A DNA stretch of 64,000 bases from Desulfatiglandales bacterium (GTDB lineage: Bacteria > Desulfobacterota > DSM-4660 > Desulfatiglandales > Desulfatiglandaceae): the NCBI GenBank assembly GCA_963662465.1, contig OY759599.1, positions 6,912,001-6,976,000 on the forward strand. Direction: 5' to 3'. Positions 1 to 64,000 of the stretch are shown piece after piece. The position numbers and the translations under genes are program-made. How positions within the stretch are numbered: the stretch's first letter is position 1; every line of letters begins with the position of its first letter. A model generated the notes under the pieces. That model was given only the letters and a program-made list of their open reading frames with translations. It searched no databases and was not told the DNA's origin.

Positions 1-32
1 TCTGGAGCGTTGTTTTTCAGCGATGGAGAGAA

Positions 33-1091
33 TCAACAACATTGTTCAGCTGTTTTTTGCCCTTGATTCGGATCTGGAAGTCCTCTCGATGTCGCAAGAA
101 ACAGGCCTCTGATGAGGGTGTCGTTTCGGAGGGTCAAATTGGATGTGAAGATAACCGAGCGAGCGATCTTCCGCGAGATTTTCACGTCTTTACCGCTCTT
201 ATAGTTACGCCTTTTGTTTATGTTTCTGAGGGTAAAAACCGCCATGCCGATCGCCCATAGGCAAAATTTCCGTATGCCTGTTTCCTGTCTTGGAATAAGC
301 AATGTGAAGTTCAATCCTTTCGAGAGATGGCCGCGAGCAATGCTGATCAACTGCGCCAGTCCTTCCCCAAAAGGGTCTTCGTATTTCCCGGAAGACAGTG
401 ACGCGAGATTGTAGCCCACACCCTCGAAGACGTCCCTGGGCAACCAGCAAACGCCCCGTTGTAGGTCATCCCATAAGTCCTTTAAAATATTGGTCATTTG
501 CAGGCCCTGACCGAATGAAACCGCCAGCTTCATCATCTTTTCCCGACGCTTCGACATTTCCGCCGAATATCCACAAAAAAGCTCGGTTAACATTTCTCCT
601 ACAACCCCGGCCACGTGATAACAGTAGCTGTTCAGTTCATGAATGTCCTTCAGCCCGAGGAGAGATTCCCTTTCCTGAAAATGCTGCATTCCTTCCGACA
701 TAATTCTGGCGCAGCGTCTCAGAGCGGCCCGTTGTGAAGCATTAAATGCGAAATGGGTTTTTACAACCAGTGGAATGTTTAAAATGAGTTGTTTTTCGGC
801 ATCCGATGTCTGGTGGGACAATAGGGGATGAAGACTTTGAGCAAATCGATTCGGCGACGCTTTTCCTTCCAGTACATCATTGAACTCTCGAAAGAAAATA
901 CGTTTCTGTTCGAGCGGTATCGTTTCTTCGTCTTCGATGGTGTCTGCGATTCGACATAAAAGATACCCGTTCGTGACCGGCTCCCGAAGACCACCCGGCA
1001 ACTGAGGAATAGTGAGAGCGAAAGAACGTGAGACACCCTGAAGCAACCGTTCGGTGTGGTCGTGCTGTATCAGTTCGCGGTTTTTTTCCAT
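33..1091 (-). CDS. Squalene/phytoene synthase family protein (farnesyl-diphosphate farnesyltransferase-like)
   Basis: Motifs VSRSFALTI, YLLCRIADTIED, YCYHVAGVVG and GLQMTNILKD. Confidence 0.88.
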   Translation of the reverse strand: MEKNRELIQHDHTERLLQGVSRSFALTIPQLPGGLREPVTNGYLLCRIADTIEDEETIPLEQKRIFFREFNDVLEGKASPNRFAQSLHPLLSHQTSDAEKQLILNIPLVVKTHFAFNASQRAALRRCARIMSEGMQHFQERESLLGLKDIHELNSYCYHVAGVVGEMLTELFCGYSAEMSKRREKMMKLAVSFGQGLQMTNILKDLWDDLQRGVCWLPRDVFEGVGYNLASLSSGKYEDPFGEGLAQLISIARGHLSKGLNFTLLIPRQETGIRKFCLWAIGMAVFTLRNINKRRNYKSGKDVKISRKIARSVIFTSNLTLRNDTLIRGLFLATSRGLPDPNQGQKTAEQCC

Positions 1092-1580
1092 AATACAGGC
1101 TCCTGACAGCTTTCTGCCAAATTTAGCTCAACTATCTGAATTGATAAGCGATTTTAATAGACATTATTGAATAGGTTTGCTAGATTGTGCCTGAACGGTA
1201 TCCCATTTTCTATCGATTTGTCAACTGCTTACGACACGTATAGCAATCCGAATTTTTCCAAATTATTTGTTAAACAAAAGATGGGCAGTTGGCGCTTGCA
1301 AAACAACAAACAGAGTCCAAAATAGAAACACGAAAAGATCTTCGTCTTGAAAAAAAGCTAAACACGCTCCAGAAAGAGTTAGAGGAATACGACAAAGAGC
1401 TTGACGGCTTTCAGGCAGCCTTAAAAGAAATGCCCCTGCCGATATCCCAACCAGTGGGTTGCACGCACGGTGAATTTGTTCTAACGCTAATCCATTGATT
1501 TGTTTGAATTGATGTGTCCTTCATAAGGTTTTGATATCAAAGGTTTACAAATAGAACAAATTTGCCCTGGGGTTGCACGC

Positions 1581-1617
1581 TTGACAATTGAGATTTCCAT
1601 GTGTATTGTTCTACACA
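1581..1617 (+). promoter_or_regulatory. Sigma70-like promoter of vapBC with overlapping palindromic operator
   Basis: TTGACA (1581) + 17 nt + TATTGT; inverted repeat TGTGTA-N6-TACACA at 1600-1617; RBS AGGAGG downstream. Confidence 0.6.
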
Positions 1618-1631
1618 GTAGGAGGTGTATC

Positions 1632-1823
1632 ATGAGAACCAATATTGTATTGGATGATAAACTTATGGAAGAGGCGATGATGTTAAGCGGCGCCACGACA
1701 AAAAAGGAATTAATTTCAGATGCGTTACGGGAGTTCATCATTACCCGCAAGAGACTTAATCTGTTGGATCTCGACGGCAAGATTGAATTCAGGGAAGCCT
1801 ATGATTATAAGGGCCTACGGTAA
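1632..1823 (+). CDS. vapB: VapB-family antitoxin
   Basis: MRTNIVLDDKLMEEAM..TKKELI signature; RBS before ATG 1632; directly upstream of a PIN gene. Confidence 0.85.
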   Translation: MRTNIVLDDKLMEEAMMLSGATTKKELISDALREFIITRKRLNLLDLDGKIEFREAYDYKGLR

Positions 1824-1828
1824 GGGCG

Positions 1829-2227
1829 ATGATTCTGGTTGATACGTCGGTTCTGATCGATCTTTTTAAAGGCGTTTCCAATACGCCGGCCAACAGGATG
1901 CGGGAGGTTTTGGCCCATCAGATACCCTTTGGCATTACATCGATTATCTATCAGGAAGTGTTGCAAGGTGCGAAATCGGAGAAAGAATATGCCCTTTTGA
2001 GAGATTATCTTTCCTCTCAGCGTTTTTTCCATCCGCGAGACGCGGTGAAATCATATTCAGAGGCGGCGTTTATCTACTTTTCCTGCCGAAAAAGAGGCAT
2101 TACCGTTCATAGCACTATTGATTGCCTGATTGCCCAAATAGCTCTGGAGCAAAAACTCCTGCTCCTTCACAATGACCGGGATTTTGATGCTATGGCGCCG
2201 ATTGTCGGCTTGCGTTTTTATTCTTGA
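1829..2227 (+). CDS. vapC: VapC PIN-domain toxin
   Basis: MILVDTSVLI, E-V-L-Q-G, DCLIA and HNDRDF acidic PIN motifs. Confidence 0.9.
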   Translation: MILVDTSVLIDLFKGVSNTPANRMREVLAHQIPFGITSIIYQEVLQGAKSEKEYALLRDYLSSQRFFHPRDAVKSYSEAAFIYFSCRKRGITVHSTIDCLIAQIALEQKLLLLHNDRDFDAMAPIVGLRFYS

Positions 2228-2250
2228 CTGATTTCAGAAGGGAGGAATCC

Positions 2251-2613
2251 ATGAACTGCGAAAGATGTAATGCAAACATTCCAGCAGGTGATGAAATGGT
2301 GTACTTGGGGCAAACCCTGTGTGAAGACTGTTACATGGATGCCCTGTCGCCTGCGCGTACGTGTGATCCTTGGGAGGTATACAGCGCCAAATCCTTTGAA
2401 AAACATGCGGGAAGATCTGTTGTTACCGAGATTCAGGAACGGATTCTTGAAATTTTGAAGGAGACGGGGGGGATAGAACGCCCCATGCTCCTGGAGCGGC
2501 TTAAGGGTGACATAACGGCCTCGGAATTGGATCGGGAGCTGGCGACCTTAAGGCATATGGAGAAAACCCGTGGCGAAAAAAGGGGCGACCGAGTATTTAT
2601 GCGCCTTTGGTAA
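2251..2613 (+). CDS. Hypothetical protein with N-terminal CxxC..CxxC Zn-binding motif and C-terminal winged-helix-like region
   Basis: CERC..LCEDC..CDPW; GGAGG RBS before ATG 2251. Confidence 0.6.
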   Translation: MNCERCNANIPAGDEMVYLGQTLCEDCYMDALSPARTCDPWEVYSAKSFEKHAGRSVVTEIQERILEILKETGGIERPMLLERLKGDITASELDRELATLRHMEKTRGEKRGDRVFMRLW

Positions 2614-2662
2614 AATGGCGGCATCTAAAAGATGATTAAATCCGTGCTGAGGAAACCGGCCT

Positions 2663-4972
2663 TCAGCCGTTTTGATTTACATATTCCACCAGGCCCCGAA
2701 CCACCTTTTCAGCATCTCGTTGGCGCAATTCCTCAAAGCGCAGCGCCCAGGCGTGATCCGTATAGGCCAGGTTTCGCATTTCCAGCATTACCTTGATGTG
2801 GGCAGGGTTGTTTCGCAGTACGCACAGGTTCTGCCCCCGGGTAAATGCCCCGGCGCCCATGGATGAAAGCATGGCAGTCGCGAATTTTTTTGAAACCTGG
2901 TCGACATACCCGCTGTTACGACTTCGGTAATAAATGATCAGGGGCGCTTCGGGGGAACGGTGATCAATGTCCGCATGAAAGGAAAGGAACATGCGTTGTT
3001 TTGGCGGGACGTTTTTAAACGCCTTGCGGGCAATATCCACCCGATGGGAAAGGTTTCCGTTGCGCCCTCCCTTTGGCCAATTGGCCTTTCGGTTGCCTTT
3101 GTTCATTGCGGGACTGTTGTAAACTTCATTTTTTTCATTGACAAATGTTTGCACGGGGGGATCTGAATGGCGAATCAAGTGATTGGGGCTTAACAGGGTC
3201 AGGGTGACGGTTGCGCCGTGAAGGCGCAGCAGTACGTACACGCGCAAGGCGATATCGTATACATATTCATCCTCGACCACGTAGACTTTGTCGCCGTTTC
3301 CATCCATGTTTTCAACCACCGCTCCCGGGTCCATGCCTCCGTGACCGGGGTCCAGCACAATGTGCCAACCTTTCAAAGTATTGCTGAGACGTCCCATTTT
3401 TGAAATCCGCCCATCAAAATCCACTTGAAGCCTCCGGGCTTGCCGGTAGGCTTTCGAAAGGGGCATGGTCGCGCCTTCATAATATCGAGGGTGGCTCTGG
3501 CGGACGGCCCGAGGCCGTTTTCCAAAATATGGCCCGTTGCCGGCCTGAATTTTTTTGAGATCCTTTGAGCTGGGAATCAAGTCGTCCCAATTGATTTCAC
3601 CGGTTTTGAGCGATTCTTTTCCCTTGCCCAGGAGTGGACTGACCTTCAACTGATCTCCGGGATGGATCAGGGACGTGCGCATGTTGTTAGCTTTTTTTAA
3701 TTCCGCCACGCTCATCTGGTGCAGGCGGGCAATGCCGCCTAGATAATCACCCGTTTTGACGGTGTAGGTGTTAAAGGGTTCGGATTGTTTGACGCCCAGC
3801 TGCAATTCCTGCCCGGGATAAATTCGGTCGGAGGTGAGTCCGTTCAGTTTTTTGATGTCCGCAACGGTCAATCCATAGGCCTGGGCCACTTCCCACAATG
3901 CATCCCCACTTTCAACGATATGGACGTGTTGGGGCGCTGTTTTGAGGCGTAATTTTTGTCCGACCACAATTTTGCTGTCTTCAATCCCGTTGATATCCAT
4001 TAACGTGGTCAATGCCATTCGGTATTTCAAGGCGATTAAAGACAGGGTTTCGCCCGAACGAACCACATGTACTGCTTCATCCAGCGACGATGGGCGGAGC
4101 TGCAATGTTTGCCCCGGATGAATCTGGTCCGTTTTGAGGCCGTTCAACTGTCTGAGAAGGCCGAGCCCTACGTCAAACCGCTGTGCGATGATGGACAAAC
4201 TGTCTCCCGCTTTGACCGTATACTCAAATTGTTCTTCAACGGTTTCGTCGTCGTCCGCTTCATCTTCAATGGGTTCAATAAGGTTGAGGTCCATGCCGGG
4301 TGTGACGGTACTGCTTTTCAATCGGTTGAATTTTTTAAGATCATTGACGTCAAGATCATACCGACGGGCAATGCGCCAGAGGGACTCTCCCTTTTGGACC
4401 ACATGACGCGTCGCCGGTTTTTGGGCCTCGTGGGATGCACCGATCTTGAGCCTTTGCCCGGTATAGATCCGGTCCCCGGAAATGTTATTGAGGCTTCGAA
4501 GCGCCGGCACGGAGATGCCTGATTGGGCGGCGATTTCAGAGAGAGTGTCGCCGCTATTGACCCGGTAATGCTGAAAAAGGGATTTGGATTGAATCAGGAG
4601 GCGTTGCCCCTCAAAAATCTTGTCGTTCCGGAGTTTATTCCACTGTTTCAATTGTTTTATTGAGGCTTTATAGTGCAGCGCAATGCTGCCCAGGGTGTCG
4701 CCCCGTTTTACAATGTGAACCGACGATGGGTTTGTTTCTTCGGCGCGGGCGCCACGAGTGTTGCCCCAAAACAGAATGGGTGTTACAATAATCTGAAGGC
4801 AAAAAATAAAGAGAAGGATTTTGATGATCCTTAAAAGGCGAGGATAATGTAAGCCGTGAGGTGAATTCATATCAAGCATTATGCCACTTTGAGATCCACA
4901 AGAGAGGTGCATGTGGCAATTGAAGATTCCTAAAAATGAGGGAAAAAAACGCCATGCAATCTCTTTTAGCAC
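2663..4972 (-). CDS. LysM-repeat (7x) N-acetylmuramoyl-L-alanine amidase (Amidase_3); true start probably downstream of 4972
   Basis: Seven VxxGD(S/T)L..IA..N.L..I.PGQ.L repeats; LDPGHGG, E, SFHAD and LEMRN Zn-amidase motifs; N-terminal hydrophobic segment. Confidence 0.9.
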   Translation of the reverse strand: MLKEIAWRFFPSFLGIFNCHMHLSCGSQSGIMLDMNSPHGLHYPRLLRIIKILLFIFCLQIIVTPILFWGNTRGARAEETNPSSVHIVKRGDTLGSIALHYKASIKQLKQWNKLRNDKIFEGQRLLIQSKSLFQHYRVNSGDTLSEIAAQSGISVPALRSLNNISGDRIYTGQRLKIGASHEAQKPATRHVVQKGESLWRIARRYDLDVNDLKKFNRLKSSTVTPGMDLNLIEPIEDEADDDETVEEQFEYTVKAGDSLSIIAQRFDVGLGLLRQLNGLKTDQIHPGQTLQLRPSSLDEAVHVVRSGETLSLIALKYRMALTTLMDINGIEDSKIVVGQKLRLKTAPQHVHIVESGDALWEVAQAYGLTVADIKKLNGLTSDRIYPGQELQLGVKQSEPFNTYTVKTGDYLGGIARLHQMSVAELKKANNMRTSLIHPGDQLKVSPLLGKGKESLKTGEINWDDLIPSSKDLKKIQAGNGPYFGKRPRAVRQSHPRYYEGATMPLSKAYRQARRLQVDFDGRISKMGRLSNTLKGWHIVLDPGHGGMDPGAVVENMDGNGDKVYVVEDEYVYDIALRVYVLLRLHGATVTLTLLSPNHLIRHSDPPVQTFVNEKNEVYNSPAMNKGNRKANWPKGGRNGNLSHRVDIARKAFKNVPPKQRMFLSFHADIDHRSPEAPLIIYYRSRNSGYVDQVSKKFATAMLSSMGAGAFTRGQNLCVLRNNPAHIKVMLEMRNLAYTDHAWALRFEELRQRDAEKVVRGLVEYVNQNG

Positions 4973-5051
4973 GGTAACGGCGTTCTCGGCAATAAAATAC
5001 TGGTTTTCATGGTCAATCGGTTACGAATATCTTTTATTAAGGAGTCGCGTT

Positions 5052-6152
5052 ATGCCATTCAACCTGCCGGAATATTGCCGGCCCGATTTTCGTCAGCCGC
5101 CCTTTACGTCGGCGCCGACGGTTGTTTTTCAACCGGTGGTACAAGCCGGTGTTGCGCCGGAGAACTATCATGGTACATCGATCTATCCTGAATATTTCCA
5201 GATCAGGAAAGGAAAGTGGGTTCTTCTGCAAGAATCGAGGATGGATTGTGTGGTGGTGCTGGTGAAGGATGAGGTCCTTGCCGTGCGTGAATTTCGGCAT
5301 CTCAATCCGGGCGACTTAGTTGCCCGCGGCAGACGGGAAAACGGAGAAGAAGGAATTTTCGTGCATGCGGGCGCCTTTGATTTGACCGAAGACCCTTCGC
5401 GGAAATTTGCCTTTAGAACGCGGATCACCCGGGAAACGTCTTTTTCCATCGACTACGATCAACTCTACGACCTTCTGGCCTACGAACGAAAGAACGGCTT
5501 TATTGTGTGGGTGTTGGGGCCTGCGGTGGTCTTTGACAGGGATGCCCGTGATGCCTTTGCGGCTCTGGTGGAGAAGGGCTATGTGCATGCGGTGCTGGCC
5601 GGAAATGCTCTGGCGACTCACGATCTGGAGGCAGCCTTTTTTTCTACCGCCCTGGGGCAGGATATCTATTCCAAGAAGGGGTTGCCCCTGGGACACTACA
5701 ACCATCTGGATGCCATCAACCGCATCAGGGGCCTTGGATCCATTGAAGCGGCCGTCGGGAAAGGGGTCGTCAAGGATGGCATCATGCGGGCCCTCATCCG
5801 AAAAGGGATTCCCTATGTATTGGCCGGTTCCATCCGCGACGACGGTCCCCTTCCCGAAGTGGCGGGGGATGTCTACGGAGCCCAGGATCGGATGAGGGCC
5901 TACTCCCGGAAGGCCACCACGGTCATTGCCCTTGCAACACAGCTTCATGCCATCGCCGTGGGCAATATGACGCCTGCCTACAAGGTGATGAAGGGTGATG
6001 GGGTACGGCCCGTTTATTTTTTTATCGTGGATATGTCCGAGTTTGCCGCAAGCAAACTGGCCAACCGGGGGTCCCTGTCGGCCCGTTCCATTCTCACCAA
6101 TGTTCAGGATTTTATTGTAACGGTGGAAAGGGGACTGAGGCGGCACAAATAA
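5052..6152 (+). CDS. LOR/SDH conserved-domain protein (ornithine cyclodeaminase / ArgZ C-terminal-like)
   Basis: RMDC, LAGNALATHD, VLAGSIRDDGPLP, LHAIAVGN and KLANRGS motifs; GGAG RBS before ATG 5052. Confidence 0.75.
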   Translation: MPFNLPEYCRPDFRQPPFTSAPTVVFQPVVQAGVAPENYHGTSIYPEYFQIRKGKWVLLQESRMDCVVVLVKDEVLAVREFRHLNPGDLVARGRRENGEEGIFVHAGAFDLTEDPSRKFAFRTRITRETSFSIDYDQLYDLLAYERKNGFIVWVLGPAVVFDRDARDAFAALVEKGYVHAVLAGNALATHDLEAAFFSTALGQDIYSKKGLPLGHYNHLDAINRIRGLGSIEAAVGKGVVKDGIMRALIRKGIPYVLAGSIRDDGPLPEVAGDVYGAQDRMRAYSRKATTVIALATQLHAIAVGNMTPAYKVMKGDGVRPVYFFIVDMSEFAASKLANRGSLSARSILTNVQDFIVTVERGLRRHK

Positions 6153-6175
6153 CCGCCACGTTCATGATTGGCATT

Positions 6176-7135
6176 TTACGGCCAGGTTGCCTTGATTTCC
6201 TGAATGATGCCTTCTATTTCCTCAAGTGCGTTTTTTGCTTCATCCTGGGAAACAGGGAGAAAACTCACCCTGTTCCCGGGTTTTAGCTGTCCCAGCCGGT
6301 GAAGATCAGCGGAAATGACGACGGCAATTTTTCGGTATCCCCCCGTGACGGTTTCGCCCAGAATGATAATGGGCTGACCATCACCGGGCGTTTGTATGGC
6401 GCCCGGGACAACCCCTTCTGAAATGATTGATTTTTTAAACCCTTCCTTTGTCCTGAGGGGAGGGCCTGCCAATCTGATGCCCGCACGGTTCGATTGTTCC
6501 GTTACCCTGAAAGCGCTTTCCTGAAATAGCGTCAACGTTTCAAGGGAAAAATGATCGTGGTGGGATCCCATAATGACCTTCACCGAACAATCCGTGGGAT
6601 ATTGGGGGATTGCGTTGGCGGGGAGACTTCGTTTTTCCGTATCCAAATGCAAATGGGGGGCGTTGGAACCGAGAATATCCCCTTTTTGTAAGGGCCTTCC
6701 CGCAATGCCGCCAAATCGACCGCCCAGATTGGTGGATTTGCTTCCGAGTACTGCCTCTGCATTAAAACCGCCGCCAACCGCCAGGTAAGCCCTGCACCCG
6801 CTCTTGGGCCCTTTAAACGATAGGATATCCCCTTTTTTCATGACAATGGACCTCCACATGGGGACCGGCCGGTCATTAATCCGAGGTTGCAGATCCGCCC
6901 CCGTAATGGCAATCGCCACATGGGCATGCGCCTTCATAACAGGTCCCATGATCGTCATTTCGAGGCATGCCTCGTTTTCCGAATTGCCCACCATCAGGTT
7001 CCCCACCCGCAATGAGAATGAATCCACCGCGCCGCTTTGCGCAACCCCGTATTGACCGTAACCGACCCGACCTTGATCCTGCAAGGTGGTCAAGGGACCG
7101 GGTATCATAACCTCCAGGATTTTTACCCCTGCCAA
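6176..7135 (-). CDS. pxpC: 5-oxoprolinase subunit C (allophanate hydrolase subunit 2 family)
   Basis: TTLQDQGRVG, GCRAYLAVGGG, SNRAGIRL and TGGY motifs. Confidence 0.88.
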   Translation of the reverse strand: MAGVKILEVMIPGPLTTLQDQGRVGYGQYGVAQSGAVDSFSLRVGNLMVGNSENEACLEMTIMGPVMKAHAHVAIAITGADLQPRINDRPVPMWRSIVMKKGDILSFKGPKSGCRAYLAVGGGFNAEAVLGSKSTNLGGRFGGIAGRPLQKGDILGSNAPHLHLDTEKRSLPANAIPQYPTDCSVKVIMGSHHDHFSLETLTLFQESAFRVTEQSNRAGIRLAGPPLRTKEGFKKSIISEGVVPGAIQTPGDGQPIIILGETVTGGYRKIAVVISADLHRLGQLKPGNRVSFLPVSQDEAKNALEEIEGIIQEIKATWP

Positions 7136-7827
7136 TGGTCTATTTCCTCCTCGGTTGCCCGGTAGAAATGCACCCGGTCTCCCATTTTGAGGAGCGCCGG
7201 GGGATTGTTTGAAGGATCAAAAAGTGAGAGCGGCGTGCGCCCGATGATTTGCCACCCTCCGGGACTGCTGGTGGAATAGATTCCGGTTTGCTCCTGTGCC
7301 AGTCCCACCGAACCCTTCGGCACCAGGGTCCGGGGTGTTTCCTTGCGAGGCGTAACAAGGCCTTTAGGAAGTTCTCCCATATAGGGGAATCCCGGCATGA
7401 AGCCGATCATGTAAACATGGTAGATCGTTTCCGTATGCAGGCGGATGACTTCATCAGAAGAAATGCCGTGATGCTCTGCCACCCATTCCAGGTCCGGTCC
7501 GAATTTTCCCCCGTAAACAACTGGAATTTGAATTTCCGTTGTTTCAGGGATTTCGAACGAATCCATTTTATCCAGGAGGGCATCAACTTTTTTTCGCACC
7601 AATGACGCGTTGGTTTTGAGAGGGTCAAAAACCAACATGAGCGAGCAATACCCGGGTATGATGTCCACAACCTCTTTAAGCGAGGTTTTTTCAATGGTTA
7701 AAAAAAGTTTCCTGACCCTTTGATTGACGTCAATGCGGATAACACCCCCCCATTCCACAAGGAGGGCGCGATCTCCCATTTCCCGATATATGGGATGGTC
7801 GTAGGCCATCTCTTCCTTAGCTTTCAA
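7123..7827 (-). CDS. pxpB: 5-oxoprolinase subunit B
   Basis: GDRALLVE, IPVVYGG..GPDL, GFMPGFPY and SPGGWQIIGRT motifs. Confidence 0.9.
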   Translation of the reverse strand: MKAKEEMAYDHPIYREMGDRALLVEWGGVIRIDVNQRVRKLFLTIEKTSLKEVVDIIPGYCSLMLVFDPLKTNASLVRKKVDALLDKMDSFEIPETTEIQIPVVYGGKFGPDLEWVAEHHGISSDEVIRLHTETIYHVYMIGFMPGFPYMGELPKGLVTPRKETPRTLVPKGSVGLAQEQTGIYSTSSPGGWQIIGRTPLSLFDPSNNPPALLKMGDRVHFYRATEEEIDHWQG

Positions 7828-7851
7828 CTTTCAAGCTCCCAGTCCCGATTA

Positions 7852-9642
7852 TCAGAGTTCCGGCAGCTTCCTTAGCCCCGCGCTCGCCAGGAGTTCGTCC
7901 AGATCTCCCCGGTTGGAATAGAAGATCCCCTCGGCCTGCATCAACCTGGTGGCCTTATCCGTAAAGCCTGAATGGGAAAAGAACCAGCATCGCAGCCGCT
8001 GGAGGCCTTTTCCTTCAAACTCCCGTGTCAGGGTGGCTTTTTCAAGGAAAATTCGGATATCACTGGGGCCGGTCTTCCGATCCAGCTGCCATTTGCTCTC
8101 ACATATCCACACCTCGGCCCCGGCTGCCGCATATATGTCGATCTCCCGGCCTTCGCCGGCGCCGAGCCGCACCCGGTGGTGGATGTAGCTGAAAAGCCAG
8201 GGTACCGGTACGTCTTCCCGGCAATGAACTAAGCGGCCCGGCAATGTCTTGTTCTGGAAATTCCACAGAACCTGTGCCAGATAGACTTCGCCGAGATACC
8301 CTTTCTGGTCGCGGATCCGTTTTTCCATGAGTTGATACCGTATTCTCAGATCATTTTGAACCCGAGCCTGGTCCTGACCTTCCACCTGAATTTTACCCCA
8401 GACTTTAAGAAACGCCAGGAGGATCGGATCCTGAACTTTCCGGAACCATCCCCCCAGCTCCATGTATTCGAGAAGGTCCCCTCGGGAGAGCTTGATGAGT
8501 ACATCCCGGATCTCTTCGATGGGAACCTCCTGACCCTCGCGTTTTCGGACCTCTTCCTGTATCCGCACCAGGTCCAGCCTGTCCCCTTCTTCCATCGCCG
8601 ACAGATACAGAATGGTCTTGGTGATCCCCGACTGGTTGATCCGCTCGATCCACCGGTTTACCTGGTCGCTCAATTCCCCCCATATAAAGCCGGAAGATAG
8701 GTCCACGGCCAGGATTTCGTTCAGGGCCTCTTCCGATTCGATCTTTTTTCCCTGTTCCGCGGCCTGTTGAATCACCGCACTGATATAAAAGGGATTTCCC
8801 CCAGATCTTTGGGCAAGCACGGGGGCAATTTTTTCCGAAACGGCGGTATGGTAATATGCGGCTGACTTCAGGGCCAGTTCCGCGCCCCAGTATTCTGTCA
8901 TGGCTGAAATGGGCTTGCTCCGGAATCGACCGAACAAGGCTCCCCGGCCCAGGACCTCCCTTGACAAAATGCTCATGGCCGATCCGGTGACAAAATGGGG
9001 GCAGGTGGGGGATTCTACGGCCTCTTGCATCCAGCCCACAATGTCAAAGTCATACTGGGGCAGGCGGGTATTCTGGAATTCATCCAGGAACATGACGATG
9101 GTCGATTCGTCTCTGTCGGAAACCTGACGGGGAAGATGCAGTGCAATCTTTTCGGGAATGGTAACATCTTTTCCCTGCAATGTTTCTAAAAACTTGACGG
9201 CGCTGGAGAAGCCGGGCGTCAGCTCGAGATTGGATCGAATATATTCAGGAAGGCGGTTTCGGGGGATGTCTTTGGGGTCCAGCACGCTGGTTTCCCGCAA
9301 TCTGAAGGCCGTGTACCAGCGCAAAAAATTCTCCGTGTATTCAAGAGCAAATCCCCACCTGTCAATCCCGGTTTCATCAAAGCTATAGTAGACTGGGACC
9401 ACGCTCTTATCGAGGTCCCCGGGATTTTCCTGTTCAAAGAACAGCCGGTTTACCACCCGCTTGAAGATCTCGGTCTTGCCCATGCGCCGCTGCCCCAGAA
9501 GGACGGTGGACATGGTCCGCCGCTCGATGGCAAAAAGGGATGCCCTGTGCAGGAAGTCCAGGTATTCCTGCCGGTTCGTGTACACCGGCTCCGGGACCAG
9601 GGGCCGGATGGCCCAGGGCGGTACGTTCCGTTTGTCGGTCAT
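7852..9642 (-). CDS. P-loop ATPase with C-terminal PD-(D/E)XK nuclease-like domain
   Basis: Walker A GQRRMGKT, Walker B MFLDEFQ, GGNPFY; C-terminal REIDI..ICESKW. Confidence 0.75.
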   Translation of the reverse strand: MTDKRNVPPWAIRPLVPEPVYTNRQEYLDFLHRASLFAIERRTMSTVLLGQRRMGKTEIFKRVVNRLFFEQENPGDLDKSVVPVYYSFDETGIDRWGFALEYTENFLRWYTAFRLRETSVLDPKDIPRNRLPEYIRSNLELTPGFSSAVKFLETLQGKDVTIPEKIALHLPRQVSDRDESTIVMFLDEFQNTRLPQYDFDIVGWMQEAVESPTCPHFVTGSAMSILSREVLGRGALFGRFRSKPISAMTEYWGAELALKSAAYYHTAVSEKIAPVLAQRSGGNPFYISAVIQQAAEQGKKIESEEALNEILAVDLSSGFIWGELSDQVNRWIERINQSGITKTILYLSAMEEGDRLDLVRIQEEVRKREGQEVPIEEIRDVLIKLSRGDLLEYMELGGWFRKVQDPILLAFLKVWGKIQVEGQDQARVQNDLRIRYQLMEKRIRDQKGYLGEVYLAQVLWNFQNKTLPGRLVHCREDVPVPWLFSYIHHRVRLGAGEGREIDIYAAAGAEVWICESKWQLDRKTGPSDIRIFLEKATLTREFEGKGLQRLRCWFFSHSGFTDKATRLMQAEGIFYSNRGDLDELLASAGLRKLPEL

Positions 9643-9698
9643 GATAGTTCTCCGATCATGTCAACCATGAGAATTTTTTTGCCGGGATTTACATGATT

Positions 9699-10478
9699 TT
9701 ACAGAAACGCGCCCATGGGGCAGACCCGGATATCGGAATTCAGAAGGGACGTTCTGATCTTTTTCACCAGGGCCAGGGCCTCGGGGTTATCCCCATGAAC
9801 GCAGATGGTGTCCGCCGACAATTTTATTTCGGTTCCATCAATGGCAGTGACGCTGCCATGGGTGACCAGCCTTATGATCCTTTCGGCCACTGCCGCATCA
9901 TCATGGAGTATGGCCCCCGGCAGTTTGCGACTGACCAGGGACCCATCGGGATTGTAGGCCCTGTCGGCAAAAAACTCAAAGGCGATACGAATGGAATGGT
10001 GCATGGCAATGGCTTCCAGGTCATCCCGGTTGGGCCCGGCCAGAGCCACCAGTATCAGATTTTCGTCCAGCGCCGACAACACCTCGGCGATGATGTTCCA
10101 GATTTCCGTGTCTCGTACGGCCATATTGTAAAGGGCGCCATGGGGTTTTACGTGCTGAAGGGGCAGTCCCCGTTGAGCGGCAAAGGCCTGAAGGGCGCCC
10201 ACCTGGTAGGTTACATAGTGTTTGATCTCTTCCAGGGCGATATCCATGGACCTTCGACCAAATCCCATCAGGTCGGGCAATCCGGGGTGAGCCCCAAGGG
10301 CCACGGAATTTTCCGAGGCAAGGGAGACTGTTCGATTTATCACCGATGGGTCTCCCGCATGGAAGCCACAGGCAATATTGGCCGAGTTGATGAGGGGAAT
10401 TACCGCTTCATCAAGTCCGATTTTATAGGCCCCGAAACTTTCCCCAACATCTGAATTGAGGTCAATTTTTTTTTGCAT
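9699..10478 (-). CDS. pxpA: 5-oxoprolinase subunit A (LamB/YcsF)
   Basis: IDLNSDVGESFG, ANIACGFHAGDP, HVKPHGALYN and TICVHGD motifs. Confidence 0.93.
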   Translation of the reverse strand: MQKKIDLNSDVGESFGAYKIGLDEAVIPLINSANIACGFHAGDPSVINRTVSLASENSVALGAHPGLPDLMGFGRRSMDIALEEIKHYVTYQVGALQAFAAQRGLPLQHVKPHGALYNMAVRDTEIWNIIAEVLSALDENLILVALAGPNRDDLEAIAMHHSIRIAFEFFADRAYNPDGSLVSRKLPGAILHDDAAVAERIIRLVTHGSVTAIDGTEIKLSADTICVHGDNPEALALVKKIRTSLLNSDIRVCPMGAFL

Positions 10479-10769
10479 TCTGATCTTCCCCCGTTATGAA
10501 AAAAATCGTCGTCAAAGCAAATGACTCATTTCGGGAACCGGCAAGCTTTGGATTACAATAGGGGAATTCCATTGGTTCATCAACTGAAAATTTTATAACT
10601 TCAATCAGGCGAGCCTTTTTCCGGAGAGAGGTGCCCCCATTAGTGAAACAACCGGCGCTTTCAATTATTTTTGTGTTGGTTTTTGTGTTTTGCTATCATA
10701 TCCTGCTTGGCGAAGCTGCTTTTCCAAATACATTAAAGTTAGCGCTTATTTAGCTATGAAGGTAACCCA

Positions 10770-11393
10770 ATGAAAGAATATCATAAAATTCAAACGGTAT
10801 TTCTCAGGGACCCGGCAACGAAGTATAGAACGTTGCTTGAAGGACGGTTTGCAAAACCTGAGTTTGAATATCTTAAAGACAACACATGGGTCTTTACGGA
10901 AAAGGTTGATGGGACAAATATCCGCGTGCAATGGAATGGTGTGCAAGTTACATTTGCGGGGAAGACGGATCGTGCGGATACCCCGCCGTTTTTGCTCAAA
11001 AAGTTGAATGAATTATTCCAACCTGAAGCATTCCAATTAAGTGCGCTACCCCCTTTGTGTTTATACGGTGAAGGCTACGGGGCGAGAATCCAAAAGGGTG
11101 GTGGAACTTATATTTCTGATGGCGTGAGTTTTATCCTGTTTGATGTCACTATTGATGATATTTGGCTTGAACGGCATAACGTAGAAGATATTGCTGACAA
11201 ATTGGGCATCAAGACAGTCCCGATTATTGGAAAAGGGACTCTGCTTGATGGGGTTGAAATGGTAAGAGACGGCTATAAATCACGACTGCGCGAAACCGAT
11301 CCGGAAGGCATTGTCATGCGTCCGGAGATAGAATTATTTAATCGAAGATGTGAACGGGTAATCTCGAAAATCAAAATGAAAGATTTTCGATGA
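10770..11393 (+). CDS. ATP-dependent RNA ligase family protein (Rnl2-like nucleotidyltransferase core), integron cassette 1
   Basis: Motif I EKVDGTN, III LYGEGYG, IIIa FILFDV, IV EGIVMRP, V SKIK. Confidence 0.82.
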   Translation: MKEYHKIQTVFLRDPATKYRTLLEGRFAKPEFEYLKDNTWVFTEKVDGTNIRVQWNGVQVTFAGKTDRADTPPFLLKKLNELFQPEAFQLSALPPLCLYGEGYGARIQKGGGTYISDGVSFILFDVTIDDIWLERHNVEDIADKLGIKTVPIIGKGTLLDGVEMVRDGYKSRLRETDPEGIVMRPEIELFNRRCERVISKIKMKDFR

Positions 11394-11396
11394 GGA

Positions 11397-11530
11397 GCCC
11401 TAACAAAAAATTGCGCCAGCGCTCAAACCGCGTGCTTTAGTTGAGTTTTGGTGTCTGTTAAAAATACATGTCGTTGAGCTGGATGCCGGCGTCAGGGCGG
11501 TTTGAGCCTGGTGATTTTAGGGCGTCCGAT
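11397..11530 (+). repeat. attC-like recombination site
   Basis: R'' GCCCTAAC just after the stop; inner inverted repeat CCAGCGCTCAAACCGC..GCGGTTTGAGCCTGG; degenerate R' GTCCGAT; cassette begins with near-complementary GTTAGCGC at 10738. Confidence 0.65.
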
Positions 11531-11537
11531 TTGAGAG

Positions 11538-11903
11538 ATGATGAAAATAAAGAAGCGGTTCCGTAAGAAGAAGCATTGTGGCGAATTTACCGAGTGGGGT
11601 CGACAGCTCGTCATTATGCGAAATGAGGAAGAGGGATTCGATGAATTTCTTGATGCCTTCATCGAGGAGGCCATTGAATTAAATGGATGCTACTGCGGCG
11701 GAGGCGGGTATGGAGAGAAACTGGACGTGGTAGTGGCGCTTGGCCGCCGCTCGGATGATCCTGATGCCAGACTGAAGAGAATCATAGCATGGATCGTGGC
11801 TCGACCTGATGTGCGGACCTGGAAGGTGAGCGAGGAGTTTGACGTCCGGCATGGGGACTTCAAAGATATTGATGACGAAATTGAACAGCAGGATTCAGTT
11901 TGA
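11538..11903 (+). CDS. YggL/DUF469 family protein, integron cassette 2
   Basis: KKRFRKKKHCGEFTEWG, FDEFLDAFIEEAIE and GGGG motifs. Confidence 0.8.
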   Translation: MMKIKKRFRKKKHCGEFTEWGRQLVIMRNEEEGFDEFLDAFIEEAIELNGCYCGGGGYGEKLDVVVALGRRSDDPDARLKRIIAWIVARPDVRTWKVSEEFDVRHGDFKDIDDEIEQQDSV

Positions 11904-11970
11904 CACAAAAAGCCGGGGCAGTTTTGTGTTATAAGTCGAAAGACCCAGCGCTGCTTATTGTTTCAAATGA
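11880..11970 (+). repeat. Degenerate attC-like site (R' apparently lost)
   Basis: R''-like ATTGAAC; arms TCAGTTTGACACAAAAGC and GCTTATTGTTTCAAATGA pair imperfectly with one extra G. Confidence 0.45.
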
Positions 11971-12012
11971 CACCATGACCATTGTCGACGTCAATGTGGG
12001 AGGGAAAATCTG

Positions 12013-13041
12013 ATGGCACAGGCGGATTTATTGGTGGATTTAATCAAAAATGCCAGTAGCGGCGATCAGTTGGCGTTTCGCAAGAACGCCGAGACACTGA
12101 TTCAGGAAGAGAAAGCCAAGGGGCATCGAGTGCTGGCGGATCGGCTGGTCAAATCCTTGCAGCCAGGCCCAATCGGGATGGGGCGCAGCCCCGCGCCAAC
12201 GCAGAATGTCGGCAACGGCCGGCATAGGGATTTGATCTACGAAATAACGCCGGAACGTTCGCTCGATAGTCTTGTATTGCCCGACAAAATTCGGATACAA
12301 ATCAAGGAGATCGTGGAGGAGCAGCATCGCGCCGAATTGCTGCATGCGCATAATCTGCGCGCACGTAACCGGGTTTTGCTTGCCGGGCCGCCGGGTAATG
12401 GGAAAACGACTCTGGCAGAGGTGTTGGCCTGTGAATTGATGTACCCCTTGTTCGTCGTTCGTTACGAAACCTTGGTGGGAAGCTACTTGGGAGAAACCTC
12501 CAGCCGCCTGAAACATTTGATGGACTACGCCAGGACCCAGCGTTGCGTTCTGTTTTTTGACGAGTTCGAAACTCTCGGCAAGGAGCGTGGCGAGACACAC
12601 GAAACAGGAGAAATCAAACGGGTGGTGAGTTCGCTGCTTTTGCAAATTGATGATTTGCCGGATTATGTTGTGATAGTTGCGGCCAGTAATCATCCGGAGC
12701 TGCTCGATAGAGCGGTATGGCGGCGCTTCCAGTTACGCATCGAATTGCCTATGCCGACGCGCCTGCAATTAACCCAACATATCGAATCCATCGGCCGGCG
12801 GTGCCAAACCGATTTCGGATATAAGCCCGAGACATTGGCGAAACACATGCTGGGCTTGAATTTTGCTGAGGTGGAAGAGTTCTGTTTGAGTGTGGTGCGG
12901 CGGGCGGTACTCGATAAGAAAAGCGAAAACGCGCAATCCATTACGCGGCTCAAATTGGAGCAATGGCGGGATAGATTGAAACCGGTCTTAAATAGCCATT
13001 ATCCTGGTGTTGTCTCAATCGATTCGGAGGAAGATACTTGA
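12013..13041 (+). CDS. AAA+ ATPase, IetA-like (type normally paired with an S8 protease)
   Basis: GPPGNGKT, GSYLGETSSRL, LFFDEFE, HETGEIKRVVSSLL and LDRAVWRRF motifs. Confidence 0.8.
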   Translation: MAQADLLVDLIKNASSGDQLAFRKNAETLIQEEKAKGHRVLADRLVKSLQPGPIGMGRSPAPTQNVGNGRHRDLIYEITPERSLDSLVLPDKIRIQIKEIVEEQHRAELLHAHNLRARNRVLLAGPPGNGKTTLAEVLACELMYPLFVVRYETLVGSYLGETSSRLKHLMDYARTQRCVLFFDEFETLGKERGETHETGEIKRVVSSLLLQIDDLPDYVVIVAASNHPELLDRAVWRRFQLRIELPMPTRLQLTQHIESIGRRCQTDFGYKPETLAKHMLGLNFAEVEEFCLSVVRRAVLDKKSENAQSITRLKLEQWRDRLKPVLNSHYPGVVSIDSEEDT

Positions 13042-13129
13042 GCGCATTATTCCGCGCATTGATCGCTGAAGACGCCACTTTCACAGGAGCGTCCGCACTG
13101 AACCTCGCCGTCCCAGAGGAGGCCGAAGC

Positions 13130-14413
13130 ATGAAAGCCACTGAAGCCAGGTTTTTGGACTTTATCAAAAAGTCACCGCAGTTTGTCATCCCCATCTACCA
13201 ACGCACCTATTCGTGGACAGAGAGGGAGTGCCGGCAACTCTGGGACGATATTCTGCGTACCGGTGGTAACGATGCTGTGTCTGCCCATTTTGTCGGCTCC
13301 ATCGTGTATATTGAGAAGGGTTTGTATCATGTGACGAGCCAGTCGCCTCTTTTGGTCATCGACGGCCAGCAACGCCTGACTACGATGGAGTTGCTGATTG
13401 CCGCAGTGGCCAAGGCGCTGGAGGATCTGCCCGAGGAAAACCGGGAGCCGGTGGAGGGCTTTTCACCCCGCAAACTGCGCAATTACTACCTCATCAACCC
13501 GGAAGAAGAGGGTGAGCGGCATTACAAACTCATTCTTTCCCAGATCGACAGGGACTCGCTCATTGCCGTTGTCGCCAGAAACGAGCGGCCCAAAGAATAT
13601 TCCCGGCGCATCGCGGAGAGCTATAAACTCTTCGAGACCTGGATTGCCGGCTGTAAAGGCGACCTGACCGCACTGTGCAAAGGTATCGCCAACTGGTGGT
13701 GGTGGACATCGCGCTGAGCCGGGATCAGGACAATCCGCAGCTGATCTTTGAGAGCATGAACTCCACCGGCCGGGAACTGACCCAGGCCGATTTAATCCGC
13801 AATTTTATTCTGATGGGGCTGGAACCGGCCCTGCAAACCCGTCTCTATGAACACTACTGGCGGCTGATGGAACTGGATTTTGGGCAGGAGGCCTACTGCA
13901 CACACTTCGACGGTTTCATGCGCCATTATTTGACGGTTAAGACCGGCGTGATTCCAAAATTGGACGCAGTGTACGACGCTTTCAAGGATCACGCCAGGTC
14001 CCCCAAAGTAGCGGGGGCAGGAGTGGAATCATTGGTGGCTGACATTCTCGATCCAAGATCATCCGCATCTGCTCAGTGGCGTGGGACAAGAACTGTTTGA
14101 AGCGTTTCGCAAGGAAGTGTTGGCGCTTAATCCCGTAGTCAGGGAGTGGTTTCTCAAGCTCTATGTAGCCTACAAGGCCGAGACAAACTTTGTCGATGTG
14201 GTTCCGCAGGCCAAGCGACTGCTCCTTTCGCTGAAGACGCCGTTTGGTGATATTGCCGACCCGCGCGGCCTGTGCAAGGACGTTACCGGCATGGGGCGCT
14301 GGGGCAACGGTGATGTGGAGGTGGGATTCACCTCGTTGGAAGAACTGCCGTATATTATGGGTCTGGTCCGCCAGTCCTTCGAGCGGCAAATGGGCAATGG
14401 GGGTGAGGAATGA
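13130..14413 (+). pseudogene. GmrSD-type (DUF262-DUF1524-DUF5655) restriction gene, frameshifted and internally deleted
   Basis: IPIYQRTYSW, IDGQQRLTT, IFESMNSTG; 1-nt loss at ~13691 (GIA[K]LVVVD); jump at ~14046 to SIQDHPHL..KLYVAYK..GRWGNGDVE; no HNH domain present. Confidence 0.8.
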
Positions 14414-15399
14414 CCCCTGCAGGCTACAGTGAAGACGCGCTGGTTGAAAAACCGGCCATCGACATGCTCAAAGACCTGGGCTTGGAACACGTTGACGCCT
14501 TTCATGAATTTGAGCAGACGGGTGGCAGCCCCTTGGGACGCGAGACCAAATCTGAAGTGGTGCGGGTATCCCGCCTCAGGCCGGCATTGAACAAACTCAA
14601 CCTGGAGCTTCCCCCGCAGGCCATTGACCTGGCCATAGAGGAAATCCTCCGGGACCGCTCCCGCATGAGCCTTGCGGCGGCCAACCGGGAGGTGTACGAC
14701 CTCATCAAGAATGGCGTCAGGGTCGAGATTCCGGACCCGGAAGGCTATGTGATTGAGGACCCGCCTGGGCCGTATGGCCGGGATCATCTGGTGGATCTGA
14801 GCCGAATTGATTTTGAGGCTTTGAAGAAGGGGTTTAAGAAGGGGCGGAAAAGCACCGAGGCTGAAAAAGTTAAGGGCTCGGTGGTGAGAAAACTGCGTCA
14901 GATGGTGCGGCTGAACCGCTCCCGGATGGATTATTTAGAGCGCTTCCAGACGATGATCGACGCGTACAATGCCGGAAGCGTAAACATCGAGGAGTTTTTC
15001 AGCCGCCTGATGGACTTTGCTCAGGAATTGAATGATGAGGAAAAACGTGGCATTTCGGAGCAGCTCTCCGAGGAGGAATTGGCCCTCTTTGACCTTTTGA
15101 CCAAACCTGATCCGGAACTGACAAAAAAGGAGAGGAAACAGGTCAAGAAGACGGCCCGGGACCTGCTCAACACGCTGAAAGGCGAAAAACTGGTCCTTGA
15201 CTGGCGAAAAAGGCAACGCTCAAGGGCACAGGTACGGGTGACCATCGAAAAGATGCTGGACCGGGGGCTGCCCGAAACCTACACCCGAGAGCTTTTTCAG
15301 CAGAAGACTGACGCTATCTTTCAATACATATACGAATCTTACTATGGGGGTGGGAGGGGGATATATGTCGCTGTGACGCAAGATAGAGCCATATCGTAA
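14410..15399 (+). pseudogene. hsdR: Type I restriction subunit HsdR remnant: N-terminus fused in frame to C-terminal DUF3387 region
   Basis: YSEDALVE..LGRE..RLRPAL..ANREVYDLIKNGV joined at ~14740 to ..LSEEELALFDLL..LVLDW; no nuclease or DEAD/H helicase motifs; only 329 aa. Confidence 0.8.
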
Positions 15400-15420
15400 G
15401 CCATCCCCAAGGAGATTGCC

Positions 15421-16278
15421 GTGTTTGAAAATACAGAAAGTCTTTTGAAACAAATTGCTCTGGGAGAGGATTCTGTCCTGGAATTAAAAACCATCGAGGA
15501 TGAACAGACCATTCCAAAAGCCGATTGCCATGTGCTTGAGGAAGGCTTGTGGAAGCGTTTCAAGACGGTTTTATCTTCGGTGGACAACCAGGAATTTTTG
15601 CAAAAAATGAAGCTGATTTCAATGGATCAAGACGGAATGCTGCGTCCCACCGTAAGCGGCGTGCTGATGGCGAGCAAGTCGCCCGAGTCTTTGATTCCAA
15701 ATGCCTATATTCAGGCCGTCTGCTATCGGGGCGTTGAAAGAAATGCGGATTATCAATTGGATGCCAAAGACATTGCCGGTCCTCTGGATGTTCAGGTTCG
15801 GGAAGGATGTAATTTCGTTGCGCGCAACATGCGGGTTTACGCCGTAAAATCGCCGTATCGCATCGAAACCCCTCAATTTTCCATGAATGCCGTCTTTGAA
15901 GCCATCGTCAATGCGGTTGCTCACCGCGATTACTCCATTTATGGTTCAAAAATTCGTTTACATCTTTTTTCCGATCGGCTGGAGCTATTTTCGCCCGGGG
16001 CTATCCCCAACACATTAACCGTTGACAGTTTGACGGAAAGGCAATCGGCTCGAAATGAACTATTGACCTCCTTGCTGGCCCGTTGTCCAATGAATGTGGA
16101 CGTTATGGGCAGTCAACGGAGCTATCTCATGGACAAACGCGGCGAGGGCGTTCCGATTATCATTGTGGAAAGTGAAAGGCTGTCGGGCCGAAAGCCGGAA
16201 TATCGGTTGTTGGACGAAGCGGAATTGAAACTCACGATCTATGCCGCCAAGTGTCCCCATGACAGCACTGTCGCGTGA
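15421..16278 (+). CDS. AlbA_2(Schlafen)-HATPase_c_4 family protein with most of the AlbA domain deleted (possible pseudogene)
   Basis: GEDSVLELK followed directly by DEQ; EAIVNAVAHRDYS, DRLELFSPG, RNELL and RGEG motifs. Confidence 0.72.
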   Translation: MFENTESLLKQIALGEDSVLELKTIEDEQTIPKADCHVLEEGLWKRFKTVLSSVDNQEFLQKMKLISMDQDGMLRPTVSGVLMASKSPESLIPNAYIQAVCYRGVERNADYQLDAKDIAGPLDVQVREGCNFVARNMRVYAVKSPYRIETPQFSMNAVFEAIVNAVAHRDYSIYGSKIRLHLFSDRLELFSPGAIPNTLTVDSLTERQSARNELLTSLLARCPMNVDVMGSQRSYLMDKRGEGVPIIIVESERLSGRKPEYRLLDEAELKLTIYAAKCPHDSTVA

Positions 16279-16355
16279 GGAGACAGGTTAGCGCCCCCAG
16301 GGTGTTGATGTTTTTCTACCTGTGCACGGGTCTCCATATTTTTTCAAAAAACCAC

Positions 16356-16384
16356 TTGACAGCTTTTGCTGTATACAGTACACA
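16356..16384 (+). promoter_or_regulatory. Putative promoter of the catabolic cluster with GntR/FadR-type operator
   Basis: TTGACA at 16356; perfect palindrome CTGTATACAG at 16369-16378 in the spacer; -10 element is weak. Confidence 0.5.
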
Positions 16385-16500
16385 TCTTTCCAGAATATGA
16401 CCCTAGAACTTCCGGCTTGTTGCAGCCGCTTTCTCGCGGTTTGAATTCGGTCCATAAGCCCACTGTAAACCTTATCGTTAAAAATATGGAGCGCCCCCCT

Positions 16501-17292
16501 ATGAATATCATCGTCATGGTCAAACAGGTTCCCGATACCACGGAGATTAAACTGGATCCCAAAACCGGGAACCTGATCAGGGAAGGCATTGAAAGCATCA
16601 TGAATCCGGACGACCGGCATGCCCTGGAAGCGGCGGTCCACTTGAAAGAGTCCTTGGGTGGAAAAGTGACGGCGGTTTCCATGGGCCCCCCCCAGGCCAT
16701 CGATGTCATCACCGAAGCCATGGGCATGGGGGCGGATAAAGGAGTTCTCCTGTCGGATCGGGCTTTTTCCGGCGCGGATACCTGGGCTACGTCCTTCACC
16801 CTTGGCAAAGCCATGGAAAAGATCGGCGAATATGATCTCATCATTTGCGGAAGACAGGCCATTGATGGGGATACGGCCCAGATTGGTCCCCAGGTCGCCG
16901 ATTATCTGGGTATCCCCCACGTCAGCTATGTGTTTGAGATTGAGGATGCCGGGGAAGCGACCCTGGTGGTCAAAAGACGCCTGGAGGATGGTTTTGAACG
17001 CATAGAAACCCGATTGCCCGCGCTTTTGACGGTCATCGGAGAGCTGAACACGCCGCGCTACCCGGTGGTTGGGCGATTGATTGACGCCTGCCGGGAAAAG
17101 GCGCCCATTGCCATTTGGAATGCCGCGGATATCAATGTCGGAACTCATGAAATTGGATTGGAAGGGTCATTGACCCATGTGATCAAGACCTTCGCGCCCA
17201 AATTTAAACGGCAGGGAGAAATACTGGAAGGGGCCACCGGCGAAAGCATCAGCGCCCTGGTTGGAAAACTTCGAGAAAACCGAATTCTATAG
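16501..17292 (+). CDS. etfB: Electron transfer flavoprotein beta subunit
   Basis: KQVPDT, NPDDRHALEAA and GRQAIDGDTAQIGP motifs. Confidence 0.93.
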   Translation: MNIIVMVKQVPDTTEIKLDPKTGNLIREGIESIMNPDDRHALEAAVHLKESLGGKVTAVSMGPPQAIDVITEAMGMGADKGVLLSDRAFSGADTWATSFTLGKAMEKIGEYDLIICGRQAIDGDTAQIGPQVADYLGIPHVSYVFEIEDAGEATLVVKRRLEDGFERIETRLPALLTVIGELNTPRYPVVGRLIDACREKAPIAIWNAADINVGTHEIGLEGSLTHVIKTFAPKFKRQGEILEGATGESISALVGKLRENRIL

Positions 17293-17317
17293 TCGGTGGT
17301 GAAAAGGGAGATAACGT

Positions 17318-18529
17318 ATGACGGTATGGATTGAAACCGATCTCTGTAACGGGTGCAAACGCTGTGTTAAGGCATGTCCCTACGAGGGTGTTGAAATCAG
17401 GGATGGAAAGGCCCATATTCTGGAACGGTGCACTTCCTGCGGGGCTTGCATCGAAACCTGCAAGCAGAAGGCCATTTTAACGGATGCAAAGCCGCGGGAA
17501 ATTCCGGATTTCAGCGACAGAAAAGGGGTTTGGGTTTTTGCCGAGCAGCGGGGAGGCGTGTTGCAGCAGATTTCCCTGGAACTCCTGGGAAAGGCCGGTG
17601 AATTGGGAGAAGCGCTCAACCAGGAAGTGTCGGCCGTTCTTTTGGGCAATGGGGTGGAAAACCTCGCGGATGTCCTCATCCGGCATGGCGCGGATCATGT
17701 GTATCTGGTGGAGGATGCCTGTCTGGAACACTATCGGCCCATTAGCTATACCAGAGCCATTGAACAATTGATTCGTCAGTACAAGCCTAACATCCTTCTG
17801 ATGGGGGCGACCCATATTGGCCGGGATCTGGCCCCCAGGGTTTCCAGAAGGGTGGGGGTGGGATTGACGGCCGACTGCACGGAACTGACCATTGATCCGG
17901 AGGAGAAGATTCTCCTGCAAACGCGGCCGGCCTTTGGCGGCAATATCATGGCCACCATTGCCAACCGCTATTCGCGTCCCCAGATGGCCACGGTTCGACC
18001 CGGGGTGATGGAGGCGGTTCTGCAACCGGAAAACAGCGGGGATGTGATCAGAGACAGTATTTCCCTCTCCGAAGATGAAATCGGCACCCGGGTCCTGGAG
18101 ATCGTGCGGGAGGCGAAAAAGACGGGGGATTTGAGCAAAGCAGAAATTATCGTCGCTGGTGGAAGGGGCGTCGGCGATGGTGCGGGATTCAAGATCCTGG
18201 AAAAACTGGCGGAGGTCCTTGGCGGCGAAGTGGCCGGTACCCGTGTGGCGGTGGAAGAAGGCTGGATTCCCGCAGACCGACAGGTGGGGCAAACGGGCCA
18301 GTCGGTCAGACCGGAACTTTACATTGCCTGCGGTATTTCCGGCGCTATTCAACACCGGGCCGGCATTATGAACGCCCGGTATATTGTGGCCTTGAACAGA
18401 GATCCGAGGGCGCCTATTTTTCAGGTGGCTGACTGGGGAATTGTGGGAGATCTCCATGACCTGGTTCCTGAGATGATTCGACAGTTGGAAAGCGATCAGG
18501 GAAAAATGAAGGGGGAATTGAATGCTTAG
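17318..18529 (+). CDS. etfA: ETF alpha subunit with N-terminal 2x[4Fe-4S] ferredoxin domain
   Basis: CNGCKRCVKACP and CTSCGACIETC; GLTADCT, RPAFGG, QVGQTG and GISGAIQH motifs. Confidence 0.93.
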   Translation: MTVWIETDLCNGCKRCVKACPYEGVEIRDGKAHILERCTSCGACIETCKQKAILTDAKPREIPDFSDRKGVWVFAEQRGGVLQQISLELLGKAGELGEALNQEVSAVLLGNGVENLADVLIRHGADHVYLVEDACLEHYRPISYTRAIEQLIRQYKPNILLMGATHIGRDLAPRVSRRVGVGLTADCTELTIDPEEKILLQTRPAFGGNIMATIANRYSRPQMATVRPGVMEAVLQPENSGDVIRDSISLSEDEIGTRVLEIVREAKKTGDLSKAEIIVAGGRGVGDGAGFKILEKLAEVLGGEVAGTRVAVEEGWIPADRQVGQTGQSVRPELYIACGISGAIQHRAGIMNARYIVALNRDPRAPIFQVADWGIVGDLHDLVPEMIRQLESDQGKMKGELNA

Positions 18530-19655
18530 GTCGAATGCCGAAACAACCATCAGAAAAAGCATGGCCATGTTCGTGGACAACGAAGTGATTCCTCGGGCCA
18601 AGGAGATTGATGAAAAAGGTGAATTTCCCAGAGAAATGTTCCAGGAGATGGCCAAGATGGGCGTTTTCGGCCTGAGGTATCCCAGGGAAAAGGGAGGTTC
18701 CGGCGGAAATACCACCCTGTTCTGCATCAGTTGCGAGGAAGTGGCCCGCGGCCTCATGAGTCTTGCGGCCATTACGGCCATGCAGTGCTTGATGGGCACC
18801 AATTTTCTGTTTCATTACGGGACAAAAGAAATGCATGAGCAGTATTTTCTTCCTGCCATGAGGGGTGAAAAGGTTGCCTCCTTCTGCCTCACGGAGCCGG
18901 AGGCCGGTTCCGATCTGGGAAATGTCAGCACCCTGGCCCGGAAAACCGATGAAGGATACTGTATAAACGGGATGAAAACATGGGTGACCAATGGTCCCGT
19001 GGCCGATTTTTATACGGTATTGATGCAAACAAATCCGGAAAAGAAATTCAGGGGCCTGAATTTTTTCTTCGTGCCCAGGGATACGCCCGGTTTTTCTCGC
19101 AGCAAACCCTTTGAACTGCTGGGGACCCGTTCCACTCCTATCTCCGAAATCGCTTTTAAGGATTGCATAGTGCCGCACCATTACATGCTTTGCCCGGAAG
19201 GCAAGGGGTTGAGCAATTTGCTGTCCATTCTGGCCGAGATCAGGACCATGACCGCCGCTTTGGCGGTGGGGCTGCAGCGGGCCGCCATGGATGATGCCAT
19301 TCAGTACGCCCATGAAAGGGCTCAGTTCGGTCGGACCATCAGCAATTATCAGCTTATTCAGGCCAAGGTGGCGAATATGGCCGTCGATCTGGAAGCCTCC
19401 AGGTTGATGACCTATAAGGCTACCCATATGATCGATGACAAAAAAGAAGCCTTGAAAGAATCTTCCATGGCGAAATATTTCGCTACGGAGGCCGCATGCC
19501 GGGCCGGCGATCTGGTCACGCGAATCTTCGGCGCCTATGGCTATTCCATGGAATATTCAGCCCAGCGATACTATCGGGACAACCGCTTTTTGTTGTATGG
19601 GGGGGGGACCCACGAAATCCTTCAGCCCAATATCGCCAAGTGGGTGGGACTGTAG
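18522..19655 (+). CDS. Acyl-CoA dehydrogenase (IaaF-like candidate)
   Basis: FCLTEPEAGSD, INGMKTWVTNG, RAQFGRTI; C-terminal YGGGT instead of YEGT. Confidence 0.9.
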   Translation: MLRSNAETTIRKSMAMFVDNEVIPRAKEIDEKGEFPREMFQEMAKMGVFGLRYPREKGGSGGNTTLFCISCEEVARGLMSLAAITAMQCLMGTNFLFHYGTKEMHEQYFLPAMRGEKVASFCLTEPEAGSDLGNVSTLARKTDEGYCINGMKTWVTNGPVADFYTVLMQTNPEKKFRGLNFFFVPRDTPGFSRSKPFELLGTRSTPISEIAFKDCIVPHHYMLCPEGKGLSNLLSILAEIRTMTAALAVGLQRAAMDDAIQYAHERAQFGRTISNYQLIQAKVANMAVDLEASRLMTYKATHMIDDKKEALKESSMAKYFATEAACRAGDLVTRIFGAYGYSMEYSAQRYYRDNRFLLYGGGTHEILQPNIAKWVGL

Positions 19656-19704
19656 GATTGTTGATTGTTGATTGTTGATTGTTGATTGCGGATTTCGGAT
19701 TGCA
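19656..19704. repeat. Heptameric tandem repeat (GATTGTT)4-GATTGCG-GATTTCG-GATTGCA
   Basis: Read directly; begins immediately after the stop codon. Confidence 0.9.
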
Positions 19705-19720
19705 AGGGAGGGACCGGGGT

Positions 19721-20425
19721 GTGAGTGGCGCTGCTGATCGGGAAGACGCAAATTTTAAGGCATTAATGTCTCTTCCGGAAAGAAGGTCCCTGGGGCAGTC
19801 TGTCTATGCAAAACTCAAAAAGGCCATTGTCAAGGGAACCCTTGCCCCTGAAAGCCGCGTGGTGGAGACACGCTTTGCCGATGCTTTAGGTATCAGCCGG
19901 ACCCCTGTTCGAGAAGCCATGCATAAACTGGAGCGGGAAGGGTTGCTCCGGCAGGATCCGAAGGGCGGGTTTTACGTCGTCGGCCTGACCCGGGCGGATA
20001 TCGAGGAAGCCTTCGGCATTCGAAGCGTACTGGAAAGCTACGCGGCCCGATTGGCCACTATCCGTCATCGGGAAGGAGAACTCCTGCCCCTGGAGGCAAA
20101 GCTGGCGGAGTATCAGGCGTGCCTGGACCGGGGTGACATGGGCGAACTTCCGCGCATCAATACCGAGTTCCACGATCTTCTCTATGGTCTCGGTCGAAGC
20201 CCGAAACTGGTCAAGATGATCAATGATATCCGGGTCCAGATTTTCCGTTTCAGGCAGGTCATTTTGAAAATTGAAGAGATGGCCCGGGCTAGTAATGATG
20301 ATCACCGGTTGATGATGGATGCTATTTACGCCAGGGAGGCGGATCGGGTGGAGAGGCTGGTAAGGGAACACATCCTGCGGGGACAGGATATTGTTCTGCG
20401 GGAATTCGATATGGAACAGCTGTAA
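19721..20425 (+). CDS. GntR-family (FCD) transcriptional regulator; start uncertain
   Basis: LGISRTPVREA HTH, NTEFH and DDHRL..A FCD motifs. Confidence 0.9.
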   Translation: MSGAADREDANFKALMSLPERRSLGQSVYAKLKKAIVKGTLAPESRVVETRFADALGISRTPVREAMHKLEREGLLRQDPKGGFYVVGLTRADIEEAFGIRSVLESYAARLATIRHREGELLPLEAKLAEYQACLDRGDMGELPRINTEFHDLLYGLGRSPKLVKMINDIRVQIFRFRQVILKIEEMARASNDDHRLMMDAIYAREADRVERLVREHILRGQDIVLREFDMEQL

Positions 20426-20452
20426 AAAAGTCATTTAAGGAGTGTAAGCGCT

Positions 20453-20851
20453 ATGGGAGAAAGAAAAATACGGGTGCTGCTGGCGAAACCGGGTCTGGAC
20501 GGCCACGACCGGGGGGCCAAGGTTGTGGCCCTTGCTATGAAGGAAGCCGGCATGGAGGTCATCTATACGGGGCTGCACCAGACCGTACAGAGCATCGTGA
20601 ACCAGGCTCTGCAGGAAGATGTGGATGTGATCGGACTTTCCATTATGTCGGGCGCCCACATTCCCATTTGCACCAAATTGATGGGGCTGGCCAAGGCACA
20701 GGGCATTGACGACAAGCTGGTGGTGGTGGGTGGCGTAATTCCCAACAGAGATATTTCGGTATTGAAGGAGATTGGTATTGACGGCGTATTTCCCGGGGGA
20801 GCGCTTTTTGAAGAAATCGTTTCATTCATCGGCCAAAACGCCCACAATTAA
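20453..20851 (+). CDS. Acyl-CoA mutase cobalamin-binding small subunit
   Basis: KPGLDGHDRG (DxHxxG), GLSIMSGAH and VVGG motifs. Confidence 0.93.
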   Translation: MGERKIRVLLAKPGLDGHDRGAKVVALAMKEAGMEVIYTGLHQTVQSIVNQALQEDVDVIGLSIMSGAHIPICTKLMGLAKAQGIDDKLVVVGGVIPNRDISVLKEIGIDGVFPGGALFEEIVSFIGQNAHN

Positions 20852-20881
20852 AACAGCCGGCGGGAAAGGAAGGGGTTAACA

Positions 20882-22510
20882 ATGGGAGTAGCAACCTATA
20901 CGAGAGACGAAAAAGACGCCATCAAAAAGGTCGTTTTACAGTCAGGCATTGAGGTCAAGCCCGTCTATACGCCCGAAGATCTTGAAAGGGTTGGGTTTAA
21001 TTACGAAACGGATCTGGGAAATACCGGCGAGTTTCCCTTTACCCGGAGCATCCATCCTGAAGGCTATCGGAGCCGGAATTGGACGACCCGGCAATACACG
21101 GGTTTCGGCACCCCCGAGGAGACCAATGAACGCTTCAAGTTGATGATTGCCCACGGACAGACCGGACTGAACGTTGCTTTTGACCTTCCCACCCAGATGG
21201 GGTACGATTCCGACAATGAGATGGCGGAAGGGGAGGTGGGCCGGGTGGGGATGGCCATCGATTCCCTGCGGGATTTTGAGATTGCGTTCAAGGATATCAA
21301 GCTCGATCGCATCGGCAGCGGGTTGACTATTAATGCTGTGGCATCCATCATGCTGGCCATGTATCAGGCCGTGGCTGAGAAATTCGGATACAAAAAAACA
21401 GAGATTTCCGCAACGCCCCAGAACGATATTTTAAAGGAGATCGTGGGTCGCGGGGCGTGGATTTATCCTGTGGAACCGGGGGTTCGGCTTATCGGGGATA
21501 CCATCGAATACGCCATGAAGGAGCTTCCCCGATGCAATCCCGTTTCCGTCTGCGGTTACCACATCCGGGAATCGGGCTGTACGCCGGTCCAGGAGATTTC
21601 ATATGCCTTCATGATCGCCTTTGCCTACATCGACAATGTGATTGCCCGGGGGTACAAGGCGGAAGATTTTGTGGCGAGATTTTCCTTTAACCTGAATATC
21701 TACGGGAACTTGTGGGAGACCGTGGCCAAGTTCAGGGCCGCCAGAAAATTATGGGCTAAATTGCTGCGGGAAAAGTACGATGTGCAGAATAAAAAGGCAC
21801 TTTTCCTGAGGGGAATTTTCGGCGGCGGCGGCTCCGGCATGACCAAACAGCAACCTGAAAACAATATCATGCGCGGCGCTTATTATGCCCTTGCCGCAGC
21901 CCTTTCAGGGGCACAGACAACAGCCCTCTGCTCTTTTGACGAAGCCTATACGATTCCCACGGAGCGGGCGGCTCTGCTGAGTTTGAGAACCTTTCAGATT
22001 CTGATGGATGAGATCGGGTTGCGGGATACGGTGGATCCCCTGGCCGGCAGCTATTTCATGGAAACCCTCACCAAGGAGATGGAAGCCAAAATCCTTGAGG
22101 AAATGGCAAAAGTGGAAAAAGTGGGCGGCATGGTGGAAGCGGTTTCCAGCGGGTACGTGCAGAGCGAAGTGGCACGCCAGGCCTATGAATATGAAAAGAA
22201 ATTGCAGCACGGCGACATCACCAAGGTGGGGGTCAACAAGTACACCGAAGGCGTCGATATGGAAGTGGAACTCCATGAATATAATGATGAATGGGCCCAG
22301 TTGCAGATCAAGAGGCTTAAAGATTTGAAAAGAGAACGGGATGGCGGCGCTGTCAGGAGTTCTTTGAAGGCACTTGAAAAAGCGGCTCGGGAGAAGAAAA
22401 ATGTGATGCCTTATCTGGTGGAGTGTTGTAAAAAATACGCTACTGTAGGCGAGATGGCGGATACGTTCAGGGATGTGTTTGGCGAATATGTGGAACCGAA
22501 TATTTTTTAG
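20882..22510 (+). CDS. Acyl-CoA mutase large subunit (methylmalonyl-CoA mutase family, divergent active site)
   Basis: WTTRQYTGFG, AFDLPTQMGYDSD, QNDILKE, GYHIRE and DPLAGSY motifs. Confidence 0.92.
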   Translation: MGVATYTRDEKDAIKKVVLQSGIEVKPVYTPEDLERVGFNYETDLGNTGEFPFTRSIHPEGYRSRNWTTRQYTGFGTPEETNERFKLMIAHGQTGLNVAFDLPTQMGYDSDNEMAEGEVGRVGMAIDSLRDFEIAFKDIKLDRIGSGLTINAVASIMLAMYQAVAEKFGYKKTEISATPQNDILKEIVGRGAWIYPVEPGVRLIGDTIEYAMKELPRCNPVSVCGYHIRESGCTPVQEISYAFMIAFAYIDNVIARGYKAEDFVARFSFNLNIYGNLWETVAKFRAARKLWAKLLREKYDVQNKKALFLRGIFGGGGSGMTKQQPENNIMRGAYYALAAALSGAQTTALCSFDEAYTIPTERAALLSLRTFQILMDEIGLRDTVDPLAGSYFMETLTKEMEAKILEEMAKVEKVGGMVEAVSSGYVQSEVARQAYEYEKKLQHGDITKVGVNKYTEGVDMEVELHEYNDEWAQLQIKRLKDLKRERDGGAVRSSLKALEKAAREKKNVMPYLVECCKKYATVGEMADTFRDVFGEYVEPNIF

Positions 22511-22549
22511 TAGGGGCGCCCGGTTTAAAAAAGGGTCTTTCGCCCCTAC
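22510..22549. repeat. GTAG-type REP palindrome
   Basis: GTAGGGGCG-N22-CGCCCCTAC. Confidence 0.75.
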
Positions 22550-22637
22550 AGTTTGACGGGAAAGGAGGTGAAACCATCAGATCTACTGCGTACGCTGCTT
22601 CATCGCTATGAAACCATCATTAGAGGAGGTCTGAATC

Positions 22638-23663
22638 ATGAAACGAAGAATTGGATTTGTATTGGCCGGAATCTTTTTAGCCGCAACGTTGACCATTTCG
22701 TGGGCGCCCACCCAAGTCCGGGCGGAACCCATCAAACTGACCTACGCCAACTTCCCCCCCGCGCCCACGTTTCCCTGCGTACAGATGGAACGGTGGAAAA
22801 AAGAAGTGGAAAAACGGACCGATGGAAAGGTCGTCGTTCAGACTTTCCCCGGTGGAACGCTCCTGAAAGCCAAAGCCATGATAGATGGTGTTATTTCAGG
22901 GGTTGCGGATATTGGTTGTCTGTGCATGGCCTATCAGCCGGGTCGTTTCAGTATTACCAATGCCACGGCGCTCCCCTTGGGCCTGCCCAACTCGGAAGTG
23001 GCCAGTCTGACCCTGTGGGACCTTTATAAGAAATACCAACCCAAAGGGTTTGCCAAGGTGAAAGTGCTGACCATGTTTACCACTGCGCCCTCCAACATCA
23101 TGAGTAAAATCCCCATCAAAGATCTTGAAGAACTGAAAGGTGTGCCGCTCCGTGCTTCCGGCGGCGCCGCCCAGATTCTTAAGGCCTGGGGCGCCACCCG
23201 CGTGGGAATGCCCATGCCGGAAACGCCCGAAGCTTTGCAGAAAGGCGTGGTTAAGGGCCTGTTTTCTTCCCTGGAAGTCATGAAGGATTTCAAATTCGCT
23301 GAACTGTGTAAATATGTGACCATGACCCAGACGCCCGTGTATCCCTTTGCCGTGGTGATGAATATGGACAAATGGAATGCATTGCCCAAGGATGTGCAGA
23401 AAATTTTTGATGAATTGGGTCCAGAGCAGTCCAAATGGACCGGCGTCTACATGGATAATCATGTGAAAGACGCCATGGACTGGTCGGTTAAAACCCAGGG
23501 CGTCACGGTGTATGACCTGTCGGGTGGGCAGAAAGCCAAATGGGACGCCCTCCTCGAACCCATTACCGCCAAGTGGATCAAGGACAATGCCGCCAAGGGG
23601 CTCCCGGCCCAGGCCATTGTGGATGACATTCGATCCATTGCTAAGAAATACGAAGGAAAATAG
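22638..23663 (+). CDS. dctP: TRAP transporter substrate-binding protein DctP
   Basis: Signal peptide; VEKRTDGKV..FPGGTL, EALQKGVV and MNMDKWNALP motifs. Confidence 0.9.
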   Translation: MKRRIGFVLAGIFLAATLTISWAPTQVRAEPIKLTYANFPPAPTFPCVQMERWKKEVEKRTDGKVVVQTFPGGTLLKAKAMIDGVISGVADIGCLCMAYQPGRFSITNATALPLGLPNSEVASLTLWDLYKKYQPKGFAKVKVLTMFTTAPSNIMSKIPIKDLEELKGVPLRASGGAAQILKAWGATRVGMPMPETPEALQKGVVKGLFSSLEVMKDFKFAELCKYVTMTQTPVYPFAVVMNMDKWNALPKDVQKIFDELGPEQSKWTGVYMDNHVKDAMDWSVKTQGVTVYDLSGGQKAKWDALLEPITAKWIKDNAAKGLPAQAIVDDIRSIAKKYEGK

Positions 23664-23668
23664 GACTA

Positions 23669-23695
23669 TAGGGGCGATTCATGAATCGCCCCTAC
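23669..23695. repeat. GTAG-type REP palindrome
   Basis: TAGGGGCGATTCATGAATCGCCCCTA is a perfect palindrome. Confidence 0.8.
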
Positions 23696-23706
23696 TGAAG
23701 GCATCC

Positions 23707-23904
23707 ATGAAAATAACCTATGACACTGAGGTTGATGTTTTGCGCATCTTTTTCAGCAATGCCGCGATTGAGGAAAGCGATGAAGAGAGGCCCGGCATTA
23801 TCCTTGATTTCGACAAGAGCGGAAATATGGTGGGAATGGAAATACTCGACGCATCCAAGCGGATGGAAAATCCGAGGGCCGTGGAGTATGCAGTTGCTGG
23901 ATGA
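23707..23904 (+). CDS. DUF2283 family small protein (orphan antitoxin-like)
   Basis: MKITYDTEVDVLRI..GIILDFDKSGNMVGMEILDASK. Confidence 0.8.
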   Translation: MKITYDTEVDVLRIFFSNAAIEESDEERPGIILDFDKSGNMVGMEILDASKRMENPRAVEYAVAG

Positions 23905-23916
23905 TGTCCATTCTAG

Positions 23917-23943
23917 GTAGGGGCGAATAGTGGTTCGCCCTAC
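23917..23943. repeat. GTAG-type REP palindrome
   Basis: GTAGGGGCGAA-TAGTGG-TTCGCCCTAC. Confidence 0.75.
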
Positions 23944-23955
23944 GGAGAAATCGGT

Positions 23956-24447
23956 ATGTTGATTTTGGATCGGATCAGTCATTACCTAAATCTGGTTCTT
24001 ATGGGGATTGCCGGATTGTTTCTGGTGGCCATGATTGCTTTGACCTGTGCAAATGTTTTTTTGCGCCTCGTATGGATTCCCATCAGTGGGACTTTTGAAT
24101 TGATGGGGTATTTCGGTGCGGTGATTACCGCATTTGCCATGGGTTATACCCAAATTAGAAAGGGTTACATCTCCGTGGACATTGTGGTGTTGGGGTTTTC
24201 CAAAAGGACTCAGAATGTTTTAAACGCCATTAACGCCATCATCTGTTCCGGATTTTTTGTACTGGCCACCTGGCAAATTGCCAAATATGCAGGCAATTTG
24301 CGGGAAATGGAAGAAGTTACGGAAACGTTGCAGATCATCTATTATCCCTTTGCTTACGCGGTGGCCTTCGGGTGCGGCGCATTGGCGCTGGTGTTTTTCA
24401 TCGAATTTCTCAAGATCCTGGCCGCAAAAAAGGAGGAGGACTTATGA
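23956..24447 (+). CDS. dctQ: TRAP small permease DctQ
   Basis: Four TM segments, GYISVD motif, operon position. Confidence 0.88.
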   Translation: MLILDRISHYLNLVLMGIAGLFLVAMIALTCANVFLRLVWIPISGTFELMGYFGAVITAFAMGYTQIRKGYISVDIVVLGFSKRTQNVLNAINAIICSGFFVLATWQIAKYAGNLREMEEVTETLQIIYYPFAYAVAFGCGALALVFFIEFLKILAAKKEEDL

Positions 24448-25748
24448 GTCCCACAATGATTGGGATTGTCGGTATTCTCATCCTCATTGCCGTTCTGTTT
24501 TTTCTGGGGATACCCGTGGGTTTTGCCATGGCCATTGTGGGTTTTGCGGGTTTCTGGTATGTGGTATCCTTCAACGCCGCCATCAATATGGTGGGGGCCG
24601 ACATCTGGAGTACTTTCTCCAAGTACGGTCTGACGGTGATCCCGCTATTCATTTTTCTGGGATACCTGGCCTTTAACTGCGGTATTGCCGAACGGTTATA
24701 CAATGCCGCCTACAAGTGGGTGGGACACTGGCGGGGAGGGTTGGCCATCGCCACCATCGGGGCGGACGAACTGTTTGCGGCCATCTGCGGTTCCAATACG
24801 GCCACGGCCGCCACCATGGGCACGGTGGCGCTGCCACAGATGCAGAAATTCAAGTATGATCCCCGGTTGAGTACGGGGACCGTCATCACCGGCGGAACCC
24901 TGGGCACCATTATGCCGCCCAGCGTGGTACTCATTGTCATCGGTCTTCAGACGGAACAATCCATTATCAGATTGTTCCTGGCGGGTATTCTGCCCGCCAT
25001 ATTGCTGGGGATACTCTTTATCCTCACCATTTTTGTTCTTTGTCGCATCAACCCGGAATTCGGTCCCGCGGGACCCAAGACAAGCTTCAAGGAAAAATGC
25101 ATTTCCCTTCTGGGGGTAATTGAGGCGGTCATTATTTTTACGCTCGTTATCGGCGGTCTCTATGCCGGTCTGTTTACGCCCACGGAAGCCGGCGCCGTGG
25201 GTGTATTCTTCACCCTGGTGGTGACCCTCGCCACCGGCCGGCTCACCTGGAAGGGGTTTGTCAGCTCCATCACCGATTCACTGAAGATTTCGAGCATGGT
25301 TTTTTTTCTGGTAACCGGCGCTATTATTTTCGGTCGCTTTCTGGCCGTCACCCGGCTCCCCTTTGCCATTGCGGAGTTTGCCTCCGGCCTGCCGGTGTCG
25401 CCCTATGTGATCCTCACGTTTATTCTGCTGATCTATCTGGTTGGTGGCTGTTTTGTGGATTCTCTGGGGTTTCTGGTTTTGACCATTCCTATTTTCTTCC
25501 CCCTGGGGATGGCACTCGGTTTTGATCCCATCTGGTATTCCATCATCCTCACCATGGTGACCACCATGGGGGCTATTACGCCGCCGGTAGGCGTGAACAT
25601 CTATGTGGTCAAGGCCCTGGCCCCCGACATTGAACTCGGCACCATGTTTAAAAGCGTCAGCTTTTTCCTGATTGCCTGTGTTGTATGTATTATCCTTTTG
25701 ATCATTTTTCCGCAGATCGTTCTTTTTGTGCCGGGAATGGCCCAGTAA
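24444..25748 (+). CDS. dctM: TRAP large permease DctM
   Basis: IPLFI, AICGS, GGTLGTIMPPS, FTPTEAG and ITPPVG motifs; GGAGG RBS before ATG 24444. Confidence 0.92.
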   Translation: MSPTMIGIVGILILIAVLFFLGIPVGFAMAIVGFAGFWYVVSFNAAINMVGADIWSTFSKYGLTVIPLFIFLGYLAFNCGIAERLYNAAYKWVGHWRGGLAIATIGADELFAAICGSNTATAATMGTVALPQMQKFKYDPRLSTGTVITGGTLGTIMPPSVVLIVIGLQTEQSIIRLFLAGILPAILLGILFILTIFVLCRINPEFGPAGPKTSFKEKCISLLGVIEAVIIFTLVIGGLYAGLFTPTEAGAVGVFFTLVVTLATGRLTWKGFVSSITDSLKISSMVFFLVTGAIIFGRFLAVTRLPFAIAEFASGLPVSPYVILTFILLIYLVGGCFVDSLGFLVLTIPIFFPLGMALGFDPIWYSIILTMVTTMGAITPPVGVNIYVVKALAPDIELGTMFKSVSFFLIACVVCIILLIIFPQIVLFVPGMAQ

Positions 25749-25782
25749 GTTTAACTGTCTAACCTAATTTATCGAGGTAAGG

Positions 25783-27078
25783 TTGAAAATGACACAAACA
25801 TTCATGCCCAACATCAAGACGGCAGAAGAACTGCGTGCTCACCAGTTGAAGGGGCTCCAATGGACCGTCAATCACGCGTATGAAGGCTCTTCCGTATATA
25901 GGGCTCGACTGGATGAAGCGGGAATTCATCCCCGCGACATTCGTTCCCTGGAAGACCTCAGTCGTCTCCCCTTTACCATGGCCAACGATTTAAAGGAAGG
26001 CTATCCCTTTCCGTTGCTCTCCGTTCCGTTTGATAAGGTTGTGCGGATGCATGCTTCTTCGGGCACGACCGGGAAACGAAAAGTTCTCTGCTACACCCAA
26101 AAAGATATTGACGACTGGACCCACTTTTTTGCCCGGTGTTATGAAATGGCAGGGCTTACCCGGGAAGACCGGGTTCAGATTGCCGTGGGATACGGCATAT
26201 GGACGGCAGGAATCAGTTTTCAACTGGGGTGTGAAGCCTTTGGGGCCATGGCCATTCCCGTGGGACCCGGAAATCTGGACATGCAGTGTCAGTTTCTGGT
26301 GGACTTTCAAACCACCGTCATGTGCTGTACGGCGTCAATGGGATTGTTGATGGCTGAAGAGATCAATCGAAGGGGGCTGCAAGATCAAATTAATCTGAAA
26401 AAGATGATTTTCGGTTCGGAACGGGCCAGTGATGCCATGCGAGACCGAATTCGAACGCTGTTGGGTGTGGAACATATGTTCGATATCCCCGGCATGACGG
26501 AACTCTATGGACCGGGAACCGGTCTGGACTGTTCTTACCATACGGGGATCCATTATTGGGCGGATTACTATATTCTGGAGATCCTGAATCCTGATACCCT
26601 GGAACCGGCGCCCGAGGGGGAGATCGGCGAAATGGTGGTGACGACTCTCAGCAAGGAAGCCGTGCCGCTCATCCGTTACCGTACCCGGGATCTCACCCGG
26701 ATGATTCCGGGGCACTGTCCCTGCGGATCCATCCTGCCCCGGCATGACCGGTTGCTGGGACGTTCCGACGACATGATTATCTTTCGGGCCGTGAATATTT
26801 ATCCCGGCCAGGTAGACCATGTCTTATCGGGCATGAAAGGACTTGGCAGTGAATACCAGCTCATCGTCGACCGAAAGGAAGACGGTCGGGACTATATGCT
26901 CATCAAGGTTGAGGCCGCCCAGGGCATCGATGAAAATCAGTCCCTCGAACTCGAAAAACAGATTTCCCGGGAAATTAAAAAACAGATCATGGTGAGCGCC
27001 CAGGTGGAGATGGTGGCTTACGGTGTACTGCCGAGATCGGAAAGAAAAAGTAAGCGGGTGTTTGATAATCGGGAGTAG
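25783..27078 (+). CDS. Phenylacetate-CoA ligase family arylacetate-CoA ligase (IaaB-like candidate)
   Basis: HASSGTTGK, GMTELYGPG, RYRTRD, GRSDDM and KSKRVFD motifs. Confidence 0.9.
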   Translation: MKMTQTFMPNIKTAEELRAHQLKGLQWTVNHAYEGSSVYRARLDEAGIHPRDIRSLEDLSRLPFTMANDLKEGYPFPLLSVPFDKVVRMHASSGTTGKRKVLCYTQKDIDDWTHFFARCYEMAGLTREDRVQIAVGYGIWTAGISFQLGCEAFGAMAIPVGPGNLDMQCQFLVDFQTTVMCCTASMGLLMAEEINRRGLQDQINLKKMIFGSERASDAMRDRIRTLLGVEHMFDIPGMTELYGPGTGLDCSYHTGIHYWADYYILEILNPDTLEPAPEGEIGEMVVTTLSKEAVPLIRYRTRDLTRMIPGHCPCGSILPRHDRLLGRSDDMIIFRAVNIYPGQVDHVLSGMKGLGSEYQLIVDRKEDGRDYMLIKVEAAQGIDENQSLELEKQISREIKKQIMVSAQVEMVAYGVLPRSERKSKRVFDNRE

Positions 27079-27083
27079 TTTTT

Positions 27084-27147
27084 TAAGTGAAAAGTGAAGA
27101 GTTAAGAGTTAAGAGTGACCCGTGACGAGTACGCCACTTTTCACTAG
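27084..27147. repeat. Heptameric tandem repeat (xxAGT(G/T)A) with a short inverted arm
   Basis: TAAGTGA AAAGTGA AGAGTTA AGAGTTA AGAGTGA CCCGTGA .. CCACTTT TCACTAG. Confidence 0.75.
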
Positions 27148-27166
27148 AAGGAACTGGAGGAAATGG

Positions 27167-28591
27167 ATGAAGCGTTTTGCATATTACCAACCTCTGAGCC
27201 TTGATGAGGCTTTCGGGTTGATGGAAAAATACGAAGGCCGGGCACGATATGTGGCGGGCGGCACTGATGCCATGATACGGATCAAACAAGAGGTCTGGCA
27301 GCCGGAGGCCCTGATTTCACTCCGGTGGATCGAAGAATTAAGGGGCATCAGAAAAACCGGCACTTCCCTGATGTTGGGCAGCATGACCCTCTGGCGGGAT
27401 ATTGAAACCGATCCACTGGTTCTGGAATTCTGCCCTGCTCTGGCCGAAGCCGCATCCCAGGTCGCTAATCCTCAGATTCGCAACGTGGCCACCGTGGGCG
27501 GAAACCTGTGCAACGCCGCTCCATCGGCCGATGGGGCGCCGCCATTGATGGTGATGGAGGCGGTGTTGACCATTGCGGGTCCCCATGGTGAAAGGGAAGT
27601 TCCCATATCGGAATTTTTCCAGGGGCCGGGTCGCCACGGCATGAGACCGGAGGAAGTCCTGACATCCATTGCTGTTCCCAGGATACCGGAGAATGCAGGC
27701 GCTGTTTTTTTTAAAACCGGTCGGGTGACGCAGGACATTGCCGTTGCCAATGTGGCGGTATGTTTGGAGATGCAGGGTGGGGTCTGCGGAAAATGCCGCG
27801 TTTCAGCCGGGGCGGTGGGGCCTGTCCCCTTGAGACTTCAAGGTGTGGAAGCCTTTGTGGAAGGAAAAGAGATTACCCCAGATCTGCTTCGGGCGGTTCA
27901 GGAAAAAGCCGCCGCCGAAGTGACCCCCATCACCGATGTGCGATCCACTGAAATCTATCGCAGGACCGTCACCGGCGTGATGGTGAAACGGGCCATGGAA
28001 CAGGCCCTCCGGAACTCGCAGCTGAAATCGCGGGAATCGGGTGACGTGCTTCAAAAGGATGACACTACCTTCTCGGCGACCGTGAAACCTACGGTGGGAT
28101 CTTATGATTCTCCCCTTCGAAAACAGGTTTGCTTTAACCTGAACGGGCAGGCGGTGGAGGCGGAAGTCGCATCCCATAAGATGCTTTCAAATGTCTTGAG
28201 AGAGACCTTTGAATTCACGGGGGTCAAGGAAGGGTGTGGCCAGGGGGAATGCGGCGCCTGCACGGTTCTGGTGGATGGACAGAGCGTTAATTCGTGCCTT
28301 TTCCCCGCATTTGAGGTGGATGGAAAAACCGTGATCACCATTGAGGGCCTGGTGGGTGAAGGCAATCGCTTAGACCCTATTCAGACTGCGTTTGTTGAAA
28401 ACGGCGGTATTCAGTGCGGTTTTTGCACCCCCGGTATGATCATGAGCGCCAAGGCCATGCTGAACCGGAATCCCAATCCAACGGAAGAAGAGATTCGACG
28501 GGGGATTTCCGGAAATCTCTGCCGTTGCACCGGGTATGTGCAGATTGTTGAATCCATCAAACAGGCGGCACTGAAAGAGAAAAGAGGGTGA
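27167..28591 (+). CDS. Xanthine dehydrogenase family FAD-binding subunit fused to 2x[2Fe-2S] subunit
   Basis: [22 protein letters not shown]; then [20 protein letters not shown] and NLCRCTGY. Confidence 0.9.
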
Positions 28592-28602
28592 GAGGTAAAA
28601 AC

Positions 28603-31053
28603 ATGACTCAGTTTAATTATATCGGCGCCGAAGTTCCCAGACCCGATGCCCCTGACAAAGCGGCCGGCAAGGCCATTTATATTCACGATCTTGAGCGGCC
28701 CGGCATGCTCTACGGCAAGATCAAATTCAGCGATTATGCCCACGCCAGGATTAAACATATCGATACCTCCAGGGCCGAAAAACTTCCCGGGGTTCGTGCG
28801 GTCATTACCGGCTACAATACGCCGGAGATCCGCATTGGGTTTATCAAGGACAATTTTACTCTGAAACGGGACAAGGTCAGGCAGTTCCGGGATGAAGTGG
28901 CGGCCGTTGCGGCCACCGATCCGGATATCGCCGCCGAGGCCGTCAGTTTGATCCGGGTGGAATACGAGGAACTCCCCGGGATTTTTTCGCCCACCGAGGC
29001 CCTCGGGGAAGACTCGCCCATTGTCCATGAAATCGATTTGAAGGGGAGGCCCAAGACGGACAACAGGGTTCCCGTGCCGTGGAAATTTGTCGCCGGGGAT
29101 GTGGAAAAGGCCAAGGAAACCGCCGCCTACCTGGTGGAGGAAGATTACACAACCCCTTTGATACAGCAGTCCTGTATGGGAACAGCGGGGTGCATTGCCG
29201 AGTTTGACCTGTCCAGTAATCTGATCATCCATACCAAAACCCAGATTCCCTTCCTGGCCCAGAACGATTTCAATCAGGCCCTTCGAGATATGGGTCTCAA
29301 AGGCAAAAGAAGCCGGGTGATTATTCCGACCCTGGGGGGATCATTCGGCAGCGGTCTTGACACCCACGCGTATGAATTCATCTCCATTCTTCTGGCCTAC
29401 AGGACCGGGAGACCGGTCAAGATCGTCTTGAACCGTGAAGAAGAATTCACGGCCCTCTCACCCCGTCAGCCCACGGAAACCCACATCATCCAGGGATGCG
29501 ACAAAAATGGAAAAATGGTGGTGCGGGAGATTCGGATGGTGCTGGACAACGGCGCCTATACCTCCTGGGGGGCCACCACGCCCAGCGTTATGATGATTCC
29601 CGCATCTTCCATTTACCGGGTGCCCAATGTATTGTTCAAGACCGACATCGTTTACACCAACAACACCTATTGTCAGGCTATGAGAGGATACGGCAATCCT
29701 CAGGTGGCCTGGGCCATGGAAAGCAATATGGACCAACTGGCCGAGGCTGCGGGCATTGATCCCTTTGAATTTCGGATGATCAACCGCAACATCCCCAACG
29801 AGACCACCCCCATGGGTCTCAAGGTGTCCACCTGCGGCATGAAGGAATGTCTGGAATCGGTGGCGGAAAAGCTGGATTGGAAGTCCATCTGTGGAAAGAG
29901 TGATTTGAAGCGCGGGTCCATCGATACCTGCACCACCCTTATGGGCAGCACGCCGGCAAAGGCGAAAGGCGTGGGTATGGCGGCCCTGTTTCATGTGGGC
30001 GGTTCGGGCCGGGTTTACCGGTCGGACGGTTCCGGCATCATTCTGAAAATTGATGATTTCGGCGATGTTTCAGTGGTGTCCGGCGGTGTTGAGATGGGGC
30101 AGGGCTTTGATTCGGCTCTGGCCCTGGCCACGGCGGAGGCCCTGGGGGTCAGTGTGGATCATGTAAAGGTGGTAACGGGGGATACGGCTACCTGCCCCTG
30201 GGATGTGGGGACCCATGCCAGTCGCGGGGCCTTTACCTCCTGCAACGCCGCCATCATGGCCGCGGACAAGGCCCGGAAAAAGATTTTCAACCTGGCCAGC
30301 GAGCATTTTATGCTCCGCATCAAGGGCCGCATGAAAAAAATGAAACGGAAGGACCCGGATTTCGAGATTCCCGATTTGCGTTATGAAGCGATATTTGATC
30401 CTTCTGATTTTGATATGAAGGAAAATCGTATTTTTCTGAAATCAAAACCCGATGATCCCATCCTTCATGTGACCCTGGAAGAAATCCTGCGGGCCGCCCA
30501 CTACAAGGAGCAGGGCGCCATGGTCATCGAGGAAGCCTTTTATGACCCCCCGAACCAGATGCTGGATGCCCGAACCGGTCGCGGCAACATGAGTTCCACC
30601 TATATCGTCGGTGCTCAAGGGGCCTGTGTGGAGGTGGATCTGGAAACGGGTAAGGTGGAGATCTTGAAAATCGCGGCGGCCCATGACGTGGGGCAGGTGT
30701 TGAACCGGCAGACCATCAAGGGTCAGATTTACGGCGCTCTGGCCCAGGGCATCGGGTATGCCCTTTCCGAGGAGTACAAAACCCGGGAGGGTCGGAATTT
30801 GAATCCCAATTTTCTGGATTATAAGATCCTGTCGGCGCCCGATCTGAATTTTCCCATCGAGATAGACTGTATTGAAACCCACGACAAGACAGGTCCTTTC
30901 GGCGCCAAGGGGGTGGGGGAACCGGGGCTGGTGCCCACGGCGCCCGCCATTGCCAATGCCGTTTACGATGCCATCGGCGTCCGTATTCGGGATCTGCCCA
31001 TTACGCCGGAGAAGATCCTGGCGGCCCTGGATGAGAAGAGAAGAAAGAGATAA
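28603..31053 (+). CDS. Xanthine dehydrogenase family molybdopterin-binding subunit
   Basis: LGGSFG, AMRGYG, EMGQG, THASR and GAKGVGE (catalytic Glu) motifs. Confidence 0.93.
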
Positions 31054-31128
31054 GGGGGCAGGGGGCAGGGGGCAGGAACAACTTTCCATTGAGAACCTTG
31101 CACCCTGCACCCTGAACCTTACACCCTT
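31054..31128. repeat. Two facing heptameric arrays: (GGGGGCA)3 and AACCTTG-(CACCCTG)2-AACCTTA-CACCCTT
   Basis: Read directly between the Mo-subunit stop and the hydantoinase RBS. Confidence 0.8.
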
Positions 31129-31142
31129 CACAGGAGGCATGC

Positions 31143-33239
31143 ATGTCTGATAAAATATACCGGTTGGGGTGTGATATCGGCGGAACCTTTACCGATTTTG
31201 TGTTGCTCAATGACCGGACCGGGGAACTCACCATCAATAAGTGTCTGACCACGCCGAAGGACCCTTCGGATGCGGTGGAATACGGCATAAGGCAACTGGA
31301 TAAGATGGTCCCCGGTTTTGTTAAGTGTCTGGATGAGGTGATCCATGGCACTACCCTGGTGATCAATTCCATCATCGAACGAAAGGGCGCCAGAACGGGC
31401 CTCATTACCACCCGGGGGTTCCGGGATGTGCTGGAATTGGGCCGGGAGATCCGGTATGCGCCCTACGATGTGTTCGCCGAATTTCCAAAACCCCTCATTC
31501 CCCGCAGCCTTCGGTTTGAGCTGGATGAACGGCTGAGAAGCGACGGCACGGTGTTGAAACCCCTGGACCCTGATGAAGCGCGAAAAGTGGTGCGGCAAAT
31601 GCTTCAAATGGGTGTGGAATCCATTGCGGTGTGTCTCCTCAATTCCTTTGAAAATCCGGCTCACGAACAGATGGTTAAGGACATTGTTCTGGAAGAAGCC
31701 CCGGATATTTCCGTGTGTATTTCCTATGAAGTACTGCCCCAGATCCGGGAGTATGAGCGGACCAGCACCACGGCCACCAATGCCTATGTGAAGCCGCTCA
31801 CCGGGAAATATCTGTACAAACTGGCGGGGCGCCTGGAAAGTCTGGGGTCTACGGGCAAGCTGTTTATCATGCTGAGTAGCGGCGGCATTACCTCCATCAA
31901 GACCGCGGCTGAATTTCCCGTGCGGATCATCGAGTCAGGTCCCACGGCGGCGGTCATCTCCGGCCAGTATTACGGCAAGCTGTTCGATATCCGTGAAATC
32001 TTCTGTTTCGATATGGGGGGCACCACCGCTAAATCGTGTCTCATTCAGGGAGGCGTTGCCAGCGTGGTGCCCACCTTTGAAGTGGGGCGGGTGCAGCGGT
32101 TCATGAAGGGGAGCGGCCTGACTATTCAGGTGCCGGTGGTGGATCTTATGGAAATCGGGGCCGGCGGGGGCAGCATAGCGCAAGCGAGCAAGCTGGGCAC
32201 TCTTCAGGTGGGGCCTGAAAGTTCCAGCGCTGAACCGGGTCCCATTTGCTATGGCAGGGGAGGGTCGGCGCCCTGCGTTACCGATGCGGACCTGGCCCTG
32301 GGATATTTGGATGCGGATTATTTCCTGGGCGGCGAGATGAAACTGGATAAAGAGGCCGCCATGAAAGGGATCGAAACAGCCATTGCCCTGCCCTTGCAGG
32401 TCACCCCCGTGCAGGCCATGTGGGGCATTCATGATCTCATCAATGAAACCATGGCGGGTGCTGCCAAGACCCACATTGCCGAAAAGGGGGGCAACCCCAG
32501 CCAGGTAACGGTCATTGCCTTCGGGGGGGCCGGACCCGTGCATGCTTACGGGCTCACCAAGAAACTGGGCGCCAAACGATTGATTGTGCCGCCCAATGCG
32601 GGCGTGGGGTCGGCCCTCGGGTTTTTTACGGCCCCCAGGGCCTTTGATCTGGTGCGAAGTCACAAAAGCGCTCTAATGGATGCGGATTTCGGTGAAATCG
32701 AAAAGATTTTTGTGAATATGGAAACCGAAGGGGCCAGAACCCTGGAAGCGGGCGGGGAAACCGAAGGAATCCGGTTTGACCGGTCCGTGGATGTTCGGTT
32801 TGTGGGCCAGGGATCGGAAACCAATGTCCGGGTTCCCGAAGGGGATTTTGCCGGCATCGATCCCGCGGATATTCGCCAACGGTTTGACCGGGTCTATGAA
32901 AAGCTCTATGGACGGACCTATCCCGATTCCGCGGTGGAGTTTATCAACTTCAAGGTGCGGGCCAGCCTGCCCGAGCGCCTGTTGAAACTGCCCGAACTCA
33001 AAAAAAGCGATCATACCCTGTCCGATGCGGTCAAAGGGGAACGTCCGGCATTTTCAGGTATTAAAAAGGACTTCATTCCCCATACGGTCTATGACCGTTA
33101 CAAGTTGAATGCGGGTGCGGTCTTTCGAGGTCCGGCCATTATTGAAGAACGGGAATCAACGGTCATCGTGGGTGAGGATGCAGCTGTTTCCGTGGATCAA
33201 TACGGGTTTTTGTGGATTGAACTGGATGGTCAGAATTAA
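31143..33239 (+). CDS. Hydantoinase A / oxoprolinase family (ATP-binding) subunit
   Basis: DIGGTFTD, HGTT, EYERTSTT, DMGGTT, IGAGGGS and AFGGAG motifs. Confidence 0.93.
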   Translation: MSDKIYRLGCDIGGTFTDFVLLNDRTGELTINKCLTTPKDPSDAVEYGIRQLDKMVPGFVKCLDEVIHGTTLVINSIIERKGARTGLITTRGFRDVLELGREIRYAPYDVFAEFPKPLIPRSLRFELDERLRSDGTVLKPLDPDEARKVVRQMLQMGVESIAVCLLNSFENPAHEQMVKDIVLEEAPDISVCISYEVLPQIREYERTSTTATNAYVKPLTGKYLYKLAGRLESLGSTGKLFIMLSSGGITSIKTAAEFPVRIIESGPTAAVISGQYYGKLFDIREIFCFDMGGTTAKSCLIQGGVASVVPTFEVGRVQRFMKGSGLTIQVPVVDLMEIGAGGGSIAQASKLGTLQVGPESSSAEPGPICYGRGGSAPCVTDADLALGYLDADYFLGGEMKLDKEAAMKGIETAIALPLQVTPVQAMWGIHDLINETMAGAAKTHIAEKGGNPSQVTVIAFGGAGPVHAYGLTKKLGAKRLIVPPNAGVGSALGFFTAPRAFDLVRSHKSALMDADFGEIEKIFVNMETEGARTLEAGGETEGIRFDRSVDVRFVGQGSETNVRVPEGDFAGIDPADIRQRFDRVYEKLYGRTYPDSAVEFINFKVRASLPERLLKLPELKKSDHTLSDAVKGERPAFSGIKKDFIPHTVYDRYKLNAGAVFRGPAIIEERESTVIVGEDAAVSVDQYGFLWIELDGQN

Positions 33240-33249
33240 GGAGGAAACC

Positions 33250-34974
33250 ATGGGGCAACACTTTGATCCCATTACCATCGAAATACTCTGGCGACGTCTT
33301 ATCTCCATTGTGGATGAAGCCGACAGCGCCGTTTCGCGTACGGCTTTCTCAAGCCTCTTAAGGGACGCCCACGACTACACCTGCATGTTTACGGACCGCA
33401 AGGGGCGGGAACTGGCTCAGGGGTCCTTTGCCACGCCGGGTCAGTCGGGGGCCATGGCCCTCGGCATCAAGAAACTGGTGACCCAGATCCCCGTGGACAG
33501 TTACCATGAAGGTGACGTCTACATCACCAACGACCCGTGGGCACTGGCCGGCCATTTGAATGATGTGTGCGTCTTCAGCCCCATCTTTCACGAGGGAAAG
33601 TTGACGGCTTTTACGGCGTGCGTGTTTCACCATTCCGATATCGGCGGACGGGTGGCATCCGACAATCACGATGTGTTTGAAGACGGCCTTTTTATTCCTC
33701 TGGTGAAGCTCTATGACCGGGATATCCTCAACGATTCGGTGGTGGAGATGATCAAGTGGAATGTGCGGACCCCGGACGAGGTGATAGGCGATATCCGAAG
33801 TCAGATCGCGGCCAACCATGTGTGTGCGGAAAAGATCAATCAGATGTTGGATGAATATCAGCTGGAGGGGCTGGACGACCTGGCAGATGAAATCATCAGC
33901 CGCACGGAAAAAAGCATGCGGGAAGCCATATTGAAGGTCCCGGACGGCGTATATAAGGCGGAAGGAACCATTGAGCAGATGGCGGGCAAGGACGACATCA
34001 TCATCAAGGCCGCCGTTCATGTGAAGGACAGCGATATCCTGGTGGATCTGGCGGGGTCTTCCTCCCAGGTGGACTGGGGGGGGAACGTGGTGTTCAATTT
34101 TACCTACGCCTATGTTTTCATGGCCATGAAGAGCATGTTTGATCCCTATATTCCCAACAACGACGGCTGTACCGTCCCCATTGCCATGCAGGCCCCTTTG
34201 GGAAGTGTTGTCAACTGTAAATTCCCGGCGGCGGTTGCCGCCCGCATGCAGATCGGGCATTTCGTGACTGAGGTCATTTACCGGGCCATGGCGGATGTGC
34301 TGCCGGATCGGGTGATTGCCGGAAGCGGGGGAACCCCCGCCAACATGAATGTGCTCTATGGTCGGCACGGCGATGGCCGGCCCTGGCATTCGGTGCGAAT
34401 CCGCGGCGGCGGCATGGGCGCCAGTTCCCGGGCTGACGGCAATTACGTCTTCATATTTCCCGCCAACGGAGCCAACACCCCGGTGGAAATCTTTGAGAGC
34501 GATACCCCTCTCATCGTGGAAAAACGGGAACTGATGACGGATTCAGGGGGTATCGGCCGCATGAAGGGCGGCCTGGGACGGCGGATGGTGTTGAGAATCC
34601 CCGACGATGCATACGCCCCCCTTCCGCCGGTGAACTTAGGGATTCAGTCCGGGCGACATCAATATGCGGCGGAAGGTCTCTTTGGCGGCGGCAAAGGCGC
34701 CAAAGCCGCGTTTCTGGTGAACGGCAAACCCGGTAACCCTTACGGCCTCAGCCAGTTGAAGCCGGGGGATGTGGTGACCATCGACGCAGCCGGCGGCGGC
34801 GGATACGGGGATCCGCTTACGCGGGAAGTGGCGCGGGTGGAAGCGGATGTTCGGGACGGGTATGTGAGTCTGGAAGTGGCTGAAAAGAGTTACGGCGTGA
34901 TTATTGATCCCGCCACCGGCCTTGCCGATGGTGCGGCTACAGAGACAAAGCGGGCGGCCATGAGATTGCGGTAA
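33250..34974 (+). CDS. Hydantoinase B / oxoprolinase family subunit
   Basis: RTAFS, NDPW..GHLND, HHSDIGG and GGGGYGDP motifs; RBS before ATG 33250. Confidence 0.93.
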   Translation: MGQHFDPITIEILWRRLISIVDEADSAVSRTAFSSLLRDAHDYTCMFTDRKGRELAQGSFATPGQSGAMALGIKKLVTQIPVDSYHEGDVYITNDPWALAGHLNDVCVFSPIFHEGKLTAFTACVFHHSDIGGRVASDNHDVFEDGLFIPLVKLYDRDILNDSVVEMIKWNVRTPDEVIGDIRSQIAANHVCAEKINQMLDEYQLEGLDDLADEIISRTEKSMREAILKVPDGVYKAEGTIEQMAGKDDIIIKAAVHVKDSDILVDLAGSSSQVDWGGNVVFNFTYAYVFMAMKSMFDPYIPNNDGCTVPIAMQAPLGSVVNCKFPAAVAARMQIGHFVTEVIYRAMADVLPDRVIAGSGGTPANMNVLYGRHGDGRPWHSVRIRGGGMGASSRADGNYVFIFPANGANTPVEIFESDTPLIVEKRELMTDSGGIGRMKGGLGRRMVLRIPDDAYAPLPPVNLGIQSGRHQYAAEGLFGGGKGAKAAFLVNGKPGNPYGLSQLKPGDVVTIDAAGGGGYGDPLTREVARVEADVRDGYVSLEVAEKSYGVIIDPATGLADGAATETKRAAMRLR

Positions 34975-35040
34975 AGACCGGTTTAACGGAAGAAGAAATG
35001 TTTGTATTGCGGCGGGATGTTGTGGAAATCAATTCGCGGT

Positions 35041-36123
35041 TCAATTCATGAGGTTCCTTACAAATTCGGCGATCTGTTCCGCGCCGTTCGGTCCTTCCCG
35101 CTGAATGCGGGGAATTGCCGGCAGACGGGGAATAGCGGTCGCCCATTCCCCTGTCCGGAAGTGCTCTTCCTTGATGGCAAAACCGCTCATGTGTTTTTCG
35201 ATGTAGTCCGCCAGAATATCGGATTCCCGAAAATTCGACCGTTTGATGAATCCAAAGGGGATACCTTCATGATAGATCTCGGCAAGCGTACTGTACCCGA
35301 CTTTTCCGATGACCCCGTCGGCTGCGGCAATGAGATCCGGATGAAAGAACGCGGATTGATGCGGCAGGCTGATCCGGCGATCATGGATCTTAAATGAACG
35401 GTCTGCTCCGGGAATCACCAGGTAGAGATCTTCCGGCAGGGTCAGCGTTTCCATGAAACCATAGTTTTCGGGAACGCCGCCCATGGTCATGAGCAGGAGC
35501 CTGGCGCCGTTCGGTATACCCAGCCGCCACCGGATTTCGTGCCTGTCGCTCCTTGGACTCCGGCTCACGGGGGCGACCGTGAGATCAACCGCACCGGACG
35601 CACATGCGGGCTGCGTCTGCACATGGTAACTTGCCTGACGGAAAAGGGACTTCAGGTAGTCCGCGTGTCGCCTCAAGCCATTCTGAACAGCGAAGTATTC
35701 TTCATAAACCCAGTCCCAGGTAAAATTTTCCACCAGAACGGAAGGTACGCCAGCTTCATGGGCAACGGCAATACCCATGGGTGCAATGTCACAGATCACC
35801 AGTAAGCAGTCCATCCGCCTAATCTGTTTAGACTGCTCCCGGATCATCTCCGTCTCAAAAGGGATGAAGCGGTCGAGTTGCTCGACGGTTCCCGGAAGAT
35901 CCGCGTGCAGGGATGTCTTCTGAACCAGCCCGATATCCGTCAATAGGGGGTGATGGGAGAAGCCGTACCCGATGGAGTCTTCAAAAAACCAAGGGGGAAC
36001 CGTTGTAAAGATCTCGAAATGAATCCGGGGATCTGTTTTGTGGAGAGCGGCCATGACGGCTGAGGCTCTGGCGGCGTGTCCGAACCCGTGGGGGGAGATG
36101 AAGTAGGCGATCCGTTTATCCAT
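35041..36123 (-). CDS. GT-B glycosyltransferase-like protein (resembles arabinokinase N-terminal domain)
   Basis: YFISPHGFGHAAR, NFTWD and IGKVGYST motifs. Confidence 0.65.
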   Translation of the reverse strand: MDKRIAYFISPHGFGHAARASAVMAALHKTDPRIHFEIFTTVPPWFFEDSIGYGFSHHPLLTDIGLVQKTSLHADLPGTVEQLDRFIPFETEMIREQSKQIRRMDCLLVICDIAPMGIAVAHEAGVPSVLVENFTWDWVYEEYFAVQNGLRRHADYLKSLFRQASYHVQTQPACASGAVDLTVAPVSRSPRSDRHEIRWRLGIPNGARLLLMTMGGVPENYGFMETLTLPEDLYLVIPGADRSFKIHDRRISLPHQSAFFHPDLIAAADGVIGKVGYSTLAEIYHEGIPFGFIKRSNFRESDILADYIEKHMSGFAIKEEHFRTGEWATAIPRLPAIPRIQREGPNGAEQIAEFVRNLMN

Positions 36124-36184
36124 TTTATCCGACCTGTGGCGTTTGTCTGAATTGGTTCCCAGCAATATTTAGCGCGGAAAATAT

Positions 36185-36769
36185 TCATTGCCGGGGAAAT
36201 ACTTGGCTCAAGTCCACGCTGAAATCCGGCAGAACATTTACGTCAATCACTTCCTCTTCCGAACAAACTTGAAATAGCGAATACCCACCGTCTTTGCCGA
36301 TTCTGTAAATATGGACCAGCCTGTAGGTGGGATCCACCAGCCAGTATTCTTTTACCCCGTGTTTTTCATAAAGTCTTCGTTTCTGGATATGATCCCGGGA
36401 AGCCGTGGAAGGTGAAATGATTTCGATGATCCAGTCCGGCGTTCCCCGACACCCCCGATCGTCAACTTTTTTTTCGTCGCAGATGACTGAAATATCCGGT
36501 TGTACGACGGTTTTCCAGTTTTTATCACTAATATCCGGCGTTCCCAGTCGAACGTCAAAGGGAGCGGCAAAAACTTCACACCCTTTATCCTCTACATGGT
36601 TGTAAATCATGCTGAAAAGGGCGCCGGATATACGTTGGTGTGCGGTTGTGGGGGCAGGCGACATGCCGTAGGCCACGCCTTCAATGATTTCCCACCGGGC
36701 CTCATTTGTCCAGGTGAGATAATCCTCATAGGTATAGCGGGCATCGGTTTTTAGCGACGGCGACGGCAT
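36185..36769 (-). CDS. Uma2 family endonuclease
   Basis: MSPAP..HQ, VQPDISVIC, PDWIIEIISPST and GVKEYWLVDP motifs. Confidence 0.92.
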   Translation of the reverse strand: MPSPSLKTDARYTYEDYLTWTNEARWEIIEGVAYGMSPAPTTAHQRISGALFSMIYNHVEDKGCEVFAAPFDVRLGTPDISDKNWKTVVQPDISVICDEKKVDDRGCRGTPDWIIEIISPSTASRDHIQKRRLYEKHGVKEYWLVDPTYRLVHIYRIGKDGGYSLFQVCSEEEVIDVNVLPDFSVDLSQVFPRQ

Positions 36770-37096
36770 GGGATTTCCTCCTGCCGGAAAAACATTTTTT
36801 TAAACGATTCAGCGAAATTTCTTAAAAATACTAACGTAGATTCTGTTCCTTGTAAAGGGCTTTGGGTGGGCCTTTCCGAGCATCCTTCATTTCTCGGTTT
36901 ACAGTTCCGGTTTTCCAATCATTTAAACAGCGTAAACTACTTTTTGCGCCTCATGAAGGATGCCGTAAAATTCTTGACAAATCGGGAACTTTTAGCGAAT
37001 AATTTTGTAAATGCATTAAATGAAAGATGACAGGAGGGTGGCGAAGCCTCCCTTATCAACAGGTTCCAGCAATACCGGATCACAGGGAGGGTAAAT

Positions 37097-37996
37097 ATGC
37101 CAAAAAGAAGATTAATCAGCTTTGACTGGGCTATGAAGAAGCTCCTGCGGAGCAAGGCCAATTTCGAAATTTTGGAAGGTTTTCTCAGTGAACTCCTGAA
37201 AGAGGATATTCATATCCTTGAAATTCTTGAAAGCGAGAGCAACAAGGAAACCCCCATCGACAAATTCAACCGCGTCGATCTTAAAGTTAAAAATCAAAAA
37301 AATGAAATCATTATCATTGAAGTTCAATATGAATGCGAGTTTGACTACCTGCAACGAATTCTATTCGGCACATCCAAAGTCGTCACTGAGCATATCAACA
37401 AAAAAGAAACCTATGCAAATGTCGTCAAAGTGATATCCGTCAACATCCTTTACTTTGATTTAGGACATGGAGAAGACTATGTATATCATGGTGTTACGTT
37501 CTTTAAAGGCTTGCACAAACAGGATATCCTGCAACTTTCCGCTGATCAGCAAAAACTTTATAAAAGGGATAAAATCCATGAGATATTCCCGGAATACTAT
37601 TTAATCAAGGTGAATAATTTCAACGACGTGGCCAAAGACAGCCTTGATGAATGGATATATTTTCTTAAAAATGAAGAGATAAAAGAAGATTTTAAAGGCA
37701 AGGGGCTTAAAAAAGCCAAAGCGGAACTCGATATTTTGAAACTTCCGGAAAATGAACGTATTGATTACGAAAGATATCAGGAGGATCTTCGTTACCAGGC
37801 GAGCATGGTTGAATCGTCCTACACCATCGGCATGATGAAAGGCGAAGAAAAAGGGATCGAAAAAGGGATTGAGCAAGGTGGTAAAAAGAAAGCCATGGAA
37901 ATCGCAAAAAATCTGATGGGCTTGCTGGATACGGCAACAATTGCCGCGAATACCGGTTTGACGGAAGAGGAAATTATGGTATTGCGGCGGGAATAG
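37097..37996 (+). CDS. Rpn family recombination-promoting nuclease / PD-(D/E)XK putative transposase
   Basis: FDWAMKKLL, RVDL..IIEVQ; C-terminal GEEKGIEKGIEQG..IAKNL..TGL. Confidence 0.88.
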   Translation: MPKRRLISFDWAMKKLLRSKANFEILEGFLSELLKEDIHILEILESESNKETPIDKFNRVDLKVKNQKNEIIIIEVQYECEFDYLQRILFGTSKVVTEHINKKETYANVVKVISVNILYFDLGHGEDYVYHGVTFFKGLHKQDILQLSADQQKLYKRDKIHEIFPEYYLIKVNNFNDVAKDSLDEWIYFLKNEEIKEDFKGKGLKKAKAELDILKLPENERIDYERYQEDLRYQASMVESSYTIGMMKGEEKGIEKGIEQGGKKKAMEIAKNLMGLLDTATIAANTGLTEEEIMVLRRE

Positions 37997-38107
37997 ATGA
38001 GGTTTGGGATGATGTCTAAACCGGGTGATTTCGTGGGGGTACTTTTTCCCTATTCCGACTTGACAACCAAGAAAAGACGTCCGGTTTTGGTTTTGACGGC
38101 GCCTGAC
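37996..38107 (+). pseudogene. 5' fragment of a PemK/MazF toxin gene (diverged copy of 42221-42331)
   Basis: Near-identical DNA encoding KPGDFVGVLFPYSDLTTKKRRPVLVLTAPD, then breaks off. Confidence 0.85.
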
Positions 38108-38145
38108 GGGATGGGGTATATGTCATTATTGGCCTCCTCTCCATT

Positions 38146-38185
38146 TTGAACACGATTCACAGGATTTAACACGATGAACAGGATT
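38146..38185. repeat. ~9-nt-period repeat arm (reverse complement of 43501-43540)
   Basis: TTGAACACGATTCACAGGATTTAACACGATGAACAGGATT. Confidence 0.85.
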
Positions 38186-38239
38186 GGAATACAACGTTCT
38201 GACTCCTTCTAAGTGATTTTTATGATTGGCCATATTGAT

Positions 38240-38285
38240 GGACGCAGAGCGTCCGAAGTGCGTTCCCACGCGGAGCATGGGAACG
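38240..38285. repeat. REP-like double hairpin forming the 5' exon of the intron
   Basis: GGACGC-AGA-GCGTCC and CGTTCCCACGC-GGA-GCATGGGAACG. Confidence 0.8.
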
Positions 38286-40188
38286 GTGCGCCTGTGAAGG
38301 CGCTTTATCAGTGCGGTGAAAGTCCGTACCGGAGTATGCCATAGCTCCGTAGCCGAAGGTAACTGCGTCGCCGCGAGGCGGGGTGGAGAGCAACCGGAGG
38401 CGAAAAGTCAGTCCGTAGGATGACGAACCCGATTCGGTGTCATGTGGTGGCGAGCCTACCGTTCCATGGTGAAGCCTGAAACTCACAGACCACGCTGTAA
38501 TGGCGGTTAAAGCGATGGTTTGACGGCATGGTATGTTTGGGGTCGGAATGACTGGAAGGTAAAGCGAGATAAGCAGGGAGACCTGTCTCTTGGGGTGACA
38601 GGAGGCAGGAGTCAGAGTCCTCATAGTACCGTAGCGACAGAACGGTCCTGCTAACAAGGCTTACGGCGTGAGACCAGTACCCGCCGCCTGCGTCGGATAC
38701 CGGGTTGTGAAAAGCGCGGATAGCAAAACCGTGCCGAGGGAAGGAGGATAGGAAGATAGATACGGAAAGGTCATATAGATGCAGCTAAATCAAGCAGTCT
38801 CGGCAGTGTTGGAAACAACTAAACGCGAGGCAGAAACCCGATGGGATTGGGTGGAAGCATCGGTGTGGACGGAACGTATGTTGGCAGCCCTGGGTAACGG
38901 GGTGAAAGGTGGTAAATGGTACAGTTTGATGGATAAGGTGTTCGCCTTGTCGACGCTGGAAGCGGCTTGGGGACGTGTCAAAGCCAATAAAGGAGCGGCA
39001 GGGATAGACCGTATCAGCATAAAGCGCTTTAAGGAGCAGGCGGAGAAATACCTTGCCGAACTGCATGAAACCTTGAAAGCGGGAACGTACCGACCGGAAG
39101 CGGTAAAACGGGTATACATTCCGAAAAGCGACGGCAAACAACGCCCGCTGGGGATACCCACGGTCAAAGACCGGGTAGTGCAGGCAGCGGTTAAAATGGT
39201 TATGGAGCCCATATTCGAGCATGAATTTCTGCCGATGAGTTACGGCTTCAGGCCGCAAAGAGGTTGCAAGGACGCGTTGCGAGAAGTAGACGCGCTTATT
39301 AAGGAAGGCTACACCTTCATACTGGACGCCGACCTGAAAAGTTACTTTGATACGATTCCGCACGATAAGCTGATGCAACAAGTCGAAATGCGCATCAGCG
39401 ACGGCAAATTGCTCAATCTGATTCAAATGTTCCTGAAACAGGACGTGATGGACGGCTTGGAAAGATGGACACCGACGGGTGGTTCGCCACAAGGGGCGGT
39501 AGTCAGCCCCTTGCTTGCGAATATTTACCTGCATCCTCTTGACAGCCTGATCGCGGAATCAGGTATGCGGATGGTGCGTTACGCGGACGACTTTGTTATC
39601 CTCAGCCGCAGTCAAACGGAAGCGGAGAATGCTTTGCAAAAGGTACGGGAGTGGGTACAGGCTAATGACCTGAGCTTACACCCGGACAAGACGCATCTTG
39701 GCGACTGTCGACAAAAGGGTCAGGGATTTGAATTCCTGGGATACCGGTTTGAGGCAGGAAAGCGCTGGATACGCAGTAAAAGCCGTAAAGCCCTTCGTGA
39801 TAAAATCCGGGAAGAGACCCGGCGCAAACGTAGCGGAAGTATGGAAAGCATCATTGATGATCTGAACCCCATGCTTGAAGGCTGGTTTGGTTACTTCAAA
39901 CACGCCTACCGCACTGAGTTTGCGGCGGTGGATAAGTTTGTCCGCCGACGCTTACGCGCCGTATTATTGCGTCGTAACAAACGCAAGGGCTGGGGCAAAA
40001 GCCTTGAAGCCCACCGCCGCTGGCCGAATGCCTACTTCGCGAAAATCGGGCTTTTCACTATGCATGAGGCCCGGTTAGCAGCGTGCCGATCCCGATGAGG
40101 AAACTATCGACCGGAGAGCCGTGTGCGGGAGAACCGCATGCACGGTTCGGAGGGAGGGGAGAGCCAAGAGGCTCTTTCCTACCCCTAT
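38286..40188 (+). mobile_element. Group II intron (complete)
   Basis: 5' GTGCG; domain V GAGCCGTGTGCGGGAGAACCGCATGCACGGTTC (40116-40148); domain VI ending CCTACCCCTAT; joined exons match the intron-free copy at 44921-44974. Confidence 0.92.
38779..40098 (+). CDS. ltrA: Group II intron reverse transcriptase/maturase, no endonuclease domain
   Basis: GAAGID, RPLGIPTVKDR, SYGFRP, PQGAVVSPLLANIYL, RYADD, FLGY; maturase GWFGYF. Confidence 0.95.
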   Translation: MQLNQAVSAVLETTKREAETRWDWVEASVWTERMLAALGNGVKGGKWYSLMDKVFALSTLEAAWGRVKANKGAAGIDRISIKRFKEQAEKYLAELHETLKAGTYRPEAVKRVYIPKSDGKQRPLGIPTVKDRVVQAAVKMVMEPIFEHEFLPMSYGFRPQRGCKDALREVDALIKEGYTFILDADLKSYFDTIPHDKLMQQVEMRISDGKLLNLIQMFLKQDVMDGLERWTPTGGSPQGAVVSPLLANIYLHPLDSLIAESGMRMVRYADDFVILSRSQTEAENALQKVREWVQANDLSLHPDKTHLGDCRQKGQGFEFLGYRFEAGKRWIRSKSRKALRDKIREETRRKRSGSMESIIDDLNPMLEGWFGYFKHAYRTEFAAVDKFVRRRLRAVLLRRNKRKGWGKSLEAHRRWPNAYFAKIGLFTMHEARLAACRSR

Positions 40189-40256
40189 AGCCCTCAAACA
40201 ATCAAAGTGTAACCCACAAAATGAAGGATGCTGTTAGCAATTTGTTGGCCATTGGC

Positions 40257-40294
40257 AATCCTGTCCATCCTTTAATCTTTTAAATCGTGTTCAA
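40257..40294. repeat. ~9-nt-period repeat arm (reverse complement of 43021-43058)
   Basis: AATCCTGTCCATCCTTTAATCTTTTAAATCGTGTTCAA. Confidence 0.85.
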
Positions 40295-40368
40295 AAACAT
40301 GTGCCTTGATTGCAATCCTTTTTGTCAGTATATTGGGAACAAAATAGACTGAAAAATCCCATCTATCG

Positions 40369-41186
40369 ATGCAAAAAAGTCAAAACGAGGACATGAATAT
40401 AATGCAAAAACACTTGTTGCTGCGTGCTTTCATCGTTCGCCTTTTACTGTTTTTCCTGTTGGCATGCCTCGCGACCCCCGCCTTCGCCAGCGACAAAATC
40501 GGCTTGGACCTGGAATGGCGGCCCATTACGGGGATTCCGAAAGCGCCGCCTGTGGCTACCGAGAGCAGCAGCCGTCCCGGAAAAACCTGGACCGACCCGG
40601 TCACCGGCATGGAATTCGTGTGGACGCCGGGCGGGTGCTACCAGATGGGGTGCGGGAGTTGGGCCGGGAATTGCGATAACGATGAAAAACCGGTCCATGA
40701 GGTGTGCCTGGACGGATTCTGGATAGGGAAGCATGAGTTGACCCAGGGCCAGTGGGAAAAAATGATGGGAGGTAATCCGTCTCGTTTCAAGGGAACAAAC
40801 CGTCCGGTGGAAAAGGTATCCTGGAATGACTGCCAAAAATTCATTGATCGGTTAAACGGAAAGCGCTAGGGGCGTTACAAATTTCGCTTGCCCACGGAAA
40901 CGGAATGGGAATATGTTTGCCGAAGCGGCGGAAAAGCGGAGAAGTATGCGGGCGGAAATGATGTGGACCGGGTGGCGTGGTACACGAAAAACAGCGGCAA
41001 TAAGACCCATGATGTGGGCGCCAGGGCGCCCAACGGCCTTGGGGTTTACGACATGAGCGGGAATGTGTGGGAATGTGTGAGGACAGATGGGCGGACAAAT
41101 ACCCGTCCGGTTCTCAGCGAAATCCCACGGGTCCTGCCGGCGGCGCCGGCGGCGATTTGGGCTTTCGCCTCGTGAGGACAAATTAG
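40369..41186 (+). pseudogene. Exported FGE-sulfatase (SUMF1/CLec-fold) protein, degraded
   Basis: Signal peptide; GMEFVW..GGCYQMG, NRPVEKVSWND; TAG at 40867; RLPTETEWEY, NGLGVYDMSGNVWE; frameshift at ~41075; ends DLGFRLVRTN*; RGGSW segment missing. Confidence 0.85.
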
Positions 41187-41347
41187 CTTTTGGTTTTTTA
41201 CCTTTTTACCTTTTGCCGAAATGCAGCGGAAGCGGACCGACCAAGGGGGGGAGAGATCCTCTCACATTCAAAATTTCGGCTACGACCACAAGCTGGAACC
41301 GTTGTTTGAACACGATTTAAAAGATTAAATGATGGGCAGGATTGCCA

Positions 41348-41525
41348 ATGATCGATAAACCGCAAACAAATTGTTTTCTCATAACGAGCGGCGGGATTAA
41401 CGAATTGACGCATGTGATCATCGGTTGCGCGATGAAGGTTCACAGTTCGCTCGGCAATGGATTCGAAGAGGTGATCTATCAACGCGCCCTGGTGATTGAA
41501 ATGACTTTTCAGGGGTTATCGTTTG
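41348..41525 (+). pseudogene. GxxExxY protein, 5' fragment
   Basis: Near-identical to 43063-43240 (LGNGFEEVIYQRAL), then breaks off. Confidence 0.82.
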
Positions 41526-41834
41526 ACAAAGGGCAAGAAAGAATTGTCGGAGACGATGGAAATGCAGATTGAAGAAAAAGACGTGGTCGATAGACTCCAA
41601 GCATATCTGGATCACCATATTTCTCTGTCACAACTGGTTAACTGGGCGGAGCGGGCGATGATGGATGGGGCTTTTGTTGGAGAAAACCGGGAAAAGGTCA
41701 GGGATATTGTGGCTCGTCTTGGAGTGGCCGATGTTTTTGCCTTTGGTCTATCCTGGGAGGATTTTGAACAGGCATTGACCGCATTGAGATACGGTACGGA
41801 AGTGCGGATTTTTTGTGTTTCGGGATTGAATTGA
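41523..41834 (+). CDS. Hypothetical protein (start uncertain, probably ~41556)
   Basis: ORF with helical character (ISLSQLVNWAE..ARLGVADV..FGLSWED); no family recognised. Confidence 0.5.
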   Translation: MTKGKKELSETMEMQIEEKDVVDRLQAYLDHHISLSQLVNWAERAMMDGAFVGENREKVRDIVARLGVADVFAFGLSWEDFEQALTALRYGTEVRIFCVSGLN

Positions 41835-42043
41835 TGTTGTGTTTTTTTGAAGCACGGGATGAAAGTCTTGAGGGTTTGGACGCAGATCGTGCGGGAACAC
41901 CCTAGAATCTTTCTGATACCCGTACACCCAGGAAAAGGGGGTTTCCATGAAAAGCTTCATTTATTTTCAAGAACCTTTTGTCGGCAAAAGCAATACGGGA
42001 TGTACCACCAACCACCCGTGATTTTTCAGGGAGCTATTTGAAT

Positions 42044-42244
42044 ATGGACATTGCCCAAAAAATATATAACGAAGCGCAACGACTTCCAGAGGTTTTGGCC
42101 AGAGAAGTTCTTGATTTTATCGGGTATATCGAAGCAAAACACCGGCTGAATGCCATGGGAACTGATGAACTGAAAAAAGCTCAGGAAAAAGTTATGGAGC
42201 ATATCTGGGATAATACGGAAGATGAGGTTTGGAATGATCTGTAA
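42044..42244 (+). CDS. DUF2281-like antitoxin
   Basis: LPEVLAREVLDFIGYI; acidic tail WDNTEDEVWNDL overlapping the toxin start. Confidence 0.75.
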   Translation: MDIAQKIYNEAQRLPEVLAREVLDFIGYIEAKHRLNAMGTDELKKAQEKVMEHIWDNTEDEVWNDL

Positions 42245-42587
42245 ACCGGGTGATCTCGTGGGGATACTTTTCCCCTATTCCGACTTGGCAACCAAGAAAA
42301 GACGTCCGGTTTTGGTTTTGACGGCGCCTGACCGCCACGGCGATTTTATGGGTTTAGCTGTTACATCAGTGGAAACGGAAGTGTCAGCGGTCGAAATAGT
42401 GAAAGAAGATATGGAAACCGGGACTCTGCCAAGAAAAAGCTGGATAAGATATGACAAACTTTTTACGCTGAGTTCTGATATTATTTCAAAAACTTATGGT
42501 TCTATAAAGAACCAATCGCGCGAGGCCGTCACGGAAAATTTGTGTCGATATATTGGTTGTGATACACTACCCAAGCCGAAAACGTGA
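42234..42587 (+). CDS. PemK/MazF family toxin
   Basis: PGDLV..FPYSD..KRRPVLVL, AVTS and SWIRYDKLFTL motifs. Confidence 0.85.
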   Translation: MICKPGDLVGILFPYSDLATKKRRPVLVLTAPDRHGDFMGLAVTSVETEVSAVEIVKEDMETGTLPRKSWIRYDKLFTLSSDIISKTYGSIKNQSREAVTENLCRYIGCDTLPKPKT

Positions 42588-42662
42588 ACTCTTTCCCGCC
42601 CCAGCTTGTCAGTATATTTCGGTCAGTGTGCGGTCCGAGCCCCCTCGCACTGCCCAATCCGA

Positions 42663-42965
42663 CCGCCCCGGCCAAACCTGGACCGACCCGGTCACCGGCA
42701 TGGAGTTCGTGTGGGCGCCGGGCGGGTGCTACCAGATGGGGTGTGGGAGCTGGGCCGGGAATTGCGATAACGATGAAAAACCGATCCATGAGGTGTGCCT
42801 GGACGGATTCTGGATAGGGAAGTATGAGGTAACCCAGGGCCAGTGGGAAAAAATGATGGGAGGCAATCCGTCCTATTTCAAGGGAACAAACCGTCCGGTG
42901 GAACAGGTATTCTGGAACGATTGCCAAAAATTCATCGAGCGCTTAAACGGAAAGCGCCAAGGGGG
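42663..42965 (+). pseudogene. Second FGE-sulfatase fragment (duplicate of 40572-40872)
   Basis: Near-identical DNA; lacks the signal-peptide region and the whole C-terminal half. Confidence 0.85.
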
Positions 42966-43062
42966 AAGAGACCCACTCACATTCAAAATTTCGGCTACGG
43001 CCACAAGGCGGGACCGTTTTTTGAACACGATTTAAAAGATTAAAGGATGGACAGGATTGCCA

Positions 43063-43476
43063 ATGACCGATAAACCGCAAACAAATCGTTTTCCCATAAC
43101 GAGCGGCGGGATTAACGAATTGACGCATGTGATCATTGGTTGCGCGATGAAGGTTCACAGTTTGCTCGGCAATGGATTTCAAGAGGTGATCTATCAACGC
43201 GCCCTGGTGATTGAAATGACTTTTCAGGGGTTATCATTTGCGCGTGAAAAGGAAATGTCGATATTTTATCGCAATAAACAAATTGGAACGAGAAGGGTCG
43301 ATTTTTTTGTTGGCCATCGTGTGATGGTTGAATTGAAAGCTGTGGAAAAAATACAGGATGTTCACAAGGCACAGGCTATCAATTATCTGGAAGCCTATGG
43401 TATTGCCGATGGATTGTTGATGAATTTCGGAGGACGGCGTCTTGAATTTAAACGGCTTTACAATAAGGGCGAATGA
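43063..43476 (+). CDS. GxxExxY protein (PD-(D/E)XK superfamily)
   Basis: LGNGFQEVIYQRAL, RVDF, VELKA, AQAINYL and GLLMNFG motifs; flanked by repeat arms 43021-43058 and 43501-43540. Confidence 0.92.
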   Translation: MTDKPQTNRFPITSGGINELTHVIIGCAMKVHSLLGNGFQEVIYQRALVIEMTFQGLSFAREKEMSIFYRNKQIGTRRVDFFVGHRVMVELKAVEKIQDVHKAQAINYLEAYGIADGLLMNFGGRRLEFKRLYNKGE

Positions 43477-43532
43477 TTATTCGTTCCTACGCCATCTTCT
43501 AATCCTGTTCATCGTGTTAAATCCTGTGAATC

Positions 43533-43847
43533 GTGTTCAAAACGGATAGCAGGCTGCGTATCCACTGTCGATTGGACTTTAAAAAAGGCCGGTCTTATCT
43601 TTTCCCCGCATGTGTGGACCCGCAAAACGTCAGCTATCCCGTGGACCCGCCCCTGGGCCGGATGGTCTTTAAGGTGATCGGGGTGTCCGCGGATGACCCC
43701 CATGCGGATCTGGCGGAGGGTCTGGATGCATCTTTGGGTTATTATCAGCTGCATCAAAAGGATCTTAAGACCCTCATCGGCAGACTTCTGGTTCTGCCGC
43801 CGTCTGCCTGGTGGGAAGAGAGCGTCGATTTCTGGGTGATGGACTGA
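43533..43847 (+). CDS. Hypothetical protein or 3' gene fragment
   Basis: Open frame with host-like codon usage starting at the edge of the repeat arm; no family recognised. Confidence 0.3.
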   Translation: MFKTDSRLRIHCRLDFKKGRSYLFPACVDPQNVSYPVDPPLGRMVFKVIGVSADDPHADLAEGLDASLGYYQLHQKDLKTLIGRLLVLPPSAWWEESVDFWVMD

Positions 43848-44048
43848 TGGAAGGGGTGTCATGTTTACCTTTCCGTTACAACATGTTGTCAGTTGAGAGG
43901 CCCTAAGGGCCTAATGCGGCTTTGTCTTTTTGAAAGTGAGCAAAATAGATCGGGCGTGTTTTAAAGACCGGCGTTATTTCACCCTGGGACAGGATCTCAA
44001 TGGCCTTTTGAAAGCGCAATATCAGGTCTTTAAGGGGTTTGGCGGGGT

Positions 44049-44552
44049 TCAAAGAACAGGAAGCAGGCGGCGTGCGTCCTTCAACAATAGTAAAAGCTGT
44101 TGCTCTCGAAGTGGTGACGGAACAAAGCCGAAACGCAAATAGAACCGGGCTGCATTGTCATCAAGAGGGTGCGCCGGCAAGGCGCGTATGCCGGCTTGTT
44201 CAGCTACCGTGAGAGTACGGCGAATAGCGTCTTGAAGGAGGCCTCTGCCAATACCGTGGCCTTGATAATGGATGGAAACGGCAAGTCGGGCGAGGATAAC
44301 CACGGGAATAGGATAATGCCCCATGCCCTTCCGGATTCGCTCAGGCGCTTCCATCGTGTCTACCTGTCCGACGGTCAGGCTGTAGTATCCAACAACTCGG
44401 TCATCAGCGACCACCACAAAAGTCTTGGCAGAACCACTGGCCTGTGCTTGAAGGGCATAACGAATCAACCACTCATTCATGGGCGGCCTGCCGCAGTCGA
44501 AGGACTTGAGGCGATGATCCCTGTTTATAGCCCCGGGGGCACTCAGGTACAT
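44049..44552 (-). CDS. GNAT acetyltransferase toxin (TacT/AtaT-like)
   Basis: FDCG, IPVVILARLAV, QGHGIGRGLL and FYLRFGF motifs. Confidence 0.9.
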   Translation of the reverse strand: MYLSAPGAINRDHRLKSFDCGRPPMNEWLIRYALQAQASGSAKTFVVVADDRVVGYYSLTVGQVDTMEAPERIRKGMGHYPIPVVILARLAVSIHYQGHGIGRGLLQDAIRRTLTVAEQAGIRALPAHPLDDNAARFYLRFGFVPSPLREQQLLLLLKDARRLLPVL

Positions 44553-44848
44553 GGATCATTCCATGGTGCAGGTTTGGCGTAAAGTTCCCGCAATCCGGCG
44601 TTGTCCTCAGCGGTACGGTCCAATAACCCCAGGAATTCCTCATATCGTTCACTTGAAACCATGAACATACGGCGATTTAGCAGGGTCTGTTCGGCGGCTT
44701 GGCACGCACTGTCCATGATGAACTCGGTCAGTGATTTGTGGCAAGTCTCTGCCGCGCGGCGAAGGACCGCCTCCTGTTCCGGCGTTGCCCGAAGTCCAAG
44801 ACGGGAGGATTTTGCGGTTCGTTTTCTAACAGGTTCCGTGGCAGCCAT
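44543..44848 (-). CDS. DUF1778 RHH antitoxin (TacA-like)
   Basis: RLGLRAT..LRRAA..SLTEFI..PAPW; palindrome GTACG-N5-CGTAC upstream at 44889-44903. Confidence 0.9.
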   Translation of the reverse strand: MAATEPVRKRTAKSSRLGLRATPEQEAVLRRAAETCHKSLTEFIMDSACQAAEQTLLNRRMFMVSSERYEEFLGLLDRTAEDNAGLRELYAKPAPWNDPCT

Positions 44849-44920
44849 GGCAAATCTCCTTCATATGGGATGTACTTCTGAAATGTTAGTACGTCCAACG
44901 TACAATATCAAGCCAAATCT

Positions 44921-44974
44921 ATGGGAACGAGTCCTTAAAACAATCAAAGTGTAAACCACAAAATGAAGGATGCT
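44921..44974 (+). repeat. Intron-free copy of the group II intron insertion site
   Basis: ATGGGAACG|AGTCCTTAAAACAATCAAAGTGTAAACCACAAAATGAAGGATGCT versus 38277-38285 joined to 40189-40232. Confidence 0.85.
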
Positions 44975-45038
44975 ATAAAATCTAAATCTTTACTTCATTT
45001 TCCATTGAGGCTTTTGACGTGAAACAACGTCAAGGCCT

Positions 45039-46337
45039 TTAATCGGGCAAGAGATTGTAATAGTATCTCATGGTGTCGCTTCGGGTAATGATGCCGATCA
45101 GGTTTCCTTCTTCAATGACGGGGAGCCGCCCGATATCCTCCCGGACCATAAGTTTAACGGCGTTGATGATGCCGCTCTGGAGATCCACCTGCCGGACTTT
45201 GGTGGACATGAACGCTTTTACGGGGGCGCTCATCTGGGAATTTTTTCGGACTTTCCGGAAGTCTCTCCTGGAAATAATGCCCACGACTTTAGGGCCTTCT
45301 GTAACGGGAAACCCCGTGCAGCCTTTTTCGCGCAAAAGATGCGCGACTTCTTTCATGGTTTTATCAGGCGATACGGAAAAGACGGGATAGCTCATGAGAT
45401 CGCTTATTTTTACAGTGGCGCTGTGATTTCCTTTCAGTAATTCAAAGACCCATGCCGCTGCATCTTCAAGGCTCATGGATCGGACCAGGGCTGATCCGGC
45501 GTTGGGATGCCCACCGCCGCCCAGGATTTGCATGATGGCCCCGATATCCACCGTATTGGGAGAGCTTCTGCCGATCACGAGACATAGATCTCTGGCTTCC
45601 TCAAGAAAGATGCCGACGGCGACGTCAACATTGACGATATCCTGATACATATTAACCACCAGGGAAAGTCCCGGAACGTGACCTTTGATTTTTGTCATGC
45701 CGATGCTGACGGTATGGCCGCCTAATTTCTTTCTTCCGGCGGTTTTAAGCATTTCAAAGAGGACATCTTTTTGTTTGGGGCCATAAGCCGGACGAAGGAA
45801 ATTTTTGATCATGGTGAGGTCGCCTCCCTGCTCCAAAAGAAAAGCGACGGCTTTTGCGTCCTTGGGGGTGGTGGAAGGAAAGCTCATGCTTCCCGTGTCT
45901 TCATAGATGCCTGCAAGAAACAGGGTTGCTTGAATGGGAGTGATGCGCTTTCGATTTTTTTTAAGTTGAAGGGCAAGAAGCGTGACGGCGGCGCCGACTT
46001 CCTCGATATGGGTTTTTGAAGCGCCAAAATTACCTGAGGGTTTATGATGATCCCATATGTGAATATCCAGATCCGGTTTATCCTTGAGGTCTATTAAGTC
46101 ATCCAACCGCGACCAACACGGCGCATCCACCACCACGAGCCCGGACACTTCACGCATGTTAATGTCGCCCGGCGTCTTAAAGGAAAAGAGGTCTTTATGA
46201 AGCGACAGAAAGGCTTTTACATTGGGATTGATGCTCTTGGGAAGAACGGCCAGTGCGTCTCTGTAAATTAGAGTTGCGGCAAAAACAGATGCAATTGCGT
46301 CAAAGTCGGCGTTTTTATGCGTCGTTATGATTTCCAT
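45039..46337 (-). CDS. DHH/DHHA1 phosphoesterase with tandem CBS domains
   Basis: THKNADFD, WDHH, GIYEDTG, GGGGH; C-terminal CBS pair. Confidence 0.88.
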   Translation of the reverse strand: MEIITTHKNADFDAIASVFAATLIYRDALAVLPKSINPNVKAFLSLHKDLFSFKTPGDINMREVSGLVVVDAPCWSRLDDLIDLKDKPDLDIHIWDHHKPSGNFGASKTHIEEVGAAVTLLALQLKKNRKRITPIQATLFLAGIYEDTGSMSFPSTTPKDAKAVAFLLEQGGDLTMIKNFLRPAYGPKQKDVLFEMLKTAGRKKLGGHTVSIGMTKIKGHVPGLSLVVNMYQDIVNVDVAVGIFLEEARDLCLVIGRSSPNTVDIGAIMQILGGGGHPNAGSALVRSMSLEDAAAWVFELLKGNHSATVKISDLMSYPVFSVSPDKTMKEVAHLLREKGCTGFPVTEGPKVVGIISRRDFRKVRKNSQMSAPVKAFMSTKVRQVDLQSGIINAVKLMVREDIGRLPVIEEGNLIGIITRSDTMRYYYNLLPD

Positions 46338-46544
46338 GGATAACGTCCTTTGCAAGACCAAGCGCGTTCTTTAGTATAACGTGTGAATATCCGAAAGGCA
46401 AGCTTGGGCTGATGAGACGCCAGGGTGAATTTATTCTTCCGAATTATCCAAATAAAATATAAAAGTTGCGCTACATTATGGACAGAAACCCTCGGATGGT
46501 GTATATACTGTGACAGGCACCAAACCAATTCGGGGTTTAAATTC

Positions 46545-47785
46545 TTGAACGTTAAGCAAGTCCGCATTCAAATAGTCCGCCCGCTTGAAGAACAACGCTT
46601 TCAGCATCTGATGCAGTCGCATCATTATTTGGGCGCTCTTCCCAAGATCAGCGAAACCCTCTGGTATACAGCTAGACTAAATAGTGAGTGGATTGCGCTT
46701 GTCAGTTTTTCTGCTCCCGCTTTGAAATGTACACCAAGGGACAGCTGGATCGGATGGAATTTTCGCCATCAATACGATCGACTGAAACTGGTAACCAATA
46801 ACAGTCGTTTTCTAATTTTGCCCGAATGGCATATTCCGAATCTCGCATCCCGTATCCTTTCATTATGTCGGAAGCGAATGCAGGCTGATTGGCAGGAGCG
46901 TTTCGGGCATCCGGTTGTACTCCTGGAAACCTTTGTGGACCCAAAGCAATTCCACGGAACCGTATATCGAGCGTCCAATTGGATATATGTTGGTAAAACA
47001 AAGGGTTTTCATCGAACTCGCCAAGGCTACAGCGATAAAGCGGATTCACCGAAAATGGTTTTTCTTAAACCATTGGTTTCCAATGTTCAAGCACTGTTAT
47101 CCCGACCTGTTCTCAAAAAACCATATCTTACAGGAGGTTACAAAATCATGCTCAGTGCGGAACATATGAAATCTCTACCCGACTTTTTTGCTCAAATTCC
47201 CGACCCGCGTCGATCCCAGGGACGACGTCACAGGCTCTCCACTGTTCTGGCCATTGCCACCGCCGCAACACTGTGCGGAATGCGCGGTTATCTGGCGATA
47301 TCCGATTGGGTAAATGGTCTTGGACAAAAAGCCCTTGAGCGTTTCCGTTGCCGATATGAAAATAAGCGCTATGTAGCTCCCAGTCAGTCTACTATCCGTG
47401 ATGTTCTGGTTCGCGTTGACCCCACAGAACTCGACAAAGCTCTCCAGCGTTGGAATCTGCTTTACGGTGAACAGGACGAAAGCTTGGCCATCGATGGAAA
47501 AACCATGTGTAATGCCATCGATGAACAAGGTTATCAGACTCACATCATGAGTGCTGTCGGCCATCAAACTAAGACCTGTTACACCCAAAAAAAGTCGGTT
47601 CTCTCCCTGTAGAAGGCAAAGACGAACTCAAGCGAACCAATGAAATCAAAACGGCTGCCCCTTTACTGGACGCGATCGATATCGAAGGCAAAGTCATTTC
47701 AGCTGACGCACTGCTAACCCAAAGGACTTTTGCTAAATATTTGGTCGAGCAACGCAACGCCCATTACCATTTCATCGCCAAAAAC
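46545..47785 (+). pseudogene. DUF4338-ISAs1 transposase, 5' part (frame 0 stops at 47612; -1 frame continues to the IS21 insertion)
   Basis: HHYLG..RDSWIGW..NNSRFLILP..NLASR (DUF4338); IPDPR..GRRH and LAIDGKT; A_AAA_AAG at 47588-47594; then TNEI..ADALLTQ. Confidence 0.85.
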
Positions 47786-48034
47786 TTCAACGCTAATCAA
47801 AACTGAACCAAGTTTGCTAATGGAAATTGAACCATTGGCTGTCACCGCCAGTGAGTACGGCCCTCAGGTATAGCGGACGATGAGGGATCCATAAGTGGCG
47901 GCAAAGGAGTCGTTGATGTAGATTTACTTTTCAATAAATTTTTATAAAATCTATTTTCTTTGGATTTGGTTTTCTTCTTCCAAGACAGAGGCTTGGTTAA
48001 GTGGAAATGCGATTTACTTTGTAGAATGGATGGT

Positions 48035-48070
48035 GAAGGCCCGAAGTAGCCGCTTCGGGCCTTCTTTTTT
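48035..48070 (+). terminator. Intrinsic terminator inside the left end of the IS21 element
   Basis: 12-bp stem GAAGGCCCGAAG / CTTCGGGCCTTC followed by T6. Confidence 0.75.
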
Positions 48071-48146
48071 GACCACCGGATAGAGCCGGAAGCCACACAC
48101 ACGCCAATTTTATATAAGTGTGTTTCCGGCCAATTGCAAGGCTGGA

Positions 48147-48563
48147 ATGATGGGAGATGTCCTTTTAAGAGTGGTTCAATGCCGATGTTGTGGTTGCTTT
48201 TTTCACGTCTGTCGGTCGTGTTGGCGTGGCCAGGCCTATTGTGGGGAACGATGTCGCAGGATACGCCAAAGACAGCTGCACCGGAAAGCTCAGGGGAAAT
48301 ACCGCAATTCGAAAAAAGGGAAAGAGCGCCGTCGTTTGTACGAAAAAACAAAAAAATCCAAAAAAAATGGACTGAACCCTGGTGATGATAGTTCAACACC
48401 TCAAAAAGACTGTGATATTGAACCCAAAAAGCGGTCGGGGAACCGACCCAGCTGTCTTTTTTGCGGGTCGATCGGGGTTGTTGTGGACCATTTTCCTCGC
48501 CGTGCTTATGCAGGGAGGGTTTTTTCAGATGTAACAGGCTTTGAGAAAACCCCATATCCATGA
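48147..48563 (+). CDS. Cys-rich, basic putative Zn-finger protein
   Basis: CRCC..CRSC..YCGERCR and C-terminal CLFC; K/R-rich middle. Confidence 0.6.
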   Translation: MMGDVLLRVVQCRCCGCFFHVCRSCWRGQAYCGERCRRIRQRQLHRKAQGKYRNSKKGKERRRLYEKTKKSKKNGLNPGDDSSTPQKDCDIEPKKRSGNRPSCLFCGSIGVVVDHFPRRAYAGRVFSDVTGFEKTPYP

Positions 48564-48575
48564 CAGGAGAAAAAA

Positions 48576-48995
48576 ATGATCAAAAAAAGAGTCCTTTTTC
48601 CCGAAAGAGTGCGTGTCATCAATGGAAGCTTCGGCTTTCTGGAGCATCGTTTTTTGAGAAACGGCTTTTGGGAGAGCCTGAATCATCATGAGCTGCTGCT
48701 CTACATTTTTCTGGTGTTGGTATCTGACAAAAACGGGCTCTCTTATTATGGTTACGACAGAATCTGCCGGATTTTAAAGGTGCATTTGGATCAATATATC
48801 GATGCCCGCGATGGCTTGTTGGACAAGGATCTGATTGGGTTTGATGGCCGTCTGTTTCAGGTTCTTTCGCTTCCCAGACGTCCTGTGATTGTGAAACAGG
48901 TAAAGGAGATCCGGCAAGGAAATTGGGTCAGTCTTGGAGAAACCATAGAGGAAATCTTTCGGGAGACTGGGTATGGAATCCATCCGAACCGTTGA
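48576..48995 (+). CDS. Putative winged-HTH protein resembling N-termini of replication initiators
   Basis: ELLLYIFLVLVSDKNGLSYY..ICRIL..ARDGLLDKDLI; AGGAG RBS. Confidence 0.55.
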   Translation: MIKKRVLFPERVRVINGSFGFLEHRFLRNGFWESLNHHELLLYIFLVLVSDKNGLSYYGYDRICRILKVHLDQYIDARDGLLDKDLIGFDGRLFQVLSLPRRPVIVKQVKEIRQGNWVSLGETIEEIFRETGYGIHPNR

Positions 48996-49857
48996 TATTC
49001 ATTTGCTGGAGTTGCGTTACGCTCATTGCCGGATAATGAATCACCAGGCTTTAAAGCGATTGAGGGATTCCATCGAAACTTACGGGCAGATCGTTCCGGC
49101 CCTGGCTATTGAAGAAAAAGACAAACTGATTCTGATTGATGGCTACCTGCGTGTTCGAGCGCTTTGTGCTTGTGGAAAGGACCGGATATGTGTCCAATTC
49201 TCAAAAGAAAACGAACAAAATGCCATGTTTTCGCTTTTAACCAAGGCCAATGAACGGCAATGGGAAGTCATTGAGCAGTCTGTTTTACTTCAGGAATTAC
49301 ATCGGCGTTTTGGGTGCAGCCTCTCCCATATTGCAACCCGAATAGGGCGCGACAAGAGTTTTGTAAAACGGCGGCTGGACCTGGTTGAAGCCCTGCCGGA
49401 AAATATTTTGAGAACCGTGATTGCAGGCTCACTTTCAACCTGGGCTGCCAGCCGTGTCATGGCGCCGTTGGCGCGCGCCAACGGTGAAGACGCACAAAAA
49501 CTGTTGGCCCACCTGGAAAAAGAACCTCTATCCACAAGGGAACTGGCCCGTTTCTACGCACATTACCAGAAAAGCAACCGGTCTGTTCGAGACCACATGC
49601 TGGAAAATCCATCCCTTTTCATAAAAGTTCTCGAACAAAGAACCCAGTCTAAACAAGCCAAAGAAGTTCATGATGGACCGGAAGGCAAATGGTTCAAGGA
49701 TATTGAAATGGCATATGCGGTTCTCAAACGTCTGGTGAAAACCGTTTCGCATGTCCATTACCCAAAAAGCGATCAGTTGAAGAAACAAACGCTCAAAACC
49801 TGGGTGAAAAAGATAGAAAAACAAGCACTGGAACTCAAGAAAGCGACCCAATTATGA
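48973..49857 (+). CDS. ParB/Srx N-terminal domain + HTH protein
   Basis: LRDSIETYGQIVP, LIDGYLRVRAL and IATRIGRDKSFVKRRL motifs. Confidence 0.82.
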   Translation: MESIRTVDIHLLELRYAHCRIMNHQALKRLRDSIETYGQIVPALAIEEKDKLILIDGYLRVRALCACGKDRICVQFSKENEQNAMFSLLTKANERQWEVIEQSVLLQELHRRFGCSLSHIATRIGRDKSFVKRRLDLVEALPENILRTVIAGSLSTWAASRVMAPLARANGEDAQKLLAHLEKEPLSTRELARFYAHYQKSNRSVRDHMLENPSLFIKVLEQRTQSKQAKEVHDGPEGKWFKDIEMAYAVLKRLVKTVSHVHYPKSDQLKKQTLKTWVKKIEKQALELKKATQL

Positions 49858-51236
49858 TCCGACAATCCAAAAAAGATGCCATTGTGGAATTGAAAAAAAC
49901 CGGCATGAGTTTGCGCGACATCGCCAAAACCCTGAAGGCCGGTCGCAATACCGTCACGAAGGTTTTAGATGATCATGACGAAGAGGCGGTACCCCAAAGG
50001 AACTCCCGGTATGAAGAACATGTCCCGTTGATCCGCGAGCTTTTCAAGGAATGTAAAGGAAATGCCGTGCGAGTAGCCGAGGAACTGGAAAGCCGCCAAC
50101 AGATCAAAATCCCTTATCAGAGTCTGACCTGGATTATGAGAAAGTACGAGATCCGGGAACGTAAAAAAAGACGGGCGGGCCAATACCATTTTAAACCCGG
50201 TCAGGAGATGCAGCATGATACGTCACCCCATCTGGTTGTCATTAATGGGAAAAAAATGTCGACCCAGTGCGCGTCCCTGACCCTGGCCTTTTGCCGAAGG
50301 ATTTTTATTCAGTATTACCCCTGTTTTACCCGGTTTGAGTGCAAGGTTTTCCTAAAAAAAGCATTCGAGTTTATGGACGGGGTGTGTTCCCGGTGCATGG
50401 TTGACAACACCAATGTTATTGTGGCCGGCGGCACCGGGCCTGATGCATTGATTGCGCCTGAAATGAAATACTTCGGCGATATGTATGGAACCCGGTTTGA
50501 GGCCCATGCTGTAGGAGACGCCAATCGAAGTGCCCGTGTGGAAAGGCCTTTTCATTTTGTGGAAAACAATTTTCTTCCCGGTAGAACATTTGTTAGCTGG
50601 CAGGATTTGAACCGGCAGGCAATCGACTGGTGCCGGAATACAAGCGATAAAAAGTTTAAACGGGCTTTAGGGATGACGCCGGATGAGGCCTATGTCATTG
50701 AAAAGCCATATCTCATTGATTTACCGGCATACCAGCCGCCAGTCTATGTGGCAGAACACAGGGTAGCCGATGTTCAGGGATATGTGCACTTGGACACCAA
50801 CCGCTATTCAGTCCCTGAAGCGCTGATTGGGAACTCCCTGGAAGTACAGAAACATTGGCTCAAGGTCATCGTTTACGACAAAAACACAAAAGTGGCGGAA
50901 CATGACCGCATACTGGATAAACGCAACACCCGAACAACCCTGCCCGGTCACCATGTTCCCATTCGAAGAAAAAAAGATCCCCGAATCCCTTCAAAAGAAG
51001 AACAGCTGTTGACGGGAGAGGATGCCATCCTGGATGAGTATGTGGCTGAACTGAAGAAAAGAAGTCACGGTCGCGGTGTGGTCAAGTTACGTCGGTTGCT
51101 TCATCTGAAACGCACTTATCCCGGGGAACCTTTTTTGAAAGCCATAACACAGGCGCTTAAATATGGACTTTTTGATTTGTCGCGTCTGGAAAACATTATT
51201 CTCGATTATATCGCGGGAGACTTTTTTGATCTATGA
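49854..51236 (+). CDS. istA: IS21 transposase IstA
   Basis: N-terminal HTH; PGQEMQHD, VDN, ARVER DDE residues; NRYSVP. Confidence 0.9.
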   Translation: MIRQSKKDAIVELKKTGMSLRDIAKTLKAGRNTVTKVLDDHDEEAVPQRNSRYEEHVPLIRELFKECKGNAVRVAEELESRQQIKIPYQSLTWIMRKYEIRERKKRRAGQYHFKPGQEMQHDTSPHLVVINGKKMSTQCASLTLAFCRRIFIQYYPCFTRFECKVFLKKAFEFMDGVCSRCMVDNTNVIVAGGTGPDALIAPEMKYFGDMYGTRFEAHAVGDANRSARVERPFHFVENNFLPGRTFVSWQDLNRQAIDWCRNTSDKKFKRALGMTPDEAYVIEKPYLIDLPAYQPPVYVAEHRVADVQGYVHLDTNRYSVPEALIGNSLEVQKHWLKVIVYDKNTKVAEHDRILDKRNTRTTLPGHHVPIRRKKDPRIPSKEEQLLTGEDAILDEYVAELKKRSHGRGVVKLRRLLHLKRTYPGEPFLKAITQALKYGLFDLSRLENIILDYIAGDFFDL

Positions 51237-51952
51237 AAAAGAAAATTGAACAGTTACTCATTGATTTGAAGTTTAAAGGCATGCTGAAGGCTCTCGAAGA
51301 ACAGTTGGCTTCGGCTGAAAAGAACGGTTTTTCCATTCACGAGGTCATCTACAATCTCCTGGCTGAGGAATTACGTTTCCGGCAGGAGCGCAGCATGATC
51401 TATCGGGTCCAGATTGCAAAGCTTCCATGGGAATGGACCCTCAACTCCTTTCCGTTTGATCTTCAGCCGGGAATACAGAAGAGCCGGATCATGACGTTGT
51501 CCGGCCTTGACTTTATCAGCCGAAGAGAAAACATCGTGTTCCATGGAAAAACCGGCGTCGGCAAAACGGGATTGGCCGTGGGGATCCTTCGTCAAGCCAT
51601 TATTGCCGGGTACCGGGGGCGTTTTTATAATGTTCAGGATTTGCTGGATCAGCTCTATGCGTCTTTGGCAGATCGGTCCACCCCGAAACTCCTCAATGCC
51701 CTTTGCAGATATGACCTGCTTCTGCTCGATGAACTGGGATACCTGACCCTCAAAAAAGAGCAGATGAACGCCTTTTTTAAACTCATGAAAGATCGCTATG
51801 AAGCCGGTCGGTCCACAATTATTACGACCAATCTTCAACCTGAACAATGGTATTCGCTGCTTGAACCAAAGGACATGGTCGATGCCTTGCTGGATCGTCT
51901 CAACCATCGCTGCATCAACATTCATATTGATGGTCCTTCCCTCAGAAAATGA
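51233..51952 (+). CDS. istB: IS21 helper ATPase IstB
   Basis: GKTGVGKT, LLLLDELGY, IITTN, ALLDRL and GPSLR motifs. Confidence 0.95.
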   Translation: MKKKIEQLLIDLKFKGMLKALEEQLASAEKNGFSIHEVIYNLLAEELRFRQERSMIYRVQIAKLPWEWTLNSFPFDLQPGIQKSRIMTLSGLDFISRRENIVFHGKTGVGKTGLAVGILRQAIIAGYRGRFYNVQDLLDQLYASLADRSTPKLLNALCRYDLLLLDELGYLTLKKEQMNAFFKLMKDRYEAGRSTIITTNLQPEQWYSLLEPKDMVDALLDRLNHRCINIHIDGPSLRK

Positions 51953-52050
51953 GATGTTCGCCAAAGGGCCGGTTTTGAGGTCTGAATATCACCGGTCTGT
52001 TTGAATCTCGTTACACGAATATCAGAAATTACCTTGTCTTGGAGCTTGAA

Positions 52051-52248
52051 ATGAGAGGTGGAAAACGGGTAGGCGCCGGCCGAAGAAAGAAACCGGAACA
52101 TTTGAGACGTGAACTGCTCACCATTCGTCTCCCCAAATGGATGATTCTACAGCTGAAAAAAAACGGGGAAATTGGATATTTGATTGAGGATCAATTGGCG
52201 AAGGGAGGCCTCCTGAATTTACCGGACGACTATGACATAGACAAATAG
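52051..52248 (+). CDS. Small putative DNA-binding protein (RGGxRxGAGR + RHH-like)
   Basis: MRGGKRVGAGRRKK..LTIRLPKW; GGAG RBS. Confidence 0.5.
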   Translation: MRGGKRVGAGRRKKPEHLRRELLTIRLPKWMILQLKKNGEIGYLIEDQLAKGGLLNLPDDYDIDK

Positions 52249-52508
52249 TTCCTCAATAAGCATTGCCCTTAACCGAAAAATCTAATCCCCTCTTCTCTGC
52301 CATCACCATATTGATGGTATCCTCATCACTGATTCTTCAACCAGAACGCTACGTGTCTCACCAGCATTTTTAAAATACCATCTGATATACTCTTTCATGC
52401 AACCTCTAACAAATTTACAAGAAAACCCTTCTAAAAGGAAAAGACCAGTGCGCAATATCTGGTTCCGTTTGGAGTAGCAAAACTGGTTCCATTTTGGTTA
52501 GCGCCCAA

Positions 52509-53048
52509 GCCAAAAACAACCAGCCCACATTACTTCAAGACATTTCCCTGTATTTTGAGGGCTGCAACGATCCTGATTTCATACAACACGATGCTCCCGA
52601 TCATGGTCGCATCGAAGTGCGCAAAATATGGACGACTACCGAACTTAACCTATACCTGGATTTCCCGTATGTCGGCCAGGCTTTTATGATCCAGAGAGAA
52701 GTTACAAACAAGAAAACCGGTAAATGCACAGTTGAGGTTGCTTACGGCATAACGAGTCAATCACCTGATCAGGCGAATCCCGAACGTGTACTTTCTATCA
52801 ATCGCGGTCACTGGACCATTGAAAACGAGTGCCATTACATCATCGACTGGAACTACGACGAAGATCGAAGCCGAATAAGAACCGGCAATGGTCCTGAAAA
52901 CATGACCAGGCTGCGTAGATTCGCGGTGGGCGTCATTAAGGCGAAAGGCGTTCGCAGTGTAGCCCAGAAAATGCGCCAGCTCACGCAGAACGTAAGGGGT
53001 GTCTTCGACTATCTCAAGATGACCAAAAATTCAGTGCCCCAAGCGTGA
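52509..53048 (+). pseudogene. ISAs1 transposase, 3' part
   Basis: KNNQPTL, HGRIEVR and RGHWTIENECHYIIDWNYDED motifs. Confidence 0.88.
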
Positions 53049-53227
53049 TACCTGTTAGAACAAATTTACCGTGTGATGAGACGTGAAAGGAATCGTGAAG
53101 CGGGGAATCTTGGTTTTTAAGCCCATAAGGGTTGCAATGATTTGCCGATTTATGAGATACTGCCCAATTATGGCATTGAAGATGACTTCGTGCTCCTTCA
53201 AAAATATCACTCAGCAAGGACTATGGA

Positions 53228-54511
53228 ATGACACAGCTAAAGGATGCAAGGTCCGGCATTATAACGCCGGAAATGGAAAAGGTCGCTGAATATGAACAGG
53301 TGAATGTGGATTGGCTTCAGGAGAAGATGGCTTTGGGAAGGGTCGTCATTCCCGCCAACAGACGGCATCAACGTCTGGTTCCCTGCGGTATCGGCGAGGG
53401 ATTGTTTGTGAAAGTCAATTCCAATATTGGAACTTCCTCGGACAGGTCCATTCTTGAAGAGGAACTGGAAAAACTTCGGGTGTCCATTGAAGCCGGCGCC
53501 GATACGGTGATGGATCTTTCCACGGGCAAGGACATTAATGAGTCCAGGAACCGTATTTTAGCGCAATCCACAGTCGCTATCGGTACGGTTCCCATCTATC
53601 AGGCTATTGTTGAGACGGTGGAGGAAAAAGGCGCTCTCGTTAAGCTCGATCGCGACAAACTTTTTGAAGTCATTGAAAAACAGGCGCAAGACGGCGTGGA
53701 TTTCATCACGGTTCATTGCGGATTGACCCTGGCAGCCCTTGATATGTTGAAAAAGCAGGGACGCATCACCAATATTGTCAGTCGGGGCGGGGCTTTTCTG
53801 ACCACATGGATGTTGCACCATGGAAAGGAAAACCCCCTTTACGAGGCGTACGACCGGCTCCTGGAAATCGCGAAAAAGTATGATGTGACCCTGAGCCTTG
53901 GGGACGGGCTGCGGCCGGGGTGTTTGGCTGATGCAACGGACAGAGCCCAGATCCATGAACTGATGACCCTTGGGGATTTGACCCGGCGGGCCTGGGAACA
54001 GGATGTTCAGGTGATGATCGAAGGTCCGGGTCACGTGCCCCTGGATCAGATTGAAACCAATATTATCCTTCAAAAGAAGATGTGCAATCATGCGCCCTTT
54101 TATGTTCTGGGACCCCTGGTGACGGATATCGCGGCGGGTTACGATCATGTGGCCTGCGCCATTGGCGGCGCCTTGGCCGGTGCGGCGGGGGCCGATTATC
54201 TCTGTTATGTGACGCCCGCGGAACATCTCTGCCTGCCGAGCGTTTCGGATGTGCGTGAAGGCGTGGTTGTGACCAAAATTGCCGCCCATGCGGCGGACAT
54301 TGCAAAAGGGAACAAACAGGCCATCGAACGGGACCGGCAAATGGCCGTGGCCAGGAGAAACCTGGATTGGGAAACCCAGATGAAACTGGCTATTGACCCG
54401 CAAAAAGCCAGGCGCTATCGCGAAAAAAATCCGCCTGAGGAGGATGATGTGTGTACCATGTGCGGAAAATTTTGCGCCATCAAGCAGGTGAGAGACTATT
54501 TTAAAGATTAA
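53228..54511 (+). CDS. thiC: Phosphomethylpyrimidine synthase ThiC (short form; Bza paralogue not excluded)
   Basis: KVNSNIG, DTVMDLS, SRGG, SLGDGLRPG, EGPGH and CTMCGKFC motifs. Confidence 0.8.
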   Translation: MTQLKDARSGIITPEMEKVAEYEQVNVDWLQEKMALGRVVIPANRRHQRLVPCGIGEGLFVKVNSNIGTSSDRSILEEELEKLRVSIEAGADTVMDLSTGKDINESRNRILAQSTVAIGTVPIYQAIVETVEEKGALVKLDRDKLFEVIEKQAQDGVDFITVHCGLTLAALDMLKKQGRITNIVSRGGAFLTTWMLHHGKENPLYEAYDRLLEIAKKYDVTLSLGDGLRPGCLADATDRAQIHELMTLGDLTRRAWEQDVQVMIEGPGHVPLDQIETNIILQKKMCNHAPFYVLGPLVTDIAAGYDHVACAIGGALAGAAGADYLCYVTPAEHLCLPSVSDVREGVVVTKIAAHAADIAKGNKQAIERDRQMAVARRNLDWETQMKLAIDPQKARRYREKNPPEEDDVCTMCGKFCAIKQVRDYFKD

Positions 54512-54522
54512 CCCTCACCCTG

Positions 54523-55905
54523 TTATTTTCCAAGACAGAATTGGTTGAAAATACTGTCCAGCACCGCATCATCGGTGGTTTGGCCCGTGATTTCTCCTAA
54601 ACGCTCAAGTCCGCTTCTGAGTTCAAAGGCCACGATCTCCATGGGCGCCCTTGTTTGAGCGTTGACGGCCGCGCTCTTGAAGCATTCTCTTGCCGCCTCC
54701 AAGGCTTCCCGATGTCTCAAGTTCGGGATCGCATGAGAGGTTGCGTCAAGAGCGCTGTCCTCAAGGATGCAATCCCTTATGGCTTTTTTCAGGGGTTCAA
54801 TGCCCTCACCCGTAAGGGCCGAGATTGGGACGGTCTGGAAGCGGTTCAGTAAATCAGTGTTTTCTGAGCCTTCTGAGGCCCGCGGTAAATCAATTTTATT
54901 GATCGCCACCAGGGATTTCTTGTTTCCGCTTTGCGTCAGAAGGCTCAGGTCGTCCGAGTTCAGGGGGCGACTCCGGTCGATGACGATCAACAGAAGATCG
55001 GCTTCGGCGGCTTTTTGCCGGGTGAGATGAACACCCAGTTTTTCCACCTCGTCTTTGGCTTCCCTGAGGCCGGCGGTATCCATAATCCGGAGGGGAATGC
55101 CGGAAATGTTGAGGGTGGATTCAATGACGTCCCGCGTCGTTCCCGGTATGTCCGTTACAATGGCCCTCGGTTCATCCAGAAGGCGGTTTAATAGACTTGA
55201 TTTCCCTGCGTTGACACGGCCCACGATGACGGTGTTGATGCCGTCAACCCATATGCGGCCCGCGTGGGATTTGATCAGGACCGTGATGGGTTGAAGCAGA
55301 TCCTCCTTTATGGCCTTTGCCCCTTCGTTCCTGAAAATGTGTTCGATGTCGTCTTCGGGAAAATCGATGGCGGCTTCCGCGTGGGCAAGAATGTGAATGG
55401 CTTTTTCCCGCAAGGCCTCGGTATCTCTTTTGATGGACCCCTGGATTTGTTGTGCGGCCAGAACCAACCCCCGTTCGGATCGTGCATTCATAAGATCCAC
55501 GACGGCCTCTGCCTGTGTTAAGTCAATCCTGCCGTTTAGAAACGCACGTTGGGTGAATTCTCCCGGCCTGGCCATTCGGGCGCCCAGGCGCATGAGAATT
55601 TCCAGTATTTTGGCCAGCAAAGCATATCCGCTGTGTGAGTTGATTTCGACAACGTCTTCGCGGGTATAGCTGTTGGGCGCCGCCATAAAGGACAGCAGCA
55701 CTTCGTCGATAATGTTTCCCGAGGCGGGATCGCAAATATATCCCATGTACAGGCGATGACTTTTGAAAAGAGGCTGGGTCGTTTTAGGTTTGAAAAGGAT
55801 TTTGGCGATTTCAAGGGCGCCGGGACCGCTGATCCGGATGATCCCGATCCCTGCCTGGCCAATGGGGGTTGCGATGGCCGCGATGGTATCTTCTGATGAT
55901 GGCAT
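54523..55905 (-). CDS. mnmE: tRNA modification GTPase MnmE
   Basis: DTIAAIATP, GRVNAGKSS, GTTRD, DTAG, NKID and FCLGK motifs. Confidence 0.96.
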   Translation of the reverse strand: MPSSEDTIAAIATPIGQAGIGIIRISGPGALEIAKILFKPKTTQPLFKSHRLYMGYICDPASGNIIDEVLLSFMAAPNSYTREDVVEINSHSGYALLAKILEILMRLGARMARPGEFTQRAFLNGRIDLTQAEAVVDLMNARSERGLVLAAQQIQGSIKRDTEALREKAIHILAHAEAAIDFPEDDIEHIFRNEGAKAIKEDLLQPITVLIKSHAGRIWVDGINTVIVGRVNAGKSSLLNRLLDEPRAIVTDIPGTTRDVIESTLNISGIPLRIMDTAGLREAKDEVEKLGVHLTRQKAAEADLLLIVIDRSRPLNSDDLSLLTQSGNKKSLVAINKIDLPRASEGSENTDLLNRFQTVPISALTGEGIEPLKKAIRDCILEDSALDATSHAIPNLRHREALEAARECFKSAAVNAQTRAPMEIVAFELRSGLERLGEITGQTTDDAVLDSIFNQFCLGK

Positions 55906-55919
55906 GAGCCTAACCAAAG

Positions 55920-55970
55920 TTCGTTTCCGTCCCGTTCCCAGGCAACGCCTGGGAACGGGACGGAAACGAA
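55920..55970. repeat. Perfect 24-bp inverted repeat (REP-like hairpin)
   Basis: TTCGTTTCCGTCCCGTTCCCAGGC-AAC-GCCTGGGAACGGGACGGAAACGAA. Confidence 0.9.
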
Positions 55971-55981
55971 AACCCTAGAAT

Positions 55982-56815
55982 CTACTGGGCCCGAGAGGCC
56001 CTTGAAGCGCCGTATCTTTTTGGAATAATCACCACTTTTTTCAGAATGCCTTCTCCCTTTCCTTTGGTGCCGAGATCTTCGTCGTTTCTGAGTGCCAGAT
56101 GAACGATCCTTCTATCGTGGGGATTGAGGAGGTTCGTGGTGACCGGCCTTTTGATTTTTTTTGCCTTATCCCCCATCTTCAATGCCATCTGGACCAGAAA
56201 CTCCTGCCGTCTCAGCCGGTAGTTCTCGGAGTCTATGATAACACGGGTCCTCTTTTCCAAAGACTTGTTGACGATTTTATTGACGATAAACTGAAGCGCA
56301 TCCAGGGTTTTACCTTTGCGTCCGATCAAAAGCCCCGTTTTATCCCCTTCTATATTGAGATTTACGGAGCCGTCTTTCAGGCTGGCCGCGACGGCGATCC
56401 CCTCCATGGGGATTAAGGCCAGAATGTTTTCCAGTGCTTCTTTCGCAATGGCAATTTCACCTTCCCGAGCATCTTCAGGGGGTGTTTCCTGGTCAGTTGT
56501 TGACGGCTTGTTTTCCGGAGGGGCGGGTATTTCGGCGGCCTCTTCTTCCGGGGCCGCGGCTGCTTCAATAACCTCTTCTTCCGGGGCGGCAGGCACTTCT
56601 GCCGCTTCATCCTCCCGCATTTCAATCGGGTCGGGTTCTTTCCGCTTTATCGTGACTTTGATTTTAGCTTTTCGGCCTCCGACCAGGCCGAAAATGCCGG
56701 ATGAGCCTGGTTCAATGATGACGATGTCCATCTGATTTCTGGTTAGACCCAGTTTGCGGCACGCTTTTTCAATGGCATCTTGATCGTTTTTTCCTTCAAA
56801 TTCGTAGGTTTCCAT
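55982..56815 (-). CDS. jag: Jag/EloR (KhpB) RNA-binding protein
   Basis: Jag_N; KH motif LIGRKGKTLDALQ; R3H motif RRIVH. Confidence 0.92.
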   Translation of the reverse strand: METYEFEGKNDQDAIEKACRKLGLTRNQMDIVIIEPGSSGIFGLVGGRKAKIKVTIKRKEPDPIEMREDEAAEVPAAPEEEVIEAAAAPEEEAAEIPAPPENKPSTTDQETPPEDAREGEIAIAKEALENILALIPMEGIAVAASLKDGSVNLNIEGDKTGLLIGRKGKTLDALQFIVNKIVNKSLEKRTRVIIDSENYRLRRQEFLVQMALKMGDKAKKIKRPVTTNLLNPHDRRIVHLALRNDEDLGTKGKGEGILKKVVIIPKRYGASRASRAQ

Positions 56816-56831
56816 GAGTGTCCTCCATATA

Positions 56832-58484
56832 TTACGCCGGTTTTTTGTAAATTCGGTACTGCTGTCCTATGGAAAGGAGGTTGTTGACCAACCAGTAAAG
56901 AACGAGGCCGGAAGGGAAATTTATAAACATAAAAGTGAAAATGACGGGTAAAAACATCATGATTTTCGCTTGCGCGGGATCTCCCGGGGCAGGGGTCATT
57001 TTCTGCTGGATGAACATGGAACCGCCCATCAAAAGGGTTAGTACCGGTATCCCGTAAGGCGGGGTCATAAACGGAATATCAAATGAGAAATGAAATAATC
57101 GATCGGGCGCCGAGAGGTCGTTAATCCATAGCATGAAGGGCGCATGCCGCAGTTCGATGCAGGCCCCCAGAACCCTGAACAAGGCAAAAAACACCGGAAT
57201 TTGAACCACCATGGGCAAACACCCTCCCATGGGATTCACCTTGTAGGTTTTATACAGACCCATCATTTCCTGGTTTAATTTTTGCTTGTCGCCTTTATAT
57301 TTTTCCCTGAGCTTGGCCATCCGGGGCTGAAGTTTTTGCATCTCCTTCATGGACTTATAGCTTTTGTGGGTGAGGGGCCAGAAAAGAATCTTGACGAGGA
57401 TGGTCAAAAGGATAATGGATACGCCATAGTTATGAAGGTATTGATCGAAAAAACGCAGAATATAGAGCAGGGGCTTGGCGATAATGTCCGTCCATCCAAA
57501 ATTAATGGCGCGATCAAGGTTTTTCCCGAATTTTTGGAGGGTTCCCAGCTCGCGGGGACCCAGGTAAAGTTGATACTGGTTTGTGGCCTGGCCTGATGGT
57601 TGTAAAGAAACGGGGGTCGGTAAAAATACCCCTTCCAACACCCCTGATGAGAGACGTTTTCCCGTAAAGGCGCCCTTGGCGGGAATGTCGGGAACAACGG
57701 CTGAAATGAAGTAGTTGTCTTCATAGGCGACCCAACCGATATTTCCTCTGGCCGATTCTTCTTCACCCGGATCTTCCACTTTTATTTCGTCCAGTTTGTC
57801 ATCCAGGAGCAGGGCAAACCCCACATAGGCATAATAACTTCCCTTTTCGTTGGGGGGAATGGTTCTCAATGTCGTCCTGAAAACGCCGTTTACCGGCGCT
57901 GTGGTTGGATTGATTGCCGTTATCGCAAGATCAATGCCATACCGATCGGGAAAAAAGCGGTAGGTCTGGGTAATGTCAATCCCGTTTTGACCGATCCCGT
58001 GAAAAGCAATTGTTGCGGGCTCTGATCCCGGCTGGAGCGTCAGGGAATCTTTGTCCACTTCAAAAACCATGTTGCTTCCACCGGCATTATCGTCAAATTG
58101 GACGGTCAGGTAGTCGCCCATTCCTTCTTCCAGGGTGACCAGTTCAACAAAAGGCGAGTCGGGATTGGTCGTTTGACGATATTTTTTCAGTTTGAAGCTC
58201 TTTATGGTGGGGCCGACATTGCTGAAGACGGCTTTATAGAACGGTGTGTTGATTTCAATCTGTTTTTCTTCCATGTGAACGCCGGGCAGTTGTGTTGTGC
58301 TTCCGGGCGATGGTGGAACAATGATGCTTGCTGGGCTATTTTCACCGTTGGGCATTGACTGTGTGTTTACAGGGGCAATATCCTTTTGTAGCGGTGTCTG
58401 TTTCGGATTGGGTGAGAAAAAAAGAGACCATCCCACAAGAACGACAAACGATAAGGCAAAGGCCAGTATTGTTTTTTTATCCAT
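56832..58484 (-). CDS. yidC: Membrane protein insertase YidC
   Basis: NYGVSIILLT, VNPMGGCLP, WINDLS and PSGLVLYW motifs. Confidence 0.96.
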   Translation of the reverse strand: MDKKTILAFALSFVVLVGWSLFFSPNPKQTPLQKDIAPVNTQSMPNGENSPASIIVPPSPGSTTQLPGVHMEEKQIEINTPFYKAVFSNVGPTIKSFKLKKYRQTTNPDSPFVELVTLEEGMGDYLTVQFDDNAGGSNMVFEVDKDSLTLQPGSEPATIAFHGIGQNGIDITQTYRFFPDRYGIDLAITAINPTTAPVNGVFRTTLRTIPPNEKGSYYAYVGFALLLDDKLDEIKVEDPGEEESARGNIGWVAYEDNYFISAVVPDIPAKGAFTGKRLSSGVLEGVFLPTPVSLQPSGQATNQYQLYLGPRELGTLQKFGKNLDRAINFGWTDIIAKPLLYILRFFDQYLHNYGVSIILLTILVKILFWPLTHKSYKSMKEMQKLQPRMAKLREKYKGDKQKLNQEMMGLYKTYKVNPMGGCLPMVVQIPVFFALFRVLGACIELRHAPFMLWINDLSAPDRLFHFSFDIPFMTPPYGIPVLTLLMGGSMFIQQKMTPAPGDPAQAKIMMFLPVIFTFMFINFPSGLVLYWLVNNLLSIGQQYRIYKKPA

Positions 58485-58599
58485 AATTTGGGCTACTCAG
58501 TCCTATTGATTTTATTTGGAAAACCATCACATCGCCACGTTTCAATGCCAGGCGAAGACGCGAAGGTTGTCACGTGTCTTTCGAGTGAGGTCGGATTCC

Positions 58600-58848
58600 T
58601 CATGTCAGAGGGTCATATCCGCCGGGGTGAAACGGATGACATTTTAAAATCCTCATAAGGGCCAGCCAGGCGCCTTTTAGGATTCCATACTTTTGAAAGG
58701 CATGGCGAGCATAGGTAGAGCATGTAGGGTAAAAACGACAGGAAGGCAACCAAAAAGGCGAAATACACTGCTGATACACAACTATCAAGGAGATAGGGAT
58801 ATATCTACATTTATACATGAAACTTTTTTTAGACAACGATCTGTTCAA
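58600..58848 (-). CDS. yidD: Membrane protein insertion efficiency factor YidD (start may be 58818)
   Basis: CRFYPTCS and [11 protein letters not shown] motifs. Confidence 0.92.
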
Positions 58849-59197
58849 GTTCTTTTTCGGCTTTTCGGAGGTTTAGATAGTCGGCGCCCTTTTTTGCAAT
58901 GACGACGATGTCGTATCCCTGGGGAAGGCGTGCTTTATTGAGCCTGAAAAATTCCCTGATCAATCTCTTGGCTCTATTCCTTTTGACGGCATTGCCCACC
59001 TTTTTGCTGGCTGTTACCCCAAGTCTGGTTGTTCCTAGCTCGTTCTTTCCGGAAATGGCAATAAAATGCCTCATGTGGCAACGCTTTCCCGAACGATTTG
59101 CATTGACAAAATCCGCACGGCGCAATAGCCTCTCACTTTTTGGGAAAGAAAATGCCCCCTGCAAGCTTGGGGAAAACCGTTTCGGTTTGAAGGGCAT
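58829..59197 (-). CDS. rnpA: RNase P protein component
   Basis: [25 protein letters not shown]. Confidence 0.95.
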
Positions 59198-59332
59198 TTA
59201 TACGGTCAGTCTTTTTCGTCCTTTGGCTCTTCGCCTTTTCAGAACGTTTATTCCGGCCCGTGTTTGCATCCTTGCCCTGAAACCGTGGGTTCGTGCTCTC
59301 TTTATCCTGCTGGGTTGATAAGTCATTTTCAT
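59198..59332 (-). CDS. rpmH: 50S ribosomal protein L34 (not in the ORF track)
   Basis: Hand translation [44 protein letters not shown]. Confidence 0.95.
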
Positions 59333-59373
59333 AATTCAATAGAACCCCTTCGCTGAAATTTTGTTTAAACAAT

Positions 59374-59403
59374 AATATAAACACATGCATTTATGCTTGT
59401 CAA
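59374..59403 (-). promoter_or_regulatory. Putative sigma70 promoter of the rpmH operon
   Basis: Minus strand TTGACA-18 nt-TATATT. Confidence 0.5.
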
Positions 59404-59594
59404 GCTACAATTCCCACCCGTAATTAAAATTCTGAAAATCATCCGAGTTTATTCGAACGTTCAACTAGGGGAGTGAGCGTATGATATCGTTTTTAACGCA
59501 TTCTGGCGATTACGGTTTTTTCACATTTTTAATTGATAATTTTCGCTGCATCCTATATCTACTTGGGTGAGCGTGAATCGCTCATTGCCCATGA

Positions 59595-60725
<1,131 letters not shown>

Positions 60726-60861
60726 AATCTTTTTCATGATTCCCTTTGCCCTTCGATTGCCGTATGCCGAGTCATGGTGTTTGGCTTCCGTATCGATAAA
60801 TAAAACATTCGTATATCTGAAATCGTCCTTTGACGGGTGTGGGTCATGGAGGGGGTAGTCA

Positions 60862-61731
60862 TTGCAGCGTGAAAGACGTTTCCCAAAAATATGGATCTGG
60901 TTGGCCTTTATTTGTTTTGCGCTGATTTTGCTGTCCTCGAATTCCAATCCGAGGAGCAGCTGGAATAGCGCTGAACAATTGGTGGTAGAAGGCGCAACGC
61001 CCCTTCAGAATGTTTTCAAGCAAACCGTGAACCTGGTGGTAAACCTTTGGGAGGATTATTTTTATCTGGTCGATGTTCACCAGGAAAACAGGCGTTTGAA
61101 GTTGGAATTGGACTCCCTCAGACGGGAAAATGGGTTGTACAGGGAACTGGTTGCCACCCATGAGCGCCTTCGCAATCTTCTGCGGTTTAAGGAAGCCGTC
61201 AGCCGGCCGGCGGTTGCCGCCCAGGTTGTGGCTTTGGATCCCACGGGCTGGTTTCAGTCTGTTGTGATCGACAAGGGAACGAACGCCGGCATAGAACCGG
61301 ATATGCCCGTGGTCAATGCTTCCGGCGTTGTGGGTCGAATCGTTTCCGTTTCTCCGAACTATGCTAAAGTGCTGCTGGTGATTGATCAGAACAGCGCCGT
61401 CGACTGCCTTGTGCAACGATCTCGCGATCGGGGAATGGTCAGGGGGCAGTCAGCCCAGATTTGCAGCTTGGACTATATGGTTAAGTCCGGCAGTGTGAAG
61501 GAAGGGGATATGGTGATCACGTCCGGACTGGGGGGGGCTTTTCCAAAAGGCCTTCCCGTGGGAACGATTTTGAATGTAAAAGAAGGGGATGGGGCCCTTT
61601 TCAAGGAGATAGCGGTGACGCCCGCCGTGGATTTTTCCAAGCTGGAAGAGGTCCTGGTTATTCCGCGGGCGAATAGCGGAGAACCCGAAATAGACGCGTT
61701 TGAACCGGACGGGGCGAGGGAGCATTTTTAA
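60862..61731 (+). CDS. mreC: Rod shape-determining protein MreC
   Basis: TM segment + coiled coil; IDKG, GVVGRI and TSGLGGAFPKGLPVG motifs. Confidence 0.93.
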   Translation: MQRERRFPKIWIWLAFICFALILLSSNSNPRSSWNSAEQLVVEGATPLQNVFKQTVNLVVNLWEDYFYLVDVHQENRRLKLELDSLRRENGLYRELVATHERLRNLLRFKEAVSRPAVAAQVVALDPTGWFQSVVIDKGTNAGIEPDMPVVNASGVVGRIVSVSPNYAKVLLVIDQNSAVDCLVQRSRDRGMVRGQSAQICSLDYMVKSGSVKEGDMVITSGLGGAFPKGLPVGTILNVKEGDGALFKEIAVTPAVDFSKLEEVLVIPRANSGEPEIDAFEPDGAREHF

Positions 61732-61732
61732 A

Positions 61733-61820
61733 ACCGAATATCGAATATCGAACAAGGAATGTCCGATTATGAAGTTTTCATTCGACATTCATCATTCCTT
61801 GTCTGACATTCTGCGGTTCA
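61733..61820. repeat. Facing heptameric arrays forming an imperfect inverted repeat
   Basis: ACCGAAT ATCGAAT ATCGAAC AAGGAAT GTCCGAT TATGAAG .. TTCATCATTCCTTGTCTGACATTCTGCGGTTCA. Confidence 0.75.
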
Positions 61821-61937
61821 AAAAACAGTCCATAAATACAAAGTGTTACATTTGAGGAAAGCGCCGTCAAAGCTTCAGGAACCAGGCCGATAGGCTTTTA
61901 CATATGTGCATGGCTGGGCGGGGGCGTCGTAACGCTC

Positions 61938-62408
61938 TTGACGGGCATATGGGGCGATCCCTGGGGTTTAGATTTACTAGACCTGGATTTTCTGACGATT
62001 TTGACCGGCTATCTTTTTTTAACATTCGGTCAGATTCCCGCGGGTATTTTTGTTCTGGGTCAGGGGTTTCTGATTGATGTTTTTTCAGGAGGACTGCACG
62101 GCCTGTTTACCGCTTCCTATCTGAGTGTATTTTTTGTGTTTCTTTTGGGATCTCGGTTCTTTAATCTTTTAAACCCGAAGGGGCAGATCATTATTGTTTC
62201 GCTGTCGGTTTTAATTAAAAATGCCATGCTGTTAATTCTGCTTCGCATTTTTTCCCAAGATGTCGTTTATTCAAAAACACTTCTGTTGGTTTCCCTTGTC
62301 TCCATATGCGGCACCGGGTTGGTTGCACCACTTTTTTTTCAATTGTTCAACCATTTGCGAGGAATTCCTCCCAGAATTGTTGGCGGCCCTTCTCCGGAAA
62401 AGCCTTAG
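61938..62408 (+). CDS. mreD: Rod shape-determining protein MreD (start uncertain; frame is open back to ~61836)
   Basis: Multi-TM, GFLIDVFSGG..G; located between mreC and mrdA. Confidence 0.8.
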   Translation: MTGIWGDPWGLDLLDLDFLTILTGYLFLTFGQIPAGIFVLGQGFLIDVFSGGLHGLFTASYLSVFFVFLLGSRFFNLLNPKGQIIIVSLSVLIKNAMLLILLRIFSQDVVYSKTLLLVSLVSICGTGLVAPLFFQLFNHLRGIPPRIVGGPSPEKP

Positions 62409-62495
62409 GAAAATGACGTCTCCGATAAAAAATAAGTCCACCATTTGCCGACCATTTTGAAACAACGGATAGAAACGCAAGGGTGAAAAAGAGCT

Positions 62496-64000
62496 TTGAA
62501 AACATCAAATTTTGATCCTGTTTCTCAGGATGTCTTTGCAAAACAGTTGAAAATAGCCGTGTTGTTTGTTTTGGTAATATTCGGCATCCTCATTCTCAGG
62601 CTGTGGTTTTTGCAAATCGTAAACGGCTCAGCCTATCGCGCCAAGAGCGAACTGAACCGGATACGTCTTCAGAGCATGGCGCCTTTCAGAGGGGTGATTC
62701 GGGATGGCAGTGGTGAAATCCTGGTGGATAACCGACCGTCCTATGACCTTTATGTTATCCCGGAAGAGATTCAGGACCGTGAGGCTTTGCTGAACCGGCT
62801 GAGTTGCCTGGGGAATCTGGAGATGGGGCCGGTGATGGAAAAACTGGGTCGGGCCGCTCGTGGATACCCCTTTAAGCCGGTTTGTTTGAAGAAGGATCTT
62901 TCCCGCCGGGAGCTGGCCATGATTGAGACGCGCCGGTTTGATCTGCCGGGGGTTATCATCAAGGTACGACCTCAAAGACACTATTTTTACGGCGCCTTGG
63001 CCGCGCATGTGGTAGGGTATCTGGGGGAGATCAGCGAGAGGCAGTTGAGAAGCGGCAAATTCCCCGATAATAGGTCGGGGGATTTGATTGGTAAGACCGG
63101 GATAGAAGGAAAATGGCAGGCGTCGCTGAATGGGGGGCGTGGCGGAGAGCAGGTGGAAGTTGATGCGGCGGGCCGAAGAATTAAGGTGATTTCTAGAAGG
63201 TCCCCAGTCTCCGGAGCGGATGTCTGCTTGACCATCAATCGGGAATTGCAGGCCCTGGCGGAGAACGCCCTTGATGGAAAGCACGGGGCTATTGTGGCCA
63301 TGGATCCCAGAAATGGGCAGATTTTGGCTTTGGCAAGCAGCCCTTCGTATGATCCCAATCTGTTTATTACGGGTTTTGATGACGATACGTGGCAAAATAT
63401 GGTGTCGTCAAAGGATTATCCCCTGCATAACCGTGCGCTTACCGGCCAGTATCCTCCCGGAAGCGTGTTCAAGATTGTTGTGGCGCTGGCGGGTCTTCAG
63501 GAGGGAGTTATCAGTCCCCAGGAAGCGCTTTACTGCAATGGTCGGTATTCTCTGGGGCGAGGGAAATATCAATGCTGGAAGCGTTCCGGGCATGGAAAAG
63601 TAGACCTGCATCGAGCGCTTGTGGAATCCTGCGATGTCTATTTTTATCATTTGGGAATGAGGCTCGGGGTGGACAGGATTGCGGATTATGCCCATCAACT
63701 GGGGTTGGGACAAAAAACCGGTTTTAATCTGGGACATGAAGAAAGCGGACTTATTCCTACTGCCGAATGGAAACGCAAACGGTGGGGGACGCCATGGCAG
63801 GGAGGGGAAACCGTATCCACTTCCATTGGTCAGAGTTTTGTACTGGTCACGCCATTGCAGGTGGCCACGTTTGTTTCGGCGGTTTTTAACGGCGGCCACG
63901 TTTACAGGCCCCAGGCGACCAAGTGGGTTCGGAAAACGGGCGGTGAAAGCATCTTTGAGTTTACGCCCCAATTGATCAGAAATGTAGCGATTAAACCGGA
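62496..64000 (+). CDS. mrdA: Penicillin-binding protein 2, truncated by the window end (not in the ORF track)
   Basis: Hand translation: RLWFLQI, APFRGVIRD, YPPGSVFK (SxxK), ESCDVYFY. Confidence 0.92.
   Translation, partial: MKTSNFDPVSQDVFAKQLKIAVLFVLVIFGILILRLWFLQIVNGSAYRAKSELNRIRLQSMAPFRGVIRDGSGEILVDNRPSYDLYVIPEEIQDREALLNRLSCLGNLEMGPVMEKLGRAARGYPFKPVCLKKDLSRRELAMIETRRFDLPGVIIKVRPQRHYFYGALAAHVVGYLGEISERQLRSGKFPDNRSGDLIGKTGIEGKWQASLNGGRGGEQVEVDAAGRRIKVISRRSPVSGADVCLTINRELQALAENALDGKHGAIVAMDPRNGQILALASSPSYDPNLFITGFDDDTWQNMVSSKDYPLHNRALTGQYPPGSVFKIVVALAGLQEGVISPQEALYCNGRYSLGRGKYQCWKRSGHGKVDLHRALVESCDVYFYHLGMRLGVDRIADYAHQLGLGQKTGFNLGHEESGLIPTAEWKRKRWGTPWQGGETVSTSIGQSFVLVTPLQVATFVSAVFNGGHVYRPQATKWVRKTGGESIFEFTPQLIRNVAIKP

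Follow-up and report, generated by a model that had tools for sequence, protein, structure and literature searches.

A probable four-gene branch of IS21-family insertion sequences with ParB-like and zinc-ribbon genes in a Desulfatiglandales genome

The region between positions 47785 and 52509 of the window (the whole stretch of DNA analyzed, 64,000 nucleotides) is very probably one of about 25 copies of an IS21-family insertion sequence that is, or recently was, active, and that belongs to a large and deep branch whose core consists of four genes, encoding a zinc-ribbon protein, a ParB-like protein, IstA and IstB, and not of two. IS21 is a structural model for AAA+ ATPase-controlled transposases, and descriptions of it give two genes. 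That a deep and abundant branch carries these two additional proteins points to a level of control or assembly not yet studied, and it means that many metagenome proteins annotated as "chromosome partitioning protein ParB" are encoded by transposon genes. The branch is apparently undescribed so far, which agrees with the original prediction of an undescribed system: literature searches, in which ISfinder was not covered, returned no description of a ParB-bearing IS21 branch.

Limits, ends and copies of the element

The stretch 47786–52508 (4723 bp), originally predicted as the complete element, was found in 21 full-length copies with at least 99.5% identity in the 8.16-Mb genome, 19 of them of 4723 bp with 0–6 mismatches and two of 4742 bp. 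Four further copies were interrupted by other insertions, and fragments were also detected; identity among the 21 full-length and four split copies was 99.5–100%. These copies bore out the claim that the boundaries are well defined, and the whole 4.7-kb unit transposes as a single piece. The near-identical copies are also substrates for rearrangement of the host genome.

The element itself was real, and its true limits proved to be one base wider on either side than predicted. A C on the left and a G on the right bordered the 4723-bp stretch in all 25 copies, including the six without a duplication, and these two bases were therefore assigned to the element, which reads CTTCAACGC...GCGCCCAAG at 47785–52509; the elements of relatives likewise begin with C and finish with G. 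Hence, of the two readings of the termini offered originally, CTT...AAG with a 7-bp duplication was right and TT...AA with 9 bp was wrong. The 9-bp duplication at the window copy was rejected, as it corresponds to 7 bp plus a chance identity with the terminal bases of the element.

Flank comparison placed the target duplication CCAAAAA at 47778–47784 and 52510–52516, as expected from the prediction of a flanking duplication. Among the 25 copies, duplications of 7 bp (nine copies) or 8 bp (eight copies) were observed in 17, one copy each had 6 and 5 bp, and six had none; in a related family, L130, the length was 4–8 bp. Target duplications in the IS21 family range from 4 to 8 bp. The empty site was also recovered. 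Of the 13 full-length copies of ISAs1 that the genome contains, 12 were uninterrupted at the same position, with their halves adjacent and a single copy of the 7 bp, and contigs of two public runs connected 47776 straight to 52509, so that removal of the element does restore ISAs1 as had been claimed. The flanks were swapped between one pair of element copies.

The tandem IS21-type repeats predicted on both sides were confirmed, with two direct repeats per end. The left terminal inverted repeat (47785–47834, + strand), which matches the right end in reverse complement, contains L1 and L2 (GCTAAT-N7-GAACCA at 47792–47810 and 47816–47834, 24 bp apart), and the right one (52459–52509, − strand) contains R2 and R1 (52459–52478 and 52483–52502), also 24 bp apart by end-repeat comparison. 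Next comes a left leader of about 200 non-coding bp (47835–48034, +), which is absent from 3.8-kb relatives and holds an A+T-rich promoter-like site at 47923–47950, although shuffled sequences yielded promoter-like matches at least as often as the element did. The terminator reported inside the left end was found as an intrinsic-terminator-like hairpin of 13 pairs followed by T6 (48035–48070, +), upstream of the first gene, and the same hairpin lies in the same place in NaphS2 relatives. The non-coding DNA of the 3.8-kb relatives amounts to about 126 bp on the left and 62 bp on the right, most of it occupied by the IstA repeats.

Genes of the element and their conservation

Six ORFs lie between the element ends, compared with four in the compact 3.8-kb relatives. 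The zinc-ribbon ORF is separated by 12 bp from the winged-helix ORF, which shares 23 bp with the ParB-like ORF; the latter overlaps istA by 4 bp (ATGA), in line with the overlaps originally noted, and istA overlaps istB by 4 bp. Most of the element was covered by contigs of two RNA libraries, which is weak evidence of transcription because libraries of this kind can hold DNA.

Profile and structure-database matches identified istA (49854–51236, +), encoding a DDE transposase of 460 aa, and istB (51233–51952, +), encoding an AAA+ helper ATPase of 239 aa. Residues 9–293 of IstA matched IS5376 IstA (8q4d, 8b4h; E 1e-15), and its QHD, DNT and VER motifs aligned with the IS5376 catalytic residues; the triad D122/D184/E230 was invariant across eight relatives, and a Mu-transpos_C_2 match was also obtained (E 9.6e-17). 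IstB matched PF01695 (E 3.5e-59), NF038214 (225 bits, cut-off 200) and IS5376 IstB (E 2.7e-34). Thus, the element has an IstA with the catalytic triad, an IstB directly downstream, tandem end repeats and a short target duplication, all typical of the family, and it departs from the family in lacking a terminal 3′ CA, in carrying more than two genes and in its score on the NCBI IS21 transposase model NF033546. Because this score (129.4 bits) fell under the cut-off of 160, IstA is classed, by sequence, as a divergent IS21 branch.

The ParB/Noc/KorB-like ORF (48973–49857, +; 294 aa) comprises an N-terminal ParB/Srx domain, an HTH domain and a helical C-terminal part, as judged from profiles, a structure model and Foldseek. 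Its profile matched Bacillus subtilis ParB (6sdk, E 8.6e-17) as well as Myxococcus xanthus ParB and Noc. The structure prediction proposed originally gave a model with a pLDDT of 91.2, with which Foldseek retrieved ParB-CTPγS (7bnr, E 5.6e-11), Noc and KorB; on this model, the protein shares the fold of the CTP-binding clamps ParB, Noc and KorB. G-Q-x-x-P is conserved, but GERR is degenerate in the family and reads G-Y-(L/Q/R/M/F)-R, with G57 and R60 invariant, Tyr in place of Glu and variation at the first Arg, and of ENLQR only R95 is kept. R20, R60 and R95 correspond to arginines with which ParB contacts its nucleotide, and all three are invariant, whereas conservation is lost at the catalytic Glu, Gln and Asn; the N-terminal domain may therefore have retained nucleotide binding but not hydrolysis. 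This family is a natural setting in which to ask whether a ParB fold whose CTP pocket has degenerated can still work as a switch. The ParB-like family counts at least 1466 protein clusters at E ≤ 1e-30. No ParA-type ORF was found in the element with the ORF list, Pfam and NCBIfam, no parS-like palindrome in its non-coding parts, and no replication initiator or origin within it.

The Cys-rich zinc-ribbon ORF (48147–48563, +) encodes 138 aa from the ATG at 48147 or 147 aa from the GTG at 48120. It matched no Pfam or NCBIfam family. Eight invariant Cys are followed by a pair of basic helices and, at the C-terminus, a CxxC knuckle, and the N-terminal ribbon is related to a commoner form, termed type A (hhalign E 4.7e-6).

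The survey of relatives covered 48 IstA lineages dereplicated at 95%; of the 386 IstA relatives found in one of the searches, the best 80 were examined, and the search patterns derived from ParB-linked IstAs. Within this set, the ParB-istA-istB synteny proposed for a genome search was recovered, with the ParB-like gene immediately preceding istA in 47 of the 48 lineages; the remaining one (L170) begins inside istA and has no upstream DNA. Forty lineages had been recovered by searching with IstA and not with ParB, and 39 of them carried the ParB-like gene, L170 being again the remaining one. A Cys-rich zinc-ribbon gene lay upstream of ParB in at least 38 of the 41 lineages with enough upstream DNA (36 by pattern, with L156 and L165 added by eye). 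L128 has ParB and no recognizable zinc-ribbon ORF, whereas L174 lost this ORF through another insertion; in L171, where ParB is missing, istA breaks off at residue 13, where it joins unrelated sequence. Multi-copy relatives of 3826 bp (17 copies) and 3781 bp (three copies) contain just the genes for the zinc-ribbon protein, ParB, IstA and IstB between their ends.

Furthermore, ParB and IstA distances were correlated across 34 lineages (r = 0.84; none of 2000 permutations as high), as were IstA and IstB distances (r = 0.85). The dN/dS values against NaphS2 ranged from 0.06 to 0.32 over the ORFs (zinc-ribbon 0.32, winged-helix 0.30, ParB 0.22, IstA 0.15, IstB 0.06). These comparisons show that purifying selection acts on the ParB-like and zinc-ribbon genes, which remain between the element ends and diverge in step with IstA.

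The two other accessory genes behaved differently. The winged-helix ORF (48576–48995, +; 139 aa), whose HTH_36-like match (E 5.5e-5, 23.3 bits) lies slightly below the cut-off of 25, was present in seven of the 48 lineages, and it is 49% identical to the gene heading a two-tyrosine-recombinase module elsewhere in the same genome. The small basic ORF after istB (52039–52248, +; 69 aa), possibly of the ribbon-helix-helix type, occurred in six of the 48. All four predicted accessory ORFs were thus present, but the RHH-like label of the last one is just a lead, as it had no Pfam or NCBIfam match and its Atlas neighbors of this type scored 0.83–0.88, under the 0.9 line. Both genes also occur in other mobile-element types of the same genome, and they are lineage-specific additions. 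The proposal that the coupled genes are functional parts and not cargo, lying inside the inverted repeats and co-diverging with IstA, was consequently supported for the ParB-like and zinc-ribbon genes; it did not extend to the winged-helix and small ORFs.

Possible role of the accessory proteins

A full mechanism can be proposed, which we hold to be plausible at somewhat less than even confidence. The five tightly packed genes would be expressed from a single transcript starting downstream of the leader terminator, which would shield them against read-through from outside. IstA and IstB would perform cut-and-paste or co-integrate transposition, as in IS5376. A ParB-like dimer, aided by the basic zinc-ribbon protein, would bind the element's own DNA and act, we infer, as an element-encoded regulator or architectural factor that limits istAB expression or helps or gates the pairing of the ends, in the manner of the repressor and Ner that serve MuA and MuB. 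The winged-helix gene, the small gene after istB and the leader with its terminator are later gains of the element's own lineage. In a further proposal, which we regard as rather unlikely, a ParB-type nucleotide-gated clamp would be the third core subunit of a DDE-transposase/AAA+ machine, loaded onto the DNA of the element along with the zinc-ribbon protein, and would gate end pairing or keep IstB off the neighborhood of the element (self-immunity). If true, transposition would join chromosome segregation and gene silencing as a process to which the CTP-switch principle applies.

Alternatively, the ParB-like and zinc-ribbon proteins could steer IstB/IstA to particular DNA, as TnsD/TniQ or TnsE do for Tn7 and Tn5053, in which case these elements would be IS21-derived transposons of three or four components with guided insertion. 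Tn7-like systems combine a DDE transposase, an AAA+ regulator and extra DNA-binding proteins, one of them zinc-binding, and the present gene set parallels this composition. At least one 400-bp flank was repeated in the genome for 14 of the 25 copies, and the ISAs1 family was hit by three independent insertions with differing duplications; nevertheless, insertion into repeats can be explained equally well by host tolerance. The insertion sites, collected for target bias as originally proposed, spoke against it: no consensus emerged from the 19 duplicated targets, the 25 sites showed no hint of site-specific targeting and were scattered over the whole chromosome, and the duplication length varied (5–8 bp, and 4–8 bp in the L130 family). 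With the direction of replication deduced from GC skew, 15 of 25 copies were co-directional with it, which was not significant. Additionally, a search at E up to 0.1 detected no TniQ or TnsD domain in the zinc-ribbon, winged-helix or ParB-like ORFs, the sole weak TnsD match being the HTH of IstA itself. Target selection by these proteins is accordingly considered improbable.

It is more doubtful still that the extra ORFs are passengers, picked up once (for example as a plasmid partition or regulatory remnant) and carried without a role. The public annotation of relatives as "ParB/RepB/Spo0J family partition protein" would fit such an origin, and the winged-helix and small ORFs do act as exchangeable modules. 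Against this, ParB and the zinc ribbon persist across IstAs down to 42% identity, the lowest within the co-divergence set, and a second element of the same genome has the same gene order with an IstA merely 31% identical; ParB and IstA co-diverge as tightly as IstA and IstB, the dN/dS of the ParB-like and zinc-ribbon genes is 0.22–0.32, the compact 3.8-kb elements hold nothing else, and the element has no ParA gene. Finally, partition or stabilization of an excised circular or tandem copy by the ParB-like protein, a reading in keeping with the classical work of ParB proteins in DNA segregation and with the joined-ends intermediate of IS21 transposition, is very improbable given that a ParA partner, a replication initiator and an origin are all missing from the element and that no right-end-to-left-end junction was present in the contigs examined, although rare forms would be beyond the reach of contigs.

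Comparison with known systems

Canonical IS21 elements are described in PMC10122671 and PMC12486865 as having two genes and a terminal 3′ CA, in agreement with the original statement that they encode only IstA and IstB and usually have TG...CA ends; PMC10122671 also describes two or more direct end repeats about 23 bp apart and emphasizes the resemblance of IstA to MuA and TnsB. As in IS21/IS5376, the present element has an IstA with HTH domains, a DDE core and a Mu-transposase-type C-terminal barrel, an AAA+ IstB, and overlapping istA and istB genes. It likewise has two direct repeats per end about 23–24 bp apart, short duplications and no strong target sequence, features that also appear in PMC10122671. 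It differs in having four to six genes over 3.8–4.7 kb, termini of the form 5′-CTT...AAG-3′ (3′ end G) in place of 5′-TG...CA-3′, and a variable duplication of 7–8 bp compared with the 5 bp of IS5376.

Mu, Tn7 and Tn5053 likewise combine a transposase and an AAA+ protein with DNA-binding proteins that the element itself encodes. Nevertheless, in the searches run the extra proteins were not homologous to Mu repressor, Ner, TnsD, TniQ or TnsE, and no attachment-site-like target was seen at the insertions of the element. Unlike in ParABS partition systems, neither an adjacent ParA-type ORF nor, in the non-coding parts, a parS-like palindrome was found. By profile and fold, the N-terminal ParB/Srx and ParB-type HTH domains resemble those of the ParB/Noc/KorB clamps, and G-Q-x-x-P and three arginines occupy nucleotide-contact positions. 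The differences from these clamps are the missing ParA partner and parS-like site, the degenerate GERR and ENLQR motifs, a C-terminal part of 90 residues made of unrelated helices and, lastly, the translational coupling of the ParB-like gene to a transposase gene inside an insertion sequence.

Boundaries, copies and host gene of the element

The original prediction that a 4.7-kb stretch had moved as a single piece was borne out in G000, the 8.16-Mb genome containing the window, where 21 full-length copies were found, 19 of 4723 bp (0-6 mismatches) and two of 4742 bp (G000 360994-365735 and 174104-178845), the extra length being one 19-bp insertion. Four further copies split by other insertions, as well as fragments, were also present. 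The predicted boundaries, 47786 and 52508, had to be corrected: the base preceding this stretch is C and the base following it is G in 25/25 copies, and since these two bases are constant even in the six copies without a target duplication, the element was redefined as 47785-52509, with the ends CTTCAACGC...GCGCCCAAG. With these ends, a target duplication of 7 bp was observed in nine copies, of 8 bp in eight, of 6 bp in one and of 5 bp in one, and was absent in six; that of the window copy is CCAAAAA. Of the two termini first proposed, CTT..AAG with 7 bp was thus retained, and the 9-bp duplication was explained by chance agreement with the terminal bases of the element. As anticipated, two direct repeats, 24 bp apart, are present at either end, and the terminator described inside the left end corresponds to a 13-pair hairpin with a T-run at 48035-48070.

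Two further observations concerned the copies themselves. The right flank of the copy at G000 5347739-5352463 and the left flank of the oppositely oriented copy at G000 6062590-6067428 carry the same 7 bases (ATAAGGG), and neither copy has a duplication of its own, which points to a rearrangement through recombination between element copies. Additionally, an ISAs1 was found inserted at an identical internal position (element coordinate about 364-373) in two copies, G000 1533099-1539752 and 5974617-5981270; because one of them has its own 7-bp duplication, this 6.6-kb composite may have transposed as a unit.

The interrupted host gene encodes an ISAs1-type transposase (window 46425-47784 and 52510-53048) with an N-terminal DruA-like domain (PF14236, E 9.4e-28). 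Removal of the element restores it, as had been proposed: of 13 full-length ISAs1 copies in G000, 12 show no interruption at the insertion site and have the 7 bp only once, and in contigs from two public runs position 47776 is followed immediately by 52509. The frame of the host gene is broken at 47612 and continues in the -1 frame, just past an A AAA AAG heptamer (slippery site 47588-47594). Since an identical 7-A run is common to all 13 full-length copies, programmed -1 frameshifting would fit better than decay.

Genes of the element and their products

Six co-oriented ORFs were identified within 47786-52508: a Cys-rich ORF (48120/48147-48563), an HTH_36-like winged-helix ORF (48576-48995), a ParB-like ORF (48973-49857), istA (49854-51236), istB (51233-51952) and a small ORF of 69 aa (52039-52248). 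The 4-bp overlap noticed between the ParB-like gene and istA is present, and istA and istB overlap likewise by 4 bp. A minus-strand ORF at 47842-48561 (239 aa), without a family and lying across both the leader and the Cys-rich ORF, was treated as spurious, and an Rfam match to Mu-gpT-DE was rejected as sub-threshold (20.7 bits, gathering score 49). Promoter matches in the element were no commoner than in shuffles.

IstA matched the transposase in the solved IS21 transpososome, that of IS5376 (8q4d, 8b4h; E 1e-15); its motifs QHD, DNT and VER line up with the IS5376 catalytic residues, and D122, D184 and E230 are invariant across eight relatives. Since it reaches only 129 bits on the NCBI IS21 transposase model (cut-off 160), the branch is a divergent one. 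IstB is, to judge from its profile matches (PF01695, E 3.5e-59; NF038214, above cut-off; IS5376 IstB, E 2.7e-34), a clear member of its family. The small ORF was without family, and its RHH-type neighbours in the Atlas scored under the tool's line.

A profile of the ParB-like protein, built from 37 relatives, matched B. subtilis ParB (6sdk, E 8.6e-17), M. xanthus ParB and Noc in the PDB, the match covering both the N-terminal nucleotide-binding domain and the HTH domain. The closest folds to its model (pLDDT 91.2) were ParB-CTPγS (7bnr, E 5.6e-11), Noc, ParB-CDP and KorB. In the alignment of the 37 sequences, G-Q-x-x-P, G57, R60, R20 and R95 are fully or almost invariant; of the CTP motifs of ParB, GERR is replaced by G-Y-(L/Q/R/M/F)-R, and only the arginine of ENLQR is kept. 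The last 90 residues are helical and gave no match. The family comprises at least 1466 clusters (90% identity) at E ≤ 1e-30 among the 8000 scored, most of them from contigs only 1-5 kb long, which is what repeats would give, and its members are publicly annotated as partition proteins. A weaker ParB match (E 2.9e-13) at G000 5811442-5812302 on the minus strand, near the cumulative GC-skew minimum (~5.76 Mb), probably represents the chromosome's own ParB, encoded close to the origin.

The Cys-rich protein contains eight invariant cysteines and combines a zinc-ribbon hairpin with two basic helices and, at the C-terminus, a CxxC knuckle. It belongs to no Pfam or NCBIfam family, and its model (pLDDT 72) gave no Foldseek match in the PDB at E ≤ 0.001, the best being YacG (E 3.4). 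Only unnamed clusters were found in the Atlas, and a word-indexed search returned only nine close relatives. Two forms were distinguished, the commoner type A, with a duplicated AKMDA-like C-terminal motif, and type B, that of the window's element; their N-terminal ribbons are related (hhalign E 4.7e-6, probability 86%).

Integral genes and modules among the relatives

With the ParB-like protein as query, the order ParB-IstA-IstB turned up in several groups: strain NaphS2 carries many copies (ParB 84% identical), and MAGs of Desulfobulbaceae, Thermodesulfovibrionia and others carry relatives of 44-56% identity. IstA also served as query, both as a single sequence and as an alignment, and the best 80 loci of 386 relatives were taken; HMMs from the six element proteins were run across all loci, and dereplication at 95% IstA identity left 48 lineages, 40 of them reached via IstA and not via ParB. 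A ParB-like gene lies directly upstream of istA in 47/48 lineages, the remaining one (L170) starting inside istA. A further locus, L171, has no ParB, but its istA breaks off at residue 13, where unrelated sequence is joined on. Among the 41 lineages with more than 450 bp upstream, a zinc-ribbon ORF preceding the ParB or winged-helix ORF was detected by pattern in 36 and by eye in two (L156 and L165); the exceptions were one locus cut by a contig end (L055), one that had lost it to another insertion (L174) and one with none (L128). The winged-helix gene was found in 7/48 lineages and the small ORF in 6/48.

Two compact multi-copy elements, of 3826 bp (17 copies, L130-L146) and 3781 bp (three copies), hold only Zn-ParB-IstA-IstB inside ends that begin with C and finish with G, and fix this as the minimal unit. 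The duplications of the 3826-bp element range from 4 to 8 bp, and its staggered cut is unusually variable, since duplications of 4, 5, 7 and 8 bp occur at separate sites of one genome. The leader terminator is common to the window's element and NaphS2 and absent from the compact elements; the start of the stretch shared by the NaphS2 copies is unlike the right end. A distant second member with the same gene order (L183, G000 C1:8093500-8100500, positions 1170-5613; second copy at G000 6813678-6818133) is 31% identical in IstA and 22% in ParB, and carries downstream of istB a 164-aa CHC2 (DnaG-type) zinc-finger ORF followed by a small ORF of the same kind. A four-gene element was also seen on a high-G+C contig (L111) binned as a Thermoplasmatales archaeon, and a 57%-identical IstA (P0057) is named from a Methanococcoides MAG; these assignments may reflect binning error or a real archaeal presence.

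The pairwise distances of ParB and IstA across 34 lineages were correlated (r = 0.84; none of 2000 permutations as high), as were those of IstA and IstB (r = 0.85). Compared with the NaphS2 element, dN/dS was 0.32 for the zinc-ribbon, 0.30 for the winged-helix, 0.22 for the ParB-like, 0.15 for IstA and 0.06 for IstB. Co-divergence, dN/dS and the compact four-gene elements together mark the ParB-like and zinc-ribbon genes as selected, integral genes of the branch. The proposal that the coupled genes are functional parts of the element was supported for these two, but not for the winged-helix and small ORFs, which behave as modules.

In the same genome, winged-helix paralogues (49% identical) lie between an ORF of about 200 aa containing cysteines and tyrosine-recombinase genes, two at L185 (874-3961) and one seen at L184 (693-2774), in what is apparently a different type of mobile element that shares this module; the Cys-containing ORF is not detectably a relative of the element's zinc ribbon (hhalign probability 0.1%). 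The small-ORF family has 41 matches in the genome, and among these are members that stand beside DnaG-type zinc-finger or Toprim proteins in other IS21-type elements. In one such element lacking a ParB gene (L182, G000 C1:7834500-7841000, positions 1189-5276; two more copies at G000 5957365-5961449 and 6818237-6822321), a 901-aa IstA has a C-terminal fusion to a region that includes a Toprim domain (Pfam, E 6.5e-8), preceded by a DnaG-type zinc-finger-like stretch read by eye, and is followed by two tandem small ORFs and IstB.

Possible roles and comparison with IS21 elements

IstA and IstB are expected to work in the manner of IS5376, in which an IstA tetramer pairs ends with two repeats each and IstB prepares the target (PMC10122671; PMC11208146). 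In two RNA libraries, contigs extend over most of a variant 95-99% identical to the element, which points only weakly to expression, since such libraries can contain DNA.

For the ParB-like and zinc-ribbon proteins, the role tentatively favoured is that of regulators or architectural factors acting on DNA of the element itself, because the insertion sites speak against targeting and the gene content against partition of an excised form. The ParB-like nucleotide pocket may persist as a binding site without hydrolysis. Second to this role comes that of target adaptors. The 25 insertion sites argue against site-specific targeting: they are scattered along the chromosome, no consensus emerged from the duplicated sequences, and no orientation bias was found (15/25 copies co-directional with replication). 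Other repeated DNA surrounds 14/25 copies, which may reflect host tolerance only. A complex prediction of IstA and IstB with the ParB-like partner scored under the tool's mark, which counts neither for nor against a complex. Partition of an excised form, also raised at the outset, is unlikely because the element has neither ParA nor a replication gene, and no convincing parS-like palindrome was found in its non-coding parts.

The original observation was confirmed with corrected ends, and its interpretation found support for the ParB-like and zinc-ribbon genes but not for the other two accessory genes. Full-text searches found no literature linking ParB-like genes with IS21, and an ISfinder or TnCentral entry may exist. 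IS21 elements are described as encoding two proteins and ending in 3' CA (PMC12486865, PMC10122671), whereas the branch to which this element belongs differs in gene content, termini and duplication length.
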